DNA of 64,000 bases. Source: Candidatus Omnitrophota bacterium. Lineage in GTDB: Bacteria > Omnitrophota > Omnitrophia > Omnitrophales > Aquincolibacteriaceae. The notes beneath the pieces are model-generated. The model was not told where the DNA came from and did no database searches. It worked only from the letters and a program-made list of their open reading frames with translations. Below, in pieces: positions 1 to 64,000 of the stretch. A program made the translations under genes and the position numbers. Positions within the stretch are counted from its first letter, which is position 1. Each line of letters opens with the position of its first letter. The stretch covers positions 129,238 to 193,237 of the forward strand of contig JBAYVF010000001.1 of NCBI GenBank assembly GCA_041674705.1, given 5' to 3'.

Positions 1-570
1 CGTGACGGGTTCAGCGCTTGTTTTGAGCTCGGCATGATAGGCATGGGCCTGGCCGGTTTTACGAACGGGCTTCTCAATATTCCCGCCAAGCTCAAGCCGG
101 TTTATGAACGCATCCCGTTGCTTGAGACCTATTACAAAGGGAAGATCTCGCCTGAGGCCATCGAAAAGGCGCGCACGGAAGCCAACGCGACGAATACTTA
201 CATGCATGACGCCCTGATGGACGCTGCCGGGTGGCCAAAGGTCCAGTTTGACGGCAAGCTTCTCATCTCTCACCAGGACGCGCTACTTTTAGGCGGCAAA
301 GTCCAGGCCGCGGAAGGTTACGCGGATCATGTGATCTTTCTGGATGCCGGAAAATGCCAAAAGTGCCGCACCAAGGTTTGTATCGAGATGTGCTCCGGTC
401 AGGCCATCACAGCCAACTCCGACGGCGGCGTTCCGCTCTTTGACCGTGAAAAATGCATTCACTGCGCGGCGTGTCTCTGGAATTGTGCTTTTGCCCGTGA
501 GCAGGGAAGCGACCTCACCAATGTCGATTTTCGCGCCGGTTCCGGTGGTCTGCACTCCAATATCAACTGA
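1..570 (+). CDS. ETF-quinone oxidoreductase / FixCX-like protein, C-terminal fragment (runs off left edge)
   Basis: Frame 1 is open from nt 1. The C-terminus carries ferredoxin-type Cys motifs (CQKCRTKVCIEMC, CIHCAACLWNC). Its layout matches the C-terminus of the complete ETF-QO at 6072-7736. Confidence 0.6.
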   Translation, partial: RDGFSACFELGMIGMGLAGFTNGLLNIPAKLKPVYERIPLLETYYKGKISPEAIEKARTEANATNTYMHDALMDAAGWPKVQFDGKLLISHQDALLLGGKVQAAEGYADHVIFLDAGKCQKCRTKVCIEMCSGQAITANSDGGVPLFDREKCIHCAACLWNCAFAREQGSDLTNVDFRAGSGGLHSNIN

Positions 571-579
571 TCTTAAGGT

Positions 580-1347
580 ATGAAAAAAAGCCTCCCGTTT
601 TTGTTCCTTCTGTTTTGGGTGGGTTGTGCCCACGCCCCGTGTCAAAAAGACGTGGTTTTTCAAAACGCCCCCATCCAGGCTCTTCTCGCGGGATGTTACA
701 CCGGGACGATGAGCATTCATGACCTCAAAACGCGCGGTGACTTTGGTTTTGGGACTCTGGACGCGCTTGACGGCGAAATGATCGTTCTGGATCATGCCTT
801 CTATCAAGTAACGCCGGACGGGAAAGCGCATCTCTTGAGAGATGAGGACACGAGTCCGTTCGCGACCGTGACCTTCTTTCATCCGGAGCAGGAATTATCC
901 CTGGGCCGAGTGATGGGATATAAGGAGCTGACGGGGTTTCTTGACACGAAGCTTCCTTCGGAAAATCTGATCTATGCGATCAAGATCGAGGGAAAGTTCC
1001 CTTTGCTCAAGGTTCGTAGCGCAACCCGTCAGCATAAACCTTTTCCGGTCCTTACCGAAGCGATCAAGGACCAGAAGGTCTTTGAATGGAAGGAGCAGGA
1101 AGGAACGCTAGTCGGATTCCGTTTTCCGTCCTTTGCGGAGGGGGTCAACGTCCCGGGGTACCATTTTCATTTCTTGAATAAGAATAAGACCTTGGGCGGG
1201 CATGTGCTCGAGCTTCAAGTGAAAGAGGCCCGCATTCAGATCGACAAGAGCCGTGCATTCTCGATGGAGCTTCCGGAGAGTGAGGAATTCCTGAAATTCC
1301 GTTTTGAGGCGGATGCCAAGGAAGCGATCCAAAAGATCGAGAAATAA
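580..1347 (+). CDS. alsD: alpha-acetolactate decarboxylase family protein with N-terminal signal/lipoprotein-like peptide
   Basis: Carries the family signature region ALLAGCYTGTMSIHDLKTRGDFGFGTLDALDGEMIVLDHAFYQV. The N-terminus MKKSLPFLFLLFWVGC looks like a signal peptide with a lipobox Cys. Confidence 0.8.
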   Translation: MKKSLPFLFLLFWVGCAHAPCQKDVVFQNAPIQALLAGCYTGTMSIHDLKTRGDFGFGTLDALDGEMIVLDHAFYQVTPDGKAHLLRDEDTSPFATVTFFHPEQELSLGRVMGYKELTGFLDTKLPSENLIYAIKIEGKFPLLKVRSATRQHKPFPVLTEAIKDQKVFEWKEQEGTLVGFRFPSFAEGVNVPGYHFHFLNKNKTLGGHVLELQVKEARIQIDKSRAFSMELPESEEFLKFRFEADAKEAIQKIEK

Positions 1348-1421
1348 ACTGGTCGAAATTGAACACCCTCATTATAATATCCGCTCTTTAAGAGAACTCT
1401 TTTTCCAAAACAGGAGGTCAT

Positions 1422-2231
1422 ATGACCACAGCCTTTAATATCGTAGTTTGCGGGAGTTTGGTGCCGGACCCGCTCCAGACGCTGGAGCCGATCCAGGGAC
1501 CGACGGGGCCTGCTTTAAAAAATGAAATGATGCTTCCTTCCGTGCTTGATCCGTGGGCCGGGCACTCTCTTTTTGAGGCCGCGAATCTCGCGAAGCAACA
1601 TCCGGGAAGCAAAGTGACCTTGATCAGCCTCGGGCCCAAAGCGAAGCTTCAACAGCTTATGATGATCATCGCGCAAAAGGTTCCGTTCGAACTTGTGTGT
1701 CTGGATGGTTCCGCAAGCGGTTTCATGGATTCCCGGGAAGTCGCGGCGGCACTGGCCGGGGCGATCGAGAAGATCCCGGGACTGGATAAGACGAAGCTTC
1801 TTGTATTCGGCGGCTGCGCCTCCGCTTCGCGCGATGCCGGGACCACGATGCAAATGATCGCCGAGCAGCTTGGGATCAGCGATGTGTTCCTTGCGGCGGA
1901 TGAACTCAAGGTCCAGCCGGATGGCTCGTTCAGGATCCTCGAACGTATTGAGGGCGGGCAGTATCAGGTTTCAACCTGTGCCGGCGCTCCGGCCGTGATC
2001 GGATGGGCAACCGGGAATCCCCCGGAACCGCCCAATAATCCTCAGGTGGGCATGACGAACATGCGCACCATTATGCCGGCGCTCCAAAAGGCGACCCCGG
2101 CGGGACTTAAAGGCGATGCGATCAAATTCGCTTCGGTCGAACTGCCGAAACAACAGCGCCAGACCCGTATCGTCAAGGATACGCCGGTCGAAGAGATCGC
2201 CAAAGAAATCGTCACCTGGATAAAGGGCTAA
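1422..2231 (+). CDS. etfB: electron transfer flavoprotein beta-subunit-like protein (divergent)
   Basis: Typical EtfB length and layout (N-terminal IVVC..., G-rich nucleotide-binding segments). AGGAGG RBS lies 6 nt upstream. Immediately followed by an EtfA-like gene. Confidence 0.75.
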   Translation: MTTAFNIVVCGSLVPDPLQTLEPIQGPTGPALKNEMMLPSVLDPWAGHSLFEAANLAKQHPGSKVTLISLGPKAKLQQLMMIIAQKVPFELVCLDGSASGFMDSREVAAALAGAIEKIPGLDKTKLLVFGGCASASRDAGTTMQMIAEQLGISDVFLAADELKVQPDGSFRILERIEGGQYQVSTCAGAPAVIGWATGNPPEPPNNPQVGMTNMRTIMPALQKATPAGLKGDAIKFASVELPKQQRQTRIVKDTPVEEIAKEIVTWIKG

Positions 2232-2234
2232 CCC

Positions 2235-3269
2235 ATGGAAAAAATACTCTTTTTAGCTCATACAGATTCGAACGGTCATCTTCCGAAGATCGCGCTCGAA
2301 ACCTTGAGCGCGGCCCTTGAGATCCAGAAAGGTCTCGCAGGCTCTACGCTGACAGTCGGTCTTGTCGGAGAGAATGTCCAGGCTGCTGCGGATCAGATCG
2401 CTGCGTGCGGCGCCGCGAAAATTCTCGGAGTGAGCGGGGCTGATTTTGGAATGTCCCGCTACGCGACGGATGTGAAAGCTGCGGAAGCGATCGGAACCGC
2501 TTCCGGCGCGACGATCATGATCGCTCCGGCGACTTCGCGTTTCTCTCGGGCGCTTCCCGGCGCGGCGTTCCGTTTGAAGGCCACGATCGATACGCACGTG
2601 AGCGGTATCCAGATCACAGACGGTGTTCTGCAGATCCAGCGCTGGTATTACCGTCAGCGCATGATGGCAACTTTGACGCGCGCGGCGCGACCCTGGATCC
2701 TTGCGATCGATTCCGGTGTGTTCGAGCCTTGGCAAGGGGCCAAAGGCGCGGCAAAAGTGGAAGCGATCGCGGTTGCTGTGACGGATAAGGAAAAGCGCAC
2801 GAAAATGACAGGCGTTGAAGCGCCTTCCGCGGACGCACAGACCATTCGGCCCGAGGCTGCGATCTTGCTTGTGGCCGGCGCCGGATGGACCAAGAAACAA
2901 ACGGACGGCCAGATCCATGCCAAGGAAGCCGAGAAACACATTCTTGATTTCTTGAAGCATGCCAAGGCGTCGCTTGGGAGCAGCAAATCCCTCGTGGACC
3001 AGGGCTCGGAAGGGGAAGCGGTCCTTTCCTGCATGAGCCATCTGAACCAGGTTGGACAGACCGGCTCCACGCCGCGTCACCCGAAGGGTCTTTCCACCTG
3101 CTGTCATGGCGAAGAACCGCACGTGGTTGGCTGGCGCTTCATTAATGAACGTCGCGCGATCAATACCGACGCTAATTGCGGCTGGGCCCAGGGCAAGGCG
3201 GATGTGCTTTATGTGGCGGATGCTTTTGCCGTCATGGCCAAGGTCAACGAGCTTCTCGCTAAGGGCTGA
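2235..3269 (+). CDS. etfA: electron transfer flavoprotein alpha-subunit-like protein with non-canonical FAD-binding motif
   Basis: Colinear with EtfA. It has VGQTG followed 30 aa later by AINTD (canonical AINKD). The canonical YIAVGISGAIQHLAGM segment reads GLSTCCHGEEPHVVGW here. Confidence 0.7.
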   Translation: MEKILFLAHTDSNGHLPKIALETLSAALEIQKGLAGSTLTVGLVGENVQAAADQIAACGAAKILGVSGADFGMSRYATDVKAAEAIGTASGATIMIAPATSRFSRALPGAAFRLKATIDTHVSGIQITDGVLQIQRWYYRQRMMATLTRAARPWILAIDSGVFEPWQGAKGAAKVEAIAVAVTDKEKRTKMTGVEAPSADAQTIRPEAAILLVAGAGWTKKQTDGQIHAKEAEKHILDFLKHAKASLGSSKSLVDQGSEGEAVLSCMSHLNQVGQTGSTPRHPKGLSTCCHGEEPHVVGWRFINERRAINTDANCGWAQGKADVLYVADAFAVMAKVNELLAKG

Positions 3270-3291
3270 TTTTCAATTTTCAGATTTTAAA

Positions 3292-3332
3292 GGGGCAATT
3301 TCTCCAGGGTCAGGAGAGATTGCCCCTTTTTT
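3292..3332 (+). terminator. intrinsic terminator after the etfB/etfA-like pair
   Basis: GGGGCAATTTCTCC / GGAGAGATTGCCCC stem followed by TTTTTT. Confidence 0.8.
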
Positions 3333-3542
3333 ACATTTTCCCCTCTACAAATAACGCAAGCCGCCCCTTATTTCAGGCTGTTTTTTTTAAAAAAGCGCTA
3401 AAAACACCTGCCATTTTTTAATAGACAAAAGAAACGTTTCAGGTAAACTGTGCCCGGCTTAACAGGCCTTGATAGATCGCACAGTTATCAACCACCCAAA
3501 GATCACCAAACGAAATTGTCGAGACTAAAGGAGGGGTGTGCC

Positions 3543-4175
3543 ATGGTGTTTAAATTCCTGCTTCCCAAAGAAACCAGCTTCTTCAATCTTTTTGATAAAC
3601 AGTCGGATTATGCCGTCCAGGCTGCCACCCATTTTGTGAAAATGGTTGCTGATTATAAAGTGGATGAGACCGAGGTCGGGATCATGAAGGAAATCGAACA
3701 CCTTGGGGATGAAGTAACGCATCAGGTGCTGGATCAGCTCAATGACACCTTCATCACGCCGTTTGACCGCGAAGATATTCACGATCTGGCGAAGAAAATG
3801 GATGATATTGTGGACATGCTTTACACCCTGACCAAGCGTCTTCGTGTTTATAAGATCCTGAGCATGGAGCGAAACCTTACGGAATTTGCCCGCGTGATCG
3901 AAATGTCCGTCAAAGGCGTTTCGCAGGCCGTTAAAGGCCTCCGGGACATGAAAAACAGCAAGGAGATCCTCAAGGCCTGCATTGAAGTGAATAATCTCGA
4001 GAATCTTGGCGATAAGATGCGCGATGATATGTTAGGCGAACTTTTTGAAAAATATGCCAAAGACCCCGTCGCGGTGATCAAGTGGAAAGACATCTATCAG
4101 GACGCGGAAACGGTTCTGGATGTTTGCGAGGACGTCGTGCACGTGGTCGAATCCATTCTCGTCAAACACGCTTAG
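3543..4175 (+). CDS. DUF47 / PhoU-like phosphate-transport accessory protein
   Basis: Begins MVFKFLLPKETSFFNLFDKQ, with an all-helical PhoU-like repeat composition. AAGGAGG RBS upstream of the internal ATG. Immediately precedes a PiT transporter, the classic pairing. Confidence 0.8.
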   Translation: MVFKFLLPKETSFFNLFDKQSDYAVQAATHFVKMVADYKVDETEVGIMKEIEHLGDEVTHQVLDQLNDTFITPFDREDIHDLAKKMDDIVDMLYTLTKRLRVYKILSMERNLTEFARVIEMSVKGVSQAVKGLRDMKNSKEILKACIEVNNLENLGDKMRDDMLGELFEKYAKDPVAVIKWKDIYQDAETVLDVCEDVVHVVESILVKHA

Positions 4176-4188
4176 CGGGGGAGCGATC

Positions 4189-5181
4189 ATGACCACCTGG
4201 ATCCTTTTTCTTATCCTGCTCGCCCTCACGTTCGATTTTCTGAACGGGTTCCACGATTCCGCGAATTCCATTGCGACGGTCGTTTCCACCCGCGTTCTTT
4301 CTCCACAACATGCGGTGATCTGGGCCGCATTTTTCAACTTTATCGCGTTTCTCTTCTTCGGGCTCCATGTCGCCAATACGATCGGCAAGGGGATCATTGA
4401 TATCAACATTGTGGACAGCCAGATCATCTTTGGCGCCCTGATGGGGGCTTGCGCCTGGAATATCATCACCTGGTATTTCGGCCTTCCGACCAGTTCTTCT
4501 CACGCGTTGATCGGCGGGTTGGTGGGCTCCGCGCTTGTGAAAGCCGGGACAGGATCTTTGGTCTGGAGCGGCATCATCAAGACGGTCGCTTTTATTTTGA
4601 TCTCACCAGTGGTCGGGCTCTTCCTAGGCGTGGTTTATGGCGTGATCGTTCACTGGCTTGCCCGGAAGAGTTCGCCGGCTGGGGTCGATCACTGGTTCCG
4701 GAAAGGGCAGTTGGTTTCCGCCGCGCTTTATAGCCTGGGACATGGCGGTAATGACGCGCAGAAGACCATGGGTATTATCGCGAGCCTTCTTTTCAGCGCG
4801 GGGCTTCTCGGAAAAGAATTCCATATTCCTTTCTGGGTCGTGATCTCGTGTCAGGCCGCCATTGCCATCGGGACGATGTTCGGCGGCTGGAGGATCGTGA
4901 AGACCATGGGGCAAAAAGTGGCAAAACTTCGTCCGGTAGACGGTTTTTGCGCAGAAGCAGGAGCTGCTACGAGCTTGTTCATAGCCTCGGCTTTCGGCAT
5001 TCCGGTCAGTACGACGCATACGATCACCGGCGCGATCATGGGGGTGGGTTCTTTGAAGCGTATGAGCGCGGTCCGATGGGGCGTCGCGGGAAGCATTGTC
5101 TGGGCGTGGATCATTACGATCCCGTGCGCGGCGGCGATCTCGGCTATTTCTTACGCTGCGGCCCGATGGGTTGCCCATTAA
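4189..5181 (+). CDS. pitA: inorganic phosphate transporter, PiT family
   Basis: Both PiT signature halves are present: FDFLNGFHDSANSIAT and GHGGNDAQKTMG. Polytopic membrane protein. Confidence 0.9.
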   Translation: MTTWILFLILLALTFDFLNGFHDSANSIATVVSTRVLSPQHAVIWAAFFNFIAFLFFGLHVANTIGKGIIDINIVDSQIIFGALMGACAWNIITWYFGLPTSSSHALIGGLVGSALVKAGTGSLVWSGIIKTVAFILISPVVGLFLGVVYGVIVHWLARKSSPAGVDHWFRKGQLVSAALYSLGHGGNDAQKTMGIIASLLFSAGLLGKEFHIPFWVVISCQAAIAIGTMFGGWRIVKTMGQKVAKLRPVDGFCAEAGAATSLFIASAFGIPVSTTHTITGAIMGVGSLKRMSAVRWGVAGSIVWAWIITIPCAAAISAISYAAARWVAH

Positions 5182-5261
5182 AGATTCGAGATTGAGTTAA
5201 CAGATTATTGTTTGGGATTTATCCTTCCGTAGTGAGATGGCAGTCAAAATCAGAGGTCTTT

Positions 5262-5975
5262 GTGATTCCAAATTCCGGAAAGCTTCGAAATGTTTTTTCC
5301 ACGACGCTCCTTTGCGGGATCATCCTGCTTCTGATCCAGGGAATTTGCACTCCCGTGGCAATCGCTTCTCCGGCTAAAGACGAAGATTTCGGGATCTGGA
5401 ATGTCTATGATGTTGAGAAAAAACTGAACAAACAATGGAAAATGTGGGCGGGTGAAGAGCTGCGTTTTCGGGAACATAACGGGATTTATTACACCGAAAC
5501 CCATGTAGGGACGAACTATCAGCCATCCAAATATCTGGCCCTGGGTGCCTTGTACCTCGAGAACCGTGCATCCCGGACCCAAAAGAAGGACGAAATCTGG
5601 TATTGGGAATCCGAACCGCGCATTTATATGACGCCGCAGCTTCCGGTCTATGGGTTCCTTCTGGAAAACCGTAACATGCTGGGATTCCGTTGGCGGCAGG
5701 AATCGAAATTTGCGATGGTGTACCGGAACATGACGACCCTCACGTCCCCCTGGAAATGGACGCAGTTCGAATTTCAGCCTTACACCGCCAATGAAATTTT
5801 TCTGGAAACGAACAGGAACGGAATGATTGAAGATCGGTTCTATTCGGGATTCAAAGCCCATTGGTGGGGGCCATTTTATGGATCGATCTTCTATTTACGC
5901 CAATCCAAAAAGAACTCCATCGGAAAATGGACTGCGCTTAATATCCTTGGCACCAGCCTCAAGATCGTTTTTTAG
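5262..5975 (+). CDS. putative outer-membrane beta-barrel protein (DUF2490-like)
   Basis: Signal peptide (KLRNVFSTTLLCGIILLLIQGICTPVAIA-SP). Alternating aromatic/polar beta-strand pattern, ending in ...SLKIVF. Start is uncertain (TTG 5208 or GTG 5262). Confidence 0.45.
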   Translation: MIPNSGKLRNVFSTTLLCGIILLLIQGICTPVAIASPAKDEDFGIWNVYDVEKKLNKQWKMWAGEELRFREHNGIYYTETHVGTNYQPSKYLALGALYLENRASRTQKKDEIWYWESEPRIYMTPQLPVYGFLLENRNMLGFRWRQESKFAMVYRNMTTLTSPWKWTQFEFQPYTANEIFLETNRNGMIEDRFYSGFKAHWWGPFYGSIFYLRQSKKNSIGKWTALNILGTSLKIVF

Positions 5976-6017
5976 CTGTTTTTCACAAGTGATTTTCGAG
6001 TTTCTTCAGAGAAATTG

Positions 6018-6026
6018 TGGTAAAAT
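6018..6026 (+). promoter_or_regulatory. possible extended -10 element (TGGTAAAAT) upstream of ETF-QO
   Basis: TGnTAAAAT motif about 45 nt upstream of the ATG at 6072. No clear -35. Confidence 0.3.
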
Positions 6027-6071
6027 GCCGCCTCGATTTCAGAATTTCCTCATAAGAGAACTTATTTTAAT

Positions 6072-7736
6072 ATGCCAAAATCCGAAATCATTGAAACCGA
6101 CATTCTGATCGTGGGCGGTGGCGTCGCGGGCCTCGCGACGGCTATCCATCTTGCGGACCTTGCGGCCGGTTCGGACAAGAAACCCGGTATTCTTGTCCTC
6201 GAAAAGGGGAGCTCTATCGGAAGCCACACGCTTTCGGGCGCTGTGATCGATTCCTCCACGCTGAAGGAACTTCTCCCCGGTGTTGATCCCAAGGATTTCC
6301 CTTTCGAATCTCCCGTCAAAAAAGAAGGTGTTTATTTTTTTACTCCCAAGCTTGCCCTCAAAGCGCCTTTCACGCCGCCTTTTATGGGGAACCACGGGAA
6401 TTATGTGGTTTCGCTCGGGAAGATGACGCGCTGGCTTGCCGAGATCGCGGAAAAAAAAGGCGTGCAGGTCTACCCGGGATTCAGTGTTTCGGAAATGCTT
6501 TATCAAAATGATCGCGTGATCGGGGCGAAGACGATCGATACCGGCGTGGATAAGCACGGTAAGCCGATGGAAAATTTTCAGGCCGGAAATGAGATCCATG
6601 CCAAGATCACGATCCTGGCGGAAGGGCCCCGCGGCAGTCTGATGAAGGCGCTTTGCGGCAAATTGAAATTAGACCGCCAGAGCAACCCGCAGGTCTATTC
6701 CACCGGCGTGAAGGAACTCTGGGATCTTCCGGAAGGAACATTCGAGGCCGGACGGATCATGCACACATTGGGCTTTCCTTTTTCCTTCAATCACTTCGGA
6801 GGCGGCTTTGTTTACGGCCTGAACGGGCGCCAAGTCGTGGTCGGGATCGCGGCAGGGCTGGATTACACCGATCCCACATTCGACTCCCATGCGGCGCTTC
6901 AGGTTTATAAAAAACATCCTTTTATCGCGAAGATTCTCGAAAAAGGGAAGCTCCTGCGGTATGGGGCGAAGACCATCCCTGAAGGAGGGCTTTATTCTTT
7001 GCCGAAGCTTTATCATGACGGGGTCATGATCGTCGGGGATTCTGCCGGATTCTTAAGCATGCCGAGCCTGAAAGGCGTTCATCTTGCGATCGAGTCGGGG
7101 ATGTTGGCCGCGAAGTCCGCATTTGAAGCGCTCAAGAAAAATGATTTTTCGGGAACACAACTCAGCCTTTACGAAACGCTGTTCCAGAAAAGCGCCACAC
7201 ATAAAACCCTTTCGCGTACGCGCAATTTTCGCGCGGGGTTTGGGCACGGGATGATCCTTGGGGCTTTTTATTTCGCGACGCAGATCCTCACCGGAGGGCG
7301 CGGCATCACGCCGTCGGGAAAGATGAAGACGCATGAAGATGCGGCCTGTTACAAGAAGCTCGCAGACGTTAAAAAAACATTTTGCGAGAAGTTCGCAAAA
7401 GAGCTCGTGTTTGATAAACAGCTGACGTTCGACAAGGTAACGGACGTTTATTTTTCAGGCTCTAAACACGACGAAGAGCAGCCCTGCCATCTCCGCGTGC
7501 TGGATTTCAACCTTTGCCGGGAGACCTGCATTCCAAAATACGGCGGGCCGTGCCAGCATTTCTGTCCGGCGGAGGTTTACGAGATCGTGACGGATCTGAA
7601 GACCGGGAAAAAAGACCTGCATCTTCATCCGGCCAATTGCGTGCATTGTAAGACCTGCGATATCAAAGATCCGTTTGGAAACATTGAATGGGCGGTGCCG
7701 TACGGCGGCGACGGGCCCGAATACGAGAATCTCTAA
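6072..7736 (+). CDS. electron-transfer flavoprotein:quinone oxidoreductase (ETF-QO, FixC+FixX-type fusion)
   Basis: N-terminal FAD fold DILIVGGGVAGLATA. The C-terminal 4Fe-4S region CVHCKTCDIKDPFGNIEWAVPYGGDGPEY closely matches the ETF-QO signature. Confidence 0.9.
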   Translation: MPKSEIIETDILIVGGGVAGLATAIHLADLAAGSDKKPGILVLEKGSSIGSHTLSGAVIDSSTLKELLPGVDPKDFPFESPVKKEGVYFFTPKLALKAPFTPPFMGNHGNYVVSLGKMTRWLAEIAEKKGVQVYPGFSVSEMLYQNDRVIGAKTIDTGVDKHGKPMENFQAGNEIHAKITILAEGPRGSLMKALCGKLKLDRQSNPQVYSTGVKELWDLPEGTFEAGRIMHTLGFPFSFNHFGGGFVYGLNGRQVVVGIAAGLDYTDPTFDSHAALQVYKKHPFIAKILEKGKLLRYGAKTIPEGGLYSLPKLYHDGVMIVGDSAGFLSMPSLKGVHLAIESGMLAAKSAFEALKKNDFSGTQLSLYETLFQKSATHKTLSRTRNFRAGFGHGMILGAFYFATQILTGGRGITPSGKMKTHEDAACYKKLADVKKTFCEKFAKELVFDKQLTFDKVTDVYFSGSKHDEEQPCHLRVLDFNLCRETCIPKYGGPCQHFCPAEVYEIVTDLKTGKKDLHLHPANCVHCKTCDIKDPFGNIEWAVPYGGDGPEYENL

Positions 7737-7737
7737 T

Positions 7738-9705
7738 ATGGGACTCAAAATAATTTGTTTGATGAAACAAGTGCCGCTCCCGACCGAGATGCGTATGGGC
7801 GCGGACGGGTTGATGGACCGTACCAAGGCGAAATCCTCGATCAATGCGGATTGCACGTTCGGTCTGGAACAGGGGCTTGAGATCAAAAAGCAGGTGCCGG
7901 ACGCGGAGCTGATCGTGGTTTCCATGGGGCCGACGAGTTTTGAACAGTCCCTTAAAAAAGCCCTGGCTATGGGCTATGACCGCGCGGTTCTTCTCTCGGA
8001 CCGGAAACTGGGAGGATCGGACACCTTTGCCACGGGCTATGCCATTGCCTCGCTTCTCAAAAAACTTGGGTTCTCCAAGGAGAGCAAAGACCCCTTCATC
8101 ATTTTCTCTGGACGCCAAACGACGGACGGGGATACGGCGCATGTGCCTTCCCAGACGGCCGAGAATCTCGGCATCCCTCAGGCGACTTTCGTCGAAAAAG
8201 TAGAGTTCAAGGGAGATCATTTGAAGGTCCGCCGCATCATCGAAGGCGGTTTCCAAGTCCTTAAAGTGCCGGTCCCATGTCTTATTTCAATCGCTCCCAC
8301 CGCGACTCCGGCACGCCGGCCGTCCCTGAAAGGCGCCATTCGCGCGAAAAACACCAAGACCGAGATCTGGACGCTGGATCAGACCGGGGCGGATGCCAGC
8401 GTGGTAGGCCTGAGCGGTTCTCCGACGCTTGTCTCAAAAGTGGTGGATATCCAAAAAGACAGGCCGCCGGTCAATATGATCTCCGGGCATGAACCTAAAG
8501 ATCTTGCAGCCAGCCTTGTCTCCGAGATCGAAAAGGTCAAAGACGCGATCGGCGGAGGCCACGGGCAGCATGCCGGAGCCGGCGATGAAAAAAGTGCGGC
8601 GGGGGAAAAAGCAAAAACGGATGTGGATTTCCCAAGAGTGGATTTTCGTAATGGCGCGCGGGGCGTTCTGACCTGGATCGAAATGCTTGGGCAAACACCT
8701 TCGCGGTCTTCGCTCGAGATCCTGAACCCTGCCAGGAAACTGGCCGATCAGCTCCAGACCCAGGTGACCGCGATCGTGACCGGGCATAACCTCAAGGATG
8801 TGGCTTCTGAGATCATCGCCTATGGTGCCGACGAGGTCGTGGTGGTGGATGATCCGCGTCTTAAAGAATACAGGATCCTGCCGGTCGCAGCCGTGATCGC
8901 GCAGTGGATCGAACACAAGCGTCCCGAGATCGCGCTTTTTGGAGCTACGACCTCGGGCCGTGAACTTGCGCCGAGACTTGCGAGCCGTGTGAGGGCCGGC
9001 GTGACCGCCGACTGCACCAGCCTCAAGGTCGGGGAATACGCGCACCGTATGAAGAAAACTGTTTTTTATCCTGTGCTTGAGTCCATCCGTCCGACTTACG
9101 GTGAAAGCAAGCTTGCGACGATCATCGGGTTTTGGTGCCCGCAGATGGCGACCGCGCGTGCCGGGACTTTTAAAATTTTACCCAAAGATCCAAGCCGGAA
9201 GGGAACTGTGCGCGAATTCACGCCTACTTTTAGAGAGAGCGATTTTGCGGTGGAAGTGCTGGAGGTCAAACGCGAGGCGGGAGGCGGCGATAATCTTTTT
9301 GTCGCGGATATTATTATTTCCGGAGGCCGTCCGGCGGGTGATCATGATGATTTCAAATTGATCAAGGAACTCGCCCAGGCCCTGCAAGATCAGGGGATCA
9401 ATGCTGATTGGGGCGCGAGCCGTCACGCGGTGGATAACGGTTATGCGCCGTACGCGCGCCAGGTCGGGCAGACGGGAAAGACCGTCCGGCCGAAGCTCTA
9501 TATCGCTGTCGCGATCTCAGGGGCCATCCAGCATCTCGCAGGGATGAAAGAATCCGGCAAGATCATTGCGATCAACCAGGACCCGCAGGCCGCGATCTTT
9601 CGCCATGCGGATTTCGGGATCGTCCGTGATTATCAGGAAGTGCTTCCCGAGCTGATCGCCAGGGTCAAGGCCGGCTTTACCTTCGGGCTGGCAACGAGCA
9701 AATAG
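7738..9705 (+). CDS. fused electron transfer flavoprotein beta-alpha polypeptide
   Basis: N-terminal EtfB domain (MGLKIICLMKQVP...) and a Gly/charged linker. The C-terminal EtfA domain has the canonical VGQTGKTVRPKLYIAVAISGAIQHLAGMK. The ATG lies 1 nt after the ETF-QO stop. Confidence 0.85.
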   Translation: MGLKIICLMKQVPLPTEMRMGADGLMDRTKAKSSINADCTFGLEQGLEIKKQVPDAELIVVSMGPTSFEQSLKKALAMGYDRAVLLSDRKLGGSDTFATGYAIASLLKKLGFSKESKDPFIIFSGRQTTDGDTAHVPSQTAENLGIPQATFVEKVEFKGDHLKVRRIIEGGFQVLKVPVPCLISIAPTATPARRPSLKGAIRAKNTKTEIWTLDQTGADASVVGLSGSPTLVSKVVDIQKDRPPVNMISGHEPKDLAASLVSEIEKVKDAIGGGHGQHAGAGDEKSAAGEKAKTDVDFPRVDFRNGARGVLTWIEMLGQTPSRSSLEILNPARKLADQLQTQVTAIVTGHNLKDVASEIIAYGADEVVVVDDPRLKEYRILPVAAVIAQWIEHKRPEIALFGATTSGRELAPRLASRVRAGVTADCTSLKVGEYAHRMKKTVFYPVLESIRPTYGESKLATIIGFWCPQMATARAGTFKILPKDPSRKGTVREFTPTFRESDFAVEVLEVKREAGGGDNLFVADIIISGGRPAGDHDDFKLIKELAQALQDQGINADWGASRHAVDNGYAPYARQVGQTGKTVRPKLYIAVAISGAIQHLAGMKESGKIIAINQDPQAAIFRHADFGIVRDYQEVLPELIARVKAGFTFGLATSK

Positions 9706-9769
9706 AAGAGTGTTTCTTGACGGGGGGCGTACTTACAATTAAAATTTTCAAGGAATGGTCGATAATCTA

Positions 9770-9850
9770 CCCTGGCTTTGAATTTCTTTTTCTTGAAGGT
9801 AGCCAGGGTTGCCCAATTTCAACTTCGTTGAAATGGATAGGTATTGGGAC
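9770..9850. repeat. REP/BIME-like palindromic unit pair (CCCTGGCT...AGCCAGGG + GCCCAAT...ATTGGGAC)
   Basis: Two adjacent hairpin units. The second is a member of the 41-nt family also seen at 16798, 19143, 22144, 54157 and 54199. Confidence 0.8.
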
Positions 9851-9885
9851 TAGGGCGTCATAAAAGCTAACAAAAGGGAGGGATT

Positions 9886-10263
9886 ATGTTTAAGAAGATT
9901 ATCAGTATGACCGTGGTATTGGCCATGTTCATGGCCATCAGCGGCGTGGCTTATGCCGAAGAAAAGAATGCGGACAAAAGTCTGACCCGTGGCGCGGCAT
10001 CCTTGCTATTGCCGGGGTGGGGACAATATCTCAATAACGAAATGGACACCAAGAGCGGCAAGTTCAAGACCGGCGCCATGATCGTCCTCGAGATCGGCGG
10101 CATTGTGACGACGATCCTCCTCGGAACACTCGTGGGTTATCCCGTGATCTGGGTCGGTATCGGGATCCTGATGTTCAACCATATCTGGAGCGCTTCGGAT
10201 GCTTATCTGAAGGTCCCGGTGGGTCCTGAGGTCGGGATGAAGGGCGAGACGCTCGAGCGTTAA
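9886..10263 (+). CDS. small membrane protein with signal peptide and PGWGQY motif
   Basis: GGGAGGG RBS and an N-terminal signal peptide ending AYA. LLPGWGQYLN motif followed by two hydrophobic helices. Confidence 0.65.
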   Translation: MFKKIISMTVVLAMFMAISGVAYAEEKNADKSLTRGAASLLLPGWGQYLNNEMDTKSGKFKTGAMIVLEIGGIVTTILLGTLVGYPVIWVGIGILMFNHIWSASDAYLKVPVGPEVGMKGETLER

Positions 10264-10267
10264 TGCT

Positions 10268-11299
10268 TTGAAGTCCGTTCTTTCTTTTAAAAAAAGCAGG
10301 CCGTGGAAACTCTGCGGCCTGCTTTTTTTATGCTTTCTTTCTTCCGGATTTTCCCTGTCTTCCTCGAAATCCGAAGGGCGGTCGTTCCCGCTTCCGGGGA
10401 ATTTTGAGGAAGTTTGGAATGCCACGCTCGCGACGCTCGAGGCCGAAAAGATCCCGCTCGCCACAACCGACAAAGCCCGGGGCTATATCCGATCCGTGAC
10501 ATTTCCTTTGTACAAAAAAGAATACAAAGAATGGGCCAAGGCTCCCAGTATTTCTTCGAGTGGATTTTGCGCGCTTGAGATCGGTATCGTGGAAAAGGAT
10601 CCGACCATGACAGTCGTCGGGATCCGGGCTTATTTTAAAAGAAAGACCGGCCTTTCGTCGAAGGGGTTCCGGAAAACCGATGGGTCGCGTGGAAGGTTCG
10701 AAGGGCTCTTGGGGAAAAATATCAATGAACGGCTTGTCGAGGCGAAGTTCCCGGCCCTGAAAAGCGTGATCCTGGGTTGTGATCTTCACTATGATGACAA
10801 GACGGCGCGTTATTTTATTGCCGGTGCCGACGAGTCATCGCTTGCCTATGAGCAAGGGCTTCGCAACGGAGATGTGCTTTTAAAGATCGCGGGGCAGGAC
10901 GTGACGCCCGGGAATCTTTTCGGTTTCTTTTTGAATATTCAGGGAGAAGCTCTTAAGAAATTCACGATCCTTCGGAAAGAGGGAGAACTGGAGCTGCCGA
11001 TCAGTATTTTTTTTCTGAATCCCGACGCGCCACATCTCGGATTCCGGGTGGAGCGTAACCCAAAAAATCTGCGTTTTGTTATCACGGAAGTGCGCGCCGG
11101 CTCTCCGGCGGAGCGGGAAGGGTTTTTGCCGAGGGACATTTTGCTCAAACAGAACAACATCCTGCTCGATAACTGGGAAAACTATTACCGAGCGATCCTG
11201 GCCCAAAAAGATGGAGAACCTCAGATCTTCCAGATCGAAAGGCGCGGCAAGCTTCTTGAAAAGAAGATCATTCCCCCCGGGAATCAAGTCCCTGCATGA
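10268..11299 (+). CDS. secreted/lipoprotein-like protein with two C-terminal PDZ domains
   Basis: Basic N-terminus plus hydrophobic core. Two PDZ-like segments (GLRNGDVLLKIAGQDV, GSPAEREGFLPRDILLKQNN). The TTG start is the only plausible in-frame start. Confidence 0.65.
   Translation: MKSVLSFKKSRPWKLCGLLFLCFLSSGFSLSSSKSEGRSFPLPGNFEEVWNATLATLEAEKIPLATTDKARGYIRSVTFPLYKKEYKEWAKAPSISSSGFCALEIGIVEKDPTMTVVGIRAYFKRKTGLSSKGFRKTDGSRGRFEGLLGKNINERLVEAKFPALKSVILGCDLHYDDKTARYFIAGADESSLAYEQGLRNGDVLLKIAGQDVTPGNLFGFFLNIQGEALKKFTILRKEGELELPISIFFLNPDAPHLGFRVERNPKNLRFVITEVRAGSPAEREGFLPRDILLKQNNILLDNWENYYRAILAQKDGEPQIFQIERRGKLLEKKIIPPGNQVPA
10295..10329 (+). terminator. intrinsic-terminator-like hairpin overlapping the 5' end of the next ORF
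   Basis: AGCAGGCCG / CGGCCTGCT stem flanked by an A-run and TTTTTTT. Confidence 0.65.
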
Positions 11300-11745
11300 A
11301 AGATGCTCGTCTCGCTTTAATTTATTCCATCGTGGCCCCAGGTTTGGGACAGCTCTATCTTGGAGAGCGCGCCAAGGGGTGGACGCTTTTATGTATGAGC
11401 GCTGGAGTGGTCGTGAGCCTGATCATCAGTCATACGGCGATCGCCTTGTTTTTAATGGGAGGCATCTATTTGGCCGTGATGATCCCCGCAGCGCGGGACG
11501 CTTTTCAGACCGCTTCCGGCCAGTCCCGGACTTTTGTGGCGAATACTGTTCCTTACGTGATCATGATGCTTCTCATGATCGGGCCGTTTGCGATCCCCCT
11601 TTTATGGCAAAGCGCAAAGTTTTCAAAGACGGCGAAGATCCTCTGGACCGTCGCCGTGATCCTGATCGCGCTTTTAGGGATCGCGACTCTGACGTTCATG
11701 GCTTCGTCCCTGGACAAGTTCATGAAACAGGCCGGGGCCGTTTAG
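11296..11745 (+). CDS. polytopic membrane protein with PGLGQLY motif
   Basis: ATGA start/stop overlap with the upstream gene. IVAPGLGQLYLGERAKGW motif followed by about 4 TM helices. Confidence 0.6.
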   Translation: MKDARLALIYSIVAPGLGQLYLGERAKGWTLLCMSAGVVVSLIISHTAIALFLMGGIYLAVMIPAARDAFQTASGQSRTFVANTVPYVIMMLLMIGPFAIPLLWQSAKFSKTAKILWTVAVILIALLGIATLTFMASSLDKFMKQAGAV

Positions 11746-11835
11746 CTCGCTTGTTTTGTATCCGGAGCTTTTCAAAAGAATGATATCGCTTGGGAGGCTC
11801 CGTGTTAGAATGCAGAAAATGTTTCAGGAGGATTT

Positions 11836-12324
11836 GTGAATTCTAAGAGAATCGTTTCGCTTTTTTTGCTCTCTTTTTTGATGATGGGGCCGGGGTGCTA
11901 CGCGGAAGATCCCCAGGCTCCCCAAGCGGCTTCTGTTTCAACTCCGGTCACGTCTCCGGCGCCGGGTCTGTGGTCCGATGGCTGGTATCAAGGCGCTTCC
12001 GGGTACGATCAGGCGGTCGCGGAGTATAAGCGGACCAACAAACCAATGGTCGTTTATATGAGCGTCGGGTGGTGCCCTTACTGCCGTAAATTTGAAAAAG
12101 AGGTGCTGTCAGCACCCCGGGTGCAGAACATGCTGAAGGACATGATCCGGGTCAATATCAATCCGGAAGCCGGAAGCCGCGAGAACGCGCTCGCGTTCCA
12201 ATACGGGATCCGGGGATTTCCGTCTTTTTTTCTTCATCCTCCTCAGCCCGGAGGTGCCGTACAACTTGCAACGGGAGTGACCCCCGAGCAGTTCGTCGAT
12301 TTTTTCAAACAAGTCCTCGGTTAG
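11836..12324 (+). CDS. secreted thioredoxin-fold protein
   Basis: Signal peptide, WCPYC redox motif, GTG start. Confidence 0.7.
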   Translation: MNSKRIVSLFLLSFLMMGPGCYAEDPQAPQAASVSTPVTSPAPGLWSDGWYQGASGYDQAVAEYKRTNKPMVVYMSVGWCPYCRKFEKEVLSAPRVQNMLKDMIRVNINPEAGSRENALAFQYGIRGFPSFFLHPPQPGGAVQLATGVTPEQFVDFFKQVLG

Positions 12325-12325
12325 A

Positions 12326-13108
12326 ATGTCGACCGTGATCTCCAGAGCGCTTTCCATCGCCGGTTCTGATCCTTCGGGCGGAGCGGGCATCCAGGCCGAT
12401 CTCAAGACCTTTCATCAGCACAAGGTTTACGGGATGGCGGTGATCACGCTTCTCACAGCCCAGAATACACGTGATGTCCAGGCCGTCTACGTGATGAAAC
12501 CCGCCCAGGTGATCCGTCAACTTGAGGCGGTGCTTTCGGATATCCCGCCTCATGCAGCCAAGACGGGGGCCTTGGGGGATGAAAAGGTTCTTCGCGCGGT
12601 CGCAAGGGCGGCTCGCGGATTCAGGTTTCCCCTCGTGGTCGATCCGGTCATGGTGAGCAAGCATGGCGCCCTACTTCTTAAAAAAAATGCTGTTCGCATT
12701 TTCATCAAGGAGCTGCTTCCTTATGCCACTTTAGTCACACCGAACCTTTGTGAAGCGGAGGTTCTGAGCGGGATCAAGGTTTGTGACCCGGAGTCCATGG
12801 AAAAAGCCGCACGGATCATTGCCGGGTTCGGCCCACGCGCCGTACTCGTCAAAGGCGGCCATCTTAAAGGGGACGCCCTGGATCTTTTTTATCAAGACGG
12901 AAGGGTTCGTTTCTTCAAAGCTCCAAGGATCCGGACGCGGCATACTCATGGGACCGGCTGTACGTATTCAGCCGCTATTACCGCTGAACTCGCGAAAGGG
13001 AAGAGCCTTTTCGCTGCCATCGCAAGCGCTAAAAAGTTCATCACGCGAGCGATTCGTACGGCTCCGGGCCTTGGGCGCGGCAGGGGTCCCGTTAATCATT
13101 TCGCTTAG
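12326..13108 (+). CDS. thiD: hydroxymethylpyrimidine/phosphomethylpyrimidine kinase
   Basis: ALSIAGSDPSGGAGIQADLKTF signature, typical ThiD length. Confidence 0.9.
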   Translation: MSTVISRALSIAGSDPSGGAGIQADLKTFHQHKVYGMAVITLLTAQNTRDVQAVYVMKPAQVIRQLEAVLSDIPPHAAKTGALGDEKVLRAVARAARGFRFPLVVDPVMVSKHGALLLKKNAVRIFIKELLPYATLVTPNLCEAEVLSGIKVCDPESMEKAARIIAGFGPRAVLVKGGHLKGDALDLFYQDGRVRFFKAPRIRTRHTHGTGCTYSAAITAELAKGKSLFAAIASAKKFITRAIRTAPGLGRGRGPVNHFA

Positions 13109-13190
13109 CGTTTCTCGCGTAAAAAGATTCTTTTTTAAAATCATTCACGTTCGGATATAATTCCTCGGCAACTGATCCAAGGAGAAAAGC

Positions 13191-13787
13191 ATGATTTGCT
13201 GTTTAGATCTGGAAGGTGTGTTGATCCCCGAGATCTGGATCAACGTGGCGAAGAAGACCGGCGTCAAAGCTCTCGAGATCACCACGCGCGACGAGCCTGA
13301 TTACGATAAGCTCATGCGTTACCGGCTCGCGATCCTGAAAAAAGAAGGGATACGACTCGGCGACATTCAGGCTGTGATCCGCGCGATGCGTCCGCTTCCG
13401 GGCGCCAGGGAATTCTTGGAGAAACTCCAGGAAAAATACCAGGTCATTATTCTTTCGGACACCTATTACGAGTTCGCCGGGCCGATGATGAAAAAGCTCG
13501 GGAACCCGACCCTCTTTTGTAATTGGCTGTCGAAGGATAAAAAAGGTTTTATTGCGAATTATCATCTGCGGCAGAAGAACGGCAAGAAAGAGGCTGTCAA
13601 AGGGCTCAAGAGCCTGGGATTCAGGGTTGTCGCTGCGGGGGATTCCTACAATGATATCGCTATGTTGAAAGCCGCTGACCGCGGGATCCTCTTCCGTCCG
13701 CCTGCCAAGATCGTCCGCCAGTTCCCAAAATTTCCGGTGACGAACACCTACCGCGAACTCCTTTCGGCTTTCCTTAAAACCGCCTAA
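13191..13787 (+). CDS. thrH: phosphoserine phosphatase / homoserine phosphotransferase ThrH-type HAD enzyme
   Basis: Near-colinear with Pseudomonas ThrH from recall (CLDLEGVL.PEIWI...TTRD.PDYD.LM..RL; AAGDSYND). Confidence 0.8.
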   Translation: MICCLDLEGVLIPEIWINVAKKTGVKALEITTRDEPDYDKLMRYRLAILKKEGIRLGDIQAVIRAMRPLPGAREFLEKLQEKYQVIILSDTYYEFAGPMMKKLGNPTLFCNWLSKDKKGFIANYHLRQKNGKKEAVKGLKSLGFRVVAAGDSYNDIAMLKAADRGILFRPPAKIVRQFPKFPVTNTYRELLSAFLKTA

Positions 13788-13789
13788 CC

Positions 13790-14182
13790 TTATTTCAGAT
13801 TCGCACGGATCCTGGCCGCGATCGCGGCGAGTTCTTCCTGGGGCGTAGCTTTTGCGCGGGCGAAGCTCAAGTCTCCGACACTGTTGATCGGGATCAAATG
13901 GACATGGGCGTGAGGGACTTCAATGCCGGCGACCATGATGCCGACCTTCTTGCAGGGAACGGTTTTTTTGATGGCCTTGGCGACCTTCTTGGCGAATACC
14001 ATCAGGCCTTTTAGCAGGTCATCCTCCATATCAAAAATATAATCCACCTCCTGCTTCGGAATGACCAGTGTGTGCCCGGGACTTACAGGACGGATATCAA
14101 GAAAGGCAAAGTAGCGGTCGTCTTCAAGGATCTTGTGAGCGGGGATCTCGCCCGCGAGTATTTTGGTGAAAATAGTAGGCAT
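13790..14182 (-). CDS. HIT family (histidine triad) nucleotide hydrolase
   Basis: HAHVHLIP histidine-triad motif; IFTKILAGEIP N-terminus. Confidence 0.9.
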   Translation of the reverse strand: MPTIFTKILAGEIPAHKILEDDRYFAFLDIRPVSPGHTLVIPKQEVDYIFDMEDDLLKGLMVFAKKVAKAIKKTVPCKKVGIMVAGIEVPHAHVHLIPINSVGDLSFARAKATPQEELAAIAARIRANLK

Positions 14183-14365
14183 GACGGCCTCCTTATTGTG
14201 AAAAAAATCAATTTTGGACTATGGACCAAGGCCTGCAGCTTGCGTGGCGCGCGGGCCGTGAAGCGATGTCATTTTAATCCCGTCCCAGAAAGAACGGTAT
14301 CGTTTTTTGCGTGGAATGCGGTAGAATGTTCCGTCAAAGATTTCTTTTAAAAAAGGGGGTTCAAG

Positions 14366-14710
14366 ATGGCCGATGAAAATAAGAATACAGTGCTGGGCGT
14401 GACGGAAAATCTCGAAGGGCTTTTTTGTTACGTGCTCGGCTGGGTGACGGGGCTTGTTTTTCTGCTCCTTGAACAAAAGAACGCGTTCGTACGTTTCCAC
14501 GCGCTCCAGTCGCTTGTAACATTCCTCGCGCTTTTTATCCTCTCCGCGGTGATCGGGTTCATCCCGGTTCTGGGGATCCTGGTGGGGCTGGTTATCTGGC
14601 CTCTGGGAGTGGTCCTTTGGATCGTTCTCATGGTGAAGGCTTATAAAGGGGAACGCTACAAACTGCCCGTGATCGGTGATTTTGTCGAGAAGCAGCTTAT
14701 TTCCAAGTAG
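14366..14710 (+). CDS. DUF4870-type small membrane protein
   Basis: FHALQSL motif and three TM segments; GGGGG RBS. Confidence 0.65.
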   Translation: MADENKNTVLGVTENLEGLFCYVLGWVTGLVFLLLEQKNAFVRFHALQSLVTFLALFILSAVIGFIPVLGILVGLVIWPLGVVLWIVLMVKAYKGERYKLPVIGDFVEKQLISK

Positions 14711-14785
14711 AGTTTTGATGACAGGAGGGCGGATGGCGAAAAGCGTTAAGCTTCTTCCATCCGCTTTCTTTTTTCCGCTTCCCTT

Positions 14786-15133
14786 ATGAATACCTTCCAC
14801 TGCCAGCGTTGCGGCGCGTGTTGCAAACAGCCTGGTTTTGTCTATCTCGCGACAGGGGATGCCGAGCGCCTTGCCGCGCATCTCAAGATAGACGTTTATC
14901 AATTCACCGGAACGCATTGCCTTCTGATGGATCGCCAGCACCTCGCCCTAAAGAAACAGCCGGATGAGACGTGCCTTTTTCTGGGAGCCCAAGGTTGTTC
15001 CGTCTATGAGGCGAGGCCCGCCCAATGCCGTGATTTTCCCTTAAACTGGAAAACAGAGAAAAGTTTGAACTATTGCGAGGGGCTGAAAAAAATCCAGGGG
15101 CGAGGGAATAAGGCCGCAGGAAAAGCCAAGTAA
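14786..15133 (+). CDS. YkgJ-family Cys-cluster (CxxCxxCC) protein
   Basis: N-terminal CQRCGACC and C-terminal CSVY...C motif typical of UPF0153/YkgJ. Confidence 0.7.
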   Translation: MNTFHCQRCGACCKQPGFVYLATGDAERLAAHLKIDVYQFTGTHCLLMDRQHLALKKQPDETCLFLGAQGCSVYEARPAQCRDFPLNWKTEKSLNYCEGLKKIQGRGNKAAGKAK

Positions 15134-15167
15134 CCGGATCTCTGAGAAGAGAGTTTCTTCCGGTAAT

Positions 15168-16547
15168 TTAGAGGGCGGGCTTCAAGCTTTCCGCCAACTT
15201 AGCTTCTTCAGATTTGGGGGCCGGAGGGACCGGAGGAAGCGTGAAAATGAACCGGGATCCTTTGCCGGGCTCGCTTTCGACCCAGATCTTCCCGCCATGC
15301 ATCTCCACGAACTGTTTGCTGATGGCGAGTCCCAATCCCGTTCCCTTGACGCTCTTTTCAGTGGAACGTCCCGCCTGCTCATAAGGCTGAAAGATCGCGG
15401 CTTGGTCCTTCACAGCGATTCCGGGTCCCGAATCTTCCACGGTGATCCTGGCTCTGCCATCATGGTCTTTCACCAAGGCAATATGGATAAAGCCTTTCTG
15501 GGTGAACTTGATGGAGTTTGAGAGAAGATTGTAGAGCACCTGCCGGATCTTGAGCTCGTCGGCTGTAATCCGGAGGTTGGCCGGCCTTTCCGTAAATTCC
15601 AGGCGCAGATGTTTGCCGAGGGCATCTTCGTGAAAAAGATCCAGCGCATTGTTAAGAATCTTTACAAGATCGATCTCATGAAGTACCAGCTGCATCTTTT
15701 TGGACTCGATCTTGGAAAGGTCGAGCACGTCGTTGATAAGATCGCGAAGATGTTTTCCGCTGCGCTCGACACGGGAAAGAAAATCCTTTTGTTTTTCCGT
15801 AGGCGGTTCCGTTGGGCTTTCGAGTAAAAGCTGGGAAAAACCCAGGATCGAATTCAGCGGGGCGCGAATCTCATGGCTCATCCGGGCAAAATAATCGGTC
15901 TGCATGTGATAGGCATACTTGACCTTATCGCTTGTTTCCCGGAGTTCCCAAAGCAACTCCTCAAGGCGATCGTCCTTTTTTACGAGGGCCGAAGCCAGAA
16001 ATCTCATGAAGATCGCGATTAAATAGAAGAAAGCAATGTGCCGGAAGATAATGGCGGTTTCCTGGACAGGGTTCAGGTTGGGCCCGAACGAGACGGTTTG
16101 AGGGATAATGTTAAAATGCCCCAGCACGATCAATCCCGCATAGAGGGCCGAGGCAAGCGTGGCCATCTGGAGGGTCATAATGGTCGGCAGGTTGAGCGCG
16201 CAGTAGCAGATCGAAATAAAAAAGCAGGAAGAAAAGATGAAAAGGTCCACATTCCCCAGGAGATGGAGGGCCGTTGTTTCGGCCAAAAAGTCGATTACGA
16301 CCGAAGCGATCAAGGCTTCCGTCCCGGTTTTGGAATCGTGGAAAAAAGCCTTGTAGGGGCGGTTTACAAAAACTTCGATCACGATCACAAGGTAAAGCGG
16401 CCAAAGGTTTGCGACCGTGAAATTTCCCCATTTGCAGGTCAGGACATAAAGAGGGATAAGAAAGAAGACAGTGAGGATGCGGAGCAGGTAGAGATGATAA
16501 GCCTTTTGGTAGATCTCTTCGACCGGAGTTCTTCCCGTGATTCTCAT
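15168..16547 (-). CDS. membrane sensor histidine kinase
   Basis: Multi-TM N-terminus. HisKA H-box ([15 protein letters not shown]) and HATPase N/G boxes ([24 protein letters not shown]). Confidence 0.88.
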
Positions 16548-16753
16548 GATATTATCCTCGGAAGTTTATATGTCCTCTCATGCAGGAATGTCCGTATAAT
16601 AACCAAACGCGCTCTGAAAAGGAAATCTATTTTTCCTCAAAAGGGCAAGAGGCCTGTTGCGACACACTTGTCCGGCGGCTATCCTTGTCTTTCATTTCTT
16701 TTCATTAAGGATGACATACTGATTTTTATTCACAATGAATGGTAATCAGTATA

Positions 16754-16838
16754 GTCCCAACCACCTTTAAATTTTTTATAGGGTTGGGACAAGGATGGCC
16801 CCAATTTCAACTGCGTTGAAATGGATAGGTATTGGGAC
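16754..16838. repeat. REP/BIME-like palindromic unit pair (GTCCCAACC...GGTTGGGAC + GCCCCAAT...ATTGGGAC)
   Basis: Second unit differs from the 9811 copy only in the hairpin loop (TGC vs TTC) and one C. Confidence 0.8.
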
Positions 16839-16891
16839 TAAAATGAGACGTGTTTTTTAAAATTTATATCGCATGAAAGGAGCTCCGCGCC

Positions 16892-17992
16892 ATGAATGCT
16901 TATTTGACACTGTGCCTTGAAAAGGTTATTGCCGAGAGGGGACAGGATGTTTTTTTAAAGGCCGGCACGTCTCCTCATATGCGTTTGGGAGGACAGGTGG
17001 TGGCCCTGCCCTTGAAGGCGCTTTCCGGAGAGGAGCTTCTTGGGCTTGCGGGTGAGTTGCTGGATCCCCGGCAGATGGAAATGCTTCAAAAAAACAAGAG
17101 CGTGGATTTCGGTTTCTCCTTCCATGAGAAAGACTGTCGTTTCCGGGCCAATGCCTTTTTCCAGCAAGGGGAGATCTCCCTGGTATTCCGGTTGCTCTGG
17201 AAAGGGATCCCCAGCTTTGAAGAGCTCCGGTTGCCGTCCATCCTGAAAAAAGTCGCGCGCGAAAAATCCGGCATCATTCTGATCGGGGGTACGGTCTCAT
17301 CGGGGAAGACTACCACCGTGGCGGCCATGCTCCGGACCATGAACGAAAGCGTCCAAAAGCACATCCTTACGATCGAGGATCCGGTGGAATATCTGCATGA
17401 AGACAAACAGTGTCTTATCCAGCAGCGGGAGATCGGCCAGGATGCTGAAAGTTTTAGTTCGGCCCTCAAATACGTGGTGCGTCAGTCCCCCGACGTGATC
17501 GTGATCGGCGAGATGCGCGATGCGGAGTCTTTCAATTTCGCGCTTTCGGCGGCCGAAGTGGGAAGGCTTGTTATTTCAACCGTTCATGCCCAATCCGCGG
17601 GACAGGTCTTTGATCGTGTGCTGGGTTTCTTCCCGCCGTCCGAGCGAGAAACCACCCTGCGTTATTTTGCGGCCAATATGTCCTGCATCATGGTCCAGAA
17701 ACTTTTAGTGGCCAAGGACGGAAAGATGCTTGTGCCTGCCGCCGAAGTGCTTTTGGGTAATTACACGATCAAACAACTGATCCTCGACAAAAAGATCGAC
17801 AAGATTTCTCAGGCAATCCGTAATGCTCATGAAGAAGGGATGCAAACGATGGACCAATCCCTTCTGGAACTCTGGAAATCCGGAGTGATCAGCCAGGAGA
17901 CGGCCATTGCCGCAAGCCCTGCGCCGGAGGATCTCCAGGCTTTGATGAAGGGGATCCGGATCGGGCAGGATACTAAGATTCTTGGAAGCTGA
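16892..17992 (+). CDS. pilT: PilT-family type IV pilus retraction ATPase
   Basis: Walker A GTVSSGKTTT, Asp box, Walker B VIVIGEMRD and His box. About 366 aa, typical of PilT. Confidence 0.85.
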   Translation: MNAYLTLCLEKVIAERGQDVFLKAGTSPHMRLGGQVVALPLKALSGEELLGLAGELLDPRQMEMLQKNKSVDFGFSFHEKDCRFRANAFFQQGEISLVFRLLWKGIPSFEELRLPSILKKVAREKSGIILIGGTVSSGKTTTVAAMLRTMNESVQKHILTIEDPVEYLHEDKQCLIQQREIGQDAESFSSALKYVVRQSPDVIVIGEMRDAESFNFALSAAEVGRLVISTVHAQSAGQVFDRVLGFFPPSERETTLRYFAANMSCIMVQKLLVAKDGKMLVPAAEVLLGNYTIKQLILDKKIDKISQAIRNAHEEGMQTMDQSLLELWKSGVISQETAIAASPAPEDLQALMKGIRIGQDTKILGS

Positions 17993-18000
17993 AGAAAGTC

Positions 18001-18080
18001 ATCAAGTCACCAGGTCGCAAAGACACCAAGTGATAAAGGAACTGCTTGGTGACATGGTGACGGGAGGGCTTGGCGTCTTT
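18001..18080. repeat. imperfect inverted repeat built from GTCACCA/CTTGGTG-type short repeats between convergent genes
   Basis: CACCAAG / CTTGGTG and AAAGACACCAAG / CTTGGCGTCTTT complementary segments; lies between the pilT stop and the AI-2E stop. Confidence 0.5.
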
Positions 18081-19135
18081 TAGGAGACGTATTTTTCGCG
18101 GTAGATCTTGATCAAAGCGAAAAAGATCGAGAGCACTACTGGCGCGAGAAAAATCCCCATCAGGCCGTAGAATTTCATCCCGCCCATGATCCCGAAGAAA
18201 AGAAGGAAATAGGGGAGCCTGGTCTTCTCGCCAATGATCGCCGGCTTCATGATGTTATCCAGAAGACTGATTCCGAAAAAACCTACCACAAAAAGAATGA
18301 TCGCCTTGGTATAGAGGTGTGTCAGGGCGAGATAGACAACGATCGGGAGCCAAACACTTGCCGCGCCAAGGACCGGAATAAGCGAGGTCAGGAAGATCAG
18401 GAACGTGAAAAAAAGCGGGATGGGAACCCCTAAGGCCGTGAATACCATCCCCGCCACAGCTGCCTGTGTGACGCTTGTGAGGAGTTGTCCCCGGATGACC
18501 GCGACGAAGGTTTCATGGATCTGCTTGAAAAGGGCCTTCTTGGTTTCTTTCTCGAATGGCGCGATCTCGTAAATAAAGTTGTAAATCTTTTCTCCGTGCT
18601 TGAAGAAAACGAAGGTGAGGAAGGACATGAAGAAAACGTTCAGAAGAACAAAAAAGATGTTCTTGGTAAAAGTCGCCGCTTGAGTTGCGGCGAGGTTTCC
18701 AAGTGTTTTTGTAGTTCCGAGGAACCAGGAGGACAGACTGTCTTTGACCGTTTGGGATGCGAAGATATGGGCCTGCATATTCTGGAACCAGGGAAGCTTT
18801 CGGATCTGCTCGACCAGTTGCTCCAGTTTTCCATCACGAATGTAAGCGTAAGCCCACTGGGAAAATTCGATGATCTGGGTAGTCATATTGATAATGATGA
18901 AGATGAGGGGAGGAACGACGATCAAGAATACCCCGATGGTCATGAGAAGAGCGATCGAATTGTTCCGTCTGGGGAATAATTTTCGCAGTTTCTCATAAAG
19001 GGGGTAGAAAGCGAAGGCCAGGATGGCTGCCCAGAAAATAGCCGTAAAGAACGGCGCAAAGATGTTGAAGACCTCGTAGATGATGAAGGCCAGGATGCCG
19101 ATGAAGAAAAACGAGATGAATTGTTCGCGTTTCAT
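18080..19135 (-). CDS. AI-2E family transporter (PerM/UPF0118)
   Basis: About 8 TM helices and characteristic length. Start taken at the internal ATG (MKREQF...), because the upstream in-frame extension is the repeat element. Confidence 0.82.
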   Translation of the reverse strand: MKREQFISFFFIGILAFIIYEVFNIFAPFFTAIFWAAILAFAFYPLYEKLRKLFPRRNNSIALLMTIGVFLIVVPPLIFIIINMTTQIIEFSQWAYAYIRDGKLEQLVEQIRKLPWFQNMQAHIFASQTVKDSLSSWFLGTTKTLGNLAATQAATFTKNIFFVLLNVFFMSFLTFVFFKHGEKIYNFIYEIAPFEKETKKALFKQIHETFVAVIRGQLLTSVTQAAVAGMVFTALGVPIPLFFTFLIFLTSLIPVLGAASVWLPIVVYLALTHLYTKAIILFVVGFFGISLLDNIMKPAIIGEKTRLPYFLLFFGIMGGMKFYGLMGIFLAPVVLSIFFALIKIYREKYVS

Positions 19136-19142
19136 GGTATCA

Positions 19143-19226
19143 GTCCCAATTTTTATCAATTTCAGAGAATCTGAAATTGGGGCAGTCCTTGCCACCGTTT
19201 AATAAAAAAATCTCAGGCAAGGACAG
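19143..19226. repeat. REP/BIME-like unit pair (GTCCCAAT...ATTGGGGC + GTCCTTGCC...GGCAAGGAC)
   Basis: Read on the minus strand it has the same order and orientation as the other loci. It ends 7 nt before the AI-2E ATG. Confidence 0.8.
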
Positions 19227-19263
19227 TCTAGCGGATTCCTTTGTTTTGGCAAGAGGAACGCTT

Positions 19264-20181
19264 TTACTTCTTGAGAAGATGATTTTTTACGTAATCGAGG
19301 ATGCCTTCACGGGTCGTATAGCGGCAGCGGAACCCGGTCATTCGTTCGTGATGGCTCATATCCGCTTGCGTGAAGTTCTGAAAAAAGCTGTAGGGATTGT
19401 CGAAGTAATTGGGTTTATGGTTCGTGCCGAGGGCTTCATTCAGCGCATCTACGATCTCGTTAAACGAAGTTGCCTGTCCGGTGCCGAGATTCATGATCGT
19501 GGAGGTCTTGGCCTTGTGTGCCATGAGCGTGGCGGTGACGACATCCTTGACATAAATATGATCGCGTTTCTGCTCGCCCCATTTGAAAATCCGGGGGCGA
19601 TGGCCGTCCATCATTTTGAGTGCCAGCTGGTAGATCATACTGGAGGCGTGCCCTTTATAGCATTCCCGCGGGCCGAAGACGTTGAAGAACCTTAAGCCCA
19701 CCACCTTGATCTTGTCATAATAGGTAGGAGCGAGCTGGTCCATGATCCACTTGGAGTAGCCGTAGATATTATTAGGATTTCCGGCATCGGATTCCTTGAT
19801 AGGCCGGTCGATCGAGCCATAAGTCGCGGCCGAGGAGGCGTAGACCACGGCAGCTTTCTTCTGGGCGGCGAGGTCGAGGACATTGCGGAAGCCTTCCACA
19901 TTATCAAACATCATCTTTTGCTCATCAAGGATCGTTGTGTCCGTGATGGCGGCCATGTGGTAAATTATGTCGAGCTTTTTGCCTTTGGCCCAGCTCATCC
20001 AGCTCTTGTCGGAGCAGTCGTAGGCCAGGAGATCGCCCTTAAAGCCGAGGAGGTTCTTAAAACAGGAACTGCGGAAGTCCTCCAGGACCGTGATGCGGGC
20101 CTCAGGAAAGCGGGATTGGAGTTCGAGCGCTAGGTTTGAACCGATAAAGCCGGAACCGCCTGTCACAAGGATATTCTTCAT
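19264..20181 (-). CDS. hldD: ADP-L-glycero-D-manno-heptose 6-epimerase-like NAD-dependent epimerase
   Basis: GGSGFIGSN Rossmann motif and YGYSK catalytic YxxxK. FFNVFGPRE...H segment resembles HldD. Confidence 0.72.
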   Translation of the reverse strand: MKNILVTGGSGFIGSNLALELQSRFPEARITVLEDFRSSCFKNLLGFKGDLLAYDCSDKSWMSWAKGKKLDIIYHMAAITDTTILDEQKMMFDNVEGFRNVLDLAAQKKAAVVYASSAATYGSIDRPIKESDAGNPNNIYGYSKWIMDQLAPTYYDKIKVVGLRFFNVFGPRECYKGHASSMIYQLALKMMDGHRPRIFKWGEQKRDHIYVKDVVTATLMAHKAKTSTIMNLGTGQATSFNEIVDALNEALGTNHKPNYFDNPYSFFQNFTQADMSHHERMTGFRCRYTTREGILDYVKNHLLKK

Positions 20182-20254
20182 AGGGTCGATATCATAGCCA
20201 AAATTGCCAAAAGTTCAAAGCTTTAATGCCGACAATAGAAGGGGGTAAACGATC

Positions 20255-20563
20255 ATGAAAAAATCAAAAACCTTCTTAGTCTTTTTCCTTGTTCTCGGTG
20301 TGCTTCTCACGCCTTCTCTTGGCTATGCGGAGATGGGGGAAGACATCTCCTACGCTACTCGCGGTGCCGGCAAGATTGTGGGAGGCATGTTCGCCATTCC
20401 GAAAGCCATGCTTCAGGACTCAGGGCGGGTGTTATTTCCCTTCGGGCTTGTGACTGGAGCGGTTCGCGGGACCGTTCAAACGGTGACGGGGGTGGTTGGC
20501 GGGGTGGTGGATGTCGCCCGCGGCGGCGCTCCGTACGCCAAGTACGCAGTTCTCGCGCTCTAG
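20255..20563 (+). CDS. small secreted Gly/Val-rich protein, unknown function
   Basis: GGGGG RBS; signal peptide ending GYA. Confidence 0.5.
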   Translation: MKKSKTFLVFFLVLGVLLTPSLGYAEMGEDISYATRGAGKIVGGMFAIPKAMLQDSGRVLFPFGLVTGAVRGTVQTVTGVVGGVVDVARGGAPYAKYAVLAL

Positions 20564-20580
20564 CATTTTTTCTCATAAAA

Positions 20581-20619
20581 GGGGACAGGCTACTTTACCC
20601 TATAAAGTAGCCTGTCCCC
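20581..20619. terminator. bidirectional intrinsic terminator between convergent genes
   Basis: 17-bp perfect stem GGGGACAGGCTACTTTA / TAAAGTAGCCTGTCCCC flanked by AAAA and TTTATTTT. Confidence 0.85.
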
Positions 20620-20620
20620 T

Positions 20621-20971
20621 TTATTTTCGGAAGATTTCCACGCCAACGTTTTTTGCATTCCGAATGGCGTCCGGCTTTGAAATGCGCAGAAGAATATCCC
20701 TCAGTTTGAATTCCCGGAGCAATATCTTGGCAAGGCGTTCCGCCAGAGTTTCTATCAGATAGAAACGGCTTTTTTGGGTAAATTCCGTGGCGCGGTCGGC
20801 GATCTTTTTGTAATTCAAAGCGTCTCGCAGGTCATCCCGCCTTGCGGCCCTTTTGACAGGAGCCGAGAACTCGAGATCGATCAGGACCTTTTGTTTTTTC
20901 TTGCGTTCCTGCGGAAGCGTTCCGATGATACAGGACACCTCAAGACCTTGTATGAAGATTTTTCCATCCAT
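20621..20971 (-). CDS. folB: dihydroneopterin aldolase
   Basis: IFIQGLEVSCIIGTLPQER... and ALNYKKIADR motifs; about 116 aa. Confidence 0.85.
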   Translation of the reverse strand: MDGKIFIQGLEVSCIIGTLPQERKKKQKVLIDLEFSAPVKRAARRDDLRDALNYKKIADRATEFTQKSRFYLIETLAERLAKILLREFKLRDILLRISKPDAIRNAKNVGVEIFRK

Positions 20972-20995
20972 GCCTGCTAGTCTATCACTTGAAAT

Positions 20996-21078
20996 TAGAG
21001 TTTCAAAGTGTCAGAGTGTCAAAGTTTCAAAGTGTTACAGTGCTGGCTTTGAACCTCGACACTCTGATACACTGACGC
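20996..21078. repeat. imperfect hairpin with CAAAGTGT-type short direct repeats
   Basis: TCAGAGTGTCAAAGTTTCAAAG (21011-21032) is complementary to CTTTGAACCTCGACACTCTGA (21047-21067) apart from an internal loop. Confidence 0.55.
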
Positions 21079-21103
21079 TCCAATTCAGTTTAAATTCAAT
21101 CCT

Positions 21104-22144
21104 ATGGAAACTATTGTGGAAACAAAACCATTGTGTTCGCTCTTCGGCTCCTGCGGAGGATGCCAGTATCAAGACATGCCTTACGAGGAGGAGCTTTCCC
21201 GCAAAGAGGGGATCCTCAAAGAACTTCTTATAAAGGAGCTCAGCCTTTCCGGCGATGTTTTTGAGCCGATCGCTTCTTCGCCGGAGATTTATCACTACAG
21301 AAACCGGCTGGATCTCACCTTGCGCAAAAGGAATAACGGAGAGCGGCAAATGGGTTTTATGTTACCCGGGACGCAGAGGCTTCAGGAAGTCACGGTTTGC
21401 GCCATAGCCCGTAAAGAGATCAATGATTTCCTGCCCACATTAAAAGAAGAAGCGATTCGCAAATTTCCGGAGGATTATAAGGTCGCGAATCTGGTGGTCC
21501 GCGTGGGAGATGAAGGCAAGGTGTTTTGGGGCGGCATTGGCCGCCGGTCGCTTCGGATGAAAGCGGAAGATTATTTTTGGACAACCGTGCATGGACGGAA
21601 GATCTTTTACGCTCTCGACACATTTTTTCAGGCGAATCTTTCGATCCTCGAAAAGGTTGTTTCACGCATCGAAAGTCTTATTAAGTGGCAGAAGGACACA
21701 GTTTTTCTGGATCTTTATTCGGGCGTCGGCCTTTTCGGGATCGCCCTGGCGGATCGCGCTAAGGAAGTGGTCATGATCGAAGAATGCCGCGATTCTGTGA
21801 CCCTCGCTGAGTTCAATGTCGCTTATCACCGGCTGACACACGTCAAAATGCTTGTAGGAAAAGTTGAGACACACCTCTCGGAGGTCTTGACGGAGCATGC
21901 TGGGAAGCCTTGCGTCGCTTTGATCGACCCCCCGCGCGGTGGCCTTGCAAGTTCTGCGATCGAAACCTTAGGTGCGGCGAAAAGCCTCGAGTCCTTGTTT
22001 TATCTGTCCTGTTCGCCCGAATCGCTTGCGCGGGATCTGAAACATTTGGCGAAGGTCGGCTGGAAGGTCCGGAAGATCATGCCGTTCGATTTTTTCCCGC
22101 GGACGCGACATTTGGAGACATTGGCATGGCTCGCACGTTCCTAG
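21104..22144 (+). CDS. RNA (uracil-5)-methyltransferase, RumA/TrmA family (no TRAM domain)
   Basis: N-terminal Fe-S Cys cluster CSLFGSCGGCQYQ. SAM-binding LDLYSGVGLFG and catalytic DPPRGG...YLSCSP motifs. Confidence 0.82.
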   Translation: METIVETKPLCSLFGSCGGCQYQDMPYEEELSRKEGILKELLIKELSLSGDVFEPIASSPEIYHYRNRLDLTLRKRNNGERQMGFMLPGTQRLQEVTVCAIARKEINDFLPTLKEEAIRKFPEDYKVANLVVRVGDEGKVFWGGIGRRSLRMKAEDYFWTTVHGRKIFYALDTFFQANLSILEKVVSRIESLIKWQKDTVFLDLYSGVGLFGIALADRAKEVVMIEECRDSVTLAEFNVAYHRLTHVKMLVGKVETHLSEVLTEHAGKPCVALIDPPRGGLASSAIETLGAAKSLESLFYLSCSPESLARDLKHLAKVGWKVRKIMPFDFFPRTRHLETLAWLARS

Positions 22145-22800
22145 TCCCAAACCCTATCAATTTCAGAGAATCTGAAATTGGGGCAACCCTTGTCAACCCT
22201 ATAGAAAAAAAACCGAAGACAAGGGTAGCCGAGAAGCACGAACCTCTCGTGTTCAAGGATCTCTTCGGGAATTCCAATCCCGTCGAAATGGAGATCGGAT
22301 GCGGGAAGGGAAAATTTCTCGTGGCTCGCTCGATTGAAAACCCGGGAACCAATTTTCTGGGGGTCGATCGCGTCAGTAAGTTCATGAATATCGGGAAGAC
22401 GCGCGTCCAAAAACGGGCGCTTCCGAACATCCGGTTTCTGCGAGCTGAGGCGCGGGCTTTTTTAACCGAGGCGATCGCGCCCGGAAGCGTGAGTATCTTT
22501 CATATCTATTTCCCGGATCCCTGGCCGAAACGCCGGCATCAGGCCCGCCGTGTTTTCACAGAGGAACTTCTCAGACTGCTTCATTCGCGGCTTGTGGCGG
22601 GAGGGCTGATCGAGATCGCGACCGACGATAAGGACTATTTTACCGCCATGAAGAAAACCATAGCGGTGACCCAGGAACTCTGGGAGAATGTGCGCGAAAC
22701 GGTGAATGAGCGGATCCTGGACGGGTTGAATAAGACCAGTTACGAACTCAAATGGGCGGCTGAAGGCCGGCCTCTTTACTATACGGAGCTTAAGAAGTAA
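22126..22800 (+). CDS. trmB: tRNA (guanine-N7)-methyltransferase
   Basis: VEMEIGCGKGKFL SAM motif and FPDPWPKRRH signature. Start is uncertain: ATG 22126 makes the repeat coding, while GTG about 22248 does not. Confidence 0.8.
   Translation: MARTFLVPNPINFRESEIGATLVNPIEKKPKTRVAEKHEPLVFKDLFGNSNPVEMEIGCGKGKFLVARSIENPGTNFLGVDRVSKFMNIGKTRVQKRALPNIRFLRAEARAFLTEAIAPGSVSIFHIYFPDPWPKRRHQARRVFTEELLRLLHSRLVAGGLIEIATDDKDYFTAMKKTIAVTQELWENVRETVNERILDGLNKTSYELKWAAEGRPLYYTELKK
22144..22226. repeat. REP/BIME-like unit pair in reverse orientation relative to flanking genes
   Basis: GTCCCAAACCCTATCAATTTCAGAGAATCTGAAATTGGGGC followed by ACCCTTGTC...GACAAGGGT. Confidence 0.8.
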
Positions 22801-23534
22801 TGAGAATTGCACATGCCCTGGCCAGCGCGGGGCTTGGATCCCGAAGAAAATGCGAGGTTTTTGTCACCAACGGCGCCATTTCCGTGAACGGCGAGGTTGT
22901 GCTCGATCTTGGCCGGCAGGTGGATTTCCAGAAAGATACGATCATGTACCGGCAGAAGGTCCTCCAGCTGGCGCCTCATGTCTATTTTCTTGTGAACAAA
23001 CCCGAAGGTTATGTGGTGACGGCCGAAGACCGGCATGCCAAAAAAACGGTTTTCGATCTTCTGCCGCGTCATCTTGTAAATGCCACGCGCCAATCTTCGA
23101 CGAACCGTGTTCGCGTGTTCCCGGTCGGTCGGCTCGATAAAGATTCCTCGGGCCTTCTTCTTATGACTAATGACGGTGAACTCGCGAACCGTTTGATCCA
23201 TCCGCGCTTTCACGTGGAAAAATGGTATCAGGTAAAACTCAATCGCGCCTGGGACGAGCGAGACCGTAACAGGGTCTTGGAGGGTTTTCATTCTTACGAT
23301 GGTTTTCTCAAACTGGAAGAGATCCGGCCGATCTCGCCAAGGATCTTGATGGTGGAACTCCGCGAAGGAAAGAAGCGACAGATCCGGCGGGTACTCCAAC
23401 GCTTCGAATATGATGTAGTGATGCTCAACCGTTTTTCCTTCGGGCCCCTCAAGCTTGGTCATCTTGCGCCGGGCCAGGGCCGCTTTTTAACTTCCTACGA
23501 GGCTCGCGAACTCCGCAAGGCGGTCGACTTATAG
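22800..23534 (+). CDS. rluB: pseudouridine synthase, RsuA/RluB family
   Basis: N-terminal S4 domain (LASAGLGSRRKCE) and catalytic GRLDKDSSGLLLMTNDG motif. Confidence 0.85.
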   Translation: MRIAHALASAGLGSRRKCEVFVTNGAISVNGEVVLDLGRQVDFQKDTIMYRQKVLQLAPHVYFLVNKPEGYVVTAEDRHAKKTVFDLLPRHLVNATRQSSTNRVRVFPVGRLDKDSSGLLLMTNDGELANRLIHPRFHVEKWYQVKLNRAWDERDRNRVLEGFHSYDGFLKLEEIRPISPRILMVELREGKKRQIRRVLQRFEYDVVMLNRFSFGPLKLGHLAPGQGRFLTSYEARELRKAVDL

Positions 23535-23590
23535 TGCCACGCACCACGATCCACGGGCCACGTGGGACGTGGATCTTGGCCCGTGGCCCT
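23535..23590. repeat. hairpin with CCACG / CGTGG motifs spaced at 7-nt intervals
   Basis: GCCACGC ACCACGA TCCACGG GCCACGT followed by GACGTGG ATCTTGG CCCGTGG. Confidence 0.55.
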
Positions 23591-23596
23591 AGCAGT

Positions 23597-23842
23597 TCAC
23601 TCCTCGATCGTTTTTTTCTGCGGGTGATAAAAGAGGCGCTTCTTCGAGCGCGCATCTTCCATAATGACCACCAGGTGATCGTCCACTGAAAAAGCCGGAT
23701 GCATTTGGATGGCTTCAGCCTTAACGCCCTTGCCCTTCAAAAAATCCAGAAGGAATTCCTGTTCCGGTTCTTTCAGGGTGCATTTGATCTCCAGGAAATC
23801 CCGCACCAGGTATTCCCATGTTTGTTTTGTGATAACGCTCAT
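23597..23842 (-). CDS. hypothetical 81-aa protein
   Basis: Strong AAGGAGG RBS 7 nt upstream on the minus strand; no recognisable motif. Confidence 0.6.
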   Translation of the reverse strand: MSVITKQTWEYLVRDFLEIKCTLKEPEQEFLLDFLKGKGVKAEAIQMHPAFSVDDHLVVIMEDARSKKRLFYHPQKKTIEE

Positions 23843-24026
23843 CGCGATACCTCCTTTGATCCTTTTCTCGTTTTTAACCTTAGCGTCTGTTCACAAGCTT
23901 TGAAAGGGAGGCGGGGCGGAACTTCGGGAAGGGGTCTATTATTGATAGATTGTAGAGGTATTACGGGGTATCTCTCTAGAGACGCTGCCTGTTTAGGGTT
24001 CCGTGAAAAAAATCTTTAAAATATAT

Positions 24027-24055
24027 TTGACAGAAACGGAGCGGTGGGTTATATT
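24027..24055 (+). promoter_or_regulatory. sigma-70-type promoter upstream of the Rrf2 regulator
   Basis: TTGACA, 17-nt spacer, TATATT; about 30 nt upstream of the ATG at 24086. Confidence 0.55.
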
Positions 24056-24085
24056 GCGTCTATTAATCTATGGGGTTACTAGACT

Positions 24086-24538
24086 ATGATATCTAACAAG
24101 ACGAAATATGCTCTCAAAGCCGTTCTCATGCTGACGGGGAAATATGCCTCGAAGGAGCCTGTTTTGATCGCCGAAATTGCGGCAAAAGAGGCGATCCCGA
24201 AGAAATTCCTTGAGTCGATCCTTCTGGAGCTTAAGAATAAAGGCCTTTTACAGAGCAAGAAGGGAAAGGGTGGCGGATATCTTTTAGCCCGCTCGCCGAA
24301 CCAGATCAGTTTCGGGGAAGTCATCGGGATCTTTGAGAACCCTTTTGGTGCGCTGCCTTGCCTGGATCCGAAGGCGAATCGCCGGTGTGATGAGTGCAAG
24401 AAAGGTAGTGTTTGCGGGGTTCATATGGTGATGCGGGAAGTTTATCAGACGACTTCGAGCATTCTTAACATTACAACTTTTCAAGAAATCCATGATCGAA
24501 TGCGAAACACGAATCAGGAAAGCATGTACTTTATTTGA
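24086..24538 (+). CDS. Rrf2-family transcriptional regulator (IscR/CymR-like) with three C-terminal Cys
   Basis: wHTH KYALKAVLML...IPKKFLESILLELKNKGLLQSKKGKGGGY; Cys triad CLDPKANRRCDECKKGSVC. Confidence 0.88.
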   Translation: MISNKTKYALKAVLMLTGKYASKEPVLIAEIAAKEAIPKKFLESILLELKNKGLLQSKKGKGGGYLLARSPNQISFGEVIGIFENPFGALPCLDPKANRRCDECKKGSVCGVHMVMREVYQTTSSILNITTFQEIHDRMRNTNQESMYFI

Positions 24539-24569
24539 AAACAACGCTGTCATTCCCGCATGTATCTAG

Positions 24570-25940
<1,371 letters not shown>

Positions 25941-25964
25941 CCCCTTTCTACGGGTGAAAACATT

Positions 25965-26168
25965 ATGGCGGATGCGGAGATTGCTCCCAAAAGGAGAGGG
26001 AATCTGAGTAACGACGTAATCCTTAAAGAGATCGCCGGAGGACTTGCGGCTTTAAAATACGGCGAGATCCTTATCAAGGTGCACGATTCGCGGATCATTC
26101 AGGTTGAGAAGACCGAGAAGGTTCGTTACGACCCTTATTACGGGATGGTACAAGGAGGTGGCATTTAA
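25965..26168 (+). CDS. YezD/DUF2292-family small protein
   Basis: GEILIKVHDSRIIQVEKTEKVR matches the YezD core motif; this family is typically found in sulfur-metabolism operons. Confidence 0.7.
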   Translation: MADAEIAPKRRGNLSNDVILKEIAGGLAALKYGEILIKVHDSRIIQVEKTEKVRYDPYYGMVQGGGI

Positions 26169-26306
26169 CAGGGACCACGGGAATTTGAAATCTCAAATTT
26201 GAGATTTAAGGTCTGCCGGACGACCGGATGACGGGATAAAACATTTTCGCCTTTCTGACCAGATTGCTGGAGGATGGGGCAATCAGAATCAGACAAGGAG
26301 AAGAAA

Positions 26307-27194
26307 ATGAAGAAGCTTATTATTGCGGGGCTTATTGCTTCGTTCGTCAACGGGTTGTTCGCCGGCACCTCTTATGCCGGAGTGCCGCTCAATAATCTGG
26401 AAGGGGTTGGAGGGATTGCTTTTAATCCATTGGCGTATCTGGCCAATGCGGGAAGTAAATGGAAAAAAGAAACACCGGACTCAGAAAAAGCAGGGAAAGA
26501 AAAGAAGGGTTTTGACGGTTTCGGGTTGCTGGAACATGTCAGTAAGCCCCAAGCCGGCGCCTGGTATGTAAGGTTGCCCCAGTCGCATGTGGATTGGACA
26601 GCGCTTGGCACGGCTTTTTCGCTTTTCGACCGGGCGGAAGTTTCGTACGGATGGGAAGCGGTGGCGCAGCACGGCGCACGGACGATCTACAAGAACAATT
26701 TCGGCGCGAAGTTCTTGCTGGTCCCGGAGAACGCGGGAGATCATAAATTCATTCCAGCGATCTCGATCGGCGGTATTTTAAAAAATACCGACATTGTACC
26801 GTCGAACAAAACGAAGCATACGGGCGGTGACGCGTACCTGGTCGCGACGAAATTGATCAAAGAAACGCCGCTGCCGGTGCTTTTATCCGGTGGGTTGCTC
26901 GCGACGAACAGTCGCACGACCGGTGTTTTTGGGTACGATCCCAATTACCGGTTCACGTGGTTCGCTAACGCGGATCTGATCGTCATGAAGAATTTGGCGG
27001 TGGGTTATGAGTACAAGCAAGGCGCCAAATTTCACGGCTGGCATGATGCGGATTATCAGGACGTTCATGCAGCCTGGTTCATTAATGATAAATGGACGCT
27101 CGTCGGCGCCTGGGTTTACGCCGGGAAGGCGAAGAGCACTCAGGAAGTCGGGTTGGGCGACGGGTTTACGGCCAGTCTGCACTATGCATTCTGA
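26307..27194 (+). CDS. putative outer-membrane beta-barrel/porin-like protein
   Basis: AAGGAGAAG RBS; signal peptide ending SYA; alternating beta-strand pattern; C-terminal ...SLHYAF. Confidence 0.55.
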   Translation: MKKLIIAGLIASFVNGLFAGTSYAGVPLNNLEGVGGIAFNPLAYLANAGSKWKKETPDSEKAGKEKKGFDGFGLLEHVSKPQAGAWYVRLPQSHVDWTALGTAFSLFDRAEVSYGWEAVAQHGARTIYKNNFGAKFLLVPENAGDHKFIPAISIGGILKNTDIVPSNKTKHTGGDAYLVATKLIKETPLPVLLSGGLLATNSRTTGVFGYDPNYRFTWFANADLIVMKNLAVGYEYKQGAKFHGWHDADYQDVHAAWFINDKWTLVGAWVYAGKAKSTQEVGLGDGFTASLHYAF

Positions 27195-27211
27195 TCTTAA
27201 AGGAGGGCTTG

Positions 27212-27333
27212 CCCCGTTAGAGATTGTCGCATCAGTATTTTATCGAAACGATTCGCAACAGAAGTGAGGAGATCATGGACACCATATTAAAAACAGACGG
27301 AAGCGCTGAAGGCGCTTCCTATCTCTAACGGGG
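27212..27333. repeat. MITE-like element with CCCCGTTAGAGAT / ATCTCTAACGGGG inverted termini (copy A)
   Basis: 13-nt perfect terminal inverted repeat. Subterminal hairpin GGAAGCG...CGCTTCC is shared with copy C. Ends 6 nt before the cysK ATG. Confidence 0.7.
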
Positions 27334-27339
27334 TGAACT

Positions 27340-28263
27340 ATGAATATTTATTCAGACATTACAAAGACGGTGGGGGAAACGCCGCTTGTGCGTTTGAACC
27401 ATCTGGTGAAGGGGCTCGAGGCCACGGTTTTAGTGAAACTCGAGTCCAAGAATCCTCTCGGAAGCGTCAAGGACAGGATCGGCGTTGCCATGATCGAAAC
27501 GGCCGAGAAAAAAGGTCTGCTTAAAAAAGGCGCGATCGTGGTGGAGCCGACGAGTGGAAATACCGGGATCGCCCTCGCGTTTGTTTGCGCGGCGAAAGGA
27601 TACCGGCTGATCCTGACCATGCCGGATACCATGAGTGTGGAACGTCGCCAGCTTCTGAAGATCCTTGGCGCGGAACTTGTGCTGACCGAAGGGGCGAAGG
27701 GAATGCGGGGCGCGGTGGAAAAAGCCGAAGAGATCGTCAAGGCGACACCCGGCGCTTATATGCCGCAGCAATTCAACAATCCCGCGAATCCCGAGATCCA
27801 CCGGGCGACCACGGCCGAAGAGATCTGGAAAGATACGAACGGAACGGTCGATGTCTTTGTGGCAGGGGTCGGGACTGGAGGGACGCTGACCGGCGTCGGA
27901 GAAGTGCTGAAAGAAAGGAAACCTTCTGTTAGAATCGTAGCGGTCGAGCCCAAGGATTCGCCGGTGCTTTCGGGCGGTAAGCCGGGGCTTCACAAGATCC
28001 AGGGGATCGGTGCGGGATTTGTGCCGGGAGTTCTGGATACCAAGGTTTACGACGAGATCCTGCAGGTCCGGCATGAGGACGCGGGCGAGACCGCCCGGCA
28101 GCTTGCCAAGCAGGAGGGGATCCTCGCCGGGATCTCGGCCGGCGCGAATGTTTGGGCTGCGCTCGAGATCGCAAAGCGAAAAGAATCTAAAGGGAAAACC
28201 ATTGTGACCGTCATTTGTGATACAGGGGAAAGGTATCTTTCCACATGGCTTTTTCAGGAATAA
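27340..28263 (+). CDS. cysK: cysteine synthase A (O-acetylserine sulfhydrylase)
   Basis: TPLVRLN...[17 protein letters not shown]-Lys motif; GTGGT loop. Confidence 0.93.
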
Positions 28264-28282
28264 AACGCGGAGCACTGGAAGT

Positions 28283-29401
28283 ATGAAAAAAAGCATCGAA
28301 CCGGTTGAGACAAAATATTTTACGTTCGCGGAAGCGGAAGAATTCAAACTGGAATCCGGGCGTACGCTCGGCCCCATCACGCTTGCCTATGAGACTTACG
28401 GTTCACTGAACGCGGACAAGTCGAACGCGATCCTGGTGATGCACGCTTTTTCCGGAAATGCGCATGTCGCCGGCCCCGTGACCGGGGACCAGGATCCAGC
28501 CTGGTGGGATTTTATGGTTGGATCGGGCAAGGCGTTGGATACGGATAAATATTTTGTGATCTGCATCAATGTGATCGGAGGCTGTAAAGGCAGCACCGGT
28601 CCGTCTTCGATCAGCCCCAAGACGGGGAAACCTTACGGGATCGATTTTCCGCTTATCACGATCGGCGATATAGTTCGTTCGCAGAAAGTCCTGATCGACC
28701 ATCTTGGCATTAAAAAACTTCTCGGCGTGATTGGCGGATCCATGGGCGGGATGTTGGCGCTCCAGTGGGTCGCGTCTTTTCCGGAGGCTGTGGAATGTGT
28801 GATCCCGATCGCCGCCACACTCAAGCATTCGCCGCAGCAGATCGCCTTTAACGAAGTCGGCCGGCAGGCCATCATGGCAGATCCCGCCTGGAATGGCGGC
28901 AATTATTACGGCGGCACTTCGCCTGAAAAGGGACTTGCGGTCGCCCGCATGGTCGGGCATATCACCTACATGAGCAATAATTCCATGGAGGAGAAGTTTT
29001 CCAGGCGCCTTAAGGACGACAACACGGGATTCAAATTTTCCGCGGATTTTGAGGTGGAGGGCTATCTTCAGTATCGCGGGATGAGTTTTGTGAAGCGTTT
29101 TGACGCGAACACCTATCTCTATATCACCAAGGCCATGGATTACTTCGATCTTTCGGATGCGAAATGGATCCCCGAAGGCGGGCTTCCGGGGGTCCGGTTC
29201 CTTGTGATCGCGTTCAAGTCCGATTGGCTTTATCCGTCCTCGCAATCGCAGGATATGGTGCGTCAGCTTCAGATGCGCCAGATCGACGCGACCTATTGCG
29301 AGATCGATGCGGGCTACGGTCATGATTCGTTCCTGATCGAGAGCGAAGCTGAGAAACAGTCGCATCTCATCAAGCATTTCCTCGCGAAGCGAAAGGGATA
29401 A
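28283..29401 (+). CDS. metX: homoserine O-acetyltransferase
   Basis: GGSMGGM nucleophile elbow, alpha/beta hydrolase layout, GHDSFL C-terminal His motif. Confidence 0.9.
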   Translation: MKKSIEPVETKYFTFAEAEEFKLESGRTLGPITLAYETYGSLNADKSNAILVMHAFSGNAHVAGPVTGDQDPAWWDFMVGSGKALDTDKYFVICINVIGGCKGSTGPSSISPKTGKPYGIDFPLITIGDIVRSQKVLIDHLGIKKLLGVIGGSMGGMLALQWVASFPEAVECVIPIAATLKHSPQQIAFNEVGRQAIMADPAWNGGNYYGGTSPEKGLAVARMVGHITYMSNNSMEEKFSRRLKDDNTGFKFSADFEVEGYLQYRGMSFVKRFDANTYLYITKAMDYFDLSDAKWIPEGGLPGVRFLVIAFKSDWLYPSSQSQDMVRQLQMRQIDATYCEIDAGYGHDSFLIESEAEKQSHLIKHFLAKRKG

Positions 29402-29500
29402 CCTTTTTAAAACTCGGCTTTGAATTTAAAACGGGTTTTCATTAGGGTCCCTTGTTCTTTCCCTTGAAAAAAATCCAACAGAGGAATACTATCTCAACCT

Positions 29501-30094
29501 ATGAAATCAACAATTAAACGGCTCGACCATCAGGTGATCTGCGGGATCGTGGAGGAAGGCTCCAAAGTGCTGGACCTGGGCTGCGGGAACGGCGATCTTT
29601 TGCAACTTCTTGCCGAACGGCGAGGCGCGAAGGCTCAAGGCGTTGAGGTGAATAATGATGCCATCCACGCTTGTGTCGAAAAGGGGCTGAGCGTTTTCCA
29701 TAGCGATATCGATAGCGGTCTTCCGTATTATCCCGACCAATCCTTTGATTATGTGATCCTGAACCAGAGTTTGCAGGAAGCCAAGAAGGTCGAAGCCGTA
29801 ATCTCCGAGGCTCTCCGGGTGGGGAAGAAGGCTATCATTGGCTTTCCTAATTTCGCGCATCTGGAGGCCCGTATCCTTATGTTTTTTGGCGGCCGGGCGC
29901 CCATCGTTTCGTCGCTCCCCTACGAGTGGTACAGTACGCCGAACCTGCGTTTTCTCTCCATCAAGGATTTCAAGGCCTTTTGCGCGGTCAAGGGTTACAA
30001 GATCCTGGCGTCGCATTTTCTTGACTCTCAGGGTCAGGTCCGCGTGCTTCCCAACCTTTTTGCCCAGAACGCCATTTTTGTTATCACGAAATAG
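29501..30094 (+). CDS. metW: methionine biosynthesis protein MetW
   Basis: VLDLGCGNGDLL SAM-like motif, about 197 aa, directly downstream of metX. Confidence 0.88.
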   Translation: MKSTIKRLDHQVICGIVEEGSKVLDLGCGNGDLLQLLAERRGAKAQGVEVNNDAIHACVEKGLSVFHSDIDSGLPYYPDQSFDYVILNQSLQEAKKVEAVISEALRVGKKAIIGFPNFAHLEARILMFFGGRAPIVSSLPYEWYSTPNLRFLSIKDFKAFCAVKGYKILASHFLDSQGQVRVLPNLFAQNAIFVITK

Positions 30095-30118
30095 CCTCTT
30101 TTTTGATAAAGGAGAATC

Positions 30119-30481
30119 ATGACCTCACTGCCTTCAAAGAAACTCGAAATCTTCAAGAACCCGAATCCTAAACGGGATTATGATATTGAGATGGATTGTC
30201 CGGAATTCACGTGCCTTTGTCCCAAGACCGGCCAGCCGGATTTCGCAACGATCCGTATTTGTTACGTGCCCGACGAATTCTGCGTGGAACTAAAAAGCCT
30301 GAAGCTCTATCTCTGGAGCTACCGGAATGAAGGCGCGTTCCATGAGGCGGTGACCAACAAGATCCTGGATGATCTCGTGAAGGCGGTGAAACCCCGTCAC
30401 ATGTCGATCGAAGCGGATTTTTTTGTGCGCGGCGGCATCCACACGGTCATTACGGCGGTTTATTCAAAAAAGAAGAAATAG
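30119..30481 (+). CDS. queF: NADPH-dependent 7-cyano-7-deazaguanine reductase
   Basis: [15 protein letters not shown] catalytic Cys motif and the E(S/L)KSLKLY QueF motif. Confidence 0.93.
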
Positions 30482-30488
30482 TTAGGAT

Positions 30489-30620
30489 AAGCACCAAGAA
30501 TCAATTTCCAAATTCCAAGCAAGCACCAAACGCCAATCTTCAAAGTGTGTTTGGAATTTTTATTTTTGAGAAATGGAATTTGTTTGGTTCTTGGTTCTTG
30601 GTTCTTGGTTTTTGGAATTT
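30489..30620. repeat. long imperfect inverted repeat with CCAA / TTGG heptad-periodic arms
   Basis: Right arm contains TTGGTTC x3 in tandem, then TTGGTTT TTGGAAT. Left arm carries complementary ...CCAA motifs (AAATTCCAA, ACCAAAC). Confidence 0.6.
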
Positions 30621-30639
30621 TAAATGGCAGGAGCGAGAT

Positions 30640-31161
30640 ATGAGCATCGTAGAACGTAAAGGTGTTGTCACATTCAAAGGTGGGCCCCTCACATTGATCG
30701 GGCCGGAGCTTAAGGCGGGGGACAAAGCCCCGGATTTTAAGTTGAGCGATGCGGGTTTAAAATCTGTGACCCTGGCGGATTCCAAGGGGAAGACGCGGCT
30801 TATCAGCGTGGTGCCTTCGATCGATACCCCGGTTTGCGATCTTCAGACGAAACGATTCAATCAGGAGGCTTCCAAGCTTCCGGCTCATGTGGCCGTTATC
30901 ACGGTCAGCATGGATCTTCCGTTCGCTCAAGCGCGCTGGTGCGGCCTTGCGAGCGCCGATAAAATTCAGATGCTTTCGGATTACAAGGAACACGCCTTCG
31001 GGCAGGCTTACGGCGTTCTCATCAAGGAGTTACAACTTCTCTCTCGCTCTGTTTTTGTGATCGGGCCGGACGACAAGGTGCAATATGCCGAATACGTCAA
31101 GGAGATCACCCAACAGCCCGATTATGAAAAAGTCCTCGGATTTATCAAGGCCCGTGCCTAA
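30640..31161 (+). CDS. tpx: thiol peroxidase
   Basis: SVVPSIDTPVCDLQTKRFN peroxidatic Cys motif. The upstream in-frame extension is the repeat region. Confidence 0.9.
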   Translation: MSIVERKGVVTFKGGPLTLIGPELKAGDKAPDFKLSDAGLKSVTLADSKGKTRLISVVPSIDTPVCDLQTKRFNQEASKLPAHVAVITVSMDLPFAQARWCGLASADKIQMLSDYKEHAFGQAYGVLIKELQLLSRSVFVIGPDDKVQYAEYVKEITQQPDYEKVLGFIKARA

Positions 31162-31510
31162 ACGCTTCCTCCTTTTTATTCTCGTCTTCTTAGCAGCCTC
31201 CGCCTGTCTTTGCGCTGCGGAGCCGGTGATGAGAACGCTTTCCGCTCATGTGGTGAAGATCGCCGAAGACGGTTCAAGTCTTGACGTGGATTTCCGCCAT
31301 CCCGCGACAGGAGAGGTCCACCGCATGACTTTTTATTTGGATCATGGGGCGGGCTTAAAGGAGACCGAGCAGCTCCGCGAGCTTCGCGCCGGGCAGGTCG
31401 TGAATATCGATTATATGGAAGGGGAAAAACATCGTCTTTTGATCCGTCGTATCGCGCGCGTCAAACTTTCCGGCCCGCCTGCGGGCCTTGAGAACTTCCG
31501 TGGTCTATAA
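31124..31510 (+). CDS. small secreted protein, unknown function
   Basis: Signal peptide (KRFLLFILVFLAASACLCA). Start is ambiguous (ATG 31124 or GTG 31153); either overlaps the tpx 3' end. Confidence 0.4.
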   Translation: MKKSSDLSRPVPKRFLLFILVFLAASACLCAAEPVMRTLSAHVVKIAEDGSSLDVDFRHPATGEVHRMTFYLDHGAGLKETEQLRELRAGQVVNIDYMEGEKHRLLIRRIARVKLSGPPAGLENFRGL

Positions 31511-32327
31511 ACGCGTTTTGCTGTCGTTCCTTGTTTTTCCGGCCTTTCTTTTCACCTTATCTTTTGCCTACGCCTATGAAAATGGAGAACCCGAAGATCC
31601 TACAGCGGTGCGGGATGTGATCGGCGAAGATCTTTCAGGGAAAACCGATGTGGAGCTTATCGGGATGGAACGGGAACTCAAGTCGAAACTGGGCATGGAG
31701 CCCGGGAACGCGGATCTTTTTTATCAGCTTTCGACGGTCTATGCCACACTTTTTGACCGGACGCGCAAACAAAAAGGAAATCAATCCCTGGAGTGGCTCG
31801 TGAAAAGCCGGGATGCGCTTGAAAAAGTTTTAATGATCCGTCCGGAGGACAAGGTCGCGCATTATAATCTCGGGGTCGTCTATAAACGGCTCGGGCAGAT
31901 GGAACGCGCGCGCGAAGAGCTCAAGAAAGCGATCCGGCTTTGTGATCCGGCGACGGATGTTTACCTTCTGTGCTCGTCCTGGCTCCAGATCGGCTCGGTC
32001 TATGAGGAGCAGGGATTTTTTGAGGAGGCGAAGGAGGCTTATCTCAAGGCCCGGGAATTTGATTACGGAAATCCGGATATCCAGGAAGCCATTCGCGATG
32101 TGGATATCAAGCGGAAGACTCCGGAAAAGGGAGGCGGTTCCTCGTTCGGGATGCCTTCGATGGGAAGCGCCCTTTCCACGGACCCGCAGACCGCAGCGGC
32201 GATGGGGAAGGATCCGAACGCGCAGGATCAGGGGGGGATCGCCCAGGCGCTCCCGGCTCTGGGTCAGGCACTCATGCAGAAATTCGGTGGCGGGGGCGGT
32301 GGAGAGGACACGAGTGGACAAAATTAG
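31488..32327 (+). CDS. TPR-repeat protein with signal peptide and Gly-rich tail
   Basis: TPR-like helices (ADLFYQLSTVYA, AHYNLGVVYKRLGQ, SWLQIGSVYEEQGFFEEA); TTG/GTG start. Confidence 0.62.
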   Translation: MRTSVVYKRVLLSFLVFPAFLFTLSFAYAYENGEPEDPTAVRDVIGEDLSGKTDVELIGMERELKSKLGMEPGNADLFYQLSTVYATLFDRTRKQKGNQSLEWLVKSRDALEKVLMIRPEDKVAHYNLGVVYKRLGQMERAREELKKAIRLCDPATDVYLLCSSWLQIGSVYEEQGFFEEAKEAYLKAREFDYGNPDIQEAIRDVDIKRKTPEKGGGSSFGMPSMGSALSTDPQTAAAMGKDPNAQDQGGIAQALPALGQALMQKFGGGGGGEDTSGQN

Positions 32328-33036
32328 TAAGATCCCTTCGGGTACAAAAGCGATCCTGCTGGATGCGGGAGGAACGCTCTTCCATCCGTTTCCGTCTGTG
32401 GGGTATCATTACAGCGAAGTAGCCGCGAAACATGGTTGTCAGGTGAGCGCCCAAGAAGTCGAGGTCGCGTTTCGCCGGGTCTGGAGCAAGCACGACGCGA
32501 TCGGGGATCTCCGGAGCCAATCGGATGAAAAGATCGAGAAAGAATTCTGGCGTAAGATCGTGGCGGCGGTTTTCAAGGATTTCAAGGGGCTTAAAGCGTT
32601 CGATCCTTTTTTTGATGAGCTGCATACTCTTTTTGCTGAACCCGGCGTTTGGAGGTTGTATCCTGAGGTGGAAGAAGTACTCCGCTCGTTTAAGGAGAAA
32701 AAGTTTATTATTGGGATGGTCTCGAACTGGGACAGCCGCCTTTTGAAATTATGCAAAGGCCTTGGGATCGACCGGTATTTTGATTTCAAAGTCATCTCGG
32801 CGGTGTTTGGCGCGGCCAAACCCAACCCGAAAATTTTTCAGGAAGCCGTCAGGCAAGCGAATGTGCGGGTCGATGAAGCTCTCCATATCGGGGATAGCCT
32901 GGAAGACGATATCCGCGGCGCGCACCTGGCCGGGATCAAATCGATCTGGCTCGATCGCTCGGACCGTCACGCGACTTTAACAAAAGATCATCAGGATTTC
33001 GTGACCGTGATCCGCGATCTTCGAGAGTTACTTTAG
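32314..33036 (+). CDS. HAD-IA family hydrolase
   Basis: Motif I LLDAGGTL, motif III/IV K...HIGDSLEDDI. GTG start; the long upstream in-frame extension overlaps the TPR gene. Confidence 0.72.
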   Translation: MDKISKIPSGTKAILLDAGGTLFHPFPSVGYHYSEVAAKHGCQVSAQEVEVAFRRVWSKHDAIGDLRSQSDEKIEKEFWRKIVAAVFKDFKGLKAFDPFFDELHTLFAEPGVWRLYPEVEEVLRSFKEKKFIIGMVSNWDSRLLKLCKGLGIDRYFDFKVISAVFGAAKPNPKIFQEAVRQANVRVDEALHIGDSLEDDIRGAHLAGIKSIWLDRSDRHATLTKDHQDFVTVIRDLRELL

Positions 33037-33041
33037 GAGCG

Positions 33042-33665
33042 ATGATGACAGAAAAAAAGAATATCCTTGTCTTAGACGTTGAAACGCAGAAATCGTTCAA
33101 GGAGATCGGAAAATCGAAGGCGATGAGCCTCTCGAAGCTCAAGGTCTCGGTGGTTTGCACTTACGATTATCTGACGGACACGTATGCGTCTTACGAAGAA
33201 AAGGATATGGTGAAATTCGAACAAAGGCTTCAGACCGCGGATCTCCTGATCGGGTTTAATATCCGGCGCTTCGATATGGCGGTGCTTCAGCCGTATCTTT
33301 TTAAGTCGGTCGACCAGTTCCCGGTGCTGGACCTTTTGGATGATCCTGAAAAGGCCCGCGGGCACCGGGTCAGCTTGGATAGCGTGGCGCGCGCGACACT
33401 CAAGGAAGGGAAGTCCGGTGACGGGGCGGAAGCCTTGGTGCTTTTCAAGGAAGGCCGGATGGAGGAACTCAAGAAATATTGTCTGGACGACGTGCGCCTG
33501 ACGAAGAATATTTATGAATATGGCTGCCGGGAAGGTAAAGTCTATTTTACTTCGACCTGGGATTTTAAAACGTACGAGATCCCGGTGAACTGGAAGCAGG
33601 CGACCGAAGAGTTTCTGAATAAAAAAGGCGCGCCCAAAACGGATTTTCCAACAAGTCTGTTTTAA
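33042..33665 (+). CDS. RNase H-fold DEDD-type 3'-5' exonuclease-like protein
   Basis: ExoI LDVET, ExoII GFNIRRFD and ExoIII YCLDDV motifs. Confidence 0.62.
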   Translation: MMTEKKNILVLDVETQKSFKEIGKSKAMSLSKLKVSVVCTYDYLTDTYASYEEKDMVKFEQRLQTADLLIGFNIRRFDMAVLQPYLFKSVDQFPVLDLLDDPEKARGHRVSLDSVARATLKEGKSGDGAEALVLFKEGRMEELKKYCLDDVRLTKNIYEYGCREGKVYFTSTWDFKTYEIPVNWKQATEEFLNKKGAPKTDFPTSLF

Positions 33666-33673
33666 TGTGCGTG

Positions 33674-33719
33674 CCCTTTCAAGACCCGGTCTTCCGCGGA
33701 AGACCGGGTCTTTGAAGGG
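33674..33719 (+). terminator. long GC-rich hairpin after the exonuclease-like gene
   Basis: AAGACCCGGTCTTCC / GGAAGACCGGGTCTT stem with only a short U-tract. Confidence 0.5.
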
Positions 33720-33747
33720 TTAGCGAAAGTCGGAGGATCTCTTGATA

Positions 33748-34959
33748 ATGACTGAAATCTCAAATTCGCCATTCATCTTCATCAGCGTATTTTTTCTGGG
33801 CCTCGGGCTCAATCTGACGCCGTGCGTCTATCCCATGCTCTCTATCACGATCTCGCTTTTCAAGGGTTCGGAGCATGAACCGCATGGCCGCGCGTTCGTG
33901 AAGGCCTTGGCGTATGTGCTCGGCATGGTGACCATGTATAGTGTCCTCGGGCTCATGGCGGCGATGACGGGAAGTTTTTTTGGCGAGTGGCTCCGGAATT
34001 TTTGGGTGCAACTGGCGACAGGGATCCTGGTGATCGGCCTCGCATTCAGCATGCTCGGGCTTTATCAGTTCCGGCTTCCCGCATGGCTTGTGCCGTCCCA
34101 TCGAGGAACGGCCGCAGGGGCTCTTCTCAGCTTTTTTGTTTCAGGACTTTTGGTCGGGATCGTTGCGGCGCCGTGTATGGGACCCGCTGTGTTGGGGCTT
34201 CTCGCCTTTGTGAGCGTGCAACAGAATATAATTTTCGGTTTTTCTCTGTTCTTTGTTATGGCGCTCGGTCTCGGGCTTCCGTATCTTGTGCTTGGAACTT
34301 ATTCCGGGTTACTCGCGAAACTTCCAAAATCCGGGGCGTGGCTGGTTTGGTTCGAGCGGCTGATGGGCGTGGTGCTTTTGACATTCGGGGTCTTTTATGT
34401 CGCGATCGCTTTCAAGTGGCCGTTCGTACAATGGATCGTTCCGGGCGCGTTCGTAGCAGGCGGCCTTTATCTGGGGTGGATCGAACGCTCCGCACGGCTT
34501 GCAAAAAAGTTTTTTGCTTTTCAATGGATCCTGGGGACCCTTGCCGTTGCTCTTGGCCTTTTCTTTTTTTTCGCGCCGAAAGGCGGCATGGTGTGGGAAA
34601 AATATCACGCCGGTATTCTTGAGGAGGCCCGCGCCTCGGGGCAGCCGGTGATCCTTGATTTTTATGCGGACTGGTGTATTCCGTGCCACGAGCTCGATCA
34701 GTTCACGTATTCGGACCCTCGCGTAATCGCGATGCTGACGGATTTCCGCAAGATCAAGGTGGATGCCACCTCCGAAGAGGAGGAAGAGACCCGTGACGCG
34801 ATACGCCAGTTCGATGTCTTCGGTGTCCCGACGATCATTTTTCTAAATGAGAAAGGCCGGGAGATCCCCAGCCTTCGCATGAATGGTTTTGTTCCGCCTG
34901 AAGCATTGGTAAGCGCTGTTCGTGCTTCCGAATTGGGGAATACGTCGGGGAGCGAATAA
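33748..34959 (+). CDS. dsbD: DsbD/CcdA-type thiol:disulfide transporter fused to a C-terminal thioredoxin domain
   Basis: CcdA membrane core with conserved Cys (LTPCVYPM, AAPCMGP); C-terminal WCIPC thioredoxin motif. Confidence 0.85.
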   Translation: MTEISNSPFIFISVFFLGLGLNLTPCVYPMLSITISLFKGSEHEPHGRAFVKALAYVLGMVTMYSVLGLMAAMTGSFFGEWLRNFWVQLATGILVIGLAFSMLGLYQFRLPAWLVPSHRGTAAGALLSFFVSGLLVGIVAAPCMGPAVLGLLAFVSVQQNIIFGFSLFFVMALGLGLPYLVLGTYSGLLAKLPKSGAWLVWFERLMGVVLLTFGVFYVAIAFKWPFVQWIVPGAFVAGGLYLGWIERSARLAKKFFAFQWILGTLAVALGLFFFFAPKGGMVWEKYHAGILEEARASGQPVILDFYADWCIPCHELDQFTYSDPRVIAMLTDFRKIKVDATSEEEEETRDAIRQFDVFGVPTIIFLNEKGREIPSLRMNGFVPPEALVSAVRASELGNTSGSE

Positions 34960-35038
34960 CATGGGCGTTTGCCGTTTCCCGGTTCTTTGATACAATGCGT
35001 CAACTCATACATGCCAAACCTCTGAGAAACCGTTTAAA

Positions 35039-36139
35039 ATGAAAATTCTCCAGCGTTACGTTCTTAAAGAGCTGCTTTTGCCGTGCCTTCTTTGTTTCAC
35101 GGTCCTGTGTTTTATCTTTATGGCCGCGAATTTGGTCAAGATGGCCGACATGATCATCGGGCGCGGCGTGCCGTTCACTCAGACCCTTTATATCCTCGTG
35201 CTCGTATTCCCGACCGCCGTGAGCTGGGCTGCGCCGATGAGCCTTCTGACGGGCGTTTTGATCGTATTCGGAAGTTTTTCCCAGCACAATGAATTCCGCG
35301 CCATGAAAGCCTCCGGGGTTCATCCCTTGAGATTCATGATGCCCCCGCTGCTTCTGGGCCTCGCGCTTAGCATGCTGATGTTCGTTTTTAATGATCAGGT
35401 GGGGCCCGCGGCGAGATTTGAATTCCGCAAAGCGACCAAGAAAATGATCATGAAGCATCCCATGGCGCTGATCGAGCCGGGCCGTTTTGTGAAGATCAGC
35501 TCCAATATTCTTTTTCTCGCGAAACGGGTCGAAGGCGGCGAAATGAAGGATATCGTAGCGCACGAGGGCGTGGATTCTGAAAATCCCGTGAGAACGATCG
35601 TGGCGGAGAGAGGCAAGATCGTGATGGACTCGAATACCGGACAGCTCGAGGTCCAGCTTTTCAACGGGAGCGTCTCGGAGTCCCAGGACAAGGGAATCCA
35701 GTCCGTTCAGTTTACGACCTACAAGTTTCCGACGATGGACGAAGACGATATCCGCAAGATGGGTAAAAAGAAAAAGGATATGAATCTGGCCGAACTCTTA
35801 GTAGAAATCACGGAGATCCTTTCGGGCCTTCCGGGGAATGTCGACAAAAAGGATCTTCGCAGTCTTTGGGTTACTTTTCATCAAAGGATCGCTTTCTCAT
35901 TCGCGTCCCTTGTGTTCATGTTCATTGGAATTCCGATCGCGGTGATCGTCAAGCGGGGAGAAGTGGTGATCAGTTTCGGGATCTCGATGGCGGCTATGGG
36001 GCTTTATTACATTCTCTTCGCGATCGCCCAAACCCTGGCGTCACGCGGGGGTTTGCCGCCCATGATCTGCCTCTGGCTTCCGAACATCGTTCTGATCGGA
36101 ACCGGAATGTTTTTTCTTCGCAAAGCCATTCTTTCCTAG
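35039..36139 (+). CDS. LptF/LptG-family LPS export permease
   Basis: MKILQRYVLKELL N-terminus typical of YjgP/YjgQ; 6 TM plus a periplasmic insert. Confidence 0.85.
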   Translation: MKILQRYVLKELLLPCLLCFTVLCFIFMAANLVKMADMIIGRGVPFTQTLYILVLVFPTAVSWAAPMSLLTGVLIVFGSFSQHNEFRAMKASGVHPLRFMMPPLLLGLALSMLMFVFNDQVGPAARFEFRKATKKMIMKHPMALIEPGRFVKISSNILFLAKRVEGGEMKDIVAHEGVDSENPVRTIVAERGKIVMDSNTGQLEVQLFNGSVSESQDKGIQSVQFTTYKFPTMDEDDIRKMGKKKKDMNLAELLVEITEILSGLPGNVDKKDLRSLWVTFHQRIAFSFASLVFMFIGIPIAVIVKRGEVVISFGISMAAMGLYYILFAIAQTLASRGGLPPMICLWLPNIVLIGTGMFFLRKAILS

Positions 36140-36174
36140 CACCGTCTTCTGTTTAATTTTACAGGGTAACAGCG

Positions 36175-36987
36175 CTAGCATTTTATCTTCAGATAATTCT
36201 TCACCCGGGTCTTCCAACCCCCAAGGCGCTTAGAACAATCTTTTTCGGGCGGGGCATTTTTAACCCTGTTCTCAAGGACCTTTTTTGCTGCCCGGACGAA
36301 TTCCTCTAGCGCATTCTCTTTTTTTTCAGGGGTCCGCATTTCTTCCAGGACCTGGAGAAGCCCCCAGCCTTGTCCTTGGGATCTTTCGGTTTCAAGGATG
36401 CCCTCGCCTTTAAAATTCACATAATCAATAAGAGCGAACATTCCCTTGGGAGCATCGGCGATCCATTGGAATTTCAGTTCGATCCCCGGGCGTTTTTCCT
36501 CCGGGATTGCCGCCAACATCCGGGGAAGGATCCCTTTGACTCTTTGAATAATGAATTGGGTTTGAAGCCCTTGGGTCTGGTTCAGGAAATTCTTGAGGGT
36601 CGTCATACGTTCACTTGAAAGATCGTTCAGGAACTCTTCGCGGTTTTTCCACGGGGCCTCCCGGGTTGGCAAGGCTTTGATCCACGCGGGGATTGTTGTT
36701 TTTTGAGCTTCCAGAAAGGAAAGAAAATCCGGGAACAGCTCCTGATAAGGGCCTTTTTTCCCTTGGGGGTACCAGATAAAGTGCCCGAGTCCGAACGAAG
36801 GAAAAGCCTCATCGGCGTTCCAGGTGACCATCCGTTCCACACGGCTCGAACATTCGTTGAAGAAGATCATCTTTTGGAGGCAGCCCAGTTCATCGGCGGT
36901 CATCGGAGCGTCTGGGGATTGAGCCCGGAGGGGGAGCGACGCAGAAAAGAAACACAGGAAAAAGAATACCGCTACGAATGATTTCAT
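36175..36987 (-). CDS. secreted protein of unknown function
   Basis: GGGGAGG RBS, signal peptide ending RAQ, conserved-looking core WNADEAFPSFGLGHFIWYP. Confidence 0.6.
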   Translation of the reverse strand: MKSFVAVFFFLCFFSASLPLRAQSPDAPMTADELGCLQKMIFFNECSSRVERMVTWNADEAFPSFGLGHFIWYPQGKKGPYQELFPDFLSFLEAQKTTIPAWIKALPTREAPWKNREEFLNDLSSERMTTLKNFLNQTQGLQTQFIIQRVKGILPRMLAAIPEEKRPGIELKFQWIADAPKGMFALIDYVNFKGEGILETERSQGQGWGLLQVLEEMRTPEKKENALEEFVRAAKKVLENRVKNAPPEKDCSKRLGGWKTRVKNYLKIKC

Positions 36988-37087
36988 AGCCTCCCCAGCG
37001 TCGAGCGTTTTAAAAATATTTTATGAGCGCTTGAGGGATTTTAGTCCTGGGGTCTTCGAAATGCAATCGGAGAGTCAAAAAAAGAGG

Positions 37088-38080
37088 CTAAATCTTTAGG
37101 AGCCGGCAAAGATCCGCCGGAGTTCTAATGAAAAAATCGGGTTTGACGGTCTCGAGCTCTTTGGCGGCCTGGAAAGGATTGGCGGCGAGCATCGGGAAGG
37201 CGACGGAACGGATCGAGAGGGAGGCTTTCGCGCGGTTGGCGGCGAGGACATCATCGGGGAGATCGCCCACATAAAGAAATTTCTTTTTGGCGCCGAGGGC
37301 CTGCGCGGTTTTGAGAATGGAAAAAGGATGGGGCTTGCGCAAGGATTCTTTTTTCTCCCGCTCTTCTTTTTTGACGTCGTCCATCGTGGTCATTGCGTCA
37401 AAGAGGTCCGCGATGCCGAAATGCTTGAGCGCGTGGGAAGCTTCATAGAATGGCCGGCCGGTCGCGATGCCGAGTTTCAGGCCATGATTTTTGAGCTTTT
37501 CCAGGATCGGCCGTTTGAAAACAAGTTTTTCGCGATGAATAAGTCCGCGTTTTTTCCAATAACGCATCCGGTTCATGGTCACACGCGGGAAAATGTCTTT
37601 GCCGAGATAGACTTCCTGAAAGATGCGGGCTACTTTCTCGATGGTGACCGTTGTGGGACGGCCGAAAAGGGCGGTAATGCCAGAGACCCTCAGAGGTCTT
37701 TGTTTGATGCTTTTGGCGAATTTTTCGATCGCGACCGACTTCTTGAGCGCTTCAAGAGTTCTATTCTTGGACGGAAGCGATAGAAGATAGACGAGCAGGC
37801 CGTAGCAGCAGTCCCAATCGTCATTGAAACCTCCCAGAAGCTTGAATTGGTCTACGTCCCCGGGGGTGAGCAAGCTCGGGAACTTTCCTCCCGCCGACCG
37901 GCTGAAAAAGGGAATGGGACCATGCGTCAGATAGAGTTCTACGGTGTTACGGATGGCCTCAAGATACGATAAGCGGGTATCTACGAGGACATTGTCGATG
38001 TCAAAAATAATGGCGTCCGCCTGAACCTTTTCAACCGGGGGGTGTTGGACGGGCAATTTCGAAGGAACCTTCTGTTTCAT
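37088..38080 (-). CDS. HAD-superfamily phosphatase with large cap domain
   Basis: Motif I FDIDNVLVD, motif IV YVGDLPDDV. Confidence 0.7.
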   Translation of the reverse strand: MKQKVPSKLPVQHPPVEKVQADAIIFDIDNVLVDTRLSYLEAIRNTVELYLTHGPIPFFSRSAGGKFPSLLTPGDVDQFKLLGGFNDDWDCCYGLLVYLLSLPSKNRTLEALKKSVAIEKFAKSIKQRPLRVSGITALFGRPTTVTIEKVARIFQEVYLGKDIFPRVTMNRMRYWKKRGLIHREKLVFKRPILEKLKNHGLKLGIATGRPFYEASHALKHFGIADLFDAMTTMDDVKKEEREKKESLRKPHPFSILKTAQALGAKKKFLYVGDLPDDVLAANRAKASLSIRSVAFPMLAANPFQAAKELETVKPDFFIRTPADLCRLLKI

Positions 38081-38242
38081 GGAGCCAGTTTACGCCTCGA
38101 AGTGCGTCCTGTAAAGACTGATTTGGATTTCTGTTTGCCGTTGCAAGCGTACTTGTGCGTTCGCGCGGAGCTGTGCTAATATACCCGCCCTGAACCCAGC
38201 GCAGTTCAGTCGTTTTTATTTTCCCTTCTTAAAAATTATCAT

Positions 38243-38316
38243 GTCGGGGTAGCTCAGTTGGCTAGAGCGAGGGACTCATAAGCCCTAGGTCGCCAGTTCA
38301 ATCCTGGCCCCCGACA
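38243..38316 (+). tRNA. tRNA with CAT anticodon (elongator Met or lysidine-modified Ile2; not initiator)
   Basis: Manual cloverleaf: acceptor GTCGGGG/CCCCGAC, D arm GCTC-AGTTGGCTA-GAGC, anticodon loop CTCATAA, T arm GCCAG-TTCAATC-CTGGC. G1-C72 is paired. No encoded CCA. Confidence 0.85.
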
Positions 38317-38367
38317 CTATTTTCGTTCTGGCGTACGCCGCGCACCTTATTTTTCCTCGGACGTGTT

Positions 38368-39384
38368 ATGAAGAAAAAGCAGTTTTCAGCTACAGCGTTG
38401 CTTTCACGCCTTGAAGCGCATCTCCGGGACAAACGATTCTTTAAGGCGCGTCAAAAAATCCTCGTTGCTTGTTCGGGCGGGCCGGATTCGGTCGCGCTTT
38501 TTCATCTCCTGCGATCCCTTGCGCCAAGACAGGGCTGGAAATTAGGATTGATCCACTTCAATCATCAGCTCCGGCCCGGTGCCGCAAAAAAAGACGAACA
38601 ATCTGTTAAAAATCTTGCCCGGAAATTCAAGATCCCTTTTTTCCGAGGGACGGGGAACGTGGAACGGGAAACAAAAAAGACAAAAACGTCGATCGAGGAA
38701 GCCGCGCGTCAAATGCGCTACGATTTTTTTCTCCGGACTGCGCGGGCAGAAAAATTCCAGGCGATCGTATTGGCCCACACGCAAGATGATCAAGCTGAAA
38801 CCGTGCTGATGCGGGTTCTTCAAGGGACAGGCCTGCGGGGTCTTCAGGGGATCCGCGAAAAGTTCAAAGCGGGCGGCACGACCCTGGTGCGACCGCTCCT
38901 CTCTTTCACCAAAAAAGAACTGCTGGGTTATCTGGCAAAAGAACGCATCCCATTCCGTTCGGACAAGTCGAACGACTCTTCGCGATTCGTCCGTAACCGC
39001 ATTCGCCTGGAACTCATCCCGGGCCTTCAGCGTGATTTCAATCCACGGGTGGTCGAGGCTCTTTCGCGCATTCCCTCGATCGTGGCCGCAGAGAGCGCAT
39101 TGATCGCAGAACTCGAAGAGAAGGCTTGGGAGAAAACGTTTAAAAAGATTCGCGGTGCCAAGGTAGAACTCCGCCGCTCGGTTTTTCTTAAATTCCCTGC
39201 AGCGCTTCAATTCCGCATCGTAGAAAAAGCTCTTAAGAGGCTCGATAAGCAAAGCGGCCTCTCATTTGAGGCTTGGGAGCGGATCCGCCAAGGGCTTACA
39301 AGGTCCCGCTACCGCTCGTCCCTTCCCAGGGATATCGACTTTGAGCTAACCCCAAAAAATGTAACGATTTACAGGAAGCGGTAG
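38368..39384 (+). CDS. tilS: tRNA(Ile)-lysidine synthetase
   Basis: PP-loop VACSGGPDSVAL; typical N-type ATP pyrophosphatase domain. Confidence 0.9.
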   Translation: MKKKQFSATALLSRLEAHLRDKRFFKARQKILVACSGGPDSVALFHLLRSLAPRQGWKLGLIHFNHQLRPGAAKKDEQSVKNLARKFKIPFFRGTGNVERETKKTKTSIEEAARQMRYDFFLRTARAEKFQAIVLAHTQDDQAETVLMRVLQGTGLRGLQGIREKFKAGGTTLVRPLLSFTKKELLGYLAKERIPFRSDKSNDSSRFVRNRIRLELIPGLQRDFNPRVVEALSRIPSIVAAESALIAELEEKAWEKTFKKIRGAKVELRRSVFLKFPAALQFRIVEKALKRLDKQSGLSFEAWERIRQGLTRSRYRSSLPRDIDFELTPKNVTIYRKR

Positions 39385-39473
39385 AGAGCATAATCAGGTT
39401 TGATATCTTCAATTTCCCATGCTAGACTACGGCTCCTTTTTTCTGAAAAAAACAACAGAGATCCACGAATTCC

Positions 39474-41420
39474 ATGGCGAATCCTGTCAATAGCAGGCCA
39501 AAAAAGAACGGCTCACGGCCCAAAAATGGCCGGAAATTACCTCCCAAGCCCGGCGAACCGGACCGCCGGCGGCTGATCGCTCTTTTCCTTATACCGCTTG
39601 GCATCTTTCTGATCCTTCAGGTTTTTGTATTTCCCAATTTCGAGCTCAAAGAACTCAGCTATTCCGAATTCTACCGGATGCTGGGGCGCAACACCGAAAC
39701 CGGCGAGATCCTTTCCTGCGAACTTGTGGACAATGTGGTGCAGGGCAAGATGATCACAGGGTCCTACTTTCAAGTCCACATTCCCTACAATGACCCCGAG
39801 ATCCTTCCGATGATCCGCAAGAACGTCGCGAATTTCACGGTCAGCCCGCCGCAAACTTTCTGGCGTAATTTCTTCGCGGGAATTTTTCCGACCCTTCTTC
39901 TGATCGGATTTTTCTGGTTTTTTGTCTATCGCGGCGTCCAGCAGGGCGGCGGCAAGGTCTTCTCATTCGGGAAATCACGCGCCAAGCTTGCAGATAAAGA
40001 AAAAAGCCTGATCACTTTCAAAGACGTTGCCGGTGTTGAAGAAGCCAAGGAAGAACTCCAGGAGATCATCGAGTTTTTGAAGGAACCCCTGCGGTTCACG
40101 AAGTTGGGCGGGCGCATTCCCAAGGGCGTCCTTTTGATGGGGCCCCCGGGAACGGGGAAAACGCTTCTCGCGAAGGCGGTGGCCGGCGAGGCCGAAGTGC
40201 CTTTTTATTCCATCAGCGGTTCGGATTTTGTGGAAATGTTCGTCGGTGTTGGCGCCGCGCGTGTGCGCGATCTTTTTGAACAAGCCAAGCGCTCGGCCAA
40301 AGCGGGCGGCAAAGGCGCGATCATTTTTATCGATGAGATCGACGCCGTCGGCCGCCAGCGTTTCGCCGGGATCGGCGGCGGGCATGATGAGCGCGAACAG
40401 ACCTTGAACGCGCTTTTGGTCGAAATGGACGGGTTTGACACGCATATCGGCGTGATCCTGATCGCTTCGACGAACCGTCCCGATGTGTTGGATCCCGCGC
40501 TGCTTCGTCCGGGCCGTTTTGACCGTCAAGTGGTTGTGCCGCTTCCGGATCTCGTGGGTCGTGAAGCGATCCTGAAGGTCCATGCCCTCAAGGTAAAATT
40601 GGATCCTATCGTTGATTTTAAAACAATCGCGAAACAAACCACTTATTTTTCCGGCGCGGACCTTGCGAACCTTGTCAACGAGGCGGCCCTTCTGGCGGCG
40701 CGTCTCAATAAAGAAACGGTCGGGATGACCGAGCTTCAGGAATCCATCGAACGCGTCATGGCCGGGCCGCAGCGCAAGAGTAAAAAAGTTTCGGACAGGG
40801 AAAGGAAGATCGTGGCGCATCATGAATCCGGGCATGCGCTTGTGGCGCTCCTGACGCCCGGAGCCGATCCTGTCCACAAAGTGACGATCATTCCAAGAGG
40901 GATGGCCGGCGGCTATACGGTGAGTTTGCCGGAGGAAGACCGCACGCTTCATAGCAGGACTTTCTTTTTAGCGGAGATCCCCGTTTTGATGGGCGGAAGG
41001 GTGGCCGAGGAAATTATTTTTGGAGATATCACGACCGGAGCTCACAACGATCTTCAAAAAGCGACCCAGATCGCTCGTGAAATGGTATGCCGGTTCGGGA
41101 TGAGCGAGAAGATCGGCCCGATCGTTTTTGGCAAAGAAGGCGGGATGGTCTTTTTGGGCCGCGATCTCATGGATGAAAAGAATTATTCGGAGGACACCGC
41201 CCGGTTGATCGATGGGGAGGTGAAGCGGATCCTCGAGGAAGGTTACGAGCATGCGAAGAAGATCCTTACGGAGAACCGCGGCAAGCTCGAGGCTCTGGCG
41301 AAGTTGCTTCTCGAAAAAGAAACGTTAGATGCCGATGAGATCAAAAATGTTACGGGCCTTGGGATCACACTTCCGCCGGTGGGCGGCGGGCCTTTGCCAG
41401 TTGGGACGCCCATCGCGTGA
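39474..41420 (+). CDS. ftsH: ATP-dependent zinc metalloprotease FtsH
   Basis: AAA Walker [17 protein letters not shown] zinc site, two N-terminal TM helices. Confidence 0.96.
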
Positions 41421-42265
41421 TCTGGAAGATCCGGCAAAACACCGTTTCTTTCGGCCGGACCCTTCTGATGGGGATCTTGAATATTACCCCGGATTCTTTT
41501 TTTGATGGCGGACGCTACCTCGATCCGGATGCCGCGAGCACGCAGGCTTTAAGGCTCGTCGGGGAAGGCGCGGATATGCTCGATCTTGGCGCCGAGTCCA
41601 CGCGGCCGGGAGCCGTGCCGGTCACCGAGCGGGAAGAGCTCGAGCGATTACTGCCGGTCCTGAAGCGGGTTCGCAAAGAAGTTTCAGTTCCCATTTCGAT
41701 CGATACGGTCAGTCCGAAAGTTGCGAAAGAATGCCTCGACGCGGGCGCCGACATCATTAATGACGTCAGCGGATTGAAGCGGTCGGGCCATGACATGGCG
41801 AAGGTCGTGAAGAAATTCGACGCGGGGCTTGTTTTAATGCACAGCCGCGGGACGCCGGAGACGATGCAGGCGCTCGCCAGTTACGGCGATGTTGTCACGG
41901 ATGTGATGACGGAACTTCGCGAAAGCGTCAAACTTGCGGTGGATGCCGGGATCGAGCGTGAACAGCTCGTGGTCGATCCGGGGCTTGGTTTTGCCAAGAC
42001 GACGGAACAGAACCTCGAGATCATGAAAAACCTCGGGGTGTTTCACAAGCTCGAGCTTCCCGTCATGCTCGGGCCGTCCCAGAAATCTTTTATCGGAAAA
42101 GTGACCGGGCGAGAAGTGAACGAACGGGAATTCGGGACCGCCGCATGCATCGCGGCAGCGGTAATGAACGGGATCCAGATCGTCAGGGTCCATGACGTCA
42201 AGGCGATGCGCGATGTCGTGCGTGTCACAGAATCCATTAAAAGGTTATCAAAAACGCCATCTTAA
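41417..42265 (+). CDS. folP: dihydropteroate synthase
   Basis: GILNITPDSFFDGG and DIGAESTRPG motifs. Confidence 0.93.
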   Translation: MIWKIRQNTVSFGRTLLMGILNITPDSFFDGGRYLDPDAASTQALRLVGEGADMLDLGAESTRPGAVPVTEREELERLLPVLKRVRKEVSVPISIDTVSPKVAKECLDAGADIINDVSGLKRSGHDMAKVVKKFDAGLVLMHSRGTPETMQALASYGDVVTDVMTELRESVKLAVDAGIEREQLVVDPGLGFAKTTEQNLEIMKNLGVFHKLELPVMLGPSQKSFIGKVTGREVNEREFGTAACIAAAVMNGIQIVRVHDVKAMRDVVRVTESIKRLSKTPS

Positions 42266-42282
42266 AACAGTAACAGGGCTCG

Positions 42283-42385
42283 CCCCGTTAGAGTCTCAAA
42301 TGACTTTGGCGGAGGAAAGAGCGATCGTTTTCAAGGTTTTTGGGGCAGAAAATTTTTTCAACATTTGGTTAAGACTCTAACGGGG
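42283..42385. repeat. MITE-like element with CCCCGTTAGAGTC / GACTCTAACGGGG inverted termini (copy B)
   Basis: 13-nt perfect terminal inverted repeat; ends 5 nt before the yebC ATG. Confidence 0.65.
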
Positions 42386-42390
42386 GAACC

Positions 42391-43137
42391 ATGTCGGGAC
42401 ATTCAAAATGGGCGAGTATCAAGCATAAAAAGGCGATCGTGGACGCCAAACGCGGCCAGGTCTTTACGAAGTTCATCCGCGAGATCACGGTCGCGGCCAA
42501 AACAGGCGGCGGGGATTTGAACACCAACCCACGGCTTCGCACCGCTATTCAATCCGCCAAGGATTCCAACATGCCGGCCGACAACATCGATCGCGCGATC
42601 AAAAAAGGGACGGGCGAACTGGAAGGCGTGACCTATGAGGAAATTTCCTACGAAGGTTTTGGCCCCGAAGGCGCGGCAGTCCTGGTGGCTTGCCTGACGG
42701 ACAATAAGAACCGCTCGGCTTCCGAGATCCGGAGTCTCTTCAACAAAAATGGCGGCAACATGGGAAGCGCCGGAACGGTGGCGTGGATGTTCGAGAAGAA
42801 AGGTTTTATCGTGATCGCAAAGACCGCGACCACCGAAGACCAACTCATGGAAATCGCGCTTGGCGCCGGGGCCGAAGATATGACCTCGACCGAGACGATG
42901 TTTGAAGTGACGACGGCACCTCAGGATCTTTGGGCGGTCCGTGAGGCCATTGAAAAAGCGAAGATCAAGATCGAGAGCGCGAACCTCACCATGATCCCCA
43001 AAAATCTCGTGAGCGTATCGGCGGACACGGGGCGCAAGGTGATCCATCTGATTGAGGCCTTGGAAGAGCATGACGACGTCCAGAATGTTTATTCGAACGC
43101 GGATATCCCCGAAGAAGTGATGAAAGAACTTGCATGA
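42391..43137 (+). CDS. yebC: YebC/PmpR-family transcriptional regulator
   Basis: MSGHSKWASIKHKKA N-terminus diagnostic of the family. Confidence 0.93.
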   Translation: MSGHSKWASIKHKKAIVDAKRGQVFTKFIREITVAAKTGGGDLNTNPRLRTAIQSAKDSNMPADNIDRAIKKGTGELEGVTYEEISYEGFGPEGAAVLVACLTDNKNRSASEIRSLFNKNGGNMGSAGTVAWMFEKKGFIVIAKTATTEDQLMEIALGAGAEDMTSTETMFEVTTAPQDLWAVREAIEKAKIKIESANLTMIPKNLVSVSADTGRKVIHLIEALEEHDDVQNVYSNADIPEEVMKELA

Positions 43138-43219
43138 CAGACTTCAGACTTCAGACTGGAGACTACAGACTTAAAAACAAGTTTTTTCCTGTAGTCTGTA
43201 GTCTGTGGTCTGTGGTCTC
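43138..43219. repeat. 31-bp imperfect hairpin whose arms are tandem heptamers (CAGACTN / CTGTNGT)
   Basis: Manual pairing gives 24 of 31 Watson-Crick pairs plus 3 G-U. Mismatches recur at the same positions of each 7-nt unit. Starts 1 nt after the yebC stop. Confidence 0.75.
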
Positions 43220-43240
43220 CGCGCGCAGGAGATTTGTTCC

Positions 43241-43732
43241 ATGCGCGTAATGGGTATTGACCCCGGCACGCACCGGACCGGCTTTGGGATCCTCGAATCT
43301 ACCGGACGGAGTTACAAGCTTGTGATCTGCGGCACCATCCGTGCCGCCTCTAAAGATCCGATTGCCAAACGCCTCCTTCATATTTTTGAATCCCTCCAGA
43401 AAAATATCCAGAGTTACAAACCCGATGTCGTGGCGCTTGAGACTCTTTTTTTCGCCAAGGATGTTCGTGCGGTTGAACGGATCGGGGCGGCACGCGCTTG
43501 CGCTATGCTCGCGGCTTCTAAGCAGGGCATCGAAGTGATAGAATACGCCCCGACGGCCGTAAAAAAGTCCGTGACCGGTAACGGCCGCGCGGCCAAAGAA
43601 CAGGTGCAATTTATGGTGAAACGCCTTTTGAATCTGAAAGAAGCTCCGGCGCTTGACGCCTCCGATGCGCTTGCCGTCGCGATGTGCCATTTGCATTCTT
43701 CTAAACGAAAGGTTTTATGTACCACTACCTGA
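43241..43732 (+). CDS. ruvC: crossover junction endodeoxyribonuclease RuvC
   Basis: MRVMGIDPGT... catalytic Asp motif. Confidence 0.92.
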   Translation: MRVMGIDPGTHRTGFGILESTGRSYKLVICGTIRAASKDPIAKRLLHIFESLQKNIQSYKPDVVALETLFFAKDVRAVERIGAARACAMLAASKQGIEVIEYAPTAVKKSVTGNGRAAKEQVQFMVKRLLNLKEAPALDASDALAVAMCHLHSSKRKVLCTTT

Positions 43733-44319
43733 ATGGAAAAATCGCGGAGAAGACGCCGACAGCGGCGATCCTGGATGTGAACGGGATCGGCTACGAGGTG
43801 CGTGTGTCGCTTTCCACGTTCTCAGGTCTTCCGAATCTTGGAGAAACTGTTAAGCTTTTTACGCATTTTGTCGTGCGTGAAGACGCCCAGTTGCTTTATG
43901 GCTTTGCCGCGGAAGAAGAGCGCGAAGCGTTCCGGCTTTTGATCTCCATTTCCGGAATCGGGCCGAAACTTGCAATCACATTACTTTCCGGCGTGACGCT
44001 TCCGGAGCTCAAGCGTGCCATTCAAGAAAAGAACATTCCGGTGCTGACGGCCATTTCCGGGATTGGACAGAAAACGGCGGAGCGCGTGATCATTGAATTG
44101 AAGGATAAGATCGGCAAAGCCGAAGTGTCGGCCGGCAAAGAGCTCATTCATGACGCGAGTGTTTCCGACCAGATGGTTGAGGATTCGGTCTCGGCGCTCG
44201 TTTCACTCGGTTATACCAAGCAGAAGGCGAAGGATGCAGTTCAGAAAACGCTGAAGGCCTTGCTTGGTAAAAAACCGACGGTGGAAGAGATCATTCGCAG
44301 CGCATTGAAGCACGTATGA
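43717..44319 (+). CDS. ruvA: Holliday junction helicase subunit RuvA
   Basis: MYHYLNGKI...VNGIGYEV OB-fold start; HhH motifs ISGIGPK and ISGIGQKTA. Confidence 0.92.
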   Translation: MYHYLNGKIAEKTPTAAILDVNGIGYEVRVSLSTFSGLPNLGETVKLFTHFVVREDAQLLYGFAAEEEREAFRLLISISGIGPKLAITLLSGVTLPELKRAIQEKNIPVLTAISGIGQKTAERVIIELKDKIGKAEVSAGKELIHDASVSDQMVEDSVSALVSLGYTKQKAKDAVQKTLKALLGKKPTVEEIIRSALKHV

Positions 44320-44333
44320 AAGTTTAGGACCTT

Positions 44334-45353
44334 ATGGTAGACGACAGAATGCTGGATCAGGAATTCAAGCCCGAAGAGATCGAGATCGAGGTTACCCTCC
44401 GTCCGGCCACGCTCGAGGAATTCATCGGGCAGACCGAGGTGAAGGACAATCTCAAGGTCGCCATCGAAGCCGCCACGCAACGCAAAGAATCGCTCGATCA
44501 TATTCTCCTTTTCGGGCCTCCGGGCCTCGGGAAAACCACACTTGCCAATATCATCGCCAACCGCATGAGCGCCAAGATCCACCAGATATCGGGGCCGGTG
44601 CTGGAACGGGCGGGCGACCTGGCGGGCATTCTCACCAACCTTGAAAAAGGTGACGTGCTTTTCATCGATGAGATCCACCGCATTCCTCATGTGGTGGAAG
44701 AATATCTTTATTCGGCCATGGAAGATTATTCGATCGAGATCATGATCGATAAAGGACCTCATGCGCGATCCGTCAAGATGCAGCTGCCGCGCTTTACGCT
44801 GATCGGCGCCACGACCCGGAGCGGTCTTCTCACGGCGCCCCTGCGTTCGCGATTCGGGATCATTGAACGGCTGAACTATTATGAGAACGAAGATCTGGCC
44901 ACGATCGTGAAACGTTCCGCAAAGATCCTGGAGATCGGGATCGATGACAAGGGGGCTCACGAGATCGCCGGCCGTGCGCGCGGCACGCCGCGTATCGCGA
45001 ACCGTCTTCTTCGCCGCGTGCGGGATTATGCGCAGGTCAAGGCCGACGGGAAGATCACGGCGGAGGTTGCGGACAAGGGGCTCAAGATGCTCGGGGTCGA
45101 TCAGGAGGGCCTGGATCCCATGGACAAGCGCATTCTCAAGTACATTCTCAAAGAATGCAACGGCGGTCCGGTGGGCGTCAACAGCCTTGCCGTCGGCGTG
45201 GGAGAAGATGCCGAGACCCTCGAAGAAATTTACGAGCCCTACCTCATTCAGCGCGGTTTTATGAAGCGCACTTCGGCCGGCCGTGTGGTGACCGAGCTCA
45301 CCTACCAACATTTCGGGCACAAGCCGCCCGCGTCTTCCAAGCAACTTTTTTAA
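44334..45353 (+). CDS. ruvB: Holliday junction helicase RuvB
   Basis: LRP.TL.EFIGQ, Walker [10 protein letters not shown], Walker B LFIDEIH. Confidence 0.96.
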
Positions 45354-45370
45354 GGTGCTTCATAGATTTC

Positions 45371-45400
45371 TTGGAAGGTGCATCCGTGCCGTGTTATATT
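45371..45400 (+). promoter_or_regulatory. possible sigma-70 promoter for the DUF2905-cdaA-cdaR unit
   Basis: TTGGAA, 18-nt spacer, TATATT. Confidence 0.35.
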
Positions 45401-45424
45401 ACGGCAAATCTCGAGAGGAGCCCT

Positions 45425-45640
45425 ATGAGCGACCTTGCAAAAACTCTGATCTTCTTCGGCCTGATCCTGGTAGGTATGGGGATCTTCGCGGCTATTTTTT
45501 CAAAGATTCCAATGCTTGGAAAACTCCCGGGCGACATCTTCCTCCGCAAGGGGAGCTTCGCTTTTTATTTACCCATCACTACTTGCATCCTGCTCAGCCT
45601 GATCCTCACGCTCGCTTTCACGCTTTTCGGAAAAAAATAA
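45425..45640 (+). CDS. DUF2905-family small membrane protein
   Basis: LPGDIFLRKGSFAFYLPITTCILLS motif; GAGGAG RBS. Confidence 0.7.
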   Translation: MSDLAKTLIFFGLILVGMGIFAAIFSKIPMLGKLPGDIFLRKGSFAFYLPITTCILLSLILTLAFTLFGKK

Positions 45641-45641
45641 C

Positions 45642-46463
45642 ATGTTCGAACTTTTGACCTCGTTCTGGCGGCCGGTGATCGAGATCCTCTTTATCTGGGT
45701 GTTGATCTATTCCGTGATCCGGTTCTTTCAGGGCACGCGCGCCATGCAGGTGCTTCTCGGTCTTGTCATCCTTGTGGTCATTTTCCTCGCGGCAAAATTC
45801 TTTGAATTGAACAGCATCATCTGGGTCCTTTCCAAGGTCTTCGCCGTGGGTATTGTGGCCTTCCTCATTATTTTTCAGCCTGAAATGCGGCGCGTGTTGG
45901 CGCGGATCGGGACCACGATGTCGAGCGGATTTTTAAGCGAAGGGGGCGTGATCGAAGAAGTGGTCCGCGCCTGCGACCATATGGCGCGGCACCGGACCGG
46001 GGCTTTGATCGCGCTTGAGCGGGACGTGGGTCTCAAGAACTATATTGAAAGCGGCATGATGATCGATGCGAAAGTAAGCGCGGAACTTCTGCTCAGCCTT
46101 TTTGATCCGCACACTCCGACCCATGACGGCGCCGTGATCATCTCGGGCGACCGGATCGCATCCTGCGGGTCTCTTTTTCCGCTTACGCAGATGACAGACC
46201 TTCCGACTTCCGTAGGGACGCGCCATAGGGCTGCGATCGGCCTTACGGAAGAAAATGACGCCGTCTGCATCGTGGTTTCCGAAGAGACCGGAAATATTTC
46301 AGTTTCGGTCTTCGGGAAACTCACCAAGGCGCTTGATCTTGAGGACATGAAGCGGATCCTCGAGGGGCTTTTTAAACCGGCAGAGAACAAGAACGTTTTT
46401 AAAGATTTCATCGATATGAACAAAAAGCTTTTCCAGTTCCATGGGAAGGAAGCCGGACAATGA
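45642..46463 (+). CDS. cdaA: diadenylate cyclase CdaA
   Basis: Three N-terminal TM helices and a DAC domain with HDGAVII and GTRHRAA motifs. Confidence 0.9.
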   Translation: MFELLTSFWRPVIEILFIWVLIYSVIRFFQGTRAMQVLLGLVILVVIFLAAKFFELNSIIWVLSKVFAVGIVAFLIIFQPEMRRVLARIGTTMSSGFLSEGGVIEEVVRACDHMARHRTGALIALERDVGLKNYIESGMMIDAKVSAELLLSLFDPHTPTHDGAVIISGDRIASCGSLFPLTQMTDLPTSVGTRHRAAIGLTEENDAVCIVVSEETGNISVSVFGKLTKALDLEDMKRILEGLFKPAENKNVFKDFIDMNKKLFQFHGKEAGQ

Positions 46464-47398
46464 GAAATTGGCTCGTCCATAATTGGGGACTGAAGATCAT
46501 CTCTTTGGTGCTTGCGGTCGGGACATGGTATTACGCCGTGGGTGAAGAAAATATCGAGGTCATGCGCGTGATCCCGCTCAAGATCCAGATGAGCAGTACG
46601 GAAATGACGGTTTCCGAGATCTCCACGAAGGTCGTTCAGGTCACTTTGTCCGCGCCGCGCGCGCTGATCGTAAACCTTGCGAGTCAGGATATTCAGGCGG
46701 TGCACAAGATCGGCCCGGAGATCAAGACTGCGGGAGAATATTCTTTCCGTCTGGAGCCGGCCGAGATCAATGTCCCGAGCTTTCAGATCCGCGTCATCAA
46801 GATCGTGCCCGAGATCATGACGGTGAAGCTGGATGAGGTGATCGTCCAGAAGCTCGAGATCGAGCCGGATTTTGTCGGAGAGCCCGCGGTCGGCTACAAA
46901 CTTCTCGGGGAGGATTTACGCATGGATCCGAACGCTATTCTTACGAAGGGCCCCAAAGGGGTGCTGGAAAAAATGAAATCCGCGAAGACCGCACCGATTG
47001 ATCTGGTGGGGCGTATCCGTTCTTTTTATCGCACGGTTGAGGTGAAGCTGCCGCCCGGCGTCAAGCCCATGAGCGAATCTCTCGTGAATGTTTATATTCC
47101 TATCCGCGAAGAATTCGGCGAAAAGGAACTTAAGGACGTTCCGGTGCGCATTTTGAGATCTCCCGCGGCGAGCGGTGTCGCGGACCTTAATCCGGACAAG
47201 GTGACCCTGGTGCTCAAGGGGTCCAAACTTTCTCTCGAAAAACTTACTCCCGAGACCCTCCTGGCTTACGTGGATCTCGCGGACCTGAAAAAAGGGGATT
47301 ATGACCTGGAACTTCAAGTCGTTTTACCCGAGGCCGTGAGCTTGAAAGACAAAGAGCCGATCAAGATCAAAACCGCGATCCGGTCTCTGACCCAGTAA
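46460..47398 (+). CDS. cdaR: CdaR (YbbR-domain) regulator of CdaA
   Basis: N-terminal TM helix, repeated YbbR-like beta domains, start overlaps the cdaA stop. Confidence 0.78.
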   Translation: MRNWLVHNWGLKIISLVLAVGTWYYAVGEENIEVMRVIPLKIQMSSTEMTVSEISTKVVQVTLSAPRALIVNLASQDIQAVHKIGPEIKTAGEYSFRLEPAEINVPSFQIRVIKIVPEIMTVKLDEVIVQKLEIEPDFVGEPAVGYKLLGEDLRMDPNAILTKGPKGVLEKMKSAKTAPIDLVGRIRSFYRTVEVKLPPGVKPMSESLVNVYIPIREEFGEKELKDVPVRILRSPAASGVADLNPDKVTLVLKGSKLSLEKLTPETLLAYVDLADLKKGDYDLELQVVLPEAVSLKDKEPIKIKTAIRSLTQ

Positions 47399-47405
47399 TC
47401 CTCCC

Positions 47406-48140
47406 ATGACGACCCGAATCCTTTTAAAAAAACTCGGCGTTAATATCGATCATGTTGCGACATTGCGCCAGGCGCGTCTTGGGGAAGAGCCTTCCGTCCT
47501 GGAGGCCGCGCTCGAAGCGGAGCAAGGCGGGGCCGACAGTATTACGGTTCATTTGCGCGAAGATCGTCGTCACATCCAGGATGCGGACGTTTTTGAGCTC
47601 ATGGAAAAGATCTATGTTCCTCTCAATCTCGAGATGTCCGTCTCGTCCGAGATCCTGAAACTCGCCCTTAAAGTGAGACCCGCAAAGGCATGTCTCGTTC
47701 CCGAAAAGCGGAAAGAACTGACGACCGAGGGGGGCCTCGACCTTTTTTCAAAAAAGAACCCCTTGATCCGGACGGTCGACGCGCTTTTGGCGAAAAAAGT
47801 CGAGGTCAGCCTTTTTATTGATCCGGTGGAAACCCAAGTGCAAGAAGCCTCCCGGCTTGGCGCGTACGCGATCGAGATCCATACGGGATCGTATGCGAAT
47901 GCCGAGGGAAAGAAAAAAGAAAAGGAGCTTCTGCGCGTTTGTGAGGCCGCGCGGTTGGGCCACAAACTCGGGCTTCGAATCCATGCCGGGCATGGGCTTA
48001 ATTACGAGAATATTTTTCCGCTGCTTGCGATCCCGGAGATCATCGAATTCAATATCGGGCATTCCATCATCAGCCGCGCCATGTTCGTTGGATTAGCCAA
48101 AGCTGTCCAGGAAATGAAGAAAATAATTAGTACGAAGTAA
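47406..48140 (+). CDS. pdxJ: pyridoxine 5'-phosphate synthase
   Basis: LGVNIDHVATLRQAR and HLREDRRHI motifs. Confidence 0.93.
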   Translation: MTTRILLKKLGVNIDHVATLRQARLGEEPSVLEAALEAEQGGADSITVHLREDRRHIQDADVFELMEKIYVPLNLEMSVSSEILKLALKVRPAKACLVPEKRKELTTEGGLDLFSKKNPLIRTVDALLAKKVEVSLFIDPVETQVQEASRLGAYAIEIHTGSYANAEGKKKEKELLRVCEAARLGHKLGLRIHAGHGLNYENIFPLLAIPEIIEFNIGHSIISRAMFVGLAKAVQEMKKIISTK

Positions 48141-48207
48141 GGAGTACGGAGTACGGCGTAAAAACAAAGCCAAAGACTCCGTACCCCGTACGCCGTACGC
48201 CTTACTC
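48129..48207. repeat. imperfect hairpin with AGTACGG / CCGTACG tandem-heptamer arms
   Basis: 48136-48160 pairs with 48182-48206 at 22 of 25 positions, with a mismatch recurring every 7 nt. Overlaps the pdxJ stop codon. Confidence 0.7.
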
Positions 48208-48210
48208 AAA

Positions 48211-49074
48211 ATGAATATCCACACAATCGCTAAAAAATTAAAACGTCCTGCGACGGCGCACAAAGGCACATTCGGCCGCGTCTTCATCCTCGCGGGATCC
48301 CGCGGTATGACGGGCGCGGCGAACCTTACCGGGATGGCGGCGCTTCGTTCCGGCGCCGGGCTTGTGACGGTCGGTGTCCCCGATGCGGTCTATCTCATTG
48401 TTGCCAAGCGGGATTCCGAACTGATGATCCGGCCCTTGCCCTCGACTCCCCAAGGAACGCTTTCCCTGAAAGGCTTTTCGGAGATCAAACGGTTCTGTGC
48501 CACACAAAATGTTCTTGCGATCGGCCCCGGACTTTCCCAGCAGAACACCACCCAGCAACTTCTTCGCAAGGTCCTCGCAGCGGCAGAACTTCCGCTTGTG
48601 ATTGACGCCGACGGACTTAATGCTTTGAAAGGGCATCTCAAGGTGTTGGCGGTTTGTTGCGGCCGTGCGGTGCTTACGCCGCATCCCGGAGAATTTGTGC
48701 GCGTCTTCGGCGGAAAACTGGATGATTCGGATGCACTCCGGAAAAAACGGGCTTTGGAAACGGCGAAAAAGCACGACGTGGTAATCGTTCTCAAAGGACA
48801 TCGCACAGTGATTGCTACGCCCGAGGGAGATTGTCATATCAACGCGACCGGCAACCCCGGTATGGCGACCGCGGGCTCAGGCGATGTGCTGACCGGAATG
48901 ATTGCAGCGCTTATAGGCCAGGGGCTTTCTACTTTTGAAGCGGCATGCCTCGGCGTTCATGTCCATGGCTTGGCCGGGGATATGGCCGCGAAAAAAATCG
49001 GTCCAACGAGCATGATTGCGGGCGATTTATTACGTTTTCTTCCGAACGCTTTCAAGACACTCATCCCTTTCTGA
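48211..49074 (+). CDS. nnrD: ADP-dependent NAD(P)H-hydrate dehydratase
   Basis: HKGTFGRVFILAGSRGMTGAA and GSGDVLTG motifs (YjeF C-terminal domain). Confidence 0.88.
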   Translation: MNIHTIAKKLKRPATAHKGTFGRVFILAGSRGMTGAANLTGMAALRSGAGLVTVGVPDAVYLIVAKRDSELMIRPLPSTPQGTLSLKGFSEIKRFCATQNVLAIGPGLSQQNTTQQLLRKVLAAAELPLVIDADGLNALKGHLKVLAVCCGRAVLTPHPGEFVRVFGGKLDDSDALRKKRALETAKKHDVVIVLKGHRTVIATPEGDCHINATGNPGMATAGSGDVLTGMIAALIGQGLSTFEAACLGVHVHGLAGDMAAKKIGPTSMIAGDLLRFLPNAFKTLIPF

Positions 49075-49083
49075 CCCCCGGGT

Positions 49084-50034
49084 ATGAATCCTTTTGACGC
49101 TTATAAAAATTGCACGCTTTGTCCTCGCGATTGTAAAGTTGATCGGACGCAAGGAAAACGAGGTTTCTGCGGAGAAAGCGCGACTTGCGCGGTCGCATTT
49201 CTTGGCCCTCATTTCGGCGAAGAGCCTTCTTTTGCAGGCTCCCGGGGTTCCGGTACGATCTTCTTCAGCGGCTGTTCCAGCCAGTGTTTTTTCTGTCAAA
49301 ATCACCAGATCTCGATCCAGCATGACGGCCGGGCGGTGACTCCGGCGGAACTTTTCTTCGAAGTTAAAGAACTTGTCCGGAAAAAAGTCCACAATCTCAA
49401 TTTTGTAACACCGGACCATTTCTGGCCGCATATCCAGGTGCTTTGCCAGGCGCTCCGGGAAGAAGGAATTAAGATCCCCAGGCTTTTTAACTGCTCCGGG
49501 TATCAGAAAGCGGAAAAGGTGAAAGAATACGCTCAGGAGATGGATATTTTTCTTCCCGATTTTAAATTCGCGGAGCCAGAACTTGCGAAGATGTGCATGG
49601 GGGATGCGCGCTATCCCGAAATCGCTCTGAAAGCGCTCCGGGAGATGATTCAATTCAAGGGTTTTCTCGAACCCTGGGATACGACGGGGCTCCAGACGGC
49701 CAGCCGGGGAGTCCTTGTTCGGCATCTGGTGCTGCCAGGGTATGCGGAGAACAGCCTGAAGGTCTTAAAACTTTTGCATAAGGAATTCGGGTCCGGGATC
49801 CCGCTTTCTGTGATGAGCCAGTTCCGGCCAGTGGCAGAATGTTGCAAGCGGCATGAGCTTGAGCGGACCGTCAGGATCAAGGAGTATGAACAGGTCCTGG
49901 AGCTTGTGATCAAGCTCGGCTTCGAAAGGGTTTACACGCAGGAACTCAAGGAAGAGACGGCTTTTTTACCCGATTTTAAAAACCCCAAGAATCCGTTTCC
50001 CGGCAATAAGAAACGGAGGGAGGATGGTGGATGA
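49084..50034 (+). CDS. radical SAM protein, PflX-like activase family
   Basis: N-terminal CPRDC...C cluster and radical SAM CSSQCFFC motif. Confidence 0.78.
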   Translation: MNPFDAYKNCTLCPRDCKVDRTQGKRGFCGESATCAVAFLGPHFGEEPSFAGSRGSGTIFFSGCSSQCFFCQNHQISIQHDGRAVTPAELFFEVKELVRKKVHNLNFVTPDHFWPHIQVLCQALREEGIKIPRLFNCSGYQKAEKVKEYAQEMDIFLPDFKFAEPELAKMCMGDARYPEIALKALREMIQFKGFLEPWDTTGLQTASRGVLVRHLVLPGYAENSLKVLKLLHKEFGSGIPLSVMSQFRPVAECCKRHELERTVRIKEYEQVLELVIKLGFERVYTQELKEETAFLPDFKNPKNPFPGNKKRREDGG

Positions 50035-50087
50035 CGGATGGCGACAGGCTTGTTTTTTCTCCATCCACCCTCCGATCTCCTCCATCC
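50015..50087. repeat. imperfect hairpin with GGATGG / CCATCC heptad-periodic arms
   Basis: Left arm GATGGTG GATGACG GATGGCG and right arm CTCCATC CACCCTC CGATCTC CTCCATC. About 19 of 27 positions are complementary. Overlaps the stop codon. Confidence 0.55.
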
Positions 50088-50155
50088 AATTGTAAAACAC
50101 TGGCTATTGGTTAGACCGCGGATATATAATTGAGCATTAAAATCCAGAGAAAATT

Positions 50156-50827
50156 ATGAAAAAATCGGTCACATTATCCCCCTCAGCGCTGAGTCTTTTT
50201 AAGAATTGTCCGCGATGTTTTTGGCTTGAGAAGGTCAAAAATATCAAGCGGCCGCGCGGTATTTTCCCCTCACTTCCCGGCGGCATGGATCGTGTGATCA
50301 AGACCTATTTTGACGCTTTTCGCGCCCAAGGGACGCTTCCTCCGGAACTTCGCATCGATGCATTCAAAGGCATTCATCTTTATGACAACCAGGCCCAGCT
50401 TGAGAATTGGCGCGCCTGGCGCACCGGGCTTCAATATCATGAGAATGGCGAGGTTCTCTCAGGGATGCTCGATGATCTTCTCGTTAAAGACGGGGCTTAT
50501 ATCCCGTTCGACTATAAGACCAAAGGCTCGCCTACGAATGAAGAGGATGCGACCAAGTATTATCAGACTCAGCTGGATTGTTACGCGCTGATGCTCGAGG
50601 GGAACGGGCTCAAAACCGCCGGGTATGGTTTTCTGCTTTATTACTCGCCCAAAGAAGTCGGAGAAAATGGCCAGGTGAGTTTTGAGATCCAGCCGATCCG
50701 GATCGGAACGGATACGGCGCGCGCGAAGGATCTATTCCATCAGGCGCTAGCGATCTTAACCGGCCCCGCGCCCAAAGCGGCGCCGAAGTGCGAATATTGT
50801 AGCTGGTTAGATAAGTTCAGAAAGTAA
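50156..50827 (+). CDS. PD-(D/E)XK nuclease, Cas4/RecB-like with four Cys
   Basis: D...FDYKTK catalytic motif, QLDCY motif, N-terminal CPRC and C-terminal CEYC. Confidence 0.68.
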   Translation: MKKSVTLSPSALSLFKNCPRCFWLEKVKNIKRPRGIFPSLPGGMDRVIKTYFDAFRAQGTLPPELRIDAFKGIHLYDNQAQLENWRAWRTGLQYHENGEVLSGMLDDLLVKDGAYIPFDYKTKGSPTNEEDATKYYQTQLDCYALMLEGNGLKTAGYGFLLYYSPKEVGENGQVSFEIQPIRIGTDTARAKDLFHQALAILTGPAPKAAPKCEYCSWLDKFRK

Positions 50828-50836
50828 GATGGCTTG

Positions 50837-50957
50837 CCCCGTTAGAGATTTTCAGGAACGAGGGTATAATAGCGTTCCACCTTTAAATGGGATTAATGTG
50901 AAAGAGAAGCGCAATTTTACGGAAGCGATTTAAAATCGCTTCCTATCTCTAACGGGG
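50837..50957. repeat. MITE-like element with CCCCGTTAGAGAT / ATCTCTAACGGGG inverted termini (copy C)
   Basis: Termini are identical to copy A. It shares GGCTTG 5' flank identity and the subterminal GGAAGCG-loop-CGCTTCC hairpin. Confidence 0.7.
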
Positions 50958-51044
50958 CTTGAGAAATTCAGGAAGTGACCCGAAAATCAAAACCCGGTTT
51001 TGGAAAGCACGCAAAACCAGGTTTTTAAAAGAACGGGGTGAATT

Positions 51045-51329
51045 ATGACGCAGGAGACAACTTTAAAAGTTCTTGTCGAAAAACCAACGGCCCAGAAATT
51101 ACAGGCTTTGAATGTTTTTTCGTGGCCCATTTGGACGAAAGAGGTTTCGAGCTTTGACTGGTTTTACGATGAGCAAGAGATCTGTTATTTTCTGGAAGGC
51201 GAAGTGACTGTGAAGACTCCGCAGGGCGAGGTCTCGTTTGGGAAAGGGGATCTCGTCACATTTCCCCAAGGACTCAAGTGCGTGTGGAATATCAAGCGAG
51301 CCGTCAAAAAACATTACAAGTTCGGATGA
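51045..51329 (+). CDS. small cupin-fold protein (DUF861-like)
   Basis: WPIW...E.CY.LEG...V...G beta-barrel pattern; 94 aa. Confidence 0.65.
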   Translation: MTQETTLKVLVEKPTAQKLQALNVFSWPIWTKEVSSFDWFYDEQEICYFLEGEVTVKTPQGEVSFGKGDLVTFPQGLKCVWNIKRAVKKHYKFG

Positions 51330-51407
51330 GGGGATGGGGACTTTCCCCCAGCCACTCACCCTGAGCGAAGCCAAGGGTTTCCTTTAAAATATTAACGAAA
51401 GGTATTT

Positions 51408-51833
51408 ATGACAACGCCTACTCCTAAAACGAACGCCATGCTTATCTGCGATTATGTGATCACCGAGCGTGGCACGAACAAGAAAAGCCTGATCGGTGTT
51501 TTCGAAAATATCGGGGCGGCGACTTTCCCGTGCACGCACTTCGCTCTTTCGGTCTATATCAAATTGACCGATGCGCAGGGAGGCTACCATTTCCGGCTCG
51601 AGCTCGTGGATCTGCAAAGCGATGCCATGATCGGCAAAAGCGAAATGCCCGAGGAAGTGCGTGTGCCGAGCCCGCTCGACGCCCATGAATTGGTGTTCAA
51701 TCTCCGGGGAGTTCGTTTCATGCACGCGGGGAATTACGAATTCCGGATCTTCGCCAATGACAGGATCTTCGGGCAGAAGAAACTTGTGGTAGAGCAGATC
51801 GATCCGAATGCGCAAAATCCAGGGCCCCAATAA
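51408..51833 (+). CDS. hypothetical beta-rich protein
   Basis: GAAAGG RBS and tight packing with downstream genes; no motif I can name confidently. Confidence 0.5.
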   Translation: MTTPTPKTNAMLICDYVITERGTNKKSLIGVFENIGAATFPCTHFALSVYIKLTDAQGGYHFRLELVDLQSDAMIGKSEMPEEVRVPSPLDAHELVFNLRGVRFMHAGNYEFRIFANDRIFGQKKLVVEQIDPNAQNPGPQ

Positions 51834-51834
51834 T

Positions 51835-52389
51835 ATGCCAAAAACAGCGCTTGTGATCCTGGCGGAAGGGTTTGAAGAAGTCGAGGCGATCGCGCCGGTC
51901 GATTTTCTGAGACGCGCGGGAGTTCGGGTGACCCTGGCGGGCCTCAATTCCCTCATCGTCAAAGGATCGAGGCACATCGGAATCCAGACGGACGTACTTC
52001 TAAAAGAGGTCCAGGATCTTCCCGATGTTGTGATCCTTCCCGGAGGGCTTCCGGGAGCCACAAATCTTGCGAAATCCGGAGAAGTTACCGCCCTTATTCA
52101 AAAGATGAACGTGGCAGGGAAGCTTATTGCCGCGATCTGTGCCGCTCCCGCGGTCGTGTTAGCGCCGCTCGGGATCCTTGAGGGCAAGAAAGCGACTTGT
52201 TATCCCGGTTGTGAATCCGATTTTTCAAAAAAAACAGCTCACTCCAAGGAACGGGTTGTTGTGGATGGGAATATTATTACAAGCCAAGGTCCCGGCACAG
52301 CCCTGGAATTTGCGCTCGAAATAGCCGTCCGGCTTGCGGGAAAAGAGATGGCTGAAAATGTCCGCGGCAAAATGTTGATCAAGGACTAG
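51835..52389 (+). CDS. DJ-1/PfpI family protein
   Basis: ALVILAEGFEEVEA, nucleophile elbow AAICAAP. Confidence 0.88.
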   Translation: MPKTALVILAEGFEEVEAIAPVDFLRRAGVRVTLAGLNSLIVKGSRHIGIQTDVLLKEVQDLPDVVILPGGLPGATNLAKSGEVTALIQKMNVAGKLIAAICAAPAVVLAPLGILEGKKATCYPGCESDFSKKTAHSKERVVVDGNIITSQGPGTALEFALEIAVRLAGKEMAENVRGKMLIKD

Positions 52390-52394
52390 CCTCC

Positions 52395-52901
52395 ATGAAA
52401 TTTTTTGAGATCGAACAGAAATACAAAATGACGGATCCGAAACGAGTTCGAGCGGCTCTCAAAAAAATGGGCGCCCGGAAGATCGCCGGGGGGACCGAAA
52501 CAAACGAATTTTTCGATCTCGGGAAGCAGCTCAGGGAAAGACGGCTTGCCATGAGGCTGCGAACCTACGGGAAGAAGGCTGTGCTGACGCTCAAAGGTCC
52601 ACGGCTCAAATCCAGGTTCACGAAGCGTATGGAGATCGAAGCGCCCGTGGATTACGGGCCCTTAAAAACGATCCTTGGTCTTGCGGGGTTCAAGGTTGTT
52701 AAAGGCTACAAAAAAGAGCGAGAGCTCTACCGGCTTGGGCAAAGTCTCATCGCCCTGGATTGGCTTCCGCGGTTTGGACGGTTTCTCGAGATCGAAGGTC
52801 CGCTTCAGTCGATCCCGCGAATCGAGAAAAAACTGGGACTTCGGGACAGCGATCGTGAAGAACGGTCTTATTTGCAGATGTTATTCAACTGGAAACAGTA
52901 A
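52395..52901 (+). CDS. CYTH-domain protein (class IV adenylate cyclase / triphosphatase-like)
   Basis: N-terminal EIEQKY (ExExK) signature. Confidence 0.8.
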   Translation: MKFFEIEQKYKMTDPKRVRAALKKMGARKIAGGTETNEFFDLGKQLRERRLAMRLRTYGKKAVLTLKGPRLKSRFTKRMEIEAPVDYGPLKTILGLAGFKVVKGYKKERELYRLGQSLIALDWLPRFGRFLEIEGPLQSIPRIEKKLGLRDSDREERSYLQMLFNWKQ

Positions 52902-52915
52902 AGGGAGAAGAATTT

Positions 52916-53482
52916 ATGGTTATTGCATCAGATATTCGGGTAGGAAACGTGATTCGCGTGGATGGAAAACTTTGCAAAGTGCTGACGCAGGAGATCCGGG
53001 GAACGGGGAAATTCGGCAAGAGCGCGATGCTCAAGCTCCGGAGCCTTGATGAAGGGAATGTGATCGAGAAGAAAATGTCCGCTGACGCGAATGCGGAGGA
53101 AGTGGACGTTCATATCGTGAAGATGCAGTATCTTTACCGTGAAGGCGACCATTTCATGTTCATGAATATGGAGAACTACGAGCAGTTTCCCTTGTCGGCA
53201 AAAGCGGTCGGCAAGCACGAGGTGTTCCTGCGGGAGAACGAAGTGATCGAGGTTCTTTTCGGGGAAGGGAAGGTCCTGAGCATTGCGTTCCCGAAGATCG
53301 TTGAACTCAAGGTGGTGAGCACGCCGAAAGGGATCGGGTCCGATGCGAATTTCAAGGAAGCGGAACTTGAGAACGGGCTTACGGTCCTTGTGCCTCAATT
53401 TGTGAGCGAGGGTGAAACCATTCGCCTTAATACCGATGACCTGAGCTATCTGGACCGGATTTCGGTCCGAAGTATGTCTTAA
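52916..53482 (+). CDS. efp: elongation factor P family protein
   Basis: Three-domain EF-P layout; beta3-beta4 loop GTGKFGK; C-terminal VLVPQFV...G..I...T motif. Confidence 0.82.
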   Translation: MVIASDIRVGNVIRVDGKLCKVLTQEIRGTGKFGKSAMLKLRSLDEGNVIEKKMSADANAEEVDVHIVKMQYLYREGDHFMFMNMENYEQFPLSAKAVGKHEVFLRENEVIEVLFGEGKVLSIAFPKIVELKVVSTPKGIGSDANFKEAELENGLTVLVPQFVSEGETIRLNTDDLSYLDRISVRSMS

Positions 53483-53518
53483 GAGTCCGGGGATACCCCA
53501 AGAATGCGGGAGGTTATC

Positions 53519-53923
53519 ATGACTACGGAGCACGCGGCGCATCATCGCAAGAAAAGAATTCTGGCGGTGGATGATGACGGGCTGGTAAGGCGATCGCTGG
53601 AGATCCTGCTCCGGGAGGCCGGTTATGATCCGACGGTGGCGAGCGGCGGACAGGAAGCGCTCGGATTTCTCGTCCAGCGCCATTTTGATCTTTTGATCAC
53701 CGATATGCGTATGCCGGGTATGGACGGACTTCAGGTCATTCAAGCTGTTCGGGATTACTGCCGTGAGACGAAAAGGCCCCCAATCCCCGAAATCGTCCTG
53801 ACCGCCTATAACGATGATCAGGTCAAGCAATCCGCGATCCGGTTAGGCGTTCGGGAATTTCTTCTCAAGCCCTTCAAGATCGATGAATTTTTGACGGTCC
53901 TGAAGCATAACTTGAGTCGTTAA
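53519..53923 (+). CDS. single-domain response regulator (CheY-like receiver)
   Basis: ILAVDDD, phospho-acceptor LLITDMRMPGMDG, conserved T and K positions; GGGAGG RBS. Confidence 0.85.
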   Translation: MTTEHAAHHRKKRILAVDDDGLVRRSLEILLREAGYDPTVASGGQEALGFLVQRHFDLLITDMRMPGMDGLQVIQAVRDYCRETKRPPIPEIVLTAYNDDQVKQSAIRLGVREFLLKPFKIDEFLTVLKHNLSR

Positions 53924-54105
53924 CTGCCATCAGGAAGATGAAAATTAGAGTTGAGACCGGTTGCATTTTTCTTAAGTGCTGCGTTATGGTCAACTTTACG
54001 GGTTCGCAGTACTTGCACCGTTAACCCGTAAAAATAAATGGAAAACAGGGCGAGATAAGGTATCATGCATCTATCCCAGCTTTAGATTTTTTTATGTAAG
54101 GGGTA

Positions 54106-54239
54106 GTTGGGACAGCCCTGATTTTTATTTTCTTTTCCTGGATGGTAATCAGGGCAGCCCCAATCTCAGCTTTGCTTCGATTGATTGGAATTGGGACTGC
54201 CCCAATTTCAACTTCGTTAAAATTGATAGGTATTGGGAC
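54106..54239. repeat. tandem array of about 3.5 REP/BIME-like palindromic units ending at the downstream ATG
   Basis: TTGGGAC-AG-CCCTGATT...AATCAGGGC-AG-CCCCAAT...ATTGGGAC-TG-CCCCAAT...ATTGGGAC, then C and the ATG at 54241. Confidence 0.85.
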
Positions 54240-54240
54240 C

Positions 54241-54612
54241 ATGAAATCGAACGATCTGGATTTTGAGATCTCATTCCTCGAAGGCGTTCTAAAACACCGC
54301 CCCAATTACATTGACGCCTTGGCCCCGCTCGCGGAGGCCTATACACGCCAAGGTCTCTTCGAAAAAGGTCTCGAGATCGATAAGCGGCTCGCTTTTCTCT
54401 GTCAGGATGATCCGGTGGTTCATTACAATCTTGCCTGCAGTTATGTCCTTTCCGGCTATACCGCAAAGGCCCTGACGGCGCTTCGGCAGGCAGTTCGCCT
54501 GGGATTCACGGACCTGGCGCATCTGGGAAAAGACCCGGACTTGAAGCCTCTGCGCGAGTATCCTCCGTTCCAGAAATGGCTTTTGACCCTTTCTCAAAAA
54601 ACAAAATCCTGA
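54241..54612 (+). CDS. small TPR-like protein
   Basis: TPR-type helices (ALAPLAEAYTRQGLFEKGLEI, VHYNLACSYVLSGYTAKAL). Confidence 0.62.
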   Translation: MKSNDLDFEISFLEGVLKHRPNYIDALAPLAEAYTRQGLFEKGLEIDKRLAFLCQDDPVVHYNLACSYVLSGYTAKALTALRQAVRLGFTDLAHLGKDPDLKPLREYPPFQKWLLTLSQKTKS

Positions 54613-54633
54613 AAAGATCCCTTCAAAACCTCT

Positions 54634-55758
54634 ATGGCCCTTTCTCCCAAGTTGAAAAATAAGAAGCAGGCGCATATTGCGGCCCATCATGGCCGGAAAT
54701 TACTCCGGTTCCTGGAAAAGAAGAAAGAGGCTCTTTCACCCCTTCTGATCGTGACGCATGACTACCCCGATCCGGACGCGATTGCGACGGCCATGGCGCT
54801 TCAATATCTTGCGGAACGCCTCTATGGGATCAAGTCCCGGATCGTGTATAAGGGGATCATCGGGCGCGTGGAGAACCGGGCGATGGTGGATCTCCTCAAA
54901 GTTCCGATCCACAAGTTTCGCCCTTCGGACATCAGAAGTTATGAGCATGCTGCGCTGATCGATACCCAGCCCGAATTCGAGAACAATCCTTATCCGCGGA
55001 ACAAAAAAGTGACCCTCGTGATCGACCAGCATCCTTATGTGAAGCGGCCCTTCGCGGAACTTGCCATTATCGATCCGGAATGCGGCGCTACGAGTGTGAT
55101 TCTGACCCAGGCGCTACTCCTGAGCGGCCTCGAGATCCCGAAACGGGTTGCGACCGCGCTGGCTTACGGGATCCTTTCGGACACGCTTAATCTTTACCGG
55201 GCCCACCGGACAGACATCATTCAAACCTATCTGGATATCCTGCCGCTTTGTGACATGCGGGCCCTGATCCGTATCCAGAATCCGCCGAAATCCAAGAAAT
55301 TCTTCAGCACGCTGAACCGGGGGCTTCAGGGCGCGCGCGCCTTCCGGGGCGTGATCGTGTCGCATCTCGGGGAAGTGGAACATCCGGATCTTGTTTCTGA
55401 GATCGCGGATTTTCTTCTGGCCTATAAAGGCATGGAACGATCGCTTTGCACGGGGCGCTACAAAGATAAACTGCATGTTTCTTTGCGCAGTAACCGGCCG
55501 ACGGATGAAACGCCGGAGATTCTCCGCGACATTTTTGATGATCGCAAAGAAGCCGGCGGCCACGACATGGTCGCGGGCGGCAGCTTTCATGTGCGCGGCA
55601 AGGATAAAGACGATACCCGCTGGCGGGAGGCTGAGGCCTTGCTTGTTTCGCGGCTTCTCAAACGTTTGAGGCTTCCGGTTCAGCCTGATTTCTATAAGCC
55701 TTTTCAGCACGAAAAACCCGAATTGGTTTCCAACAAAAGAACTTTAGGAAATGAATAA
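54634..55758 (+). CDS. DHH/DHHA1 family phosphoesterase (NrnA-like)
   Basis: THDYPDPDAIATA (DHH) and GGHDMVAGG (DHHA1) motifs. Confidence 0.8.
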   Translation: MALSPKLKNKKQAHIAAHHGRKLLRFLEKKKEALSPLLIVTHDYPDPDAIATAMALQYLAERLYGIKSRIVYKGIIGRVENRAMVDLLKVPIHKFRPSDIRSYEHAALIDTQPEFENNPYPRNKKVTLVIDQHPYVKRPFAELAIIDPECGATSVILTQALLLSGLEIPKRVATALAYGILSDTLNLYRAHRTDIIQTYLDILPLCDMRALIRIQNPPKSKKFFSTLNRGLQGARAFRGVIVSHLGEVEHPDLVSEIADFLLAYKGMERSLCTGRYKDKLHVSLRSNRPTDETPEILRDIFDDRKEAGGHDMVAGGSFHVRGKDKDDTRWREAEALLVSRLLKRLRLPVQPDFYKPFQHEKPELVSNKRTLGNE

Positions 55759-57490
55759 AAAAGCCGTTTCTTCTCTTATGATTCGACTCAAAGTGAAAGC
55801 CCTATCCTTAAGTGTCCTTTTTCTCTTCCTGGCGTCCCTTGCTCAGAGCGGGGCTCTCTTCGCGGCGAATGAAGATAGGACGGGTTCGGGAGCGTCCGCG
55901 GCCGTCCAATTGGCCAAGATTGACGATCAGGCCAAAAACCAATTATTGAAGCCCCGAGCTGCCAAACCCTTAGCGTTCGAGGAAGAGCAAGCCCCGGAAG
56001 CTCCGTCGACTGGTCCCTCCTTTTTCATCAAAAAGATCATCCTTGAAGGGGATATGATGCTCGATCCGAAAGAATACGAGCCGCTCCTCCAAAAATACGA
56101 GAATCGGGAAGTTCGTTTCGACGAGTTGCAGAGGCTTATCAATGCCCTTGAGCAGCTGTACCGCGCAAAAGGATTCATCGCGGTTGTATTGCTCCCGCCC
56201 CAGAAAATGGAAAATCGGGAGGTCCATCTTAAGGCTGTGACCTCGCGCATGGGCAAGCTTTCGATCGAGAACAACCGCTATTATGCTAAGTGGCGGACGC
56301 GATCCTATTGGAAAACGCGTCAGGGGAGTGTCCTCCGGTATGACAATATCCGCCGCGATGTAATGGATATGAATGAAAATCCTGACAGGACCGTGAAGCC
56401 CATCCTGAAGGCGGGCGCCGAAAAAGGGACGACCGATGTAGTATTGGATGTCGAGGACCATTTGCCGCTTCACGGGGGTTATTCCTTCGACAACCAGGGC
56501 GTCAAGCTCACGGGAAAGGACCGCCAAGGGTTTACGCTTCGCAACAACAACATGCTTGGGCTGGATGATACGTTCCTGATTGGTACGACTTTCGGGAAAG
56601 TTTTTGGCGCGATTTATCTTTATCATGTGATCCCGATCTCAAATTTCGGGACGAAATTCATCTGGTCTATCAGCCACGCGCAGGTCAATCCCAAAAAAGA
56701 GTTTTCAATCTATGGGATTAACGGAACTTCCGAGACTTACAGCCTGGCCCTGCAACAGCGTGTGATCCGGACCGACAAATATTCCGGCAACGTCACGCTC
56801 GGATTTGATTTCAAAGAAAAACACACCTCCCAGCTGAGCGAGACTGTGGCCTGGGATAAAGAACGCGTCATTTCGCTCAAAGGAGACCTCCAGGCGCGCG
56901 ACCGGTGGGGTGGTTGGGGAACGAGCCAGGGCGTTTTTTTTGGGCTTCCAACCTTTAGCGATGATTGGGCGCTGGCGAGCGGCGGCGGGGTACAATCTTT
57001 TTTCAAATACACGGGTTCCTTGACCCGTTTGACGCTCTTACCCTGGCGGACCAAGGCGATCTGGGATGTTCAGTCGCAACTTTCGCCGGATCAACTCCTG
57101 CCTCAGGAACAAATGTTCCTGGGTGGCGCCAATTCCGTCCGTGGTTATCCGGAAAGTGATTATGGCGCCGACAGCGCCATTCAATCCCGGCTGGATTATA
57201 TGCTGCCGCCGTATGGGATGCCGGACTCCTGGAAGCTTCCGTTTGACAACACTCCGCTGAAGGATCAGTTGAACGCGCTCGCTTTCTTCGATACAGGCTA
57301 TGGGCGGGCGCATGATCCCGGGGATGAGGAAAAACGGTCTGATTTTCTGATGGGCGTCGGCGGCGGGTTCGAGCTTCGCTTTCGGAAGTATATTACCGCG
57401 CGCATGATGTGGGGTGTCCCGTTGGGGGATGATCCGATCACTGAGAGCGGGAAGTCCCAGCTCCATTTCACGTTCAGCTTCAATTACTAA
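55751..57490 (+). CDS. ShlB/FhaC/HecB-family two-partner-secretion transporter (TpsB)
   Basis: Signal peptide, POTRA region (FFIKKIILEGDMML...), C-terminal beta-barrel ending ...FTFSFNY. Confidence 0.78.
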   Translation: MNKKAVSSLMIRLKVKALSLSVLFLFLASLAQSGALFAANEDRTGSGASAAVQLAKIDDQAKNQLLKPRAAKPLAFEEEQAPEAPSTGPSFFIKKIILEGDMMLDPKEYEPLLQKYENREVRFDELQRLINALEQLYRAKGFIAVVLLPPQKMENREVHLKAVTSRMGKLSIENNRYYAKWRTRSYWKTRQGSVLRYDNIRRDVMDMNENPDRTVKPILKAGAEKGTTDVVLDVEDHLPLHGGYSFDNQGVKLTGKDRQGFTLRNNNMLGLDDTFLIGTTFGKVFGAIYLYHVIPISNFGTKFIWSISHAQVNPKKEFSIYGINGTSETYSLALQQRVIRTDKYSGNVTLGFDFKEKHTSQLSETVAWDKERVISLKGDLQARDRWGGWGTSQGVFFGLPTFSDDWALASGGGVQSFFKYTGSLTRLTLLPWRTKAIWDVQSQLSPDQLLPQEQMFLGGANSVRGYPESDYGADSAIQSRLDYMLPPYGMPDSWKLPFDNTPLKDQLNALAFFDTGYGRAHDPGDEEKRSDFLMGVGGGFELRFRKYITARMMWGVPLGDDPITESGKSQLHFTFSFNY

Positions 57491-57525
57491 ACCCTTTCCG
57501 GTCCTGTTTCTTTTCCTTTAATTGA

Positions 57526-57555
57526 TTGCCAAGAATTTCTGTCAAAGGCTATAAT
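57526..57555 (+). promoter_or_regulatory. possible sigma-70 promoter for lemA
   Basis: TTGCCA, 18-nt spacer, TATAAT. Confidence 0.4.
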
Positions 57556-57599
57556 ACGACCGTTGTTTTTCCCACCGTAGCATCAAGGAGGATTGCTTT

Positions 57600-58196
57600 A
57601 TGAAAAAGGCATTGCTTATCACGCTCGGAGTTATTGCTCTTATCGCGCTTTTCGTGGCGCTTGTATTTGGCGGCGTTTATAATAACCTTGTGACCAAAGA
57701 AGAAGGCGTCACAAGTGCCTGGGCTCAGGTGGAAAATGTGTATCAGCGGCGGTTGGATCTTGTGCCGAATCTGGTTGCAGCGGTGAAGGGTTACGCGGCG
57801 CATGAAAAAGAGACCTTCCAGAATGTGGTGAATGCCCGCGCCAAAGTTGGGCAAATCAATGTTTCTCCCTCCGTCATCAATGATCCCGGACAACTCGCCA
57901 AGTTCCAGGAAGCGCAGACGCAAATGACATCCGCGCTCAGTCGCCTCCTTGTGGTTGCGGAACAATATCCCGACCTCAAAGCTAGTCAGAATTTTCTCGC
58001 GCTTCAGACTCAATTGGAAGGCACCGAAAACCGTATCACAGTCGAACGTAAACGTTTCAATGAAGCGGCCCAGGATTTCAACGCTTTTCGCCGCCGTTTT
58101 CCGAATGTGATCGTCGCCAGCGTCTTGGGCTTTAAGAACAAAGCCTATTTTCAGGCTGATCAGGACGCCAAGACCGCTCCGCAGGTAAAATTTTAA
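57600..58196 (+). CDS. lemA: LemA family protein
   Basis: N-terminal TM helix and the YNNLV...WAQVENVYQRR signature. Confidence 0.9.
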   Translation: MKKALLITLGVIALIALFVALVFGGVYNNLVTKEEGVTSAWAQVENVYQRRLDLVPNLVAAVKGYAAHEKETFQNVVNARAKVGQINVSPSVINDPGQLAKFQEAQTQMTSALSRLLVVAEQYPDLKASQNFLALQTQLEGTENRITVERKRFNEAAQDFNAFRRRFPNVIVASVLGFKNKAYFQADQDAKTAPQVKF

Positions 58197-58248
58197 TACC
58201 GGATTAAGACCCGGTGTTCTTTGTAACACCGGGTCTTAATAAGGATGC

Positions 58249-58977
58249 ATGCGCAAAAACCTCAGATCTGTTTTTCCAACGCTTTTTTTTCTGTTTCTCG
58301 CCGTTCCTTGCCTGTTCGCCCTTGAAGTCCCGAAAAGCGCGGACGGTTACGTGACCGATCGCGCAGGGCTTTTGTCTCCGCCTACCAAGGCAGTTCTCGA
58401 AAGGGAACTTCGCGCCTTCGAAGAAAAAACTTCCAATCAGATCGTGATCGCCACATTCCCGTCCCTTGAAGGCGATTCACTCGAAGATTTTTCAATACGC
58501 CTTGCCGAGGCCTGGAAAGTGGGCCAGAAAGGCCGTGATAACGGCGTTATCTTTCTCATCTTTAAGAATGACCGAAAGATCCGTATCGAAGTCGGCTATG
58601 GCCTGGAGGGTGTTCTGACGGACGCTTTGTCGGGCCAGATCATCAGCCAGGTGGTTGCGCCGCATTTCCGCCAAGGAGATTATGCAGGCGGGATCTTGGC
58701 AGGGACGGATGCGATCATGAAGGCCACGCAGGGAGAATTTAAGGGTGTGCCGCGGAAAGAAAAACCGGCGGCTGGAGTGCGATTGATCTTTCTTTTAGGC
58801 GTCTTCTTTCTTTTCCATTTTTTCGCTCAAGCAAACTCTCATAACATCGGACGCCGGGGAAGGGGCGGCTTTTTTCTTCCCATGGGCGGTGGCTTCCGGA
58901 GCGGAGGTGGAGGATTCGGCGGGTTTAGTGGCGGGGGGGGCGGGTTCGGTGGCGGTGGAGCGTCAGGAGGGTGGTGA
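58249..58977 (+). CDS. TPM-domain protein with TM segment and Gly-rich tail (YgcG-like)
   Basis: YVTDRAGLLS...QIVIATFPSLEG TPM motif; classic LemA neighbour. Confidence 0.85.
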   Translation: MRKNLRSVFPTLFFLFLAVPCLFALEVPKSADGYVTDRAGLLSPPTKAVLERELRAFEEKTSNQIVIATFPSLEGDSLEDFSIRLAEAWKVGQKGRDNGVIFLIFKNDRKIRIEVGYGLEGVLTDALSGQIISQVVAPHFRQGDYAGGILAGTDAIMKATQGEFKGVPRKEKPAAGVRLIFLLGVFFLFHFFAQANSHNIGRRGRGGFFLPMGGGFRSGGGGFGGFSGGGGGFGGGGASGGW

Positions 58978-58981
58978 TTTT

Positions 58982-59422
58982 ATGCGCATAACTTATCCGA
59001 TGTTTTTCTTTTCAAGAAAAGAGAAAAAACAGATTCTGGCCGCGGTCCAGGCGGCGGAAAAAAACACCTCCGGGGAGATCCGCGTGCATCTGGAATACCG
59101 CGCCCTCGGTCCTGTTTATGGCCATGCCCAGAAGGTCTTTCAGCGGATCGGGATGACCAAGACCTCCGAGCGCAATGGGGTTCTGATCTTTCTTGCGACC
59201 CATGACAAGAAGTTCGCGGTGCTCGGGGATGTCGGGATCAATGAAAAGGTTCCCGAAGGGTTCTGGAACGACGTGGTGCTGATCATGCAGGAACACTTTA
59301 AACAAAACAAGTTCGCCGAAGGTATCTCGGAGGCCGTCCTGCGTATCGGAGAAAAGCTCAAGGCCTATTTCCCTTATCAAAAAAATGATAAGAACGAGCT
59401 TTCGGATGGAATATCTTACTGA
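58982..59422 (+). CDS. TPM-domain protein (DUF477-like)
   Basis: AEKNTSGEIRVHLE motif; third member of the LemA-TPM-TPM triad. Confidence 0.78.
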   Translation: MRITYPMFFFSRKEKKQILAAVQAAEKNTSGEIRVHLEYRALGPVYGHAQKVFQRIGMTKTSERNGVLIFLATHDKKFAVLGDVGINEKVPEGFWNDVVLIMQEHFKQNKFAEGISEAVLRIGEKLKAYFPYQKNDKNELSDGISY

Positions 59423-59424
59423 AC

Positions 59425-59515
59425 AAAAAGCGTAAGTAGTATGTGGCGGGTAGATCCAGCGAGCTGGCTTTAGCTAACTACTACCTACTACTTACCACCT
59501 ACTACATACTGGTTT
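59425..59515. repeat. imperfect hairpin with GTA / TAC heptad-periodic arms
   Basis: 59432-59453 vs 59488-59509 are complementary at 17 of 22 positions. Right arm reads TAACTAC TACCTAC TACTTAC CACCTAC TACATAC. Confidence 0.55.
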
Positions 59516-59519
59516 CAAA

Positions 59520-60047
59520 ATGGACATCCACGATTCCTGGGAAAAAGCGCTGAAAGGCACTGAGATCATCCGGCCGCGCGTCCAACCTCTCCAGACGTTT
59601 GAGGCGACACAAATTCCGTATGTTTTTCTGGCTGAGTCGGTGGTGAATCATGGCGATACGGTGGTGCGCAAGGGCGAAGTGACCGTCGATAAACCTTCGA
59701 TCATCCTGCCGCCGAATTTGCCGCAATTTGAAGGGTTCGAGTTCGATAAAGAGTTCAGGGGAGTTGAGGATTATCTGACGACCTTTCTTTTGGTCCGCGG
59801 GATCCGCTTTCCTTCCATGAAATATGAGAATAAAATAGCGTCGCTGGATATTCGCGAAGAAAAGCTTTCGAAGGCGGTGGAATTTTTCTCGCACGCGCTT
59901 CAACGGCAGGAGAATATTTCGACAGGGCTTGTGATCGGCCCGGAGGATTGTTGGCAGTTCTCGATCCTGATCTTTATCTGCAGCCAGATCACGCGTTCGG
60001 CCGAAGGGGACATCCGCAAGCTCTTCGACCGGTTTCGTGACGCATGA
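59520..60047 (+). CDS. hypothetical 175-aa protein
   Basis: Long ORF with coding-like composition; no RBS and no motif recognised. Confidence 0.5.
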   Translation: MDIHDSWEKALKGTEIIRPRVQPLQTFEATQIPYVFLAESVVNHGDTVVRKGEVTVDKPSIILPPNLPQFEGFEFDKEFRGVEDYLTTFLLVRGIRFPSMKYENKIASLDIREEKLSKAVEFFSHALQRQENISTGLVIGPEDCWQFSILIFICSQITRSAEGDIRKLFDRFRDA

Positions 60048-60063
60048 TTGCTGAAAGGATAAA

Positions 60064-61929
60064 GTGCTTGTTGAAAACCCGGATCTTATGAAAAAAATAG
60101 ATTACTCGTCATTTTTAAGTTCCAAGTGCGGAAAGATATGGAAGAAGGTCGGCGCCCGGCGGCGCGCCGGCGTTACCGCCCCTCTTTTTTCACTTTATTC
60201 CAAGAAAAGTATCGGGATCGGTGAGGCGCCGGATCTGAAACTCCTGATCGACTGGTGCAAGAAGACCGGCCTTTCCATTATCCAGCTTCTCCCCTTAAAT
60301 GACGTCGGCTTCGATTTCCGTCCTTATGACGCCCAAAGCAGTATGGCCCTTGATCCGATGTATCTTTCCCTCGAAAGCCTCACGGGTTGTGACCTTAAGG
60401 CTTTTTCCAGGGATCTCCGGGCGCTACGCAAACAGTTTCCCGCCGGAAAAGCCCGGGTGGATTATGGGGTTAAAAAAGCCAAGGTCGAACTTTTAACCAG
60501 GATCTTTCAAAGCCCCGCGTCTTCCAAAAGAGAAAAAAAATTCCTGAACTTTCTCAGGGCGAATAAAAGCTGGCTCGAAGATTACGCTATTTTCAAGACC
60601 TTGAAAGAAGAATCCCAGATGAGCGGGTGGATGGATTGGCCCGAGGGCCTTAGGGCCAAACAGCCTAAAGCCGTCGCCGCAATCATCAAAAAAAATAAAG
60701 CCAAAGTCCTTTTCCATAAATGGCTCCAGTGGCAGCTTTTTGAACAGTTTAAGGATGTGAAGCAATATGCCGCAAAACGCGGAGTCCTTCTCATGGGCGA
60801 TATGCCATTCCTGGTCTCACGGGACAGCGCGGATGTCTGGGCCCATCAGGAATATTTCCGGCTCGATCTTTCTTCCGGCGCGCCGCCCGATCTTTATTTT
60901 GCCCAAGGTCAGCGCTGGGGCATGCCGCCCTACAATTGGGGCAGGATCGCTGAAGATGATTTCCGGTATGTGCGCCAAAAAATGAAATGCGCGGAGAATC
61001 TTTTCGATCTTTACCGGATCGATCACTTTGTCGGGATGTTCCGTCTCTGGACGATCTCGCTTTCGGAACCGCCGGAGCATGCGGGGATGCATGGGTGTTT
61101 CGATCCGCAGGATGATCGCCTCTGGAAAGAACACGGCCAAAAGATCCTGGAGGTCATGCTTAAGAGCGCAAAGACGTTGCCCTGCGCCGAAGACCTTGGC
61201 GTGGTCCCGAAATGTTCTTATGAGGTTCTGGAGGAATACAAGATCCCCGGCTCGGATGTCCAGCGCTGGGTTCGGAACTGGGGAAAGGATTACCAGTTCA
61301 AGAGTGGCGATATTTACCGCGAGAATTCCATGGCGATGCTTTCAACGCATGACACGAGCGCTTTTTGCGCCTGGTGGGAATATGAGGCCGGGACGGTGGA
61401 TGAATGGTTCTTCCGTAAAAAATGCGAAGAGCGCGGCATTCCGTTCGACTCATTAAAGGAAAAACTATTTGATCTTCAGCATTCGCGGTACGGGCGCCTG
61501 CGCTGGCGTCAGGAGATCGAAAGCGTCGGGATGCTTTTGGCTATCCTGGGAAGGAATCATGATGAGGCGTGGCATATCGTGGACGCTTATCGGAGTTCTT
61601 ATGAAGAGAGAAAATTCTATTGGCACCACGTGGGCATGTCGGGTCCGGTCGAACATAAGGCCTCGCGGGAATTTGTCCGCAAAGCGCTGGAGAGCGTGAA
61701 TCACACGCGTTCGATCTTCAGTCTCCAGATCCTTCAGGATTGGCTTTCGCTCGGAGAATTCGCCGAACGGGATGCCTGGGAATACCGCATCAATGTCCCC
61801 GGAAGTATGGGGTCCGGGAACTGGTCGGTCGTAGCGCCTTTTTCCCTGGAGGCCTTGCAGAAGCTTCCGGTCAACAAGACCCTCCGTAAGATCGTGGTTG
61901 ATTCCGGACGGCTTGTTCCCATAAAATGA
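60064..61929 (+). CDS. malQ: 4-alpha-glucanotransferase (amylomaltase, GH77)
   Basis: GV.APLFSL.S....GIG...DL..L.DW and LLPLND motifs, catalytic RIDH. Start is either GTG 60064 or ATG 60088. Confidence 0.88.
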   Translation: MLVENPDLMKKIDYSSFLSSKCGKIWKKVGARRRAGVTAPLFSLYSKKSIGIGEAPDLKLLIDWCKKTGLSIIQLLPLNDVGFDFRPYDAQSSMALDPMYLSLESLTGCDLKAFSRDLRALRKQFPAGKARVDYGVKKAKVELLTRIFQSPASSKREKKFLNFLRANKSWLEDYAIFKTLKEESQMSGWMDWPEGLRAKQPKAVAAIIKKNKAKVLFHKWLQWQLFEQFKDVKQYAAKRGVLLMGDMPFLVSRDSADVWAHQEYFRLDLSSGAPPDLYFAQGQRWGMPPYNWGRIAEDDFRYVRQKMKCAENLFDLYRIDHFVGMFRLWTISLSEPPEHAGMHGCFDPQDDRLWKEHGQKILEVMLKSAKTLPCAEDLGVVPKCSYEVLEEYKIPGSDVQRWVRNWGKDYQFKSGDIYRENSMAMLSTHDTSAFCAWWEYEAGTVDEWFFRKKCEERGIPFDSLKEKLFDLQHSRYGRLRWRQEIESVGMLLAILGRNHDEAWHIVDAYRSSYEERKFYWHHVGMSGPVEHKASREFVRKALESVNHTRSIFSLQILQDWLSLGEFAERDAWEYRINVPGSMGSGNWSVVAPFSLEALQKLPVNKTLRKIVVDSGRLVPIK

Positions 61930-61982
61930 GCCCGACGCATTTTTTAAAAACCGCGTGCAGTTAAAAGGATAATCTCGCAATT

Positions 61983-62699
61983 ATGAAAATAAATCTTCGA
62001 TCGATCCTGACCGGTGTTTTACTCGTTCTGTTTTTGGACGGGGCCATTTTTTTTATCAAAAGAAATAAACCAGCGCCTTCCTCACCGTTGCCGTCCGTAG
62101 CCGGTCTTCCGACGGCTTTAAAAGTCCGAGGGCCCGCAAACGCTCCCGTAAAGCTTGTCGAATTCAGCGATTTCGAGTGTCCCTCTTGTCGTGCGGTGCA
62201 GACAGATCTCCAAGATTTTTTTAAGAGCTATCCCGGCAAGATCCAGCTGACGTTCAAGCATTATCCACTGACCTCGCACAAATGGTCCATTTATGCCCAT
62301 CAAGCCGCGGAATGTATGAACGCGCAGGGAAAGTTCTGGCCGTATCAGGACAAGGTTTATGAAAAGCAGCTGGAGTGGGCGCCTTCGACTGTTCCGCCGG
62401 TAGAGATCCTGGCGCGCTATGCCCGGGAAGTTGGCGCGGATATGGATCGTTTCGGGAAATGCATGGCGGATGTTGCGGTGACACGCGAGATTTACGCCGA
62501 AAAAGAAGAGGGGAATAAGAGGCAAGTGAACGCCACACCGACGTTCTTTCTTGGAGAAGAACGGTTCGTGGGTCCCAAAGAGATGCAGGAGCGTGGCGAA
62601 AACGCCATTCGTAAAGTTCTCGGGTTACCGCCGAAACCGCCTGCTCCCAAGAAACCGGAGCCTCTTGTTCCTGCTCCGCTGAAAGGGGCTTTGAAGTGA
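61983..62699 (+). CDS. DsbA-like thioredoxin-fold oxidoreductase with N-terminal TM anchor
   Basis: VEFSDFECPSCR CxxC motif. Confidence 0.8.
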   Translation: MKINLRSILTGVLLVLFLDGAIFFIKRNKPAPSSPLPSVAGLPTALKVRGPANAPVKLVEFSDFECPSCRAVQTDLQDFFKSYPGKIQLTFKHYPLTSHKWSIYAHQAAECMNAQGKFWPYQDKVYEKQLEWAPSTVPPVEILARYAREVGADMDRFGKCMADVAVTREIYAEKEEGNKRQVNATPTFFLGEERFVGPKEMQERGENAIRKVLGLPPKPPAPKKPEPLVPAPLKGALK

Positions 62700-63172
62700 T
62701 GATCTTTGGACAGGAGAAGACCTATCGGATACTTTTCCTTGGCCGTATGTTCCTGGGGCTGGTCTTTTTGTATTCAGGGTTCATTAAGCTTATGGAACCT
62801 GTCGAAAATTTTCAGGGGGGGATGGCCGCTTATGAGATCATTCCTTACGTGCTCATTCCGCTCCTTGCGCGAGTGATCCCCTGGATCGAATTCATCTTTG
62901 GCGCTTTTTTGATCCTGGGCTATTTGCCGCGAATGAGCGCGCTTGTCCTGGCCGGCATGTCCTGGAGCTTTGTCCTCCTGATCGCCACAACCCGCATTGT
63001 GACCGGAGCTCTTCCCGCCAATTGCGGTTGCTTCGGAGAGGGAAGCCTGCTTCATTTGAAGCCGTACCAAGTCCTTATCATGGATGTTGGCAATACCCTC
63101 ATCGGTATTCGTCTTGCCCTTCTCAAAATCCATCCGTTTAGCCTCGCCGCTTTCCTCAAAACAAAGTCCTGA
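62696..63172 (+). CDS. MauE/DoxX-family membrane protein
   Basis: LVFLYSGFIKL and CGCFG motifs; start overlaps the DsbA-like stop. Confidence 0.7.
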   Translation: MMIFGQEKTYRILFLGRMFLGLVFLYSGFIKLMEPVENFQGGMAAYEIIPYVLIPLLARVIPWIEFIFGAFLILGYLPRMSALVLAGMSWSFVLLIATTRIVTGALPANCGCFGEGSLLHLKPYQVLIMDVGNTLIGIRLALLKIHPFSLAAFLKTKS

Positions 63173-63195
63173 GCGAGGTGCTGGAAAAAAAGACA

Positions 63196-63378
63196 GTCCC
63201 AATTCGTGTCATCCCGCCGCTACAAAGGCGGGATGGGGCAGTCCTCGTCAACCATTTAAGAAGTAAAATTTATGACGAGGACAGAACTTCTGAAATTTGG
63301 TATACTTCCGTCTCTTATTTGACCCCAGATTCGTTCGGGGCGCCCTGATTTCTATAAAAATTTCAAGGAAATCAGGAC
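63196..63378. repeat. mixed-orientation array of REP/BIME-like palindromic units
   Basis: Four units: GTCCCAAT...(ATCCCGCC/GGCGGGAT)...GGGGC; GTCCTCGTC/GACGAGGAC; CCCCAGA..TTCGGGG; CCTGATTTC/GAAATCAGG followed by ACTGCC. Confidence 0.7.
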
Positions 63379-63498
63379 TGCCTCCGAAGTCTGTTGAGAT
63401 TTTTAATTAAGGTTCATCGGGGCGTAGCGGTCGCCACTAATGCTTGGGCGGCCAGCCCCCCAGTGTTTCAGTGGCGGGCGCAGCAGAATAGATTAAAA

Positions 63499-63744
63499 AT
63501 GAATTATTGTGTTTATATTCTGGAAAGTCAGAAAAACGGTTCGCGGTACATAGGCTTCACCCAGGATCTGGCAAAGCGCCTTCAGGAACATAATTCCGGG
63601 AGAAATGTTTCTACCCGAAGCAAAGGGCCATGGAAGCTCTTATATTCTGAAGAGCAGCCAACAAAATTATTGGCTGGGAAGCGTGAAAAGTTCTTTAAGA
63701 GTGGCCACGGACGAATTGTTATAAAAAATCTCATCGGGGCGTAG
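63499..63744 (+). CDS. small GIY-YIG nuclease-family protein
   Basis: YCVYILES...RYIGFT (GIY-YIG), RLQEHN, KREKFFK motifs. The stop codon lies inside tRNA-Pro. Confidence 0.85.
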   Translation: MNYCVYILESQKNGSRYIGFTQDLAKRLQEHNSGRNVSTRSKGPWKLLYSEEQPTKLLAGKREKFFKSGHGRIVIKNLIGA

Positions 63745-63808
63745 CGCAGCCTGGTAGCGCACACGCTTGGGGTGCGTGCGGTCGAAGGTTCAAATCCTTT
63801 CGCCCCGA
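63735..63808 (+). tRNA. tRNA-Pro (TGG)
   Basis: Manual cloverleaf: acceptor CGGGGCG/CGCCCCG, D arm GCGC-AGCCTGGTA-GCGC, anticodon stem CACGC/GCGTG with loop TTGGGGT, T arm GAAGG-TTCAAAT-CCTTT. Confidence 0.9.
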
Positions 63809-63817
63809 AATTCAGAA

Positions 63818-63847
63818 AGCCTGGGAGTTTATCTCCCGGGCTTTTTG
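63818..63847 (+). terminator. intrinsic terminator after tRNA-Pro
   Basis: AGCCTGGGAG / CTCCCGGGCT stem followed by TTTTT. Confidence 0.75.
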
Positions 63848-63941
63848 TGTTTATGGAGGCGGACGAGAGATTTTTCGCCAAAGGACGAATCCGTCCGACG
63901 CAGTGTGGCGGAGAAGGAAGCGTTTGCAAGGGCGGGTGGCC

Positions 63942-64000
63942 GTCCCAATTGACAATTAGTGCTTTAAAGAAAATTGGGACTGCATTGATTTCCAATTATT
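63942..64000. repeat. REP/BIME-like unit (GTCCCAAT...ATTGGGAC), array continues off the right edge
   Basis: GTCCCAATTGACAATTAGTGCTTTAAAGAAAATTGGGAC followed by the TG junction. Confidence 0.65.

Follow-up and report, generated by a model that had tools for sequence, protein, structure and literature searches.

Long hairpins whose two arms are arrays of short tandem units, mostly of 7 nt, lie at the gene boundaries of a Candidatus Omnitrophota genome, and the unit differs at almost every site. Eight of them lie in the window, the 64,000-nt stretch of DNA that was analyzed, and 2 more in the 9.5 kb upstream of it on the same contig (10 in 73.5 kb). None of the 10 reaches further into a gene than its last codons, all of them being otherwise intergenic, and the hairpins occupy about one spacer in five. 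The preferred reading, which is somewhat more probable than all others taken together, is that these are inverted heptamer arrays built by slippage and kept at gene boundaries as stem-loops.

The hairpin between yebC and ruvC adjoins the yebC stop codon (TGA, 43135-43137) directly. Its left arm (43138..43172) has a period of 7 with 5.0 copies according to Tandem Repeats Finder (TRF), and its lag-7 autocorrelation is 0.82 (shuffle p = 0.0002). When 43138-43168 is paired position by position with 43189-43219, a recount returns exactly the 24 Watson–Crick and 3 G-U pairs over 31 nt that the earlier note on this DNA had given and leaves 4 non-pairs: T.T at 43144 and 43151, G.G at 43159, and C.C at 43138. 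These positions mean that the non-pairs recur at the unit boundary, in keeping with the claim that they hold the same place in each 7-nt unit. The left units are CAGACTT, and the right units read CAGACYA in reverse complement. As RNA, the hairpin folds at -46.6 kcal/mol, compared with -26.2 +/- 3.2 for shuffles (z = -6.5), and 0 of 200 shuffles fold as well. The mini-palindrome noticed earlier in the loop is AAAAACAAGTTTTT at 43173-43186. An A5C/GT5-6 apex is also present in the orthologous hairpin of a relative, L106, and in several other hairpins; the A5C/GT5 motif is found in a subset of hairpins only. The L106 orthologue keeps the 5+4 units, the apex, and the AGAC/GTCT cores.

Table 1. Features of the yebC–ruvC junction and the other hairpins of the window (positions in the window)
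Feature	Position	Strand	Basis or remark
yebC CDS, YebC/TACO1 family	42391..43137	+	ORF; Pfam PF20772 + PF01709 (source-contig gene table)
Left arm, 5 tandem heptamers CAGACTT CAGACTT CAGACTG GAGACTA CAGACTT	43138..43172	+	TRF
A/T-rich apex AAAAACAAGTTTTTTC, includes mini-palindrome AAAAAC-AA-GTTTTT	43173..43188	+	
Right arm CTGTAGT CTGTAGT CTGTGGT CTGTGGT CTC	43189..43219	+	TRF period 7, 4.3 copies
Spacer with ruvC ribosome-binding site AGGAG	43220..43240	+	81% conserved in L106
ruvC CDS, downstream gene	43241..43732	+	Pfam PF02075, E = 5.8e-51
Hairpin, 8-nt units (CAAGTCAC-like)	17994..18080	+	fold z = -3.7; period 8, p = 0.0002 and 0.01
Hairpin, 8-nt units (AGTGTCAA)	20989..21088	+	TRF period 8, 4.6 copies; fold z = -6.4
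Hairpin, heptamers NNNCCAC / GTGGNNN	23527..23596	+	fold z = -5.4
Compound hairpin, 146 nt, units CCAAGAA / TTGGTTC	30482..30625	+	fold z = -3.7
Hairpin, units AGTACGG / CCGTACG	48130..48207	+	TRF; fold z = -5.5
Hairpin, units GGATGGN / CCATCCN	50015..50089	+	fold, arm periodicity, pairing count
Hairpin, units GTAGTAN / CTACTAC	59432..59511	+	TRF 59474-59510, 5.3 copies; z = -1.7

The seven other sites listed in the earlier note all fold as long hairpins with periodic arms, but the claim that each uses a different heptamer does not hold for 17998 and 20993, where the units are of 8 nt. The first of these hairpins (17994..18080) lies between the convergent genes for a T2SSE ATPase (+) and an AI-2E transporter (-), and the second (20989..21088) lies between the starts of the divergent folB (-) and tRNA U5-methyltransferase-like (+) genes (all by Pfam). 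The 23527..23596 hairpin overlaps the stop codon of the gene for a pseudouridine synthase, and the compound hairpin lies between queF and a redoxin gene (TRF 30584-30615, 4.6 copies). The 48130 hairpin fills the pdxJ–nnrD spacer, with the pdxJ stop codon (TAA, 48138-48140) within its left arm. Its left units at 48136 read AGTACGG and its right units, in reverse complement, CGTACGG, so the non-pairs (48143, 48150, and 48157) fall exactly 7 nt apart; its inner units are GTACG/CGTAC, and the outer unit retains GTAAG/CTTAC, as in the relatives L087 and L098. The left arm at 50015 encodes the final residues of a radical SAM protein, and just downstream of this hairpin comes a conserved box that resembles a promoter for the next gene. 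The weakest member, at 59432..59511, separates a TPM-domain gene from a hypothetical one. Copy numbers by TRF are similar in complementary arrays (5.0/4.3 and 3.7/3.9).

In general the hairpins fill gene-to-gene spacers and often take in the last codons and stop of the upstream gene, within which those at 48130, 50015, and 23532 begin. Seven of the eight in the window are at 3' gene ends. The earlier observation that most begin at or near a stop codon is largely a consequence of the hairpin filling the whole spacer, and it is not universal because the 20993 hairpin is in a divergent promoter spacer.

The periodicity is well beyond chance. Fourteen of 16 arms are periodic beyond shuffles of the same arm at p<0.05, a threshold applied after taking the best of periods 4-11. 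A strict lag scan of the window found 4 arrays of period 7 and 0 at any other period from 4 to 13, and 0.02 period-7 arrays are expected by chance (50 Markov-2 resamples). A detector for periodic hairpins gave 5 real matches and, in 12 shuffled windows, 2 matches, both of period 10. Period-7 hairpins are typical of the Omnitrophota lineage: 9 were found in 114 kb of Omnitrophota yebC loci compared with 0 in 377 kb from other phyla (conditional P about 2e-6). The window is a MEGAHIT-style metagenome contig, and misassembly can create inverted repeats, but the chance that the hairpins are an artefact of sequencing or of metagenome assembly is practically nil. An identical 48130 hairpin is present in an independent Logan assembly, which comes from a different run and has 99.95% identity over 4.4 kb; this refutes the explanation. 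Orthologous hairpins are also found in NCBI, JGI, ENA, and Logan assemblies of relatives, and the hairpins are contig-internal and imperfect, with intact genes on both sides.

Comparison with relatives indicates how the hairpins change. The closest relatives are Candidatus Omnitrophota MAGs, and a metagenome scan with the radical SAM protein gave 10 loci. Relative to L106, the right arm of the 50015 hairpin (50062-50089) has 21 nt, or 3 units, more, next to an intact left arm; L092 lacks the right arm. Heptamer copy number does differ between orthologous spacers, a comparison that the earlier note had proposed. Slippage, one of the mechanisms that the note suggested, is supported by this difference and by sequence variants that are common to the units of one arm and are not mirrored between arms. 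The comparisons show that the arrays change by whole units, one arm at a time, and that unit variants, and hence the non-pairs, are propagated within an arm. No copy-number polymorphism was found among near-identical strains (L098/L099, L100/L101, L092-L096, and L104/window), which are all identical; over times as short as these, slippage is therefore not rapid.

A heptamer hairpin is found at the pdxJ–nnrD junction in 9 of 9 genomes (the window, L082, L087, L092, L097, L098, L100, L105, and L106). The left arms encode the variable C-terminal tails of PdxJ in 120 homologues, and PdxJ is 244-259 aa long. More than 40 PdxJ lineages have a pdxJ hairpin of the GTAAG type. Orthologous spacers show that a hairpin stays at its gene junction from one relative to another even as its sequence changes. 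The hairpin is missing at yebC–ruvC in L002 and at the radical SAM junction in L092, L098, and L100, from which it follows that the structure is dispensable at individual sites. At yebC–ruvC in L004, L005, L098, and L100, a canonical GGGGACAGGC stem and T-run stand in the hairpin's place. A relative with 95%-identical YebC has a different heptamer at the orthologous yebC site; this was considered as a case of extreme turnover and the reading was dropped because yebC is only 85% identical in nucleotides, which puts neutral sites near saturation.

The 48130 hairpin changes little. It is 92% identical to its L105 counterpart (72/78), compared with 64% and 56% identity at the third codon positions of the genes that flank it (P = 7e-9), and it is the identity maximum of the 1.7-kb comparison with L105, with ordinary flanks. 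This contrast shows at least one hairpin to be under purifying selection.

Under the preferred reading of slippage-built arrays, the arms would grow and shrink through replication slippage of the unit, and their balance would be restored by matching slippage in the opposite arm under a pairing constraint, the process called compensatory slippage in rRNA expansion segments. The approximately one non-pair per unit would be an imperfection of the founder unit pair that was copied along the arm. The earlier note had also proposed selection for periodically bulged helices, which is not needed here because an imperfect founder unit pair amplified in each arm suffices to give periodic non-pairs. Once retained at a gene boundary, the structure would serve as a stem-loop, at a 3' end or between cistrons, that limits read-through or 3'-exonuclease decay, or it would give a double-strand processing site. 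An ordinary terminator with a GC stem and T-run may fill the same role at the same junction in other relatives.

That the hairpins are themselves ordinary Rho-independent terminators, merely odd-looking, is very improbable. They share the position of terminators, with seven of eight at 3' gene ends, canonical terminators are found at the yebC–ruvC junction of relatives, and in spacer 5737-5961 of L107, upstream of the window, an additional hairpin has T6 after it. Their form is different, and the earlier description of them as far longer and more regular than an ordinary terminator is borne out. The stems, of 25-35 bp, are broken by a non-pair about every 7 bp, and the loops measure 12-39 nt, so the hairpins lack the short GC-rich stem and 3-8-nt loop of a terminator. 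Most have no U-tract immediately 3' of the stem, T-runs sitting in the apex instead; the sequence continues without a U-tract as CGCGCGCAGGAG after 43219, CAAAATG after 48207, and GGTTTCAAAATG after 59511. A consensus terminator scan of 42-60 kb called 0 of the 4 hairpins there. The hairpins at 48130 and 59432 end 4-10 nt before the next start codon in apparent operons, and this genome has normal terminators elsewhere, with ordinary A-tract/stem/T-tract examples in the window at 3289-3329, 10288-10330, 20578-20622, 33673-33720, and 58203-58240. An explanation at the level of DNA, unlikely but with appreciable probability, is that short inverted repeats expand by slippage or quasi-palindrome template switching as a neutral or selfish by-product and that the hairpins persist because spacers tolerate them, with no RNA function. 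There is no significant excess of G.U on the sense strand (41 G.T versus 31 A.C, p = 0.29, with symmetric ungapped pairing), and when both strands are folded the sense strand has the better MFE in no more than about half of cases; with no strand asymmetry, neither measure supports an RNA-specific constraint. Transition-type non-pairs are over-represented (72/141), as expected from simple decay, one hairpin (20993) is in a divergent promoter spacer, and presence or absence differs between relatives. Spacers that are free of a hairpin are very short, 9-18 nt (nnrD–rSAM in the window, yebC–ruvC in L002), and it is therefore the hairpin that makes the spacer. Against a neutral origin stand the conservation at 48130, far above that of synonymous sites, the occurrence of the pdxJ–nnrD hairpin in every genome compared despite saturated neutral divergence, arm lengths that remain balanced, and the canonical terminators that take the same junction in other relatives.

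Sequence sharing between hairpins bears on a further alternative, in which they are small mobile elements, REP/REPIN- or MITE-like, that a trans-acting enzyme copies between spacers with the arms as part of the element. This is improbable. Three relatives each have two hairpins at different loci that share their unit and 14-17-nt identical stretches: the yebC–ruvC hairpin of L001 and the nnrD–rSAM hairpin of L105, which belong to one MAG, both contain CTAAACTCTAAATAAA; the yebC and pdxJ hairpins of L106 both contain AGAGACTAGAGACC; and L003 has two GCGCAAC hairpins. For the 30488 hairpin, a 150-nt alignment was obtained with L082 1615-1762, which belongs to a non-orthologous junction (E = 8e-11). 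The window shares its pdxJ hairpin with L105 and its yebC hairpin with L106, a phylogenetically incongruent pattern of replacement. These matches show that a hairpin is sometimes replaced by a copy that looks like one found elsewhere in its own genome. However, the 10 hairpins of the window's own genome have no similarity to each other by blastn-short in the 73.5 kb, and their longest common substring of 10 nt is at chance level. The earlier phrase "shared design without shared sequence" accordingly stands within this genome and fails for the three relatives and the 30488/L082 homologue. Over all hairpins, unit types (clustered by rotation and strand, with paralogues kept only when they have long identical stretches) are shared by 16 pairs compared with ~22 expected by a hand estimate, again at chance level. 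The hairpins show neither a target-site duplication nor conserved termini, the genes annotated in the 21 kb around the finding include no transposase, and ectopic gene conversion between hairpins would explain the paralogues equally well. A broader proposal, rather unlikely, is that Omnitrophota have a genome-wide system of hundreds of gene-boundary hairpins with unit-length-specific expansion and a dedicated cellular function; the figure of several hundred per genome is an extrapolation from the 10 found in 73.5 kb to a genome size of a few Mb. Such a system may supply periodically mismatched dsRNA that escapes or directs RNase III, or an array whose 7-nt units are bound one by one by a protein (with cold-shock-type OB folds), or it may work through a DNA cruciform, and copying between hairpins within a genome would swap one for another.

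Whatever their role, these hairpins of an uncultured phylum have no annotation and are candidate signals of operon-internal RNA processing or termination. With orthologues of the junctions in many MAGs, the birth, whole-unit change, conservation, and replacement of single hairpins can be traced. Arms that run into the CDS create variable C-terminal tails and thereby affect gene calling and protein clustering.

Several known types of element can be compared with these hairpins. In Rfam 15, only two tRNAs exceed the gathering score, and the hairpins match nothing up to E = 1. Integron attC sites were considered and rejected; there is no conserved core (GTTRRRY) among the hairpins, and the flanks are syntenic housekeeping genes (yebC, ruvCAB, pdxJ). 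CRISPR arrays were rejected on anatomy. Canonical intrinsic terminators are alike as stem-loops at 3' gene ends. REP, BIME, and REPIN sequences are also imperfect spacer palindromes, often in operons after stop codons and with proposed roles in mRNA stabilization or termination, and some Omnitrophota hairpins likewise have paralogues at other loci. However, REPs are high-copy conserved families tied to a RAYT transposase and lack tandem-unit arms; no set of many near-identical copies was found in 73.5 kb of this genome, and no RAYT (IS200/IS605-like) transposase is among the genes annotated in 32-53 kb.

The STRR (short tandemly repeated repetitive) elements of cyanobacteria are closer. Heptameric tandem repeats have been known in cyanobacteria since 1990 and are over-represented in many bacterial genomes (PMC2670836, PMC4692102). 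In cyanobacteria, 7-bp STRRs form hairpins between genes, and it has been suggested that they act in transcript stability, translational coupling, or termination (PMC2670836). STRRs and the Omnitrophota arrays have in common tandem 7-nt units that are intergenic and over-represented, some of which, in STRRs, pair into hairpins between adjacent genes; STRR hairpin sites include the hupS–hupL spacer and helix P12 of RNase P RNA. Closely related strains reportedly bear unrelated STRR sequences in the same helix (Vioque 1997). STRRs differ in belonging to a few heptamer families dispersed genome-wide, mostly as single direct arrays, whereas in Omnitrophota every substantial array is a hairpin arm and the unit differs at almost every site. 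The hosts differ as well, heterocystous cyanobacteria or Xanthomonas in the known cases and Omnitrophota here. A 50-kb positive control from Nostoc pCC7120alpha gave 3 heptamer arrays, none with an inverted partner. These Nostoc arrays are not hairpins, so STRRs are an analogue and not by default the same architecture. The STRR1-3 consensus heptamers, GGGAATC, and TAACTGA are not found in tandem in the window.

Xanthomonas genomes have intergenic GGGAATC heptamers, 70-75 per genome as convergent (inverted) pairs, with a repeat length that varies between related species while the single or inverted type is kept (PMC4692102). Like the Omnitrophota hairpins, these are inverted tandem-heptamer pairs in intergenic regions that are able to form stem-loops or cruciforms. 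In Xanthomonas the same G-rich unit is used throughout the genome and has been studied for its formation of G-quadruplexes, whereas Omnitrophota use many unrelated, non-G-rich units with arms that overlap stop codons and encode C-terminal tails, unlike the Xanthomonas pairs. For the process itself, the closest precedent is the compensatory slippage of rRNA expansion segments described by Hancock and Dover (1990), where a stem lengthens and its sequence turns over (PMC1888808). There, as is proposed here, short repeats that arise by slippage on one strand of a helix find their complement in repeats on the opposite strand, and the Omnitrophota hairpins show the corresponding 21-nt indel in one arm and complementary arrays of similar copy number. 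The described cases come from the rRNA of eukaryotes and from other structured RNAs, with motifs that are very short, and not from bacterial intergenic spacers or a sharply preferred 7-nt unit.

The inverted heptamer design is therefore known from cyanobacteria and Xanthomonas; what is new is the phylum and a unit that differs at almost every site. From site to site the unit sequence varies, but the 7-nt length and the design as an inverted pair return, so the constraint is on length and structure and not on a motif. If the same process drives the heptamer excess in cyanobacteria, Xanthomonas, and other bacteria, the Omnitrophota hairpins should be a good system in which to identify it, because here unit length is separated from any particular sequence.

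The heptamer-armed hairpin after yebC was confirmed, and the interpretation that the earlier note gave to it and its counterparts is partly supported. Ungapped pairing of 43138-43168 with 43189-43219 reproduced exactly the reported sequence and its 24 Watson-Crick and 3 G-U pairs over 31 nt, leaving 4 non-pairs. As had been noticed, non-pairs recur at one position of the unit, its boundary (T.T at 43144 and 43151, G.G at 43159). The arms have period 7 with 5.0 and 4.3 copies (Tandem Repeats Finder), and the RNA fold is -46.6 kcal/mol versus -26.2 +/- 3.2 in dinucleotide shuffles (z = -6.5).

Coordinates of the hairpins (named by start) and other features, in the window unless a comparison locus (L) is named
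Feature	Position	Context
Hairpin	17998	T2SSE ATPase (+) / AI-2E transporter (-), convergent
Hairpin	20993	folB (-) / tRNA U5-methyltransferase-like (+), divergent starts
Hairpin	23532	downstream of pseudouridine synthase, co-directional
Hairpin	30488	queF / redoxin, co-directional
Hairpin	43138	yebC / ruvC, co-directional
Hairpin	48130	pdxJ / NAD(P)H-hydrate dehydratase (nnrD), co-directional
Hairpin	50015	radical SAM / PD-(D/E)XK nuclease, co-directional
Hairpin	59432	TPM domain / hypothetical, co-directional
yebC	42391-43137	Pfam TACO1/YebC; stop TGA at 43135-43137
Left arm, 43138 hairpin	43138-43172	CAGACTT CAGACTT CAGACTG GAGACTA CAGACTT; five heptamers directly 3' of yebC stop
Apex, 43138 hairpin	43173-43188	16 nt, A/T-rich, includes AAAAAC-AA-GTTTTT
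Right arm, 43138 hairpin	43189-43219	CTGTAGT CTGTAGT CTGTGGT CTGTGGT CTC
ruvC	start 43241	preceded by AGGAG ribosome-binding site
PdxJ C-terminus	48112-48140	
A5-6C and/or GT5-6 apices	43173-43187, 48160-48168, 50049-50056 (minus-strand sense)	also in L003, L097, L098, L106
Conserved box CTGGCTATTGG(N6)GACCGCGGATATATAAT	50095-50130	upstream of PD-(D/E)XK nuclease gene
Tandem-armed hairpin	L038 4463-4647	Aridibacter famidurans MAG; six copies of NNNAGACTC in 60-nt arms
Tandem-armed hairpins	L043 1613-1697, 4902-5050	bacterium UASB14; 9- or 10-nt units
Tandem-armed hairpin	L021 5004-5105	9- or 10-nt units
CCCCGTTAGAG/CTCTAACGGGG element	27209-27336, 42283-42385, 50836-50958	second copy just upstream of yebC
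CCCCGTTAGAG/CTCTAACGGGG element	L106 11140-11300, 12080-12210	
AAAGGGGACAGGC...GCCTGTCCCCTTT terminators	20578-20622; L004 3790-3812, L098 1440-1470, L100 4495-4530, L105 7525-7575	
AaHKsRNA41 match	10243-10326	overlaps ordinary terminator 10288-10330
Extra ORF	L081/L092 257-772	159 aa, between ruvC and ruvA (window 43715-43717)
Insertion	L081/L092 2418-4771	2.3 kb, after ruvB (window 45356-45425); ABC transporter and flavodoxin-like genes

The claim of architecturally similar hairpins at seven other sites stood: each of the seven has a long hairpin, and 14 of the 16 arms are periodic beyond arm shuffles. That each site uses a different heptamer holds for six of the eight hairpins, but 17998 and 20993 have 8-nt units; likewise, seven follow a stop codon, while 20993 lies between divergent starts. 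Across the window, a strict self-match scan found four period-7 arrays, against 0.02 expected from Markov-2 resamples, and none at other periods from 4 to 13. A detector combining hairpins with periodicity returned 5 in the window versus 2, both of period 10, in twelve shuffled windows. Two further hairpins, with GTAC-type and GCCACA-type units, lie within the 9.5 kb of this contig that precede the window, for a total of ten in 73.5 kb.

Several familiar explanations fit poorly. A different sequencing run, assembled independently, yields the same 48130 hairpin (99.95% identity over 4.4 kb), and the hairpins are therefore not assembly artefacts. No sequence is shared among the ten hairpins of this genome, which argues against a REP-like high-copy family within it, and no Rfam family matches at the hairpins. 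Nor are they ordinary terminators: none of the four in 42-60 kb fits the consensus of stem, short loop and T-run, and normal A-tract/stem/T-tract terminators exist elsewhere in the genome.

The source contig, ENA ERZ27247358 k141_2139437 (122 kb), belongs to an uncultured Candidatus Omnitrophota. The flanking genes are ordinary and unrelated in function. The hairpins essentially constitute the spacers, and hairpin-free spacers measure 9-18 nt (nnrD-radical SAM in the window; yebC-ruvC in the related locus L002). Several left arms extend into the upstream coding sequence. The pdxJ stop lies within the left arm of 48130, and the radical SAM protein ends in residues encoded by the GGATGGN units of 50015. 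The length of PdxJ homologues (244-259 aa) varies only in the C-terminal tail after ..AVQEMKKII; this tail is the translated left arm of the downstream hairpin. Among 120 homologues at least three tail types recur (TSGK.. (SGK), QTSD.R.. (QT.D) and S.EHGVRSSE), interspersed on the PdxJ distance tree. Hairpin turnover therefore generates protein-tail variation.

Orthologous junctions combine conservation with replacement. L106, whose yebC has 90% nucleotide identity to that of the window, carries the orthologous yebC-ruvC hairpin with 5+4 units, the A5C..GT6 apex and the AGAC/GTCT cores retained; unit-boundary positions vary, and overall identity (74%) is about that of third codon positions. 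At 85% yebC identity, L001 and L003 have hairpins of unrelated units (CTAAAYY and GCGCAAC). A canonical GGGGACAGGC terminator occupies this junction in L004, L005, L098 and L100, and L002 has neither hairpin nor terminator there. At pdxJ-nnrD, all nine genomes examined have a heptamer hairpin, with at least five unit types. The 48130 hairpin is 92% identical (72/78) between the window and L105, as against third-codon-position identities of 64% in pdxJ and 56% in nnrD (P = 7e-9). This identity peak has ordinary flanks, which indicates that purifying selection, not a recombination tract, accounts for it. The radical SAM hairpin is present in the window and in L097, and L092 is missing its right arm.

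The slippage origin proposed in the earlier note is supported by two features. At the radical SAM junction of L106 the coding left arm is intact and the right arm falls short by exactly three units (21 nt), so that copy number differs between orthologous spacers by whole units. Variants are also uniform within an arm, as with T.T (43138) and A.G (48130), each at an identical position of two successive units. One-arm indels of whole units together with such uniformity are the signature of slippage inside each arm. The two arms are not simply copies of each other. Periodic non-pairs would be an imperfection of the founder unit pair multiplied along the arm, so the other proposal, selection for periodically bulged helices, is not needed. 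Pairing itself is constrained, to judge by the balance in arm length, the retention of the cores and the conservation of 48130. The inner units of 48130 carry a double change in both arms (GTAAG>GTACG / CTTAC>CGTAC), and its outermost pair retains the form found in L087 and L098; this is the 'compensatory slippage' pattern of rRNA expansion segments (PMC1888808).

Replacement appears to draw on other hairpins. In the MAG comprising L001 and L105, the yebC hairpin and an nnrD-radical SAM hairpin have 16-17 identical bases in common; the nnrD-radical SAM spacer of the window is just 9 nt long. L106 has AGAGACTAGAGACC in both its yebC and pdxJ hairpins, L003 has two GCGCAAC hairpins, and a 150-nt alignment links 30488 to an L082 hairpin that occupies another junction (E = 8e-11). 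For the pdxJ hairpin the window agrees with L105, for the yebC hairpin with L106; the replaced hairpin of either lineage is similar to another one in its own genome. To judge from these sequences, this points to copying between hairpins, possibly via ectopic conversion or transposition.

The level of constraint may be RNA. Two steps, both inferred, favour a candidate 3'-end or intercistronic role: relatives have a canonical terminator at yebC-ruvC, and a conserved promoter-like box follows closely on 50015. Wobble pairs gave no significant sense-RNA excess (41 G.T versus 31 A.C non-pairs, p = 0.29), and folding energies no sense-strand preference. The box, immediately after 50015, is kept at the nuclease junction in all relatives (L092, L097, L098, L100 and L106) and is probably the promoter of the nuclease gene. 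Several hairpins, not all, have an A5-6C and/or GT5-6 apex regardless of arm unit.

Other dispersed elements also occur. One, distinct from the heptamer hairpins, is delimited by conserved inverted sequences, (G)CCCCGTTAGAG ... CTCTAACGGGG(C), ~75-130 nt apart. Its interior is variable and contains a GGAAGCG..CGCTTCC hairpin, and some copies also have a TATAAT-like box. Directly downstream of every copy is a + strand gene. In L081 the orthologous spacer lacks copy 50836-50958 and is 12 nt long, versus 187 nt in the window, so the element behaves like an insertion, perhaps MITE-like or a portable promoter/5'UTR module. L081/L092 represents a close relative, with ~82% nucleotide identity and synteny over 9 kb. 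Canonical bidirectional terminators of this clade reuse the stem AAAGGGGACAGGC...GCCTGTCCCCTTT at unrelated junctions, which suggests a second dispersed hairpin family. The weak Rfam match to AaHKsRNA41 (E = 0.0016) scores 32 bits where the gathering threshold is 97, and is most likely chance.

A survey of 80 yebC loci, drawn from GTDB species genomes, gave 9 period-7 hairpins in 114 kb of Omnitrophota versus 0 in 377 kb of other phyla. A few hairpins with 9-10-nt units in other phyla extend the tandem-armed type beyond Omnitrophota, and unit length seems lineage-specific.

Heptameric repeats are in unexplained excess in many bacteria (PMC4692102). The seven-base STRR sequences of filamentous cyanobacteria can form intergenic hairpins, e.g., at hupS-hupL, with unknown function (PMC2670836). 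Xanthomonas has ~185 intergenic GGGAATC arrays, 70-75 of them inverted pairs capable of forming stem-loops (PMC4692102), and in Beggiatoaceae direct repeats of TAACTGA precede start codons (PMC4679880). None of these published heptamers forms tandem arrays in the window, and heptamer arrays in a 50-kb Nostoc plasmid sample are unpaired. The Omnitrophota hairpins share with these systems the unit length, the intergenic site and the option of inverted pairs. They differ in belonging to a new phylum, in pairing that is practically obligatory, in units that change from nearly every site to the next within a single genome, and in overlapping stop codons.

Follow-up and report, generated by a model that had tools for sequence, protein, structure and literature searches.

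A two-hairpin repeat family of Candidatus Omnitrophota and its probable insertion at the start codon of a TPR gene

The TPR locus and its hairpin array

Omnitrophota is an uncultured phylum of small cells. The window analyzed here, a stretch of 64,000 nucleotides from a Candidatus Omnitrophota contig, encodes a TPR-repeat protein whose start codon adjoins a tandem array of palindromes. Nearly all of the approximately 120 homologs listed are likewise 123 aa long and cover the whole query, so 54241 is the true start. The gene lies in a conserved order, EF-P / PBP / response regulator / TPR / DHH. The features of the locus are:

54039-54066, +, putative TPR promoter: -35 TGGAAA, 16-nt spacer, -10 TATCAT (54061-54066); from a consensus scan and conservation
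54071-54073, +, CTA, the older target trinucleotide; by comparison with empty sites, its A (54073) is the A of the ancestral ATG
54074-54113, +, unit 1, H-type hairpin (TCCCAGCT..T-rich loop..GGGGT-AGTTGGGAC); opens the outer doublet
54116-54155, +, unit 2, H-type hairpin (CCCTGATT..AATCAGGGC); opens the inner doublet; -17.4 kcal/mol, z -3.9
54158-54197, +, unit 3, B-type variant (CCCCAATCTCAGC..GATTGGAATTGGGAC; ends also written CCCCAATC..ATTGGGAC); second hairpin of the inner doublet; covariance model 38.5 bits, E 2e-7
54200-54239, +, unit 4, canonical B hairpin (CCCCAAT-TTCAAC TTC GTTAAA-ATTGATAGGT-ATTGGGAC); second hairpin of the outer doublet; covariance model 66.6 bits, E 1.6e-14
54239-54241, +, CCA, the 3-nt tail of the element; by comparison with empty sites, its last base now serves as the start-codon A
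54241-54612, +, gene for the TPR-repeat protein, 123 aa; weak Pfam TPR matches; conserved in Omnitrophota

The array at 54074-54239 consists of four hairpin units of about 40 nt joined by 2-nt linkers (AG, AG, and TG), after which a single C precedes the ATG at 54241. On inspection, the sequence reads ...TTGGGAC-AG-[CCCTGATT..AATCAGGGC]-AG-[CCCCAAT..ATTGGGAC]-TG-[CCCCAAT..ATTGGGAC]-C-ATG. The original prediction correctly described a tandem palindromic array whose last unit ends at 54239, 1 nt before the TPR ATG, but its count of about 3.5 units needs correction: the supposed half unit is a full hairpin (54074-54113), giving four units from 54074. The inner doublet (units 2 and 3) has the flanks CAG / CAG / CTG, and hairpins of the unit 2 type are also present at four other loci (L098, L051, L022, and L215).

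Folding was carried out unit by unit, because neighboring arms can pair across units and make the folding of the whole array ambiguous. On the mRNA (+) strand, unit 4 reaches -8.3 kcal/mol (z -0.5), with AUG unpaired and AGGU in a loop. The opposite strand reaches -14.0 kcal/mol (z -3.3), since an invariant C.A mismatch becomes G.U there. Tandem Repeats Finder misses the array, its units being too unlike one another. A CRISPR-like array was considered and rejected, given units that are not alike, an irregular period, and 'spacers' that turn out to be paired arms. With Rfam 15, two tRNAs alone passed the gathering thresholds over the window, and a search of 53900-54300 at E <= 10 gave nothing better than E = 1.4. 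No intrinsic terminator was found in 53850-54350, where the hairpins are without trailing T-runs. Separately, the array creates two spurious ORFs (54142-54612 and 53976-54266).

The only promoter-like site in a scan near the TPR gene is the conserved one 5' of the array, so the array now probably forms a 168-nt leader of the TPR mRNA. A promoter inside the array, which would yield a leaderless mRNA, was rejected: B lacks TAnnnT at the right distance and the scan of the array was empty. As first described, there is no separate Shine-Dalgarno (SD) sequence; an AGGAGG-type motif is absent within 20 nt of 54241, and the only matches are AGGU at -13..-10 and GGGA at -6..-3. The accompanying proposal of an SD surrogate held in a base-paired state by the unit fails because the mRNA-strand hairpin of unit 4 is so weak, and in this flush case the GGGA, only 2 nt from the ATG, is too close to act as an SD.

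Empty sites at orthologous start codons

The TPR locus was compared with contigs encoding nine orthologs, from 96% down to 66% protein identity. In the ninth (L130) the genes overlap. The array is lacking in six of the eight loci that have a separate intergenic region, and these six relatives (L121, L122, L123, L124, L126, and L129) keep the gene order. They also keep the block GATAAGGTAT[C/G]AT, followed by exactly 6 nt and then ATG, so that TATCAT or TATGAT stands exactly 6 nt 5' of the start codon, and none has an SD. A promoter function for this block and a leaderless TPR transcript in the six relatives can be inferred from this arrangement.

The empty site reads ...GATAAGGTATCATGCACCT ATG AAG in L123, with GCACCT/ATG at the junction (a slash marks the insertion point here and below), and ...TTGCAT-17-TATCAT-TATCCT-ATG in L129. 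The filled site in the window reads ...GATAAGGTATCATGCATCTA[TCCCAGC...168 nt...GGGACCA]TGAAATCG, with GCATCTA directly before the array. Set against the empty sites, the inserted segment is 54074-54241, or 168 nt. Further insertions are seen among the relatives. At this point L127/L128 (88% identity) has a related array of three units that ends in the tail CTA. In L125 (96% identity), an unrelated MITE with 14-nt inverted ends occupies the same codon, and the start is rebuilt as GTG. L126 holds a reverse doublet just 5' of the promoter. Judged by these sequences, the TPR start-codon site is an insertion hot spot.

Other arrays in the window

Approximately 14 units occur in seven places in the 64 kb. 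Besides the TPR array, these are:

9769-9852, +, H+B doublet (CTA / TTG / CTA), 36 nt 5' of the ATG at 9886; the gap holds the gene's own SD, GGGAGGG
16679-16840, +, H+B doublet 5' of pilT, 53 nt before 16892; the gap contains AAGGAG; the 3' arm of H (GACA/AGGAT) is split
19141-19228, -, H+B doublet (CTG / CTG / CTG), 7 nt 5' of the ATG of the AI-2E transporter (19135)
22142-22228, -, H+B doublet; read on the other strand, its tail CTA forms the TAG stop (22142-22144) of a convergent tRNA U5-methyltransferase-like gene
63194-63284, -, H+B doublet with a GC-rich inner-hairpin B variant (CCCCATCCCGCC..GGCGGGATG), 22 nt past the end of a + strand gene; 19.1 bits
63940-63982, no strand assigned, isolated hairpin of symmetric CCCAAT..ATTGGG form, following tRNA-Pro and next to the edge of the window; about 17 bits for each strand

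The order and orientation originally described at 9886, at pilT (16892), and on the minus strand at the AI-2E transporter (19135) are as stated, with gaps of 36, 53, and 7 nt. The neighboring genes, too, are as first named (response regulator, TPR, DHH, AI-2E transporter, and PilT-like ATPase). The arrays at 22142-22228 and 63194-63284, both on the minus strand and not covered by the original prediction, show the arrangement opposite to that of the four cited sites. The split in the H arm at pilT is due to a nested 75-nt two-hairpin insertion at 16717-16791. The GC-rich B variant is shared with four further loci (L038, L061, L090, and L109). A GIY-YIG ORF beside the arrays at 63.5 kb was considered and rejected, since the single other homolog found is distant from any array.

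These sequences are far more frequent in the window than shuffles would give: ATTGGGAC has 10 matches where 2.3 are expected, CCCAAT-N10-40-ATTGGG has 6 against 0.1, and a 37-nt core with <=2 mismatches has 3 against 0.

A repeat family confined to Candidatus Omnitrophota

A covariance model of the B unit was built from 36 distinct copies. Its strong matches in the window number 6; it also detects 79 B units in Omnitrophota loci and 52 in those from metagenomes, and the Omnitrophota DNA examined holds more than 130 B units in total. A scan with the 15-mer GATAGGTATTGGGAC, one genome per species, gave about 50 loci with a whole unit, spanning a dozen or more species and all in Candidatus Omnitrophota MAGs. 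The model found no B unit in 46 non-Omnitrophota control loci sharing the 15-mer, nor in 56 loci with the 15-mer in viral contigs. The repeat family exists in many copies and is restricted to genomes of Candidatus Omnitrophota. A text search of the literature for Omnitrophota repeats returned nothing relevant; nothing on such repeats appears to have been published, and the two-hairpin repeat appears to be previously undescribed.

The B unit is built from an outer helix (GCCCCAAT/ATTGGGAC), a small hairpin inside it, and an asymmetric loop on the 3' side (TTGATAGGT). Its inner helix occurs in compensatory variants (TTTCAAC/GTTGAAA, TTTCAGA/TCTGAAA, TTTTCAC/GTGAAAA, and CATCCCGCC/GGCGGGATG). Across the 36 copies, 86% of the cells of the stem are paired and 8 of 16 pairs have changed on both sides; covariation is 0.229, compared with 0.085 in shuffles, and 0 of 500 shuffles reach 0.229. 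H units consist of a YCC-arm, a T-rich loop, GGT just before the 3' arm, and an arm ending in GGRY, around a variable 9-bp stem with compensatory changes in 7 of 9 pairs in the alignment of the H family. H almost always precedes B, and the units of one array are co-oriented, the basic element being an H+B doublet of about 83 nt. Most B units lie between ORFs and a minority inside long ORFs.

The invariant mismatch of B reads C.A or G.T depending on the strand, with a family-wide count of 51 vs 3. H units lack this difference between strands. Since it holds for B and fails for H, it was rejected as evidence proving an antisense role and serves as a clue only.

Conserved helices raise the possibility of a free-standing structured RNA, for example a small RNA, a GGA-motif protein-sponge RNA, or a riboswitch-like leader, kept for a function at the RNA level. 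Both helices are indeed maintained by compensatory changes, and several H 3' arms (ACAAGGAU) approximate what is presumably the CsrA-binding consensus. The explanation is nonetheless highly improbable. No Rfam family matches, and the array interior is without promoter-like or terminator-like sites. Units occur in both orientations to transcription, at stop codons, and inside ORFs, and are not conserved at orthologous sites. Moreover, the better-folding B strand is antisense to the flanking genes at the four cited sites.

Ends, nesting, and probable mobility

Of 73 doublets, 47 have a tail of 3 nt behind B (Z) identical to the 3 nt in front of H (X), compared with a permutation mean of 15 and maximum of 23. 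With Y as the linker between H and B, the main X/Y/Z classes are CTA/TTG/CTA, CCG/CGG/CCG, CGG/CCG/CGG, CAG/CAG/CTG, and CCA/TGG/CCA. The tail Z tends to complement Y (CGG with CCG, TGG with CCA), lengthening the B stem. This link between Z and Y is not predicted by plain target duplication and would be predicted by a mechanism that matches target to element. Similarity between the doublet termini is limited to 4-8 nt, [A/G]TCC(C)...(G)GGAC, and long terminal inverted repeats are absent. Empty sites retain one copy of 3-5 nt (GACTG, CCG, or CTA), a pattern that would be the same under a 3-bp duplication.

Orthologous sites differ in whether they carry a copy, and an empty site retains the trinucleotide once. 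The window is about 80% identical in nucleotides to two MAG contigs. Against L055, a relative at about this level of identity, the AI-2E array stands out as a clean insertion of 83 nt (..TTCAG/TCTAGCGG vs ..ATCAG[83 nt]TCTAGCGG). The pilT array is absent from syntenic L055 (about 50 nt vs 210 nt), which itself holds a doublet that the window is without. L017 has one doublet more than five paralogous or orthologous copies, at the point ..CTCCG/CT.., and L098 differs from the orthologous site L095 by an extra H+B pair at the GGGAC-AG junction. The nested composite of the pilT type is also found at a different locus in a related genome (L076), where the split stem has undergone a compensatory change. 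New doublets enter the junctions or arms of old ones, producing arrays of a single orientation.

Local tandem duplication by replication slippage, without transposition, could be considered as the source of such arrays. The GGAC-NG-CCC junctions common to the units could mediate slippage, tandemly repeated doublets are seen in L022 and L219, and L127 resembles the window array minus an internal segment. However, the four units are different sequences and not mutual copies, units of these types recur across dozens of unrelated loci and at least a dozen genomes, and the empty sites indicate de novo arrival in non-repeat DNA. These findings contradict slippage as the origin of the array and leave it a very slim chance, whereas array length may still change in this way. 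One point does count against mobile insertion: some of the presence/absence differences could stem not from gain but from exact deletion through slippage at the 3-5-nt direct repeats.

The same comparisons bear on the original suggestion that the units are modulators of translation or mRNA stability. As gene-specific modulators they are contradicted by the absence of the array from the same promoter-ATG junction in six relatives and of the pilT and AI-2E arrays from L055. Arrays also occur at stop codons, at convergent junctions, and in ORF interiors, and two of the four cited genes have a good SD downstream of the unit. With respect to a cis-regulatory leader, neither position nor orientation is conserved before orthologous genes, and the SD and start are not paired in a stable mRNA-strand structure.

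No transposase was found when the ORFs of about 670 kb of Omnitrophota DNA, a small fraction of the genomes, were searched by phmmer (E <= 10) using E. coli RayT and an IS608 TnpA sequence as queries. An all-against-all comparison of ORFs around the arrays revealed no recurrent neighbor that could travel with them, and no insertion sequence with doublet-like ends was present in the loci examined. The ORFs between oppositely oriented arrays are ordinary genes.

Comparison with known systems

The Omnitrophota units share with the REP, BIME, and REPIN sequences of the RAYT system in Enterobacteria and Pseudomonas their nature as imperfect palindromes of 35-45 nt, in high copy number, intergenic and clustered (PMC3116915; PMC3337134). 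They are further alike in having several sequence classes per genome, compensatory changes in stems, movement as two-hairpin doublets, and no coding capacity. REPs move as doublets termed REPINs (PMC3116915). Unlike REPINs, which are inverted pairs, the Omnitrophota doublet joins two hairpin types in direct orientation. Nor is there an external GTAG head as in REPs: the flanks are CNR trinucleotides, and GGTA(G) is found only in the loop at the 3' arm. Also unlike REPs, the element is flanked by a 3-nt direct repeat, and many copies abut start or stop codons, whereas REPs lie mostly 3' of genes.

It is rather unlikely that these are true REPs of a REP-RAYT system ('REPtron'), in which a single domesticated Y1 tyrosine transposase per genome would bind B as single-stranded DNA and spread the doublets. 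Several traits favor this explanation, namely short imperfect palindromes of high copy number that are mostly extragenic and keep their stems by compensatory change, a strand asymmetry of B (51 vs 3; -14.0 vs -8.3 kcal/mol) that suggests one active DNA strand, and a tail that co-varies with the internal linker. Such co-variation recalls the pairing between guide and cleavage site in IS608. On the other hand, no RAYT was found in the approximately 670 kb examined, the two hairpins differ and are direct instead of inverted, and no GTAG head stands outside the palindrome. H units, moreover, show no strand asymmetry, and there is no orientation bias over 64 kb with nearly all genes on one strand.

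IS200/IS605 elements and their transposase-less derivatives (PATEs, or MITE-like elements), for which IS608 is the paradigm, likewise have sub-terminal hairpins in place of terminal inverted repeats (PMC6006769). Like them, the Omnitrophota element appears to insert beside a short specific sequence that is retained in the empty site, and it has an end that correlates with an internal sequence at a hairpin foot; the better folding of one B strand is a further likeness. In contrast, no TnpA or TnpB was found, and the target varies by subfamily (CTA, CCG, CGG, CTG, or CCA). The target also has the same sequence as the 3' end of the Omnitrophota element itself, not the usual case for IS608. Where IS608 targets the lagging strand, no replication-strand bias is visible in the window, with 3 arrays forward and 3 reverse, although this is a small sample with nearly all genes on +.

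Classical bacterial MITEs that affect neighboring genes include the Correia elements of Neisseria and ERIC/IRU of Yersinia. MITEs of this kind are similar to the Omnitrophota element in size (about 80-170 nt), short duplicated target, insertion near gene starts, co-transcription with neighbors, and possible effects on mRNA folding, stability, and initiation. Their terminal inverted repeats, however, are >=10 nt, not <=5-8 nt ([A/G]TCCC...GGGAC) as here, and they form one long hairpin, whereas the Omnitrophota element has two separate hairpins and commonly forms tandem or nested arrays of the same orientation. The palindromic elements of Rickettsia (RPE) offer a last parallel, in that some Omnitrophota copies lie in long ORFs and keep the frame (the L022 histidine kinase, L060, and L117). 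Unlike RPE, in-ORF copies are a minority, and the two are unrelated in sequence and belong to different phyla. With neither long terminal inverted repeats nor a GTAG head, the element cleanly fits no characterized family, which weighs against its assignment as a mobile insertion.

Gene context and translation starts

Gene context was analyzed for 84 de-duplicated arrays within 60 nt of each end, with gene calls from a home-made codon model. The tail (3', B) side faces 34 gene starts and 15 gene ends; for the H (5') side the figures are 14 and 8, respectively. By nearest called gene there is no orientation bias, with 31 co-oriented vs 23 anti-oriented genes downstream and 27 vs 27 upstream. The orientation bias proposed as a check thus appears in one measure, the B end pointing toward starts in 34 vs 14 cases (84 arrays, <=60 nt), but not in the nearest-gene count. 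Arrays are also located at stop codons, between convergent genes, and inside ORFs.

Spikes at gene boundaries are seen at the tail side only, with none at the H side. Tail-side starts lie at an offset of 0 nt in 9 arrays and of 2-7 nt in 6, so that 15 of 34 are within 7 nt. At tail-side gene ends, an opposite-strand TAG stop is the complement of the tail CTA in 8 cases. The background was taken from the window, which has 335 CYA sites in non-coding DNA, CY before 14 of 68 starts, and TAG as 19 of 68 stops. Under uniform CYA targeting about 2 start-flush arrays are expected, so the 9 observed are an approximately 5-fold excess (about 17-20% of CYA-tail arrays vs about 4%). The 8 TAG-stop cases are close to the expectation for uniform CTA targeting (about 14%). 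The excess at starts is not explained by pure neutral insertion, a further point against the mobile-insertion reading. It suggests a target bias, perhaps toward promoter-proximal starts, longer survival at these positions, or a real use of B as a ribosome-binding region. A -10 box stands 6-11 nt 5' of the insertion point at the TPR, prfB, and LeuC-like genes, and promoter-proximal starts may be hot spots on this sequence evidence.

The flush genes belong to 11 gene families, including TPR, prfB, and ptsI. Others are presumably LeuC-like and lipid A acyltransferase-like, as assigned from a reading of their N-termini and not by database match. Several flush families, these two among them, recur in 4-5 genomes with varying array composition. 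At L013, the native SD of ptsI (GGAG) is now about 85 nt 5' of the ATG. Flush genes have no SD besides AGGU (-13..-10) or GGGA in the G-rich 3' half of B, and B ends must therefore at least permit initiation. In copies 6-7 nt from a start, GGGA is positioned at about -12..-9. Some B ends may be co-opted as makeshift ribosome-binding sites.

A stronger claim would be that B is a functional module for translation initiation or mRNA stability, its G-rich GAUAGGUAUUGGGAC binding the ribosome for a start 0-7 nt downstream, with selection retaining the copies at start codons. This explanation is compatible with mobility and is conceivable, if doubtful. It would fit the closeness of B to starts (<=7 nt in 15 of 34 arrays; 9 flush vs about 2 expected), the pointing of B ends toward gene starts (34 vs 14), and the want of any other SD at prfB, ptsI, and the LeuC-like and acyltransferase-like genes. 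The displacement of the ptsI SD by about 85 nt in L013, the recurrence of flush arrays of differing composition at the LeuC-like and acyltransferase-like genes of 4-5 genomes, the placing of AGGU at -13..-10 in flush copies and of GGGA at about -12..-9 in those 6-7 nt away, and the weak mRNA-strand hairpin of unit 4 (-8.3 kcal/mol, z -0.5) point the same way.

Yet most orthologous TPR loci are without the array, which is therefore dispensable for the gene. The GGT motif is common to H units, and these do not adjoin genes. Opposite-strand stop codons are equally sharply flush (8), which points to the chemistry of target and tail. Many arrays face no gene start, and the SD matches are just 4 nt long. 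Flush copies may also persist longer because only precise deletions are survivable there. Of the translational role first proposed, the gene-specific modulator is lost, and what stands, in weaker form, is that initiation must be possible at an AUG next to a B end, which may have been recruited to this use.

A proposed origin of the array

The array at 54074-54239 is in all likelihood an insertion of a non-autonomous mobile repeat family. The best reading of this family is a new REP/MITE-like mobile element of Omnitrophota, present here as a lineage-specific insertion and not as a regulator built for the TPR gene. As to the enzyme and the chemistry of transposition, any assignment is tentative and has the odds against it. 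A hairpin-recognizing, target-matching mechanism of the IS200/IS605-RAYT type is the best guess.

Under the mobile-element reading, the outer doublet (units 1 and 4) would have entered after CTA in an ancestral ...TATCAT-GCAyCT-ATG, and the inner doublet (units 2 and 3) would then be nested at the outer H-B junction, as in L098. Insertion would have split the old start codon after its A, with the tail A rebuilding ATG; this replacement of the start-codon A by the tail A is the reason why the last unit looks flush. Movement may depend on a hairpin-recognizing IS200/IS605-RAYT-type enzyme, or on another transposase encoded elsewhere, with selection of a target that matches the end of the element. 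Leaderless in its ancestral state, the TPR mRNA would now possess the 168-nt array as its leader, and initiation at the abutting AUG would rely on the weakly folded, G-rich 3' half of B.

A bolder generalization, speculative and rather improbable, is that the H+B doublets represent a new class of hairpin-guided elements that land on, or survive at, start codons. They would select a tail-matching trinucleotide through pairing at the hairpin foot, regenerate the A of ATG or an opposite TAG, and supply a portable ribosome-binding 3' end, so converting leaderless or SD-led genes (such as prfB and ptsI) into genes with long hairpin leaders.

Implications for Omnitrophota genomes

The repeat family accounts for many odd intergenic regions and contig breaks in Omnitrophota and is a marker of strain-level variation. 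For annotation, its arrays yield spurious ORFs, and start codons beside them can be mis-assigned. A tiny mobile element can occupy a start codon and leave the gene intact. If the B end supports initiation, it would constitute a natural, portable ribosome-binding module and a route by which leaderless genes gain structured leaders.

Putative promoter and start codon of the TPR gene

A -35 box, a -10 box (TATCAT or TATGAT), a spacer of exactly 6 nt and the ATG form a conserved arrangement at the TPR gene, found in the window (54039-54073) and in orthologue loci that have no hairpin array at the start codon (L121-L124, L126 and L129). No Shine-Dalgarno sequence precedes the ATG in these loci, and the gene appears to be leaderless in these relatives. 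Other genes also have a similar -10 box 8-11 nt upstream of the point of insertion: prfB (L024, L195) and a LeuC-like gene (L011, L193, L203, L212).

Between TTGCAT and GATAAGGTATCAT, the window carries a segment of ~75 nt with the inverted repeat TTTACGGGTT / AACCCGTAAA (53976-54032). Loci L125, L126 and L129 are without this segment, and TTGCAT is the -35 box there. The segment may be another small palindromic insertion inside the promoter.

In one orthologue (L125, 96% identity), an unrelated element occupies the same start codon as the window's array:

L125 250-385 (GCA_041643255.1): MITE of ~125 nt, unrelated to the hairpin units, in the start codon of the TPR orthologue

The ends of this MITE are 14-nt inverted repeats (CCCCGTTAGATCTC..GAGATCTAACGGGG), and it comes with a duplication of TGAA. 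It rebuilds the start of the gene as GTG, with AGGAG inside the element 10 nt upstream.

Hairpin doublets in other settings

The H+B doublet, a probably mobile repeat of two hairpins, also occurs within long ORFs with the frame kept:

L022 3222-3311: one doublet
L060 5952-6041 and 7305-7394: two doublets
L117 6414-6503: one doublet

A 440-aa histidine kinase, for example, reads through its copy as ..PISRNEVEIGAVP.., and these in-frame copies recall Rickettsia palindromic elements. A doublet is also embedded in a longer multi-copy repeat that frequently lies at contig ends (L017, L028, L052, L053, L068, L108, L110, L197, L205); the next part there is the long hairpin TAGCGTGCCTCG...CACGCTA, after which comes AAGGAGGCCGAG.

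Other repeats in the window

Short tandem arrays at gene boundaries are a repeat class distinct from the hairpin units:

20999-21035: single array
30584-30615: single array
43138-43172 / 43189-43218: adjacent pair
48136-48161 / 48179-48205: adjacent pair
59474-59510: single array

Their units are 7 nt long (8 nt in one) and differ between the partners of both pairs.

A further repeated sequence flanks a small ORF:

63499-63741: GIY-YIG ORF, 80 aa, 3' end within tRNA-Pro
63734-63809: tRNA-Pro

The 16-mer TCATCGGGGCGTAGCG, which contains the tRNA 5' end, occurs ahead of the ORF (63414-63429) and at tRNA-Pro (63731-63746). The segment looks like a cassette integrated into the tRNA-Pro gene, with the 5' end of the tRNA rebuilt.

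Consequences for annotation

Mechanical ORF lists carry genes on through the hairpin arrays (..APISTSLKLIGIGT..) because several array frames lack stop codons:

53976-54266 (+): ORF extended through the array
54063-54305 (-): ORF extended through the array
54142-54612 (+): ORF extended through the array

Stop-free hairpin arrays are an annotation trap.

Follow-up and report, generated by a model that had tools for sequence, protein, structure and literature searches.

Why does the gene for a very small nuclease lie between two copies of the start of a tRNA gene? The question is raised by one end of a 64-kb stretch of Omnitrophota DNA (the window), where the 16-nt sequence TCATCGGGGCGTAGCG occurs in exactly two copies, at 63414-63429 and 63731-63746, and the ORF of an 81-aa GIY-YIG protein, a predicted nuclease of the minimal UPF0213/Slx1-like type, occupies 63499-63744. 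These and all other stranded features given below are on the + strand. An earlier reading of this DNA from its letters alone, referred to here as the sequence-only reading, had proposed that a nuclease-encoding cassette inserted into tRNA-Pro and carried a replacement 5' tRNA segment with it.

The tRNA-Pro locus of the window

The repeat, the ORF between its copies and the TAG stop of the ORF inside the tRNA were all found as first described. The second repeat copy consists of four leader nucleotides, TCAT, and nucleotides 1-12 of the tRNA, and the first copy is identical to it at 16 of 16 positions. In the second copy the final codons of the ORF are also the 5' end of the functional tRNA, and the stop (63742-63744) is U8-A9-G10 of the tRNA. 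The intact tRNA (63735-63808, 62.7 bits with the Rfam tRNA model) was given the anticodon GGG by both ARAGORN and Rfam and not TGG, as had been read originally. No further exact copy of TCATCGGGGCGTAGCG was found on either strand of the window, the single other match having 3 mismatches (position 5154), and the repeat was recovered with E=0.001 when the masked window was searched by BLAST with the tRNA. The repeat is also present in all five related cassettes that were compared (window, L001, L002, L008 and L069). A chance repeat is ruled out by this confinement to two sites and recurrence in five cassettes, and the proposal that the repeat is derived from the tRNA was borne out. The repeat covers only tRNA nucleotides 1-12 in the window, L002, L008 and L069, but in L001 it is 29 nt long and runs from leader position -4 to tRNA nucleotide 25, the entire D arm included. 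The upstream copy in the window does lack a D arm, as had been noted, but this is because it is the short form of the fragment. The leader bases covary between the two copies, being TCAT in both copies of the window and L001 and ACGT in both copies of L002. All 74 nucleotides of the tRNA are identical in the window, L001 and L042, and one T-stem pair is different in the tRNA of the loci L049, L050 and L054.

Two hairpins follow the first repeat copy and were identified by RNAalifold on the five cassettes. HP1 (63429-63453) is positioned where the anticodon arm would be and has about 8 bp of the xCCGCCA/TGGCGGx type, and HP2 (63455-63479), at the place of the T arm, has 8 bp, GCCCCCCA/TGGCGGGC, with a single C-C mismatch. 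Across the cassettes pair 2 of HP1 is G-C, C-G or U-A in a hand alignment, and in HP2 two pairs are altered on both sides with retention of pairing (C-G to G-C and G-C to A-U). Between the window and L001 the hairpins are 90% identical and the repeat 100%, whereas identity at third codon positions is 51% and that of the linker from the hairpins to the ATG 46%, both being presumed neutral. A decaying pseudogene is ruled out by conservation of 90-100% against about 50% at neutral sites, and the description of the upstream copy as a decayed 5' tRNA half has to be given up in view of this conservation and the compensatory changes. The motif GCTTGGG, which had been matched to the anticodon region, is present at 63442-63448 at an offset 6 nt shorter, but it lies in the loop and 3' arm of HP1, and the relatives have GCTTTGG, GATTGGC and TCTTTGG. 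An anticodon vestige is ruled out because the motif is unconserved in relatives and lies within the pairing region of HP1; stem pairing is the better explanation of this motif than anticodon homology. A general genomic repeat is also ruled out for HP1 and HP2, since just one other CCCGCC..GGCGGG hairpin occurs in the 64 kb, in the same intergenic region, and the module is absent from every ORF-less syntenic locus searched.

The 81-aa protein matches Pfam GIY-YIG (PF01541) over residues 2-71 with 63.3 bits (cut-off 22.6, E=2.7e-17), and its only further Pfam match is a sub-threshold one to T5orf172. Y6, Y17, I18, G19, R27, H31 and E63 do not vary among 11 sequences and, by analogy with I-TevI and UvrC, are presumably the Tyr of 'GIY', the Tyr-x-Gly of 'YIG', the Arg, the His and the catalytic Glu. 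The AF2 model (pLDDT 87.8; E3-10, E16-21, H24-33, E45-53, H56-67, H69-79) has the beta-beta-alpha-beta-alpha core fold. Foldseek matched it to 1ZG2, Slx1 and I-TevI, with the UPF0213 protein BH0048 and the Slx1 nuclease domain as the closest structures, and phmmer against the PDB gave 1ZG2 (3.6e-8) and 1YWL (6.7e-4). With 81 aa that are almost wholly domain and no accessory domain, the protein has the features of the minimal UPF0213 or prokaryotic Slx1-like clade. It ends after the nuclease core, without the C-terminal RING/PHD zinc finger of Slx1 proper, and at this length it does not have the Seg/I-TevI-type architecture of a catalytic plus a C-terminal DNA-binding domain (about 200-250 aa). 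Endonuclease models from NCBIfam and PHROGs align with just the first 30-40 residues, below threshold. A dN/dS of about 0.05 with saturated dS points to strong purifying selection on the protein, and by these comparisons both the protein and the RNA or DNA elements upstream of it are shown to be under purifying selection. At 50% identity, 6,275 clusters match the protein. A defence gene was considered and rejected, PADLOC having given only 15-bit partial matches to PDC-S14, as was a phage or plasmid origin, every one of the 13 phage and 6 plasmid records that match being below 45% identity.

Leader, cassette and tRNA are jointly bracketed by the sole promoter-like and terminator-like sites. 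The promoter-like site (63278-63306) is AGGACA, 17 nt and TATACT, with TG preceding the second hexamer, and the motif GACAGAAC..TTTGGTATACT is kept in all syntenic loci, including empty sites. An intrinsic-terminator-like hairpin (63813-63847) ends the unit and is found again behind the tRNA of L042. Because there is no other + strand promoter-like site 5' of the tRNA, the ORF is probably transcribed from the tRNA promoter. Several Bacteroidota loci have a terminator-like hairpin between tRNA and ORF; co-transcription of the two is therefore not universal. The leader also contains an ORF-less 'acceptor-stem minihelix' unit (63335-63387), which consists of tRNA nucleotides 1-7 (CGGGGCG), a long hairpin and then CTGCCTCCGA, and is followed by an AT-rich spacer up to 63413. 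This unit is 85% identical to the unit in L001, with compensatory stem changes, and a relationship between it and the cassette is uncertain. The presence of such ORF-less tRNA-derived units in the same leader means that partial tRNA duplications are possible without a resident ORF.

Empty sites and loci in other phyla

The sequence-only reading had called for a search for empty sites in related genomes, and these were found in syntenic Omnitrophota contigs, in agreement with an insertion into the tRNA-Pro locus. Relative to L042 the window has an additional 317 bp (63430-63746, equivalently 63414-63730; alignment A3). L042 is an exact empty site that has the window's minihelix unit, spacer, tRNA and terminator without the 317-bp cassette, and in the basal empty sites L044, L049 and L050 the promoter is followed by 75-78 nt and the tRNA. 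The site is occupied in the window and L001, and the ORF is missing from L042 and about 14 other syntenic contigs. This is a presence/absence polymorphism at a conserved site by the presumed target, as in Seg/I-TevI-type systems. Alignment of these loci shows the window's cassette to be an insertion, relative to related genomes, in the leader of tRNA-Pro(GGG), and L042 could equally represent a precise loss via the repeat. The cassette looks long resident and vertically inherited in the lineage, because the window and L001 share the site and their synonymous divergence is saturated. Neither the same arrangement without a duplicated tRNA segment nor a widespread motif unrelated to the tRNA as the source of the repeat was encountered. 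Across other loci the flanks of the cassette are copies of the resident tRNA, including 1-9 flanking nucleotides. This favors a local target duplication, or gene conversion between copies, over an imported 5' tRNA segment.

Is this arrangement peculiar to one genome? A survey by protein motifs alone found 27 loci in at least seven phyla, and the footprint first taken to be a one-off is instead the local form of a widespread architecture, for which no description was found in the literature searched, mostly outside subscription journals. A same-strand tRNA gene abuts the ORF (within 150 nt) in 19 of the 27 loci, with many isoacceptors represented; among the other loci are a pseudo-tRNA in L019 and L032, a tmRNA gene in L021 and an antisense arrangement in L029. 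By a rough calculation from tRNA gene density, we estimate the probability of such an association by chance to be well under 1%. In the usual arrangement the ORF is flanked by an intact tRNA on one side and a truncated copy of that tRNA on the other, and it may be upstream or downstream of the intact tRNA. Most of the tRNA-associated loci have partial tRNA copies across the ORF from the tRNA, and these are 100% identical to the neighboring tRNA. The stop TAG is at tRNA nucleotides 8-10 in 11 loci, and among independent contexts that read into a tRNA this holds for 8 of 10 versus 1/3 expected (binomial p about 0.003). In 8 loci a GC-rich UCCCG..CGGGA hairpin of about native length stands in for the anticodon arm, other tRNA arms are replaced or interrupted in further loci, and within 160 nt of the ORFs hairpins of this type show an enrichment of about 20-fold. 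Units are tandemly amplified in L003, L032, L069 and L013. T-loop peptides were also sought in mis-called N-terminal extensions with a strict pattern, which matched only 3 of 53 extensions; P0005, P0032 and P0040 are clear cases, but this survey is too crude to give a frequency. A neighbor-joining tree suggested that ORF phylogeny tracks tRNA identity, and this idea was dropped as there is no significant tracking across phyla (permutation p=0.61).

Explanations for the association

The explanation towards which we lean, with some reserve, is a small selfish cassette, made up of the ORF, both hairpins and the duplicated start of the tRNA, that has lodged in the 5' leader of tRNA-Pro(GGG). For the mechanism of insertion and the role of the hairpins we infer the following. 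The 81-aa Slx1/UPF0213-type nuclease would nick or cut tRNA genes at conserved sequence of the D arm or T arm or at a DNA structure, and repair of the break by recombination would copy the cassette into empty alleles (homing). The same repair could yield local tandem, partly truncated tRNA duplications, as has been demonstrated for the phage GIY-YIG enzyme SegB, and repeated conversion between two copies would keep the retained segments identical. Truncation and hairpin substitution would disarm the spare copy and interrupt the homology that would delete the cassette. The host loses nothing, as one intact tRNA is seen to be kept. Because the RNase P cut falls 7 nt ahead of the stop, any one transcript could be processed to tRNA or translated into complete nuclease but not both, which would keep the nuclease scarce. 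Several points speak against a selfish cassette. We know of no cleavage activity or target for UPF0213 proteins, and sequence-specific recognition is hard to picture because 81 aa are present without a DNA-binding domain, unlike every characterized homing GIY-YIG enzyme. A model in which the tRNA copies are repair scars leaves the conserved hairpin motif unexplained. ORF relatedness does not significantly follow tRNA identity across phyla, and by its divergence the cassette of the window and L001 does not look recently mobile.

A host-serving RNA enzyme is an unlikely explanation that nevertheless has several observations on its side. The UPF0213 protein would act on tRNA or pre-tRNA, in processing, repair or quality control, and for that reason would be expressed with tRNAs, and by binding the truncated tRNA copy next to the ORF, which lacks an anticodon and would mimic the substrate, it would regulate its own mRNA. 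The family has other links to tRNA, as a GIY-YIG domain resembling that of Slx1 is fused to a TrmH-type tRNA methyltransferase (PMC1564403) and a GIY-YIG gene in plasmid record H15 lies beside a tRNA m6A37 methyltransferase gene. The spacing of the pseudo-tRNA is also tRNA-like, with the anticodon arm replaced at native length, and both it and the ORF, the latter strongly, are constrained by purifying selection. However, a housekeeping enzyme does not fit an ORF that is present or absent at one site among close relatives, and the many different tRNAs by lineage, the direct repeats and the tandem arrays resemble mobile DNA. The truncated copies are unable to fold as a full tRNA because one acceptor strand is missing, and the closest structures of the protein are DNA nucleases.

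It is also rather improbable that the ORF is a passive passenger in a tRNA leader that is a hotspot for hairpin repeats and unequal recombination, with no part in the duplication. The minihelix units that start with tRNA nucleotides 1-7 and occur in 0-3 copies across the syntenic contigs without an ORF are what a hotspot would give, as are ORF-less tRNA 5' copies with D-loop hairpins (L045, and tRNA-Gly in L004) and the GTCC../..GGAC hairpin repeats scattered through the window. A passenger does not account for the association of the ORF family with tRNAs in phyla without these repeats, the confinement of HP1 and HP2 to ORF-bearing loci, the preference for a stop at tRNA nucleotides 8-10 or the strong purifying selection on the protein.

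Could the tRNA copy direct the nuclease to its target? The tRNA-identical segment and the hairpins would then be a guide or scaffold that aims a minimal nuclease at the matching tRNA gene. The idea draws on the 12-29-nt target-identical segment directly 5' of two conserved hairpins and upstream of the ORF, on identity kept where neutral sites have diverged, covarying leader bases included, and on a hairpin motif common to several phyla. We regard it as very doubtful. The geometry is inconsistent between the two configurations, since tRNA segments flank the hairpin on both sides when the ORF precedes the truncated copy; gene conversion accounts equally well for the identity; the 81-aa protein offers little surface for RNA-guided DNA recognition; and no precedent is known in the GIY-YIG superfamily. 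It is just as improbable that the segment and the UCCCG..CGGGA-type hairpins, as leader RNA or extruded DNA, are a cofactor that programs the nuclease. If true, this would be the smallest guide-directed nuclease system known, with a target that is reset by copying the tRNA in which the cassette landed.

The remnant of an integrase-mediated island, or a group I intron in degenerate form that carries a homing endonuclease gene, is largely refuted and hardly credible: tRNA-sequence direct repeats do flank the inserted DNA, a tyrosine integrase gene lies 380 nt downstream of this tRNA in L001 and group I intron endonuclease models weakly match the N-terminal part of the protein, but the 317-bp cassette has no integrase in or beside it (the GIY-YIG gene being the only domain-matching ORF between the repeats), the L001 integrase is on the other (3') side of the tRNA and absent from the window, the duplicated part is the tRNA 5' end when integrases nearly always duplicate the 3' part, the tRNA is uninterrupted with just about 70 nt of non-coding DNA available, and the Rfam search of 62500-64000 gave no intron family at E up to 10, as the failure to recognize an integrase or intron core by eye had indicated.

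Significance and comparison with known systems

Minimal GIY-YIG proteins of the UPF0213/COG2827 type are very common, and their structures are two decades old with no assigned function. The architecture described here points to a concrete, testable role for the family, that of a nuclease gene living on tRNA genes, with nesting between intact and disarmed tRNAs, a stop codon supplied by the tRNA, hairpins that are conserved and empty sites in relatives as the shared features. Such a role would carry the recent precedent of phage SegB, a nuclease-driven duplication of tRNA genes, over to the bacterial chromosomes of many phyla. In genome annotations it may account for many partial copies of tRNA genes and for mis-called ORFs that contain tRNA sequence, and the anticodon-less, hairpin-substituted tRNA copies are a structured element deserving study in its own right.

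The best sequence and fold matches of the protein are UPF0213 or prokaryotic Slx1-like proteins (BH0048 1ZG2, EF2693 1YWL, YhbQ of E. coli and YazA of B. subtilis), stand-alone proteins of the same minimal size with the same conserved residues; the literature searched contains no mention of their nesting in tRNA genes. The nuclease domain of eukaryotic Slx1-Slx4 has a similar fold (query-normalized TM-score of about 0.7, 28% identity). This likeness suggests that DNA structure, such as branches and stem-loops, is recognized rather than sequence. Unlike Slx1-Slx4, the zinc-finger domain and the Slx4 partner are absent here, and the genomic context is unrelated. As in integrative elements that target tRNA genes, tRNA-sequence direct repeats bracket the insert and an intact tRNA is preserved. 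The cassette differs from these elements in having no recombinase, in being 0.3 kb and not kilobases long, in duplicating either the 5' or the 3' part and in the remodeling of the spare copy with hairpins. Downstream of E. coli tyrT there are repeated 3' segments of tRNA-Tyr, tandem units each with a piece of the neighboring tRNA, as here. We know of no nested nuclease ORF and no substitution of an arm by a hairpin in the tyrT repeats.

PMC2330249 and PMC13096335 describe SegB of phages T4 and T6 as a free-standing GIY-YIG homing endonuclease, encoded in a tRNA gene cluster, that cuts inside tRNA genes at RAWTSGAAC. The complement of this site is, in our own reading, the T-loop box. According to these papers, SegB drives recombination-dependent tandem amplification of tRNA and segB, truncated units included, and SegB homologs are enriched near tRNAs of any isotype. 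SegB is encoded by a phage and, at about 220 aa, includes a DNA-binding part at its C-terminus, whereas the protein studied here has 81 aa, has the catalytic core only and is chromosomal; it is structurally closer to Slx1/UPF0213 than to I-TevI, and its phage and plasmid matches are rare and of low identity. The sections consulted do not describe for SegB an overlap of ORF and tRNA, a stop within the tRNA or a pseudo-tRNA with hairpin substitutions. What the two share is a GIY-YIG catalytic domain and a gene that sits among tRNA genes, or next to them, whatever their isotype, and the tandem and truncated units of SegB match the tandem and partial tRNA copies at the loci described here.

The cassette at tRNA-Pro(GGG) and its empty sites

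The sequence TCATCGGGGCGTAGCG is present twice in the window, at 63414-63429 and 63731-63746, and neither strand has a further exact copy. Four leader bases and nucleotides 1-12 of a tRNA-Pro(GGG) gene at 63735-63808 (Rfam tRNA model, 62.7 bits) make up the second copy. Between the copies lies a GIY-YIG ORF of 81 codons (63499-63744; Pfam GIY-YIG, E=2.7e-17), and its TAG stop (63742-63744) coincides with tRNA positions 8-10, so that ORF and tRNA overlap. The sequence-only reading had described both the bracketing 16-nt repeat and the stop within the tRNA, and both were confirmed; the anticodon it gave, TGG, is corrected to GGG by both tRNA-calling programs. It had also reported neither integrase nor group I intron core, and this holds: an ORF check found no recombinase at the locus, and Rfam models gave no match in the tRNA-Pro region to a group I intron or to any further RNA family. 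Promoter-like and terminator-like sites jointly enclose leader, cassette and tRNA in this Candidatus Omnitrophota MAG.

Proteins 62-81% identical to the window ORF were traced to the comparison contigs L001, L002 and L069, and a relative at 69% identity to L008. In all four the ORF lies upstream of tRNA-Pro(GGG) and the start of the tRNA is duplicated upstream of the ORF. The repeat has a short form (tRNA 1-12) in the window, L002, L008 and L069; in L001, the closest relative, it is 29 nt, beginning at leader position -4, ending at tRNA nucleotide 25 and including the whole D arm. Within a genome the two copies share their four leader bases, which are TCAT/TCAT for the window and for L001 and ACGT/ACGT for L002. 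The tRNA fragment is followed by two hairpins, HP1 (63429-63453) and HP2 (63455-63479), for which RNAalifold on five sequences shows three pairs altered on both sides with pairing kept. L069 carries the cassette unit in tandem copy. In L008 (1750-1885) the ORF has its own stop codon, and a second 5' fragment (tRNA 1-18) with about 105 nt of unrelated sequence separates it from the intact tRNA, an arrangement that suggests a nested insertion with duplication at this tRNA at a later stage. In L001 a tyrosine integrase gene (994-1950) lies about 380 nt beyond tRNA-Pro on its downstream side, where the sequence is unlike the window's; the 3' side of tRNA-Pro in this contig probably serves a separate integrative element.

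Selection acts on the parts of the cassette. When window and L001 are compared, the ORF's synonymous sites prove saturated (pS 0.70), with a dN/dS of about 0.05. Identity is 51% at codon position 3 and 46% in the HP2-to-ATG linker versus 100% in copy 1 of the repeat and 90% in HP1-HP2; the leader unit (63335-63388) and the spacer retain 85% and 88%. Since fragment and hairpins keep 90-100% identity against 46-51% at codon position 3 and in the linker, the upstream copy is maintained and is not the decaying tRNA half it had been taken for. The motif GCTTGGG, noted there as a match to the anticodon region, is indeed present, but it sits within the HP1 loop and 3' arm and shows no conservation among relatives, and its reading as an anticodon vestige is rejected.

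The gene upstream of the locus encodes a MauE/DoxX protein. Used as bait, it retrieved 34 syntenic metagenome loci, 15 of them with tRNA-Pro(GGG) downstream, in which the promoter GACAGAAC..TTTGGTATACT (63278-63306 in the window) is conserved. In L044, L049 and L050 the tRNA directly follows this promoter, the entire MauE-to-tRNA gap being 75-78 nt. L042 has the leader unit, spacer, tRNA and terminator as in the window and lacks the cassette; in alignment, the window is L042 plus 317 bp delimited by the repeat. By tblastn none of these syntenic loci encodes a GIY-YIG protein, and no ORF-less syntenic locus has hairpins like HP1 or HP2. These empty sites bear out the proposal that the cassette is an insertion at tRNA-Pro, and the insertion preserves the tRNA. 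In the window lineage the cassette has the look of an old, vertically inherited resident; L042 may therefore represent a precise loss.

Rearrangement of the leader

In other syntenic loci there are between one and three units of 79-88 nt without an ORF. Each opens with tRNA nucleotides 1-7 and forms a long hairpin with an acceptor-stem mimic at its base; the window has one such unit (63335-63387). ORF-less 5' copies with two inserted D-loop hairpins lie upstream of the intact tRNA in L045 (unit 2, tRNA-Pro) and L004 (2581-2667, tRNA-Gly), and could be remnants of lost cassettes or the result of an independent process.

Compared with the empty-site contigs, where AAAAAAGACAG abuts AAC, the window carries an additional stretch of about 88 bases (63190-63283) just upstream of the tRNA promoter and running into it, with GACAG at both borders. 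This stretch contains the hairpins TCCCGCC..GGCGGGA (63212-63233) and GTCCTCGTCA..TGACGAGGAC (63241-63282), and L042 and L036 have differing numbers of such hairpins at the equivalent spot. Hairpins of the type GTCC(C)..(G)GGAC, whose loops are AT-rich, are scattered between genes at 16754-16790, 19142-19224, 54074-54240 and 63939-63983, often in tandem and linked by GGAC(A/T)G(T/C)CC, and look like a REP-like repeat family. The sequence GTCCCAATT occurs 5 times in the window versus 0.76 expected. One of the dispersed hairpins resembles the stem (CCCTGATTTC/GAAATCAGG) of the leader unit that lacks an ORF. As its ORF-less tRNA-derived units and REP-like hairpins show, the tRNA-Pro leader also rearranges without a resident ORF, which is a weak point of a nuclease-driven reading.

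Nesting at tRNA genes across phyla

A scan of one genome per species, with protein motifs alone as the criterion, yielded 27 loci from Omnitrophota, Bacteroidota, Patescibacteria, Planctomycetota, Armatimonadota, Verrucomicrobiota and Ignavibacteriota, plus a Pseudomonadales MAG. A same-strand tRNA lies within 150 nt of the ORF in 19 of the 27. The associated tRNAs include Pro, Cys, Gly, Arg, Met, Lys, Ser, Ile, Val, Glu and Leu, with tRNA-Pro over-represented (about 6 of 19 lineages by our own count). Two loci are from isolates (Pedobacter and Litoribacter), so the tRNA association is no product of binning. Similarity among the ORFs shows no significant correspondence with tRNA identity (permutation test, p=0.61). 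Beyond the 19 are pseudo-tRNAs in L019 and L032, an antisense arrangement in L029 and a tmRNA gene in L021 (736-1137), 122 nt downstream of which a family ORF lies on the same strand (1260-1499). Genes that are tRNA-like may thus be used as sites too.

The common layout, which fits all cases, is an ORF between two tandem tRNA copies, exactly one of them intact and the second truncated and stripped of its anticodon. One configuration has the ORF on the upstream side, running into the tRNA, with a 5' tRNA fragment upstream of the ORF; the TAG stop is at tRNA 8-10 in 11 loci (the window, L001, L002, L069, L011, L012, L015, L019, L020, L022 and L032). In the other, an intact tRNA is followed by the ORF and then a 3' tRNA fragment (L003/4/7, L013, L018, L023-L025, L027 and L028). 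The fragments are 100% identical to the adjoining tRNA, 1-9 flanking bases included. In L003 (2775-2985) three tandem 69-nt units lie between tRNA-Cys and the ORF and a fourth after it, each a 3' pseudo-half of tRNA-Cys that contains the hairpin CCCGGCTTTGCCGGG. A terminator-like hairpin and T run separate tRNA and ORF in the Bacteroidota loci L013, L018 and L024, where ORF expression may depend on read-through or a separate promoter.

Truncation is accompanied by hairpin substitution. Identity ends at about position 27 and returns at about 43-45 in L013, L023, L024, L025, L028, L030, L022 and L019, where a closed GC-rich hairpin of the UCCCG..CGGGA type (15-21 nt) replaces the anticodon arm. 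The T arm is likewise replaced in L027 and L028, and hairpins are inserted in loops in L026, L018, L009 and L022. Within 160 nt of the ORFs, hairpins of this kind reach about 20 times the density seen over the remainder of these loci. The window's HP1 and HP2 (xCCGCCA/TGGCGGx) conform to this class and take the slots of the anticodon and T arms.

The protein, a candidate mechanism and known systems

By sequence, the nearest solved structures are those of two UPF0213 proteins, BH0048 and EF2693. An AlphaFold model of the 81-residue protein (pLDDT 87.8) matches I-TevI less well than it does BH0048 and the nuclease domain of Slx1 (TM-score about 0.7). The GIY-YIG motif residues are invariant among aligned relatives, and the family is large, with 6,275 clusters at 50% identity (E up to 1e-3). 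The protein has no accessory domain; at 81 residues it is too short for a DNA-binding domain, which is a weak point of the homing reading. Many family members in public databases (P0005, P0032, P0040 and others) have N-terminal extensions of 20-60 residues, which are translated upstream tRNA (for example AQLGER..VVGSIP, GGSNP) or GC-rich hairpins (for example CLPAGR). These extensions are an annotation artefact and serve as a sign of an ORF situated just downstream of a tRNA.

We infer that the predicted nuclease would break tRNA genes, and that recombinational repair of the breaks would both spread the cassette and yield partial tandem tRNA copies. Several upstream fragments end in the T stem or T loop (position 56 in L030, 52-53 in L022 and L019), which would be in keeping with a break at that point. 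Fragment identity could be maintained by gene conversion from one copy to the other, truncation and hairpins could disarm the spare tRNA, and the surviving cassettes might be those with flanking homology too short to recombine them out. The conserved hairpin motif is not accounted for by this break-repair model. An RNA-processing enzyme with a tRNA-mimic operator is doubtful as an alternative, and slightly more doubtful is an ORF that is a passive passenger. That the hairpins belong to a guide-like cofactor is very improbable.

For break and repair by the nuclease there is an experimental precedent in SegB, a phage GIY-YIG enzyme. SegB cuts within tRNA genes at RAWTSGAAC, the complement of which we read as the conserved T-loop box; tandem amplification of a tRNA and segB segment needs SegB, its catalytic residues and phage recombination genes, and SegB homologs are enriched near tRNAs of all isotypes (PMC13096335). 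A literature search returned no account of tRNA nesting for the UPF0213/Slx1-like clade, and a superfamily survey describes prokaryotic Slx1-like proteins as minimal stand-alone domains without an assigned role (PMC1564403). The cassette is filed here as a free-standing GIY-YIG selfish gene tied to tRNA genes. Members of the Seg/I-TevI family have a two-domain architecture, whereas the 81-residue protein does not, and it is therefore not a member of that family.
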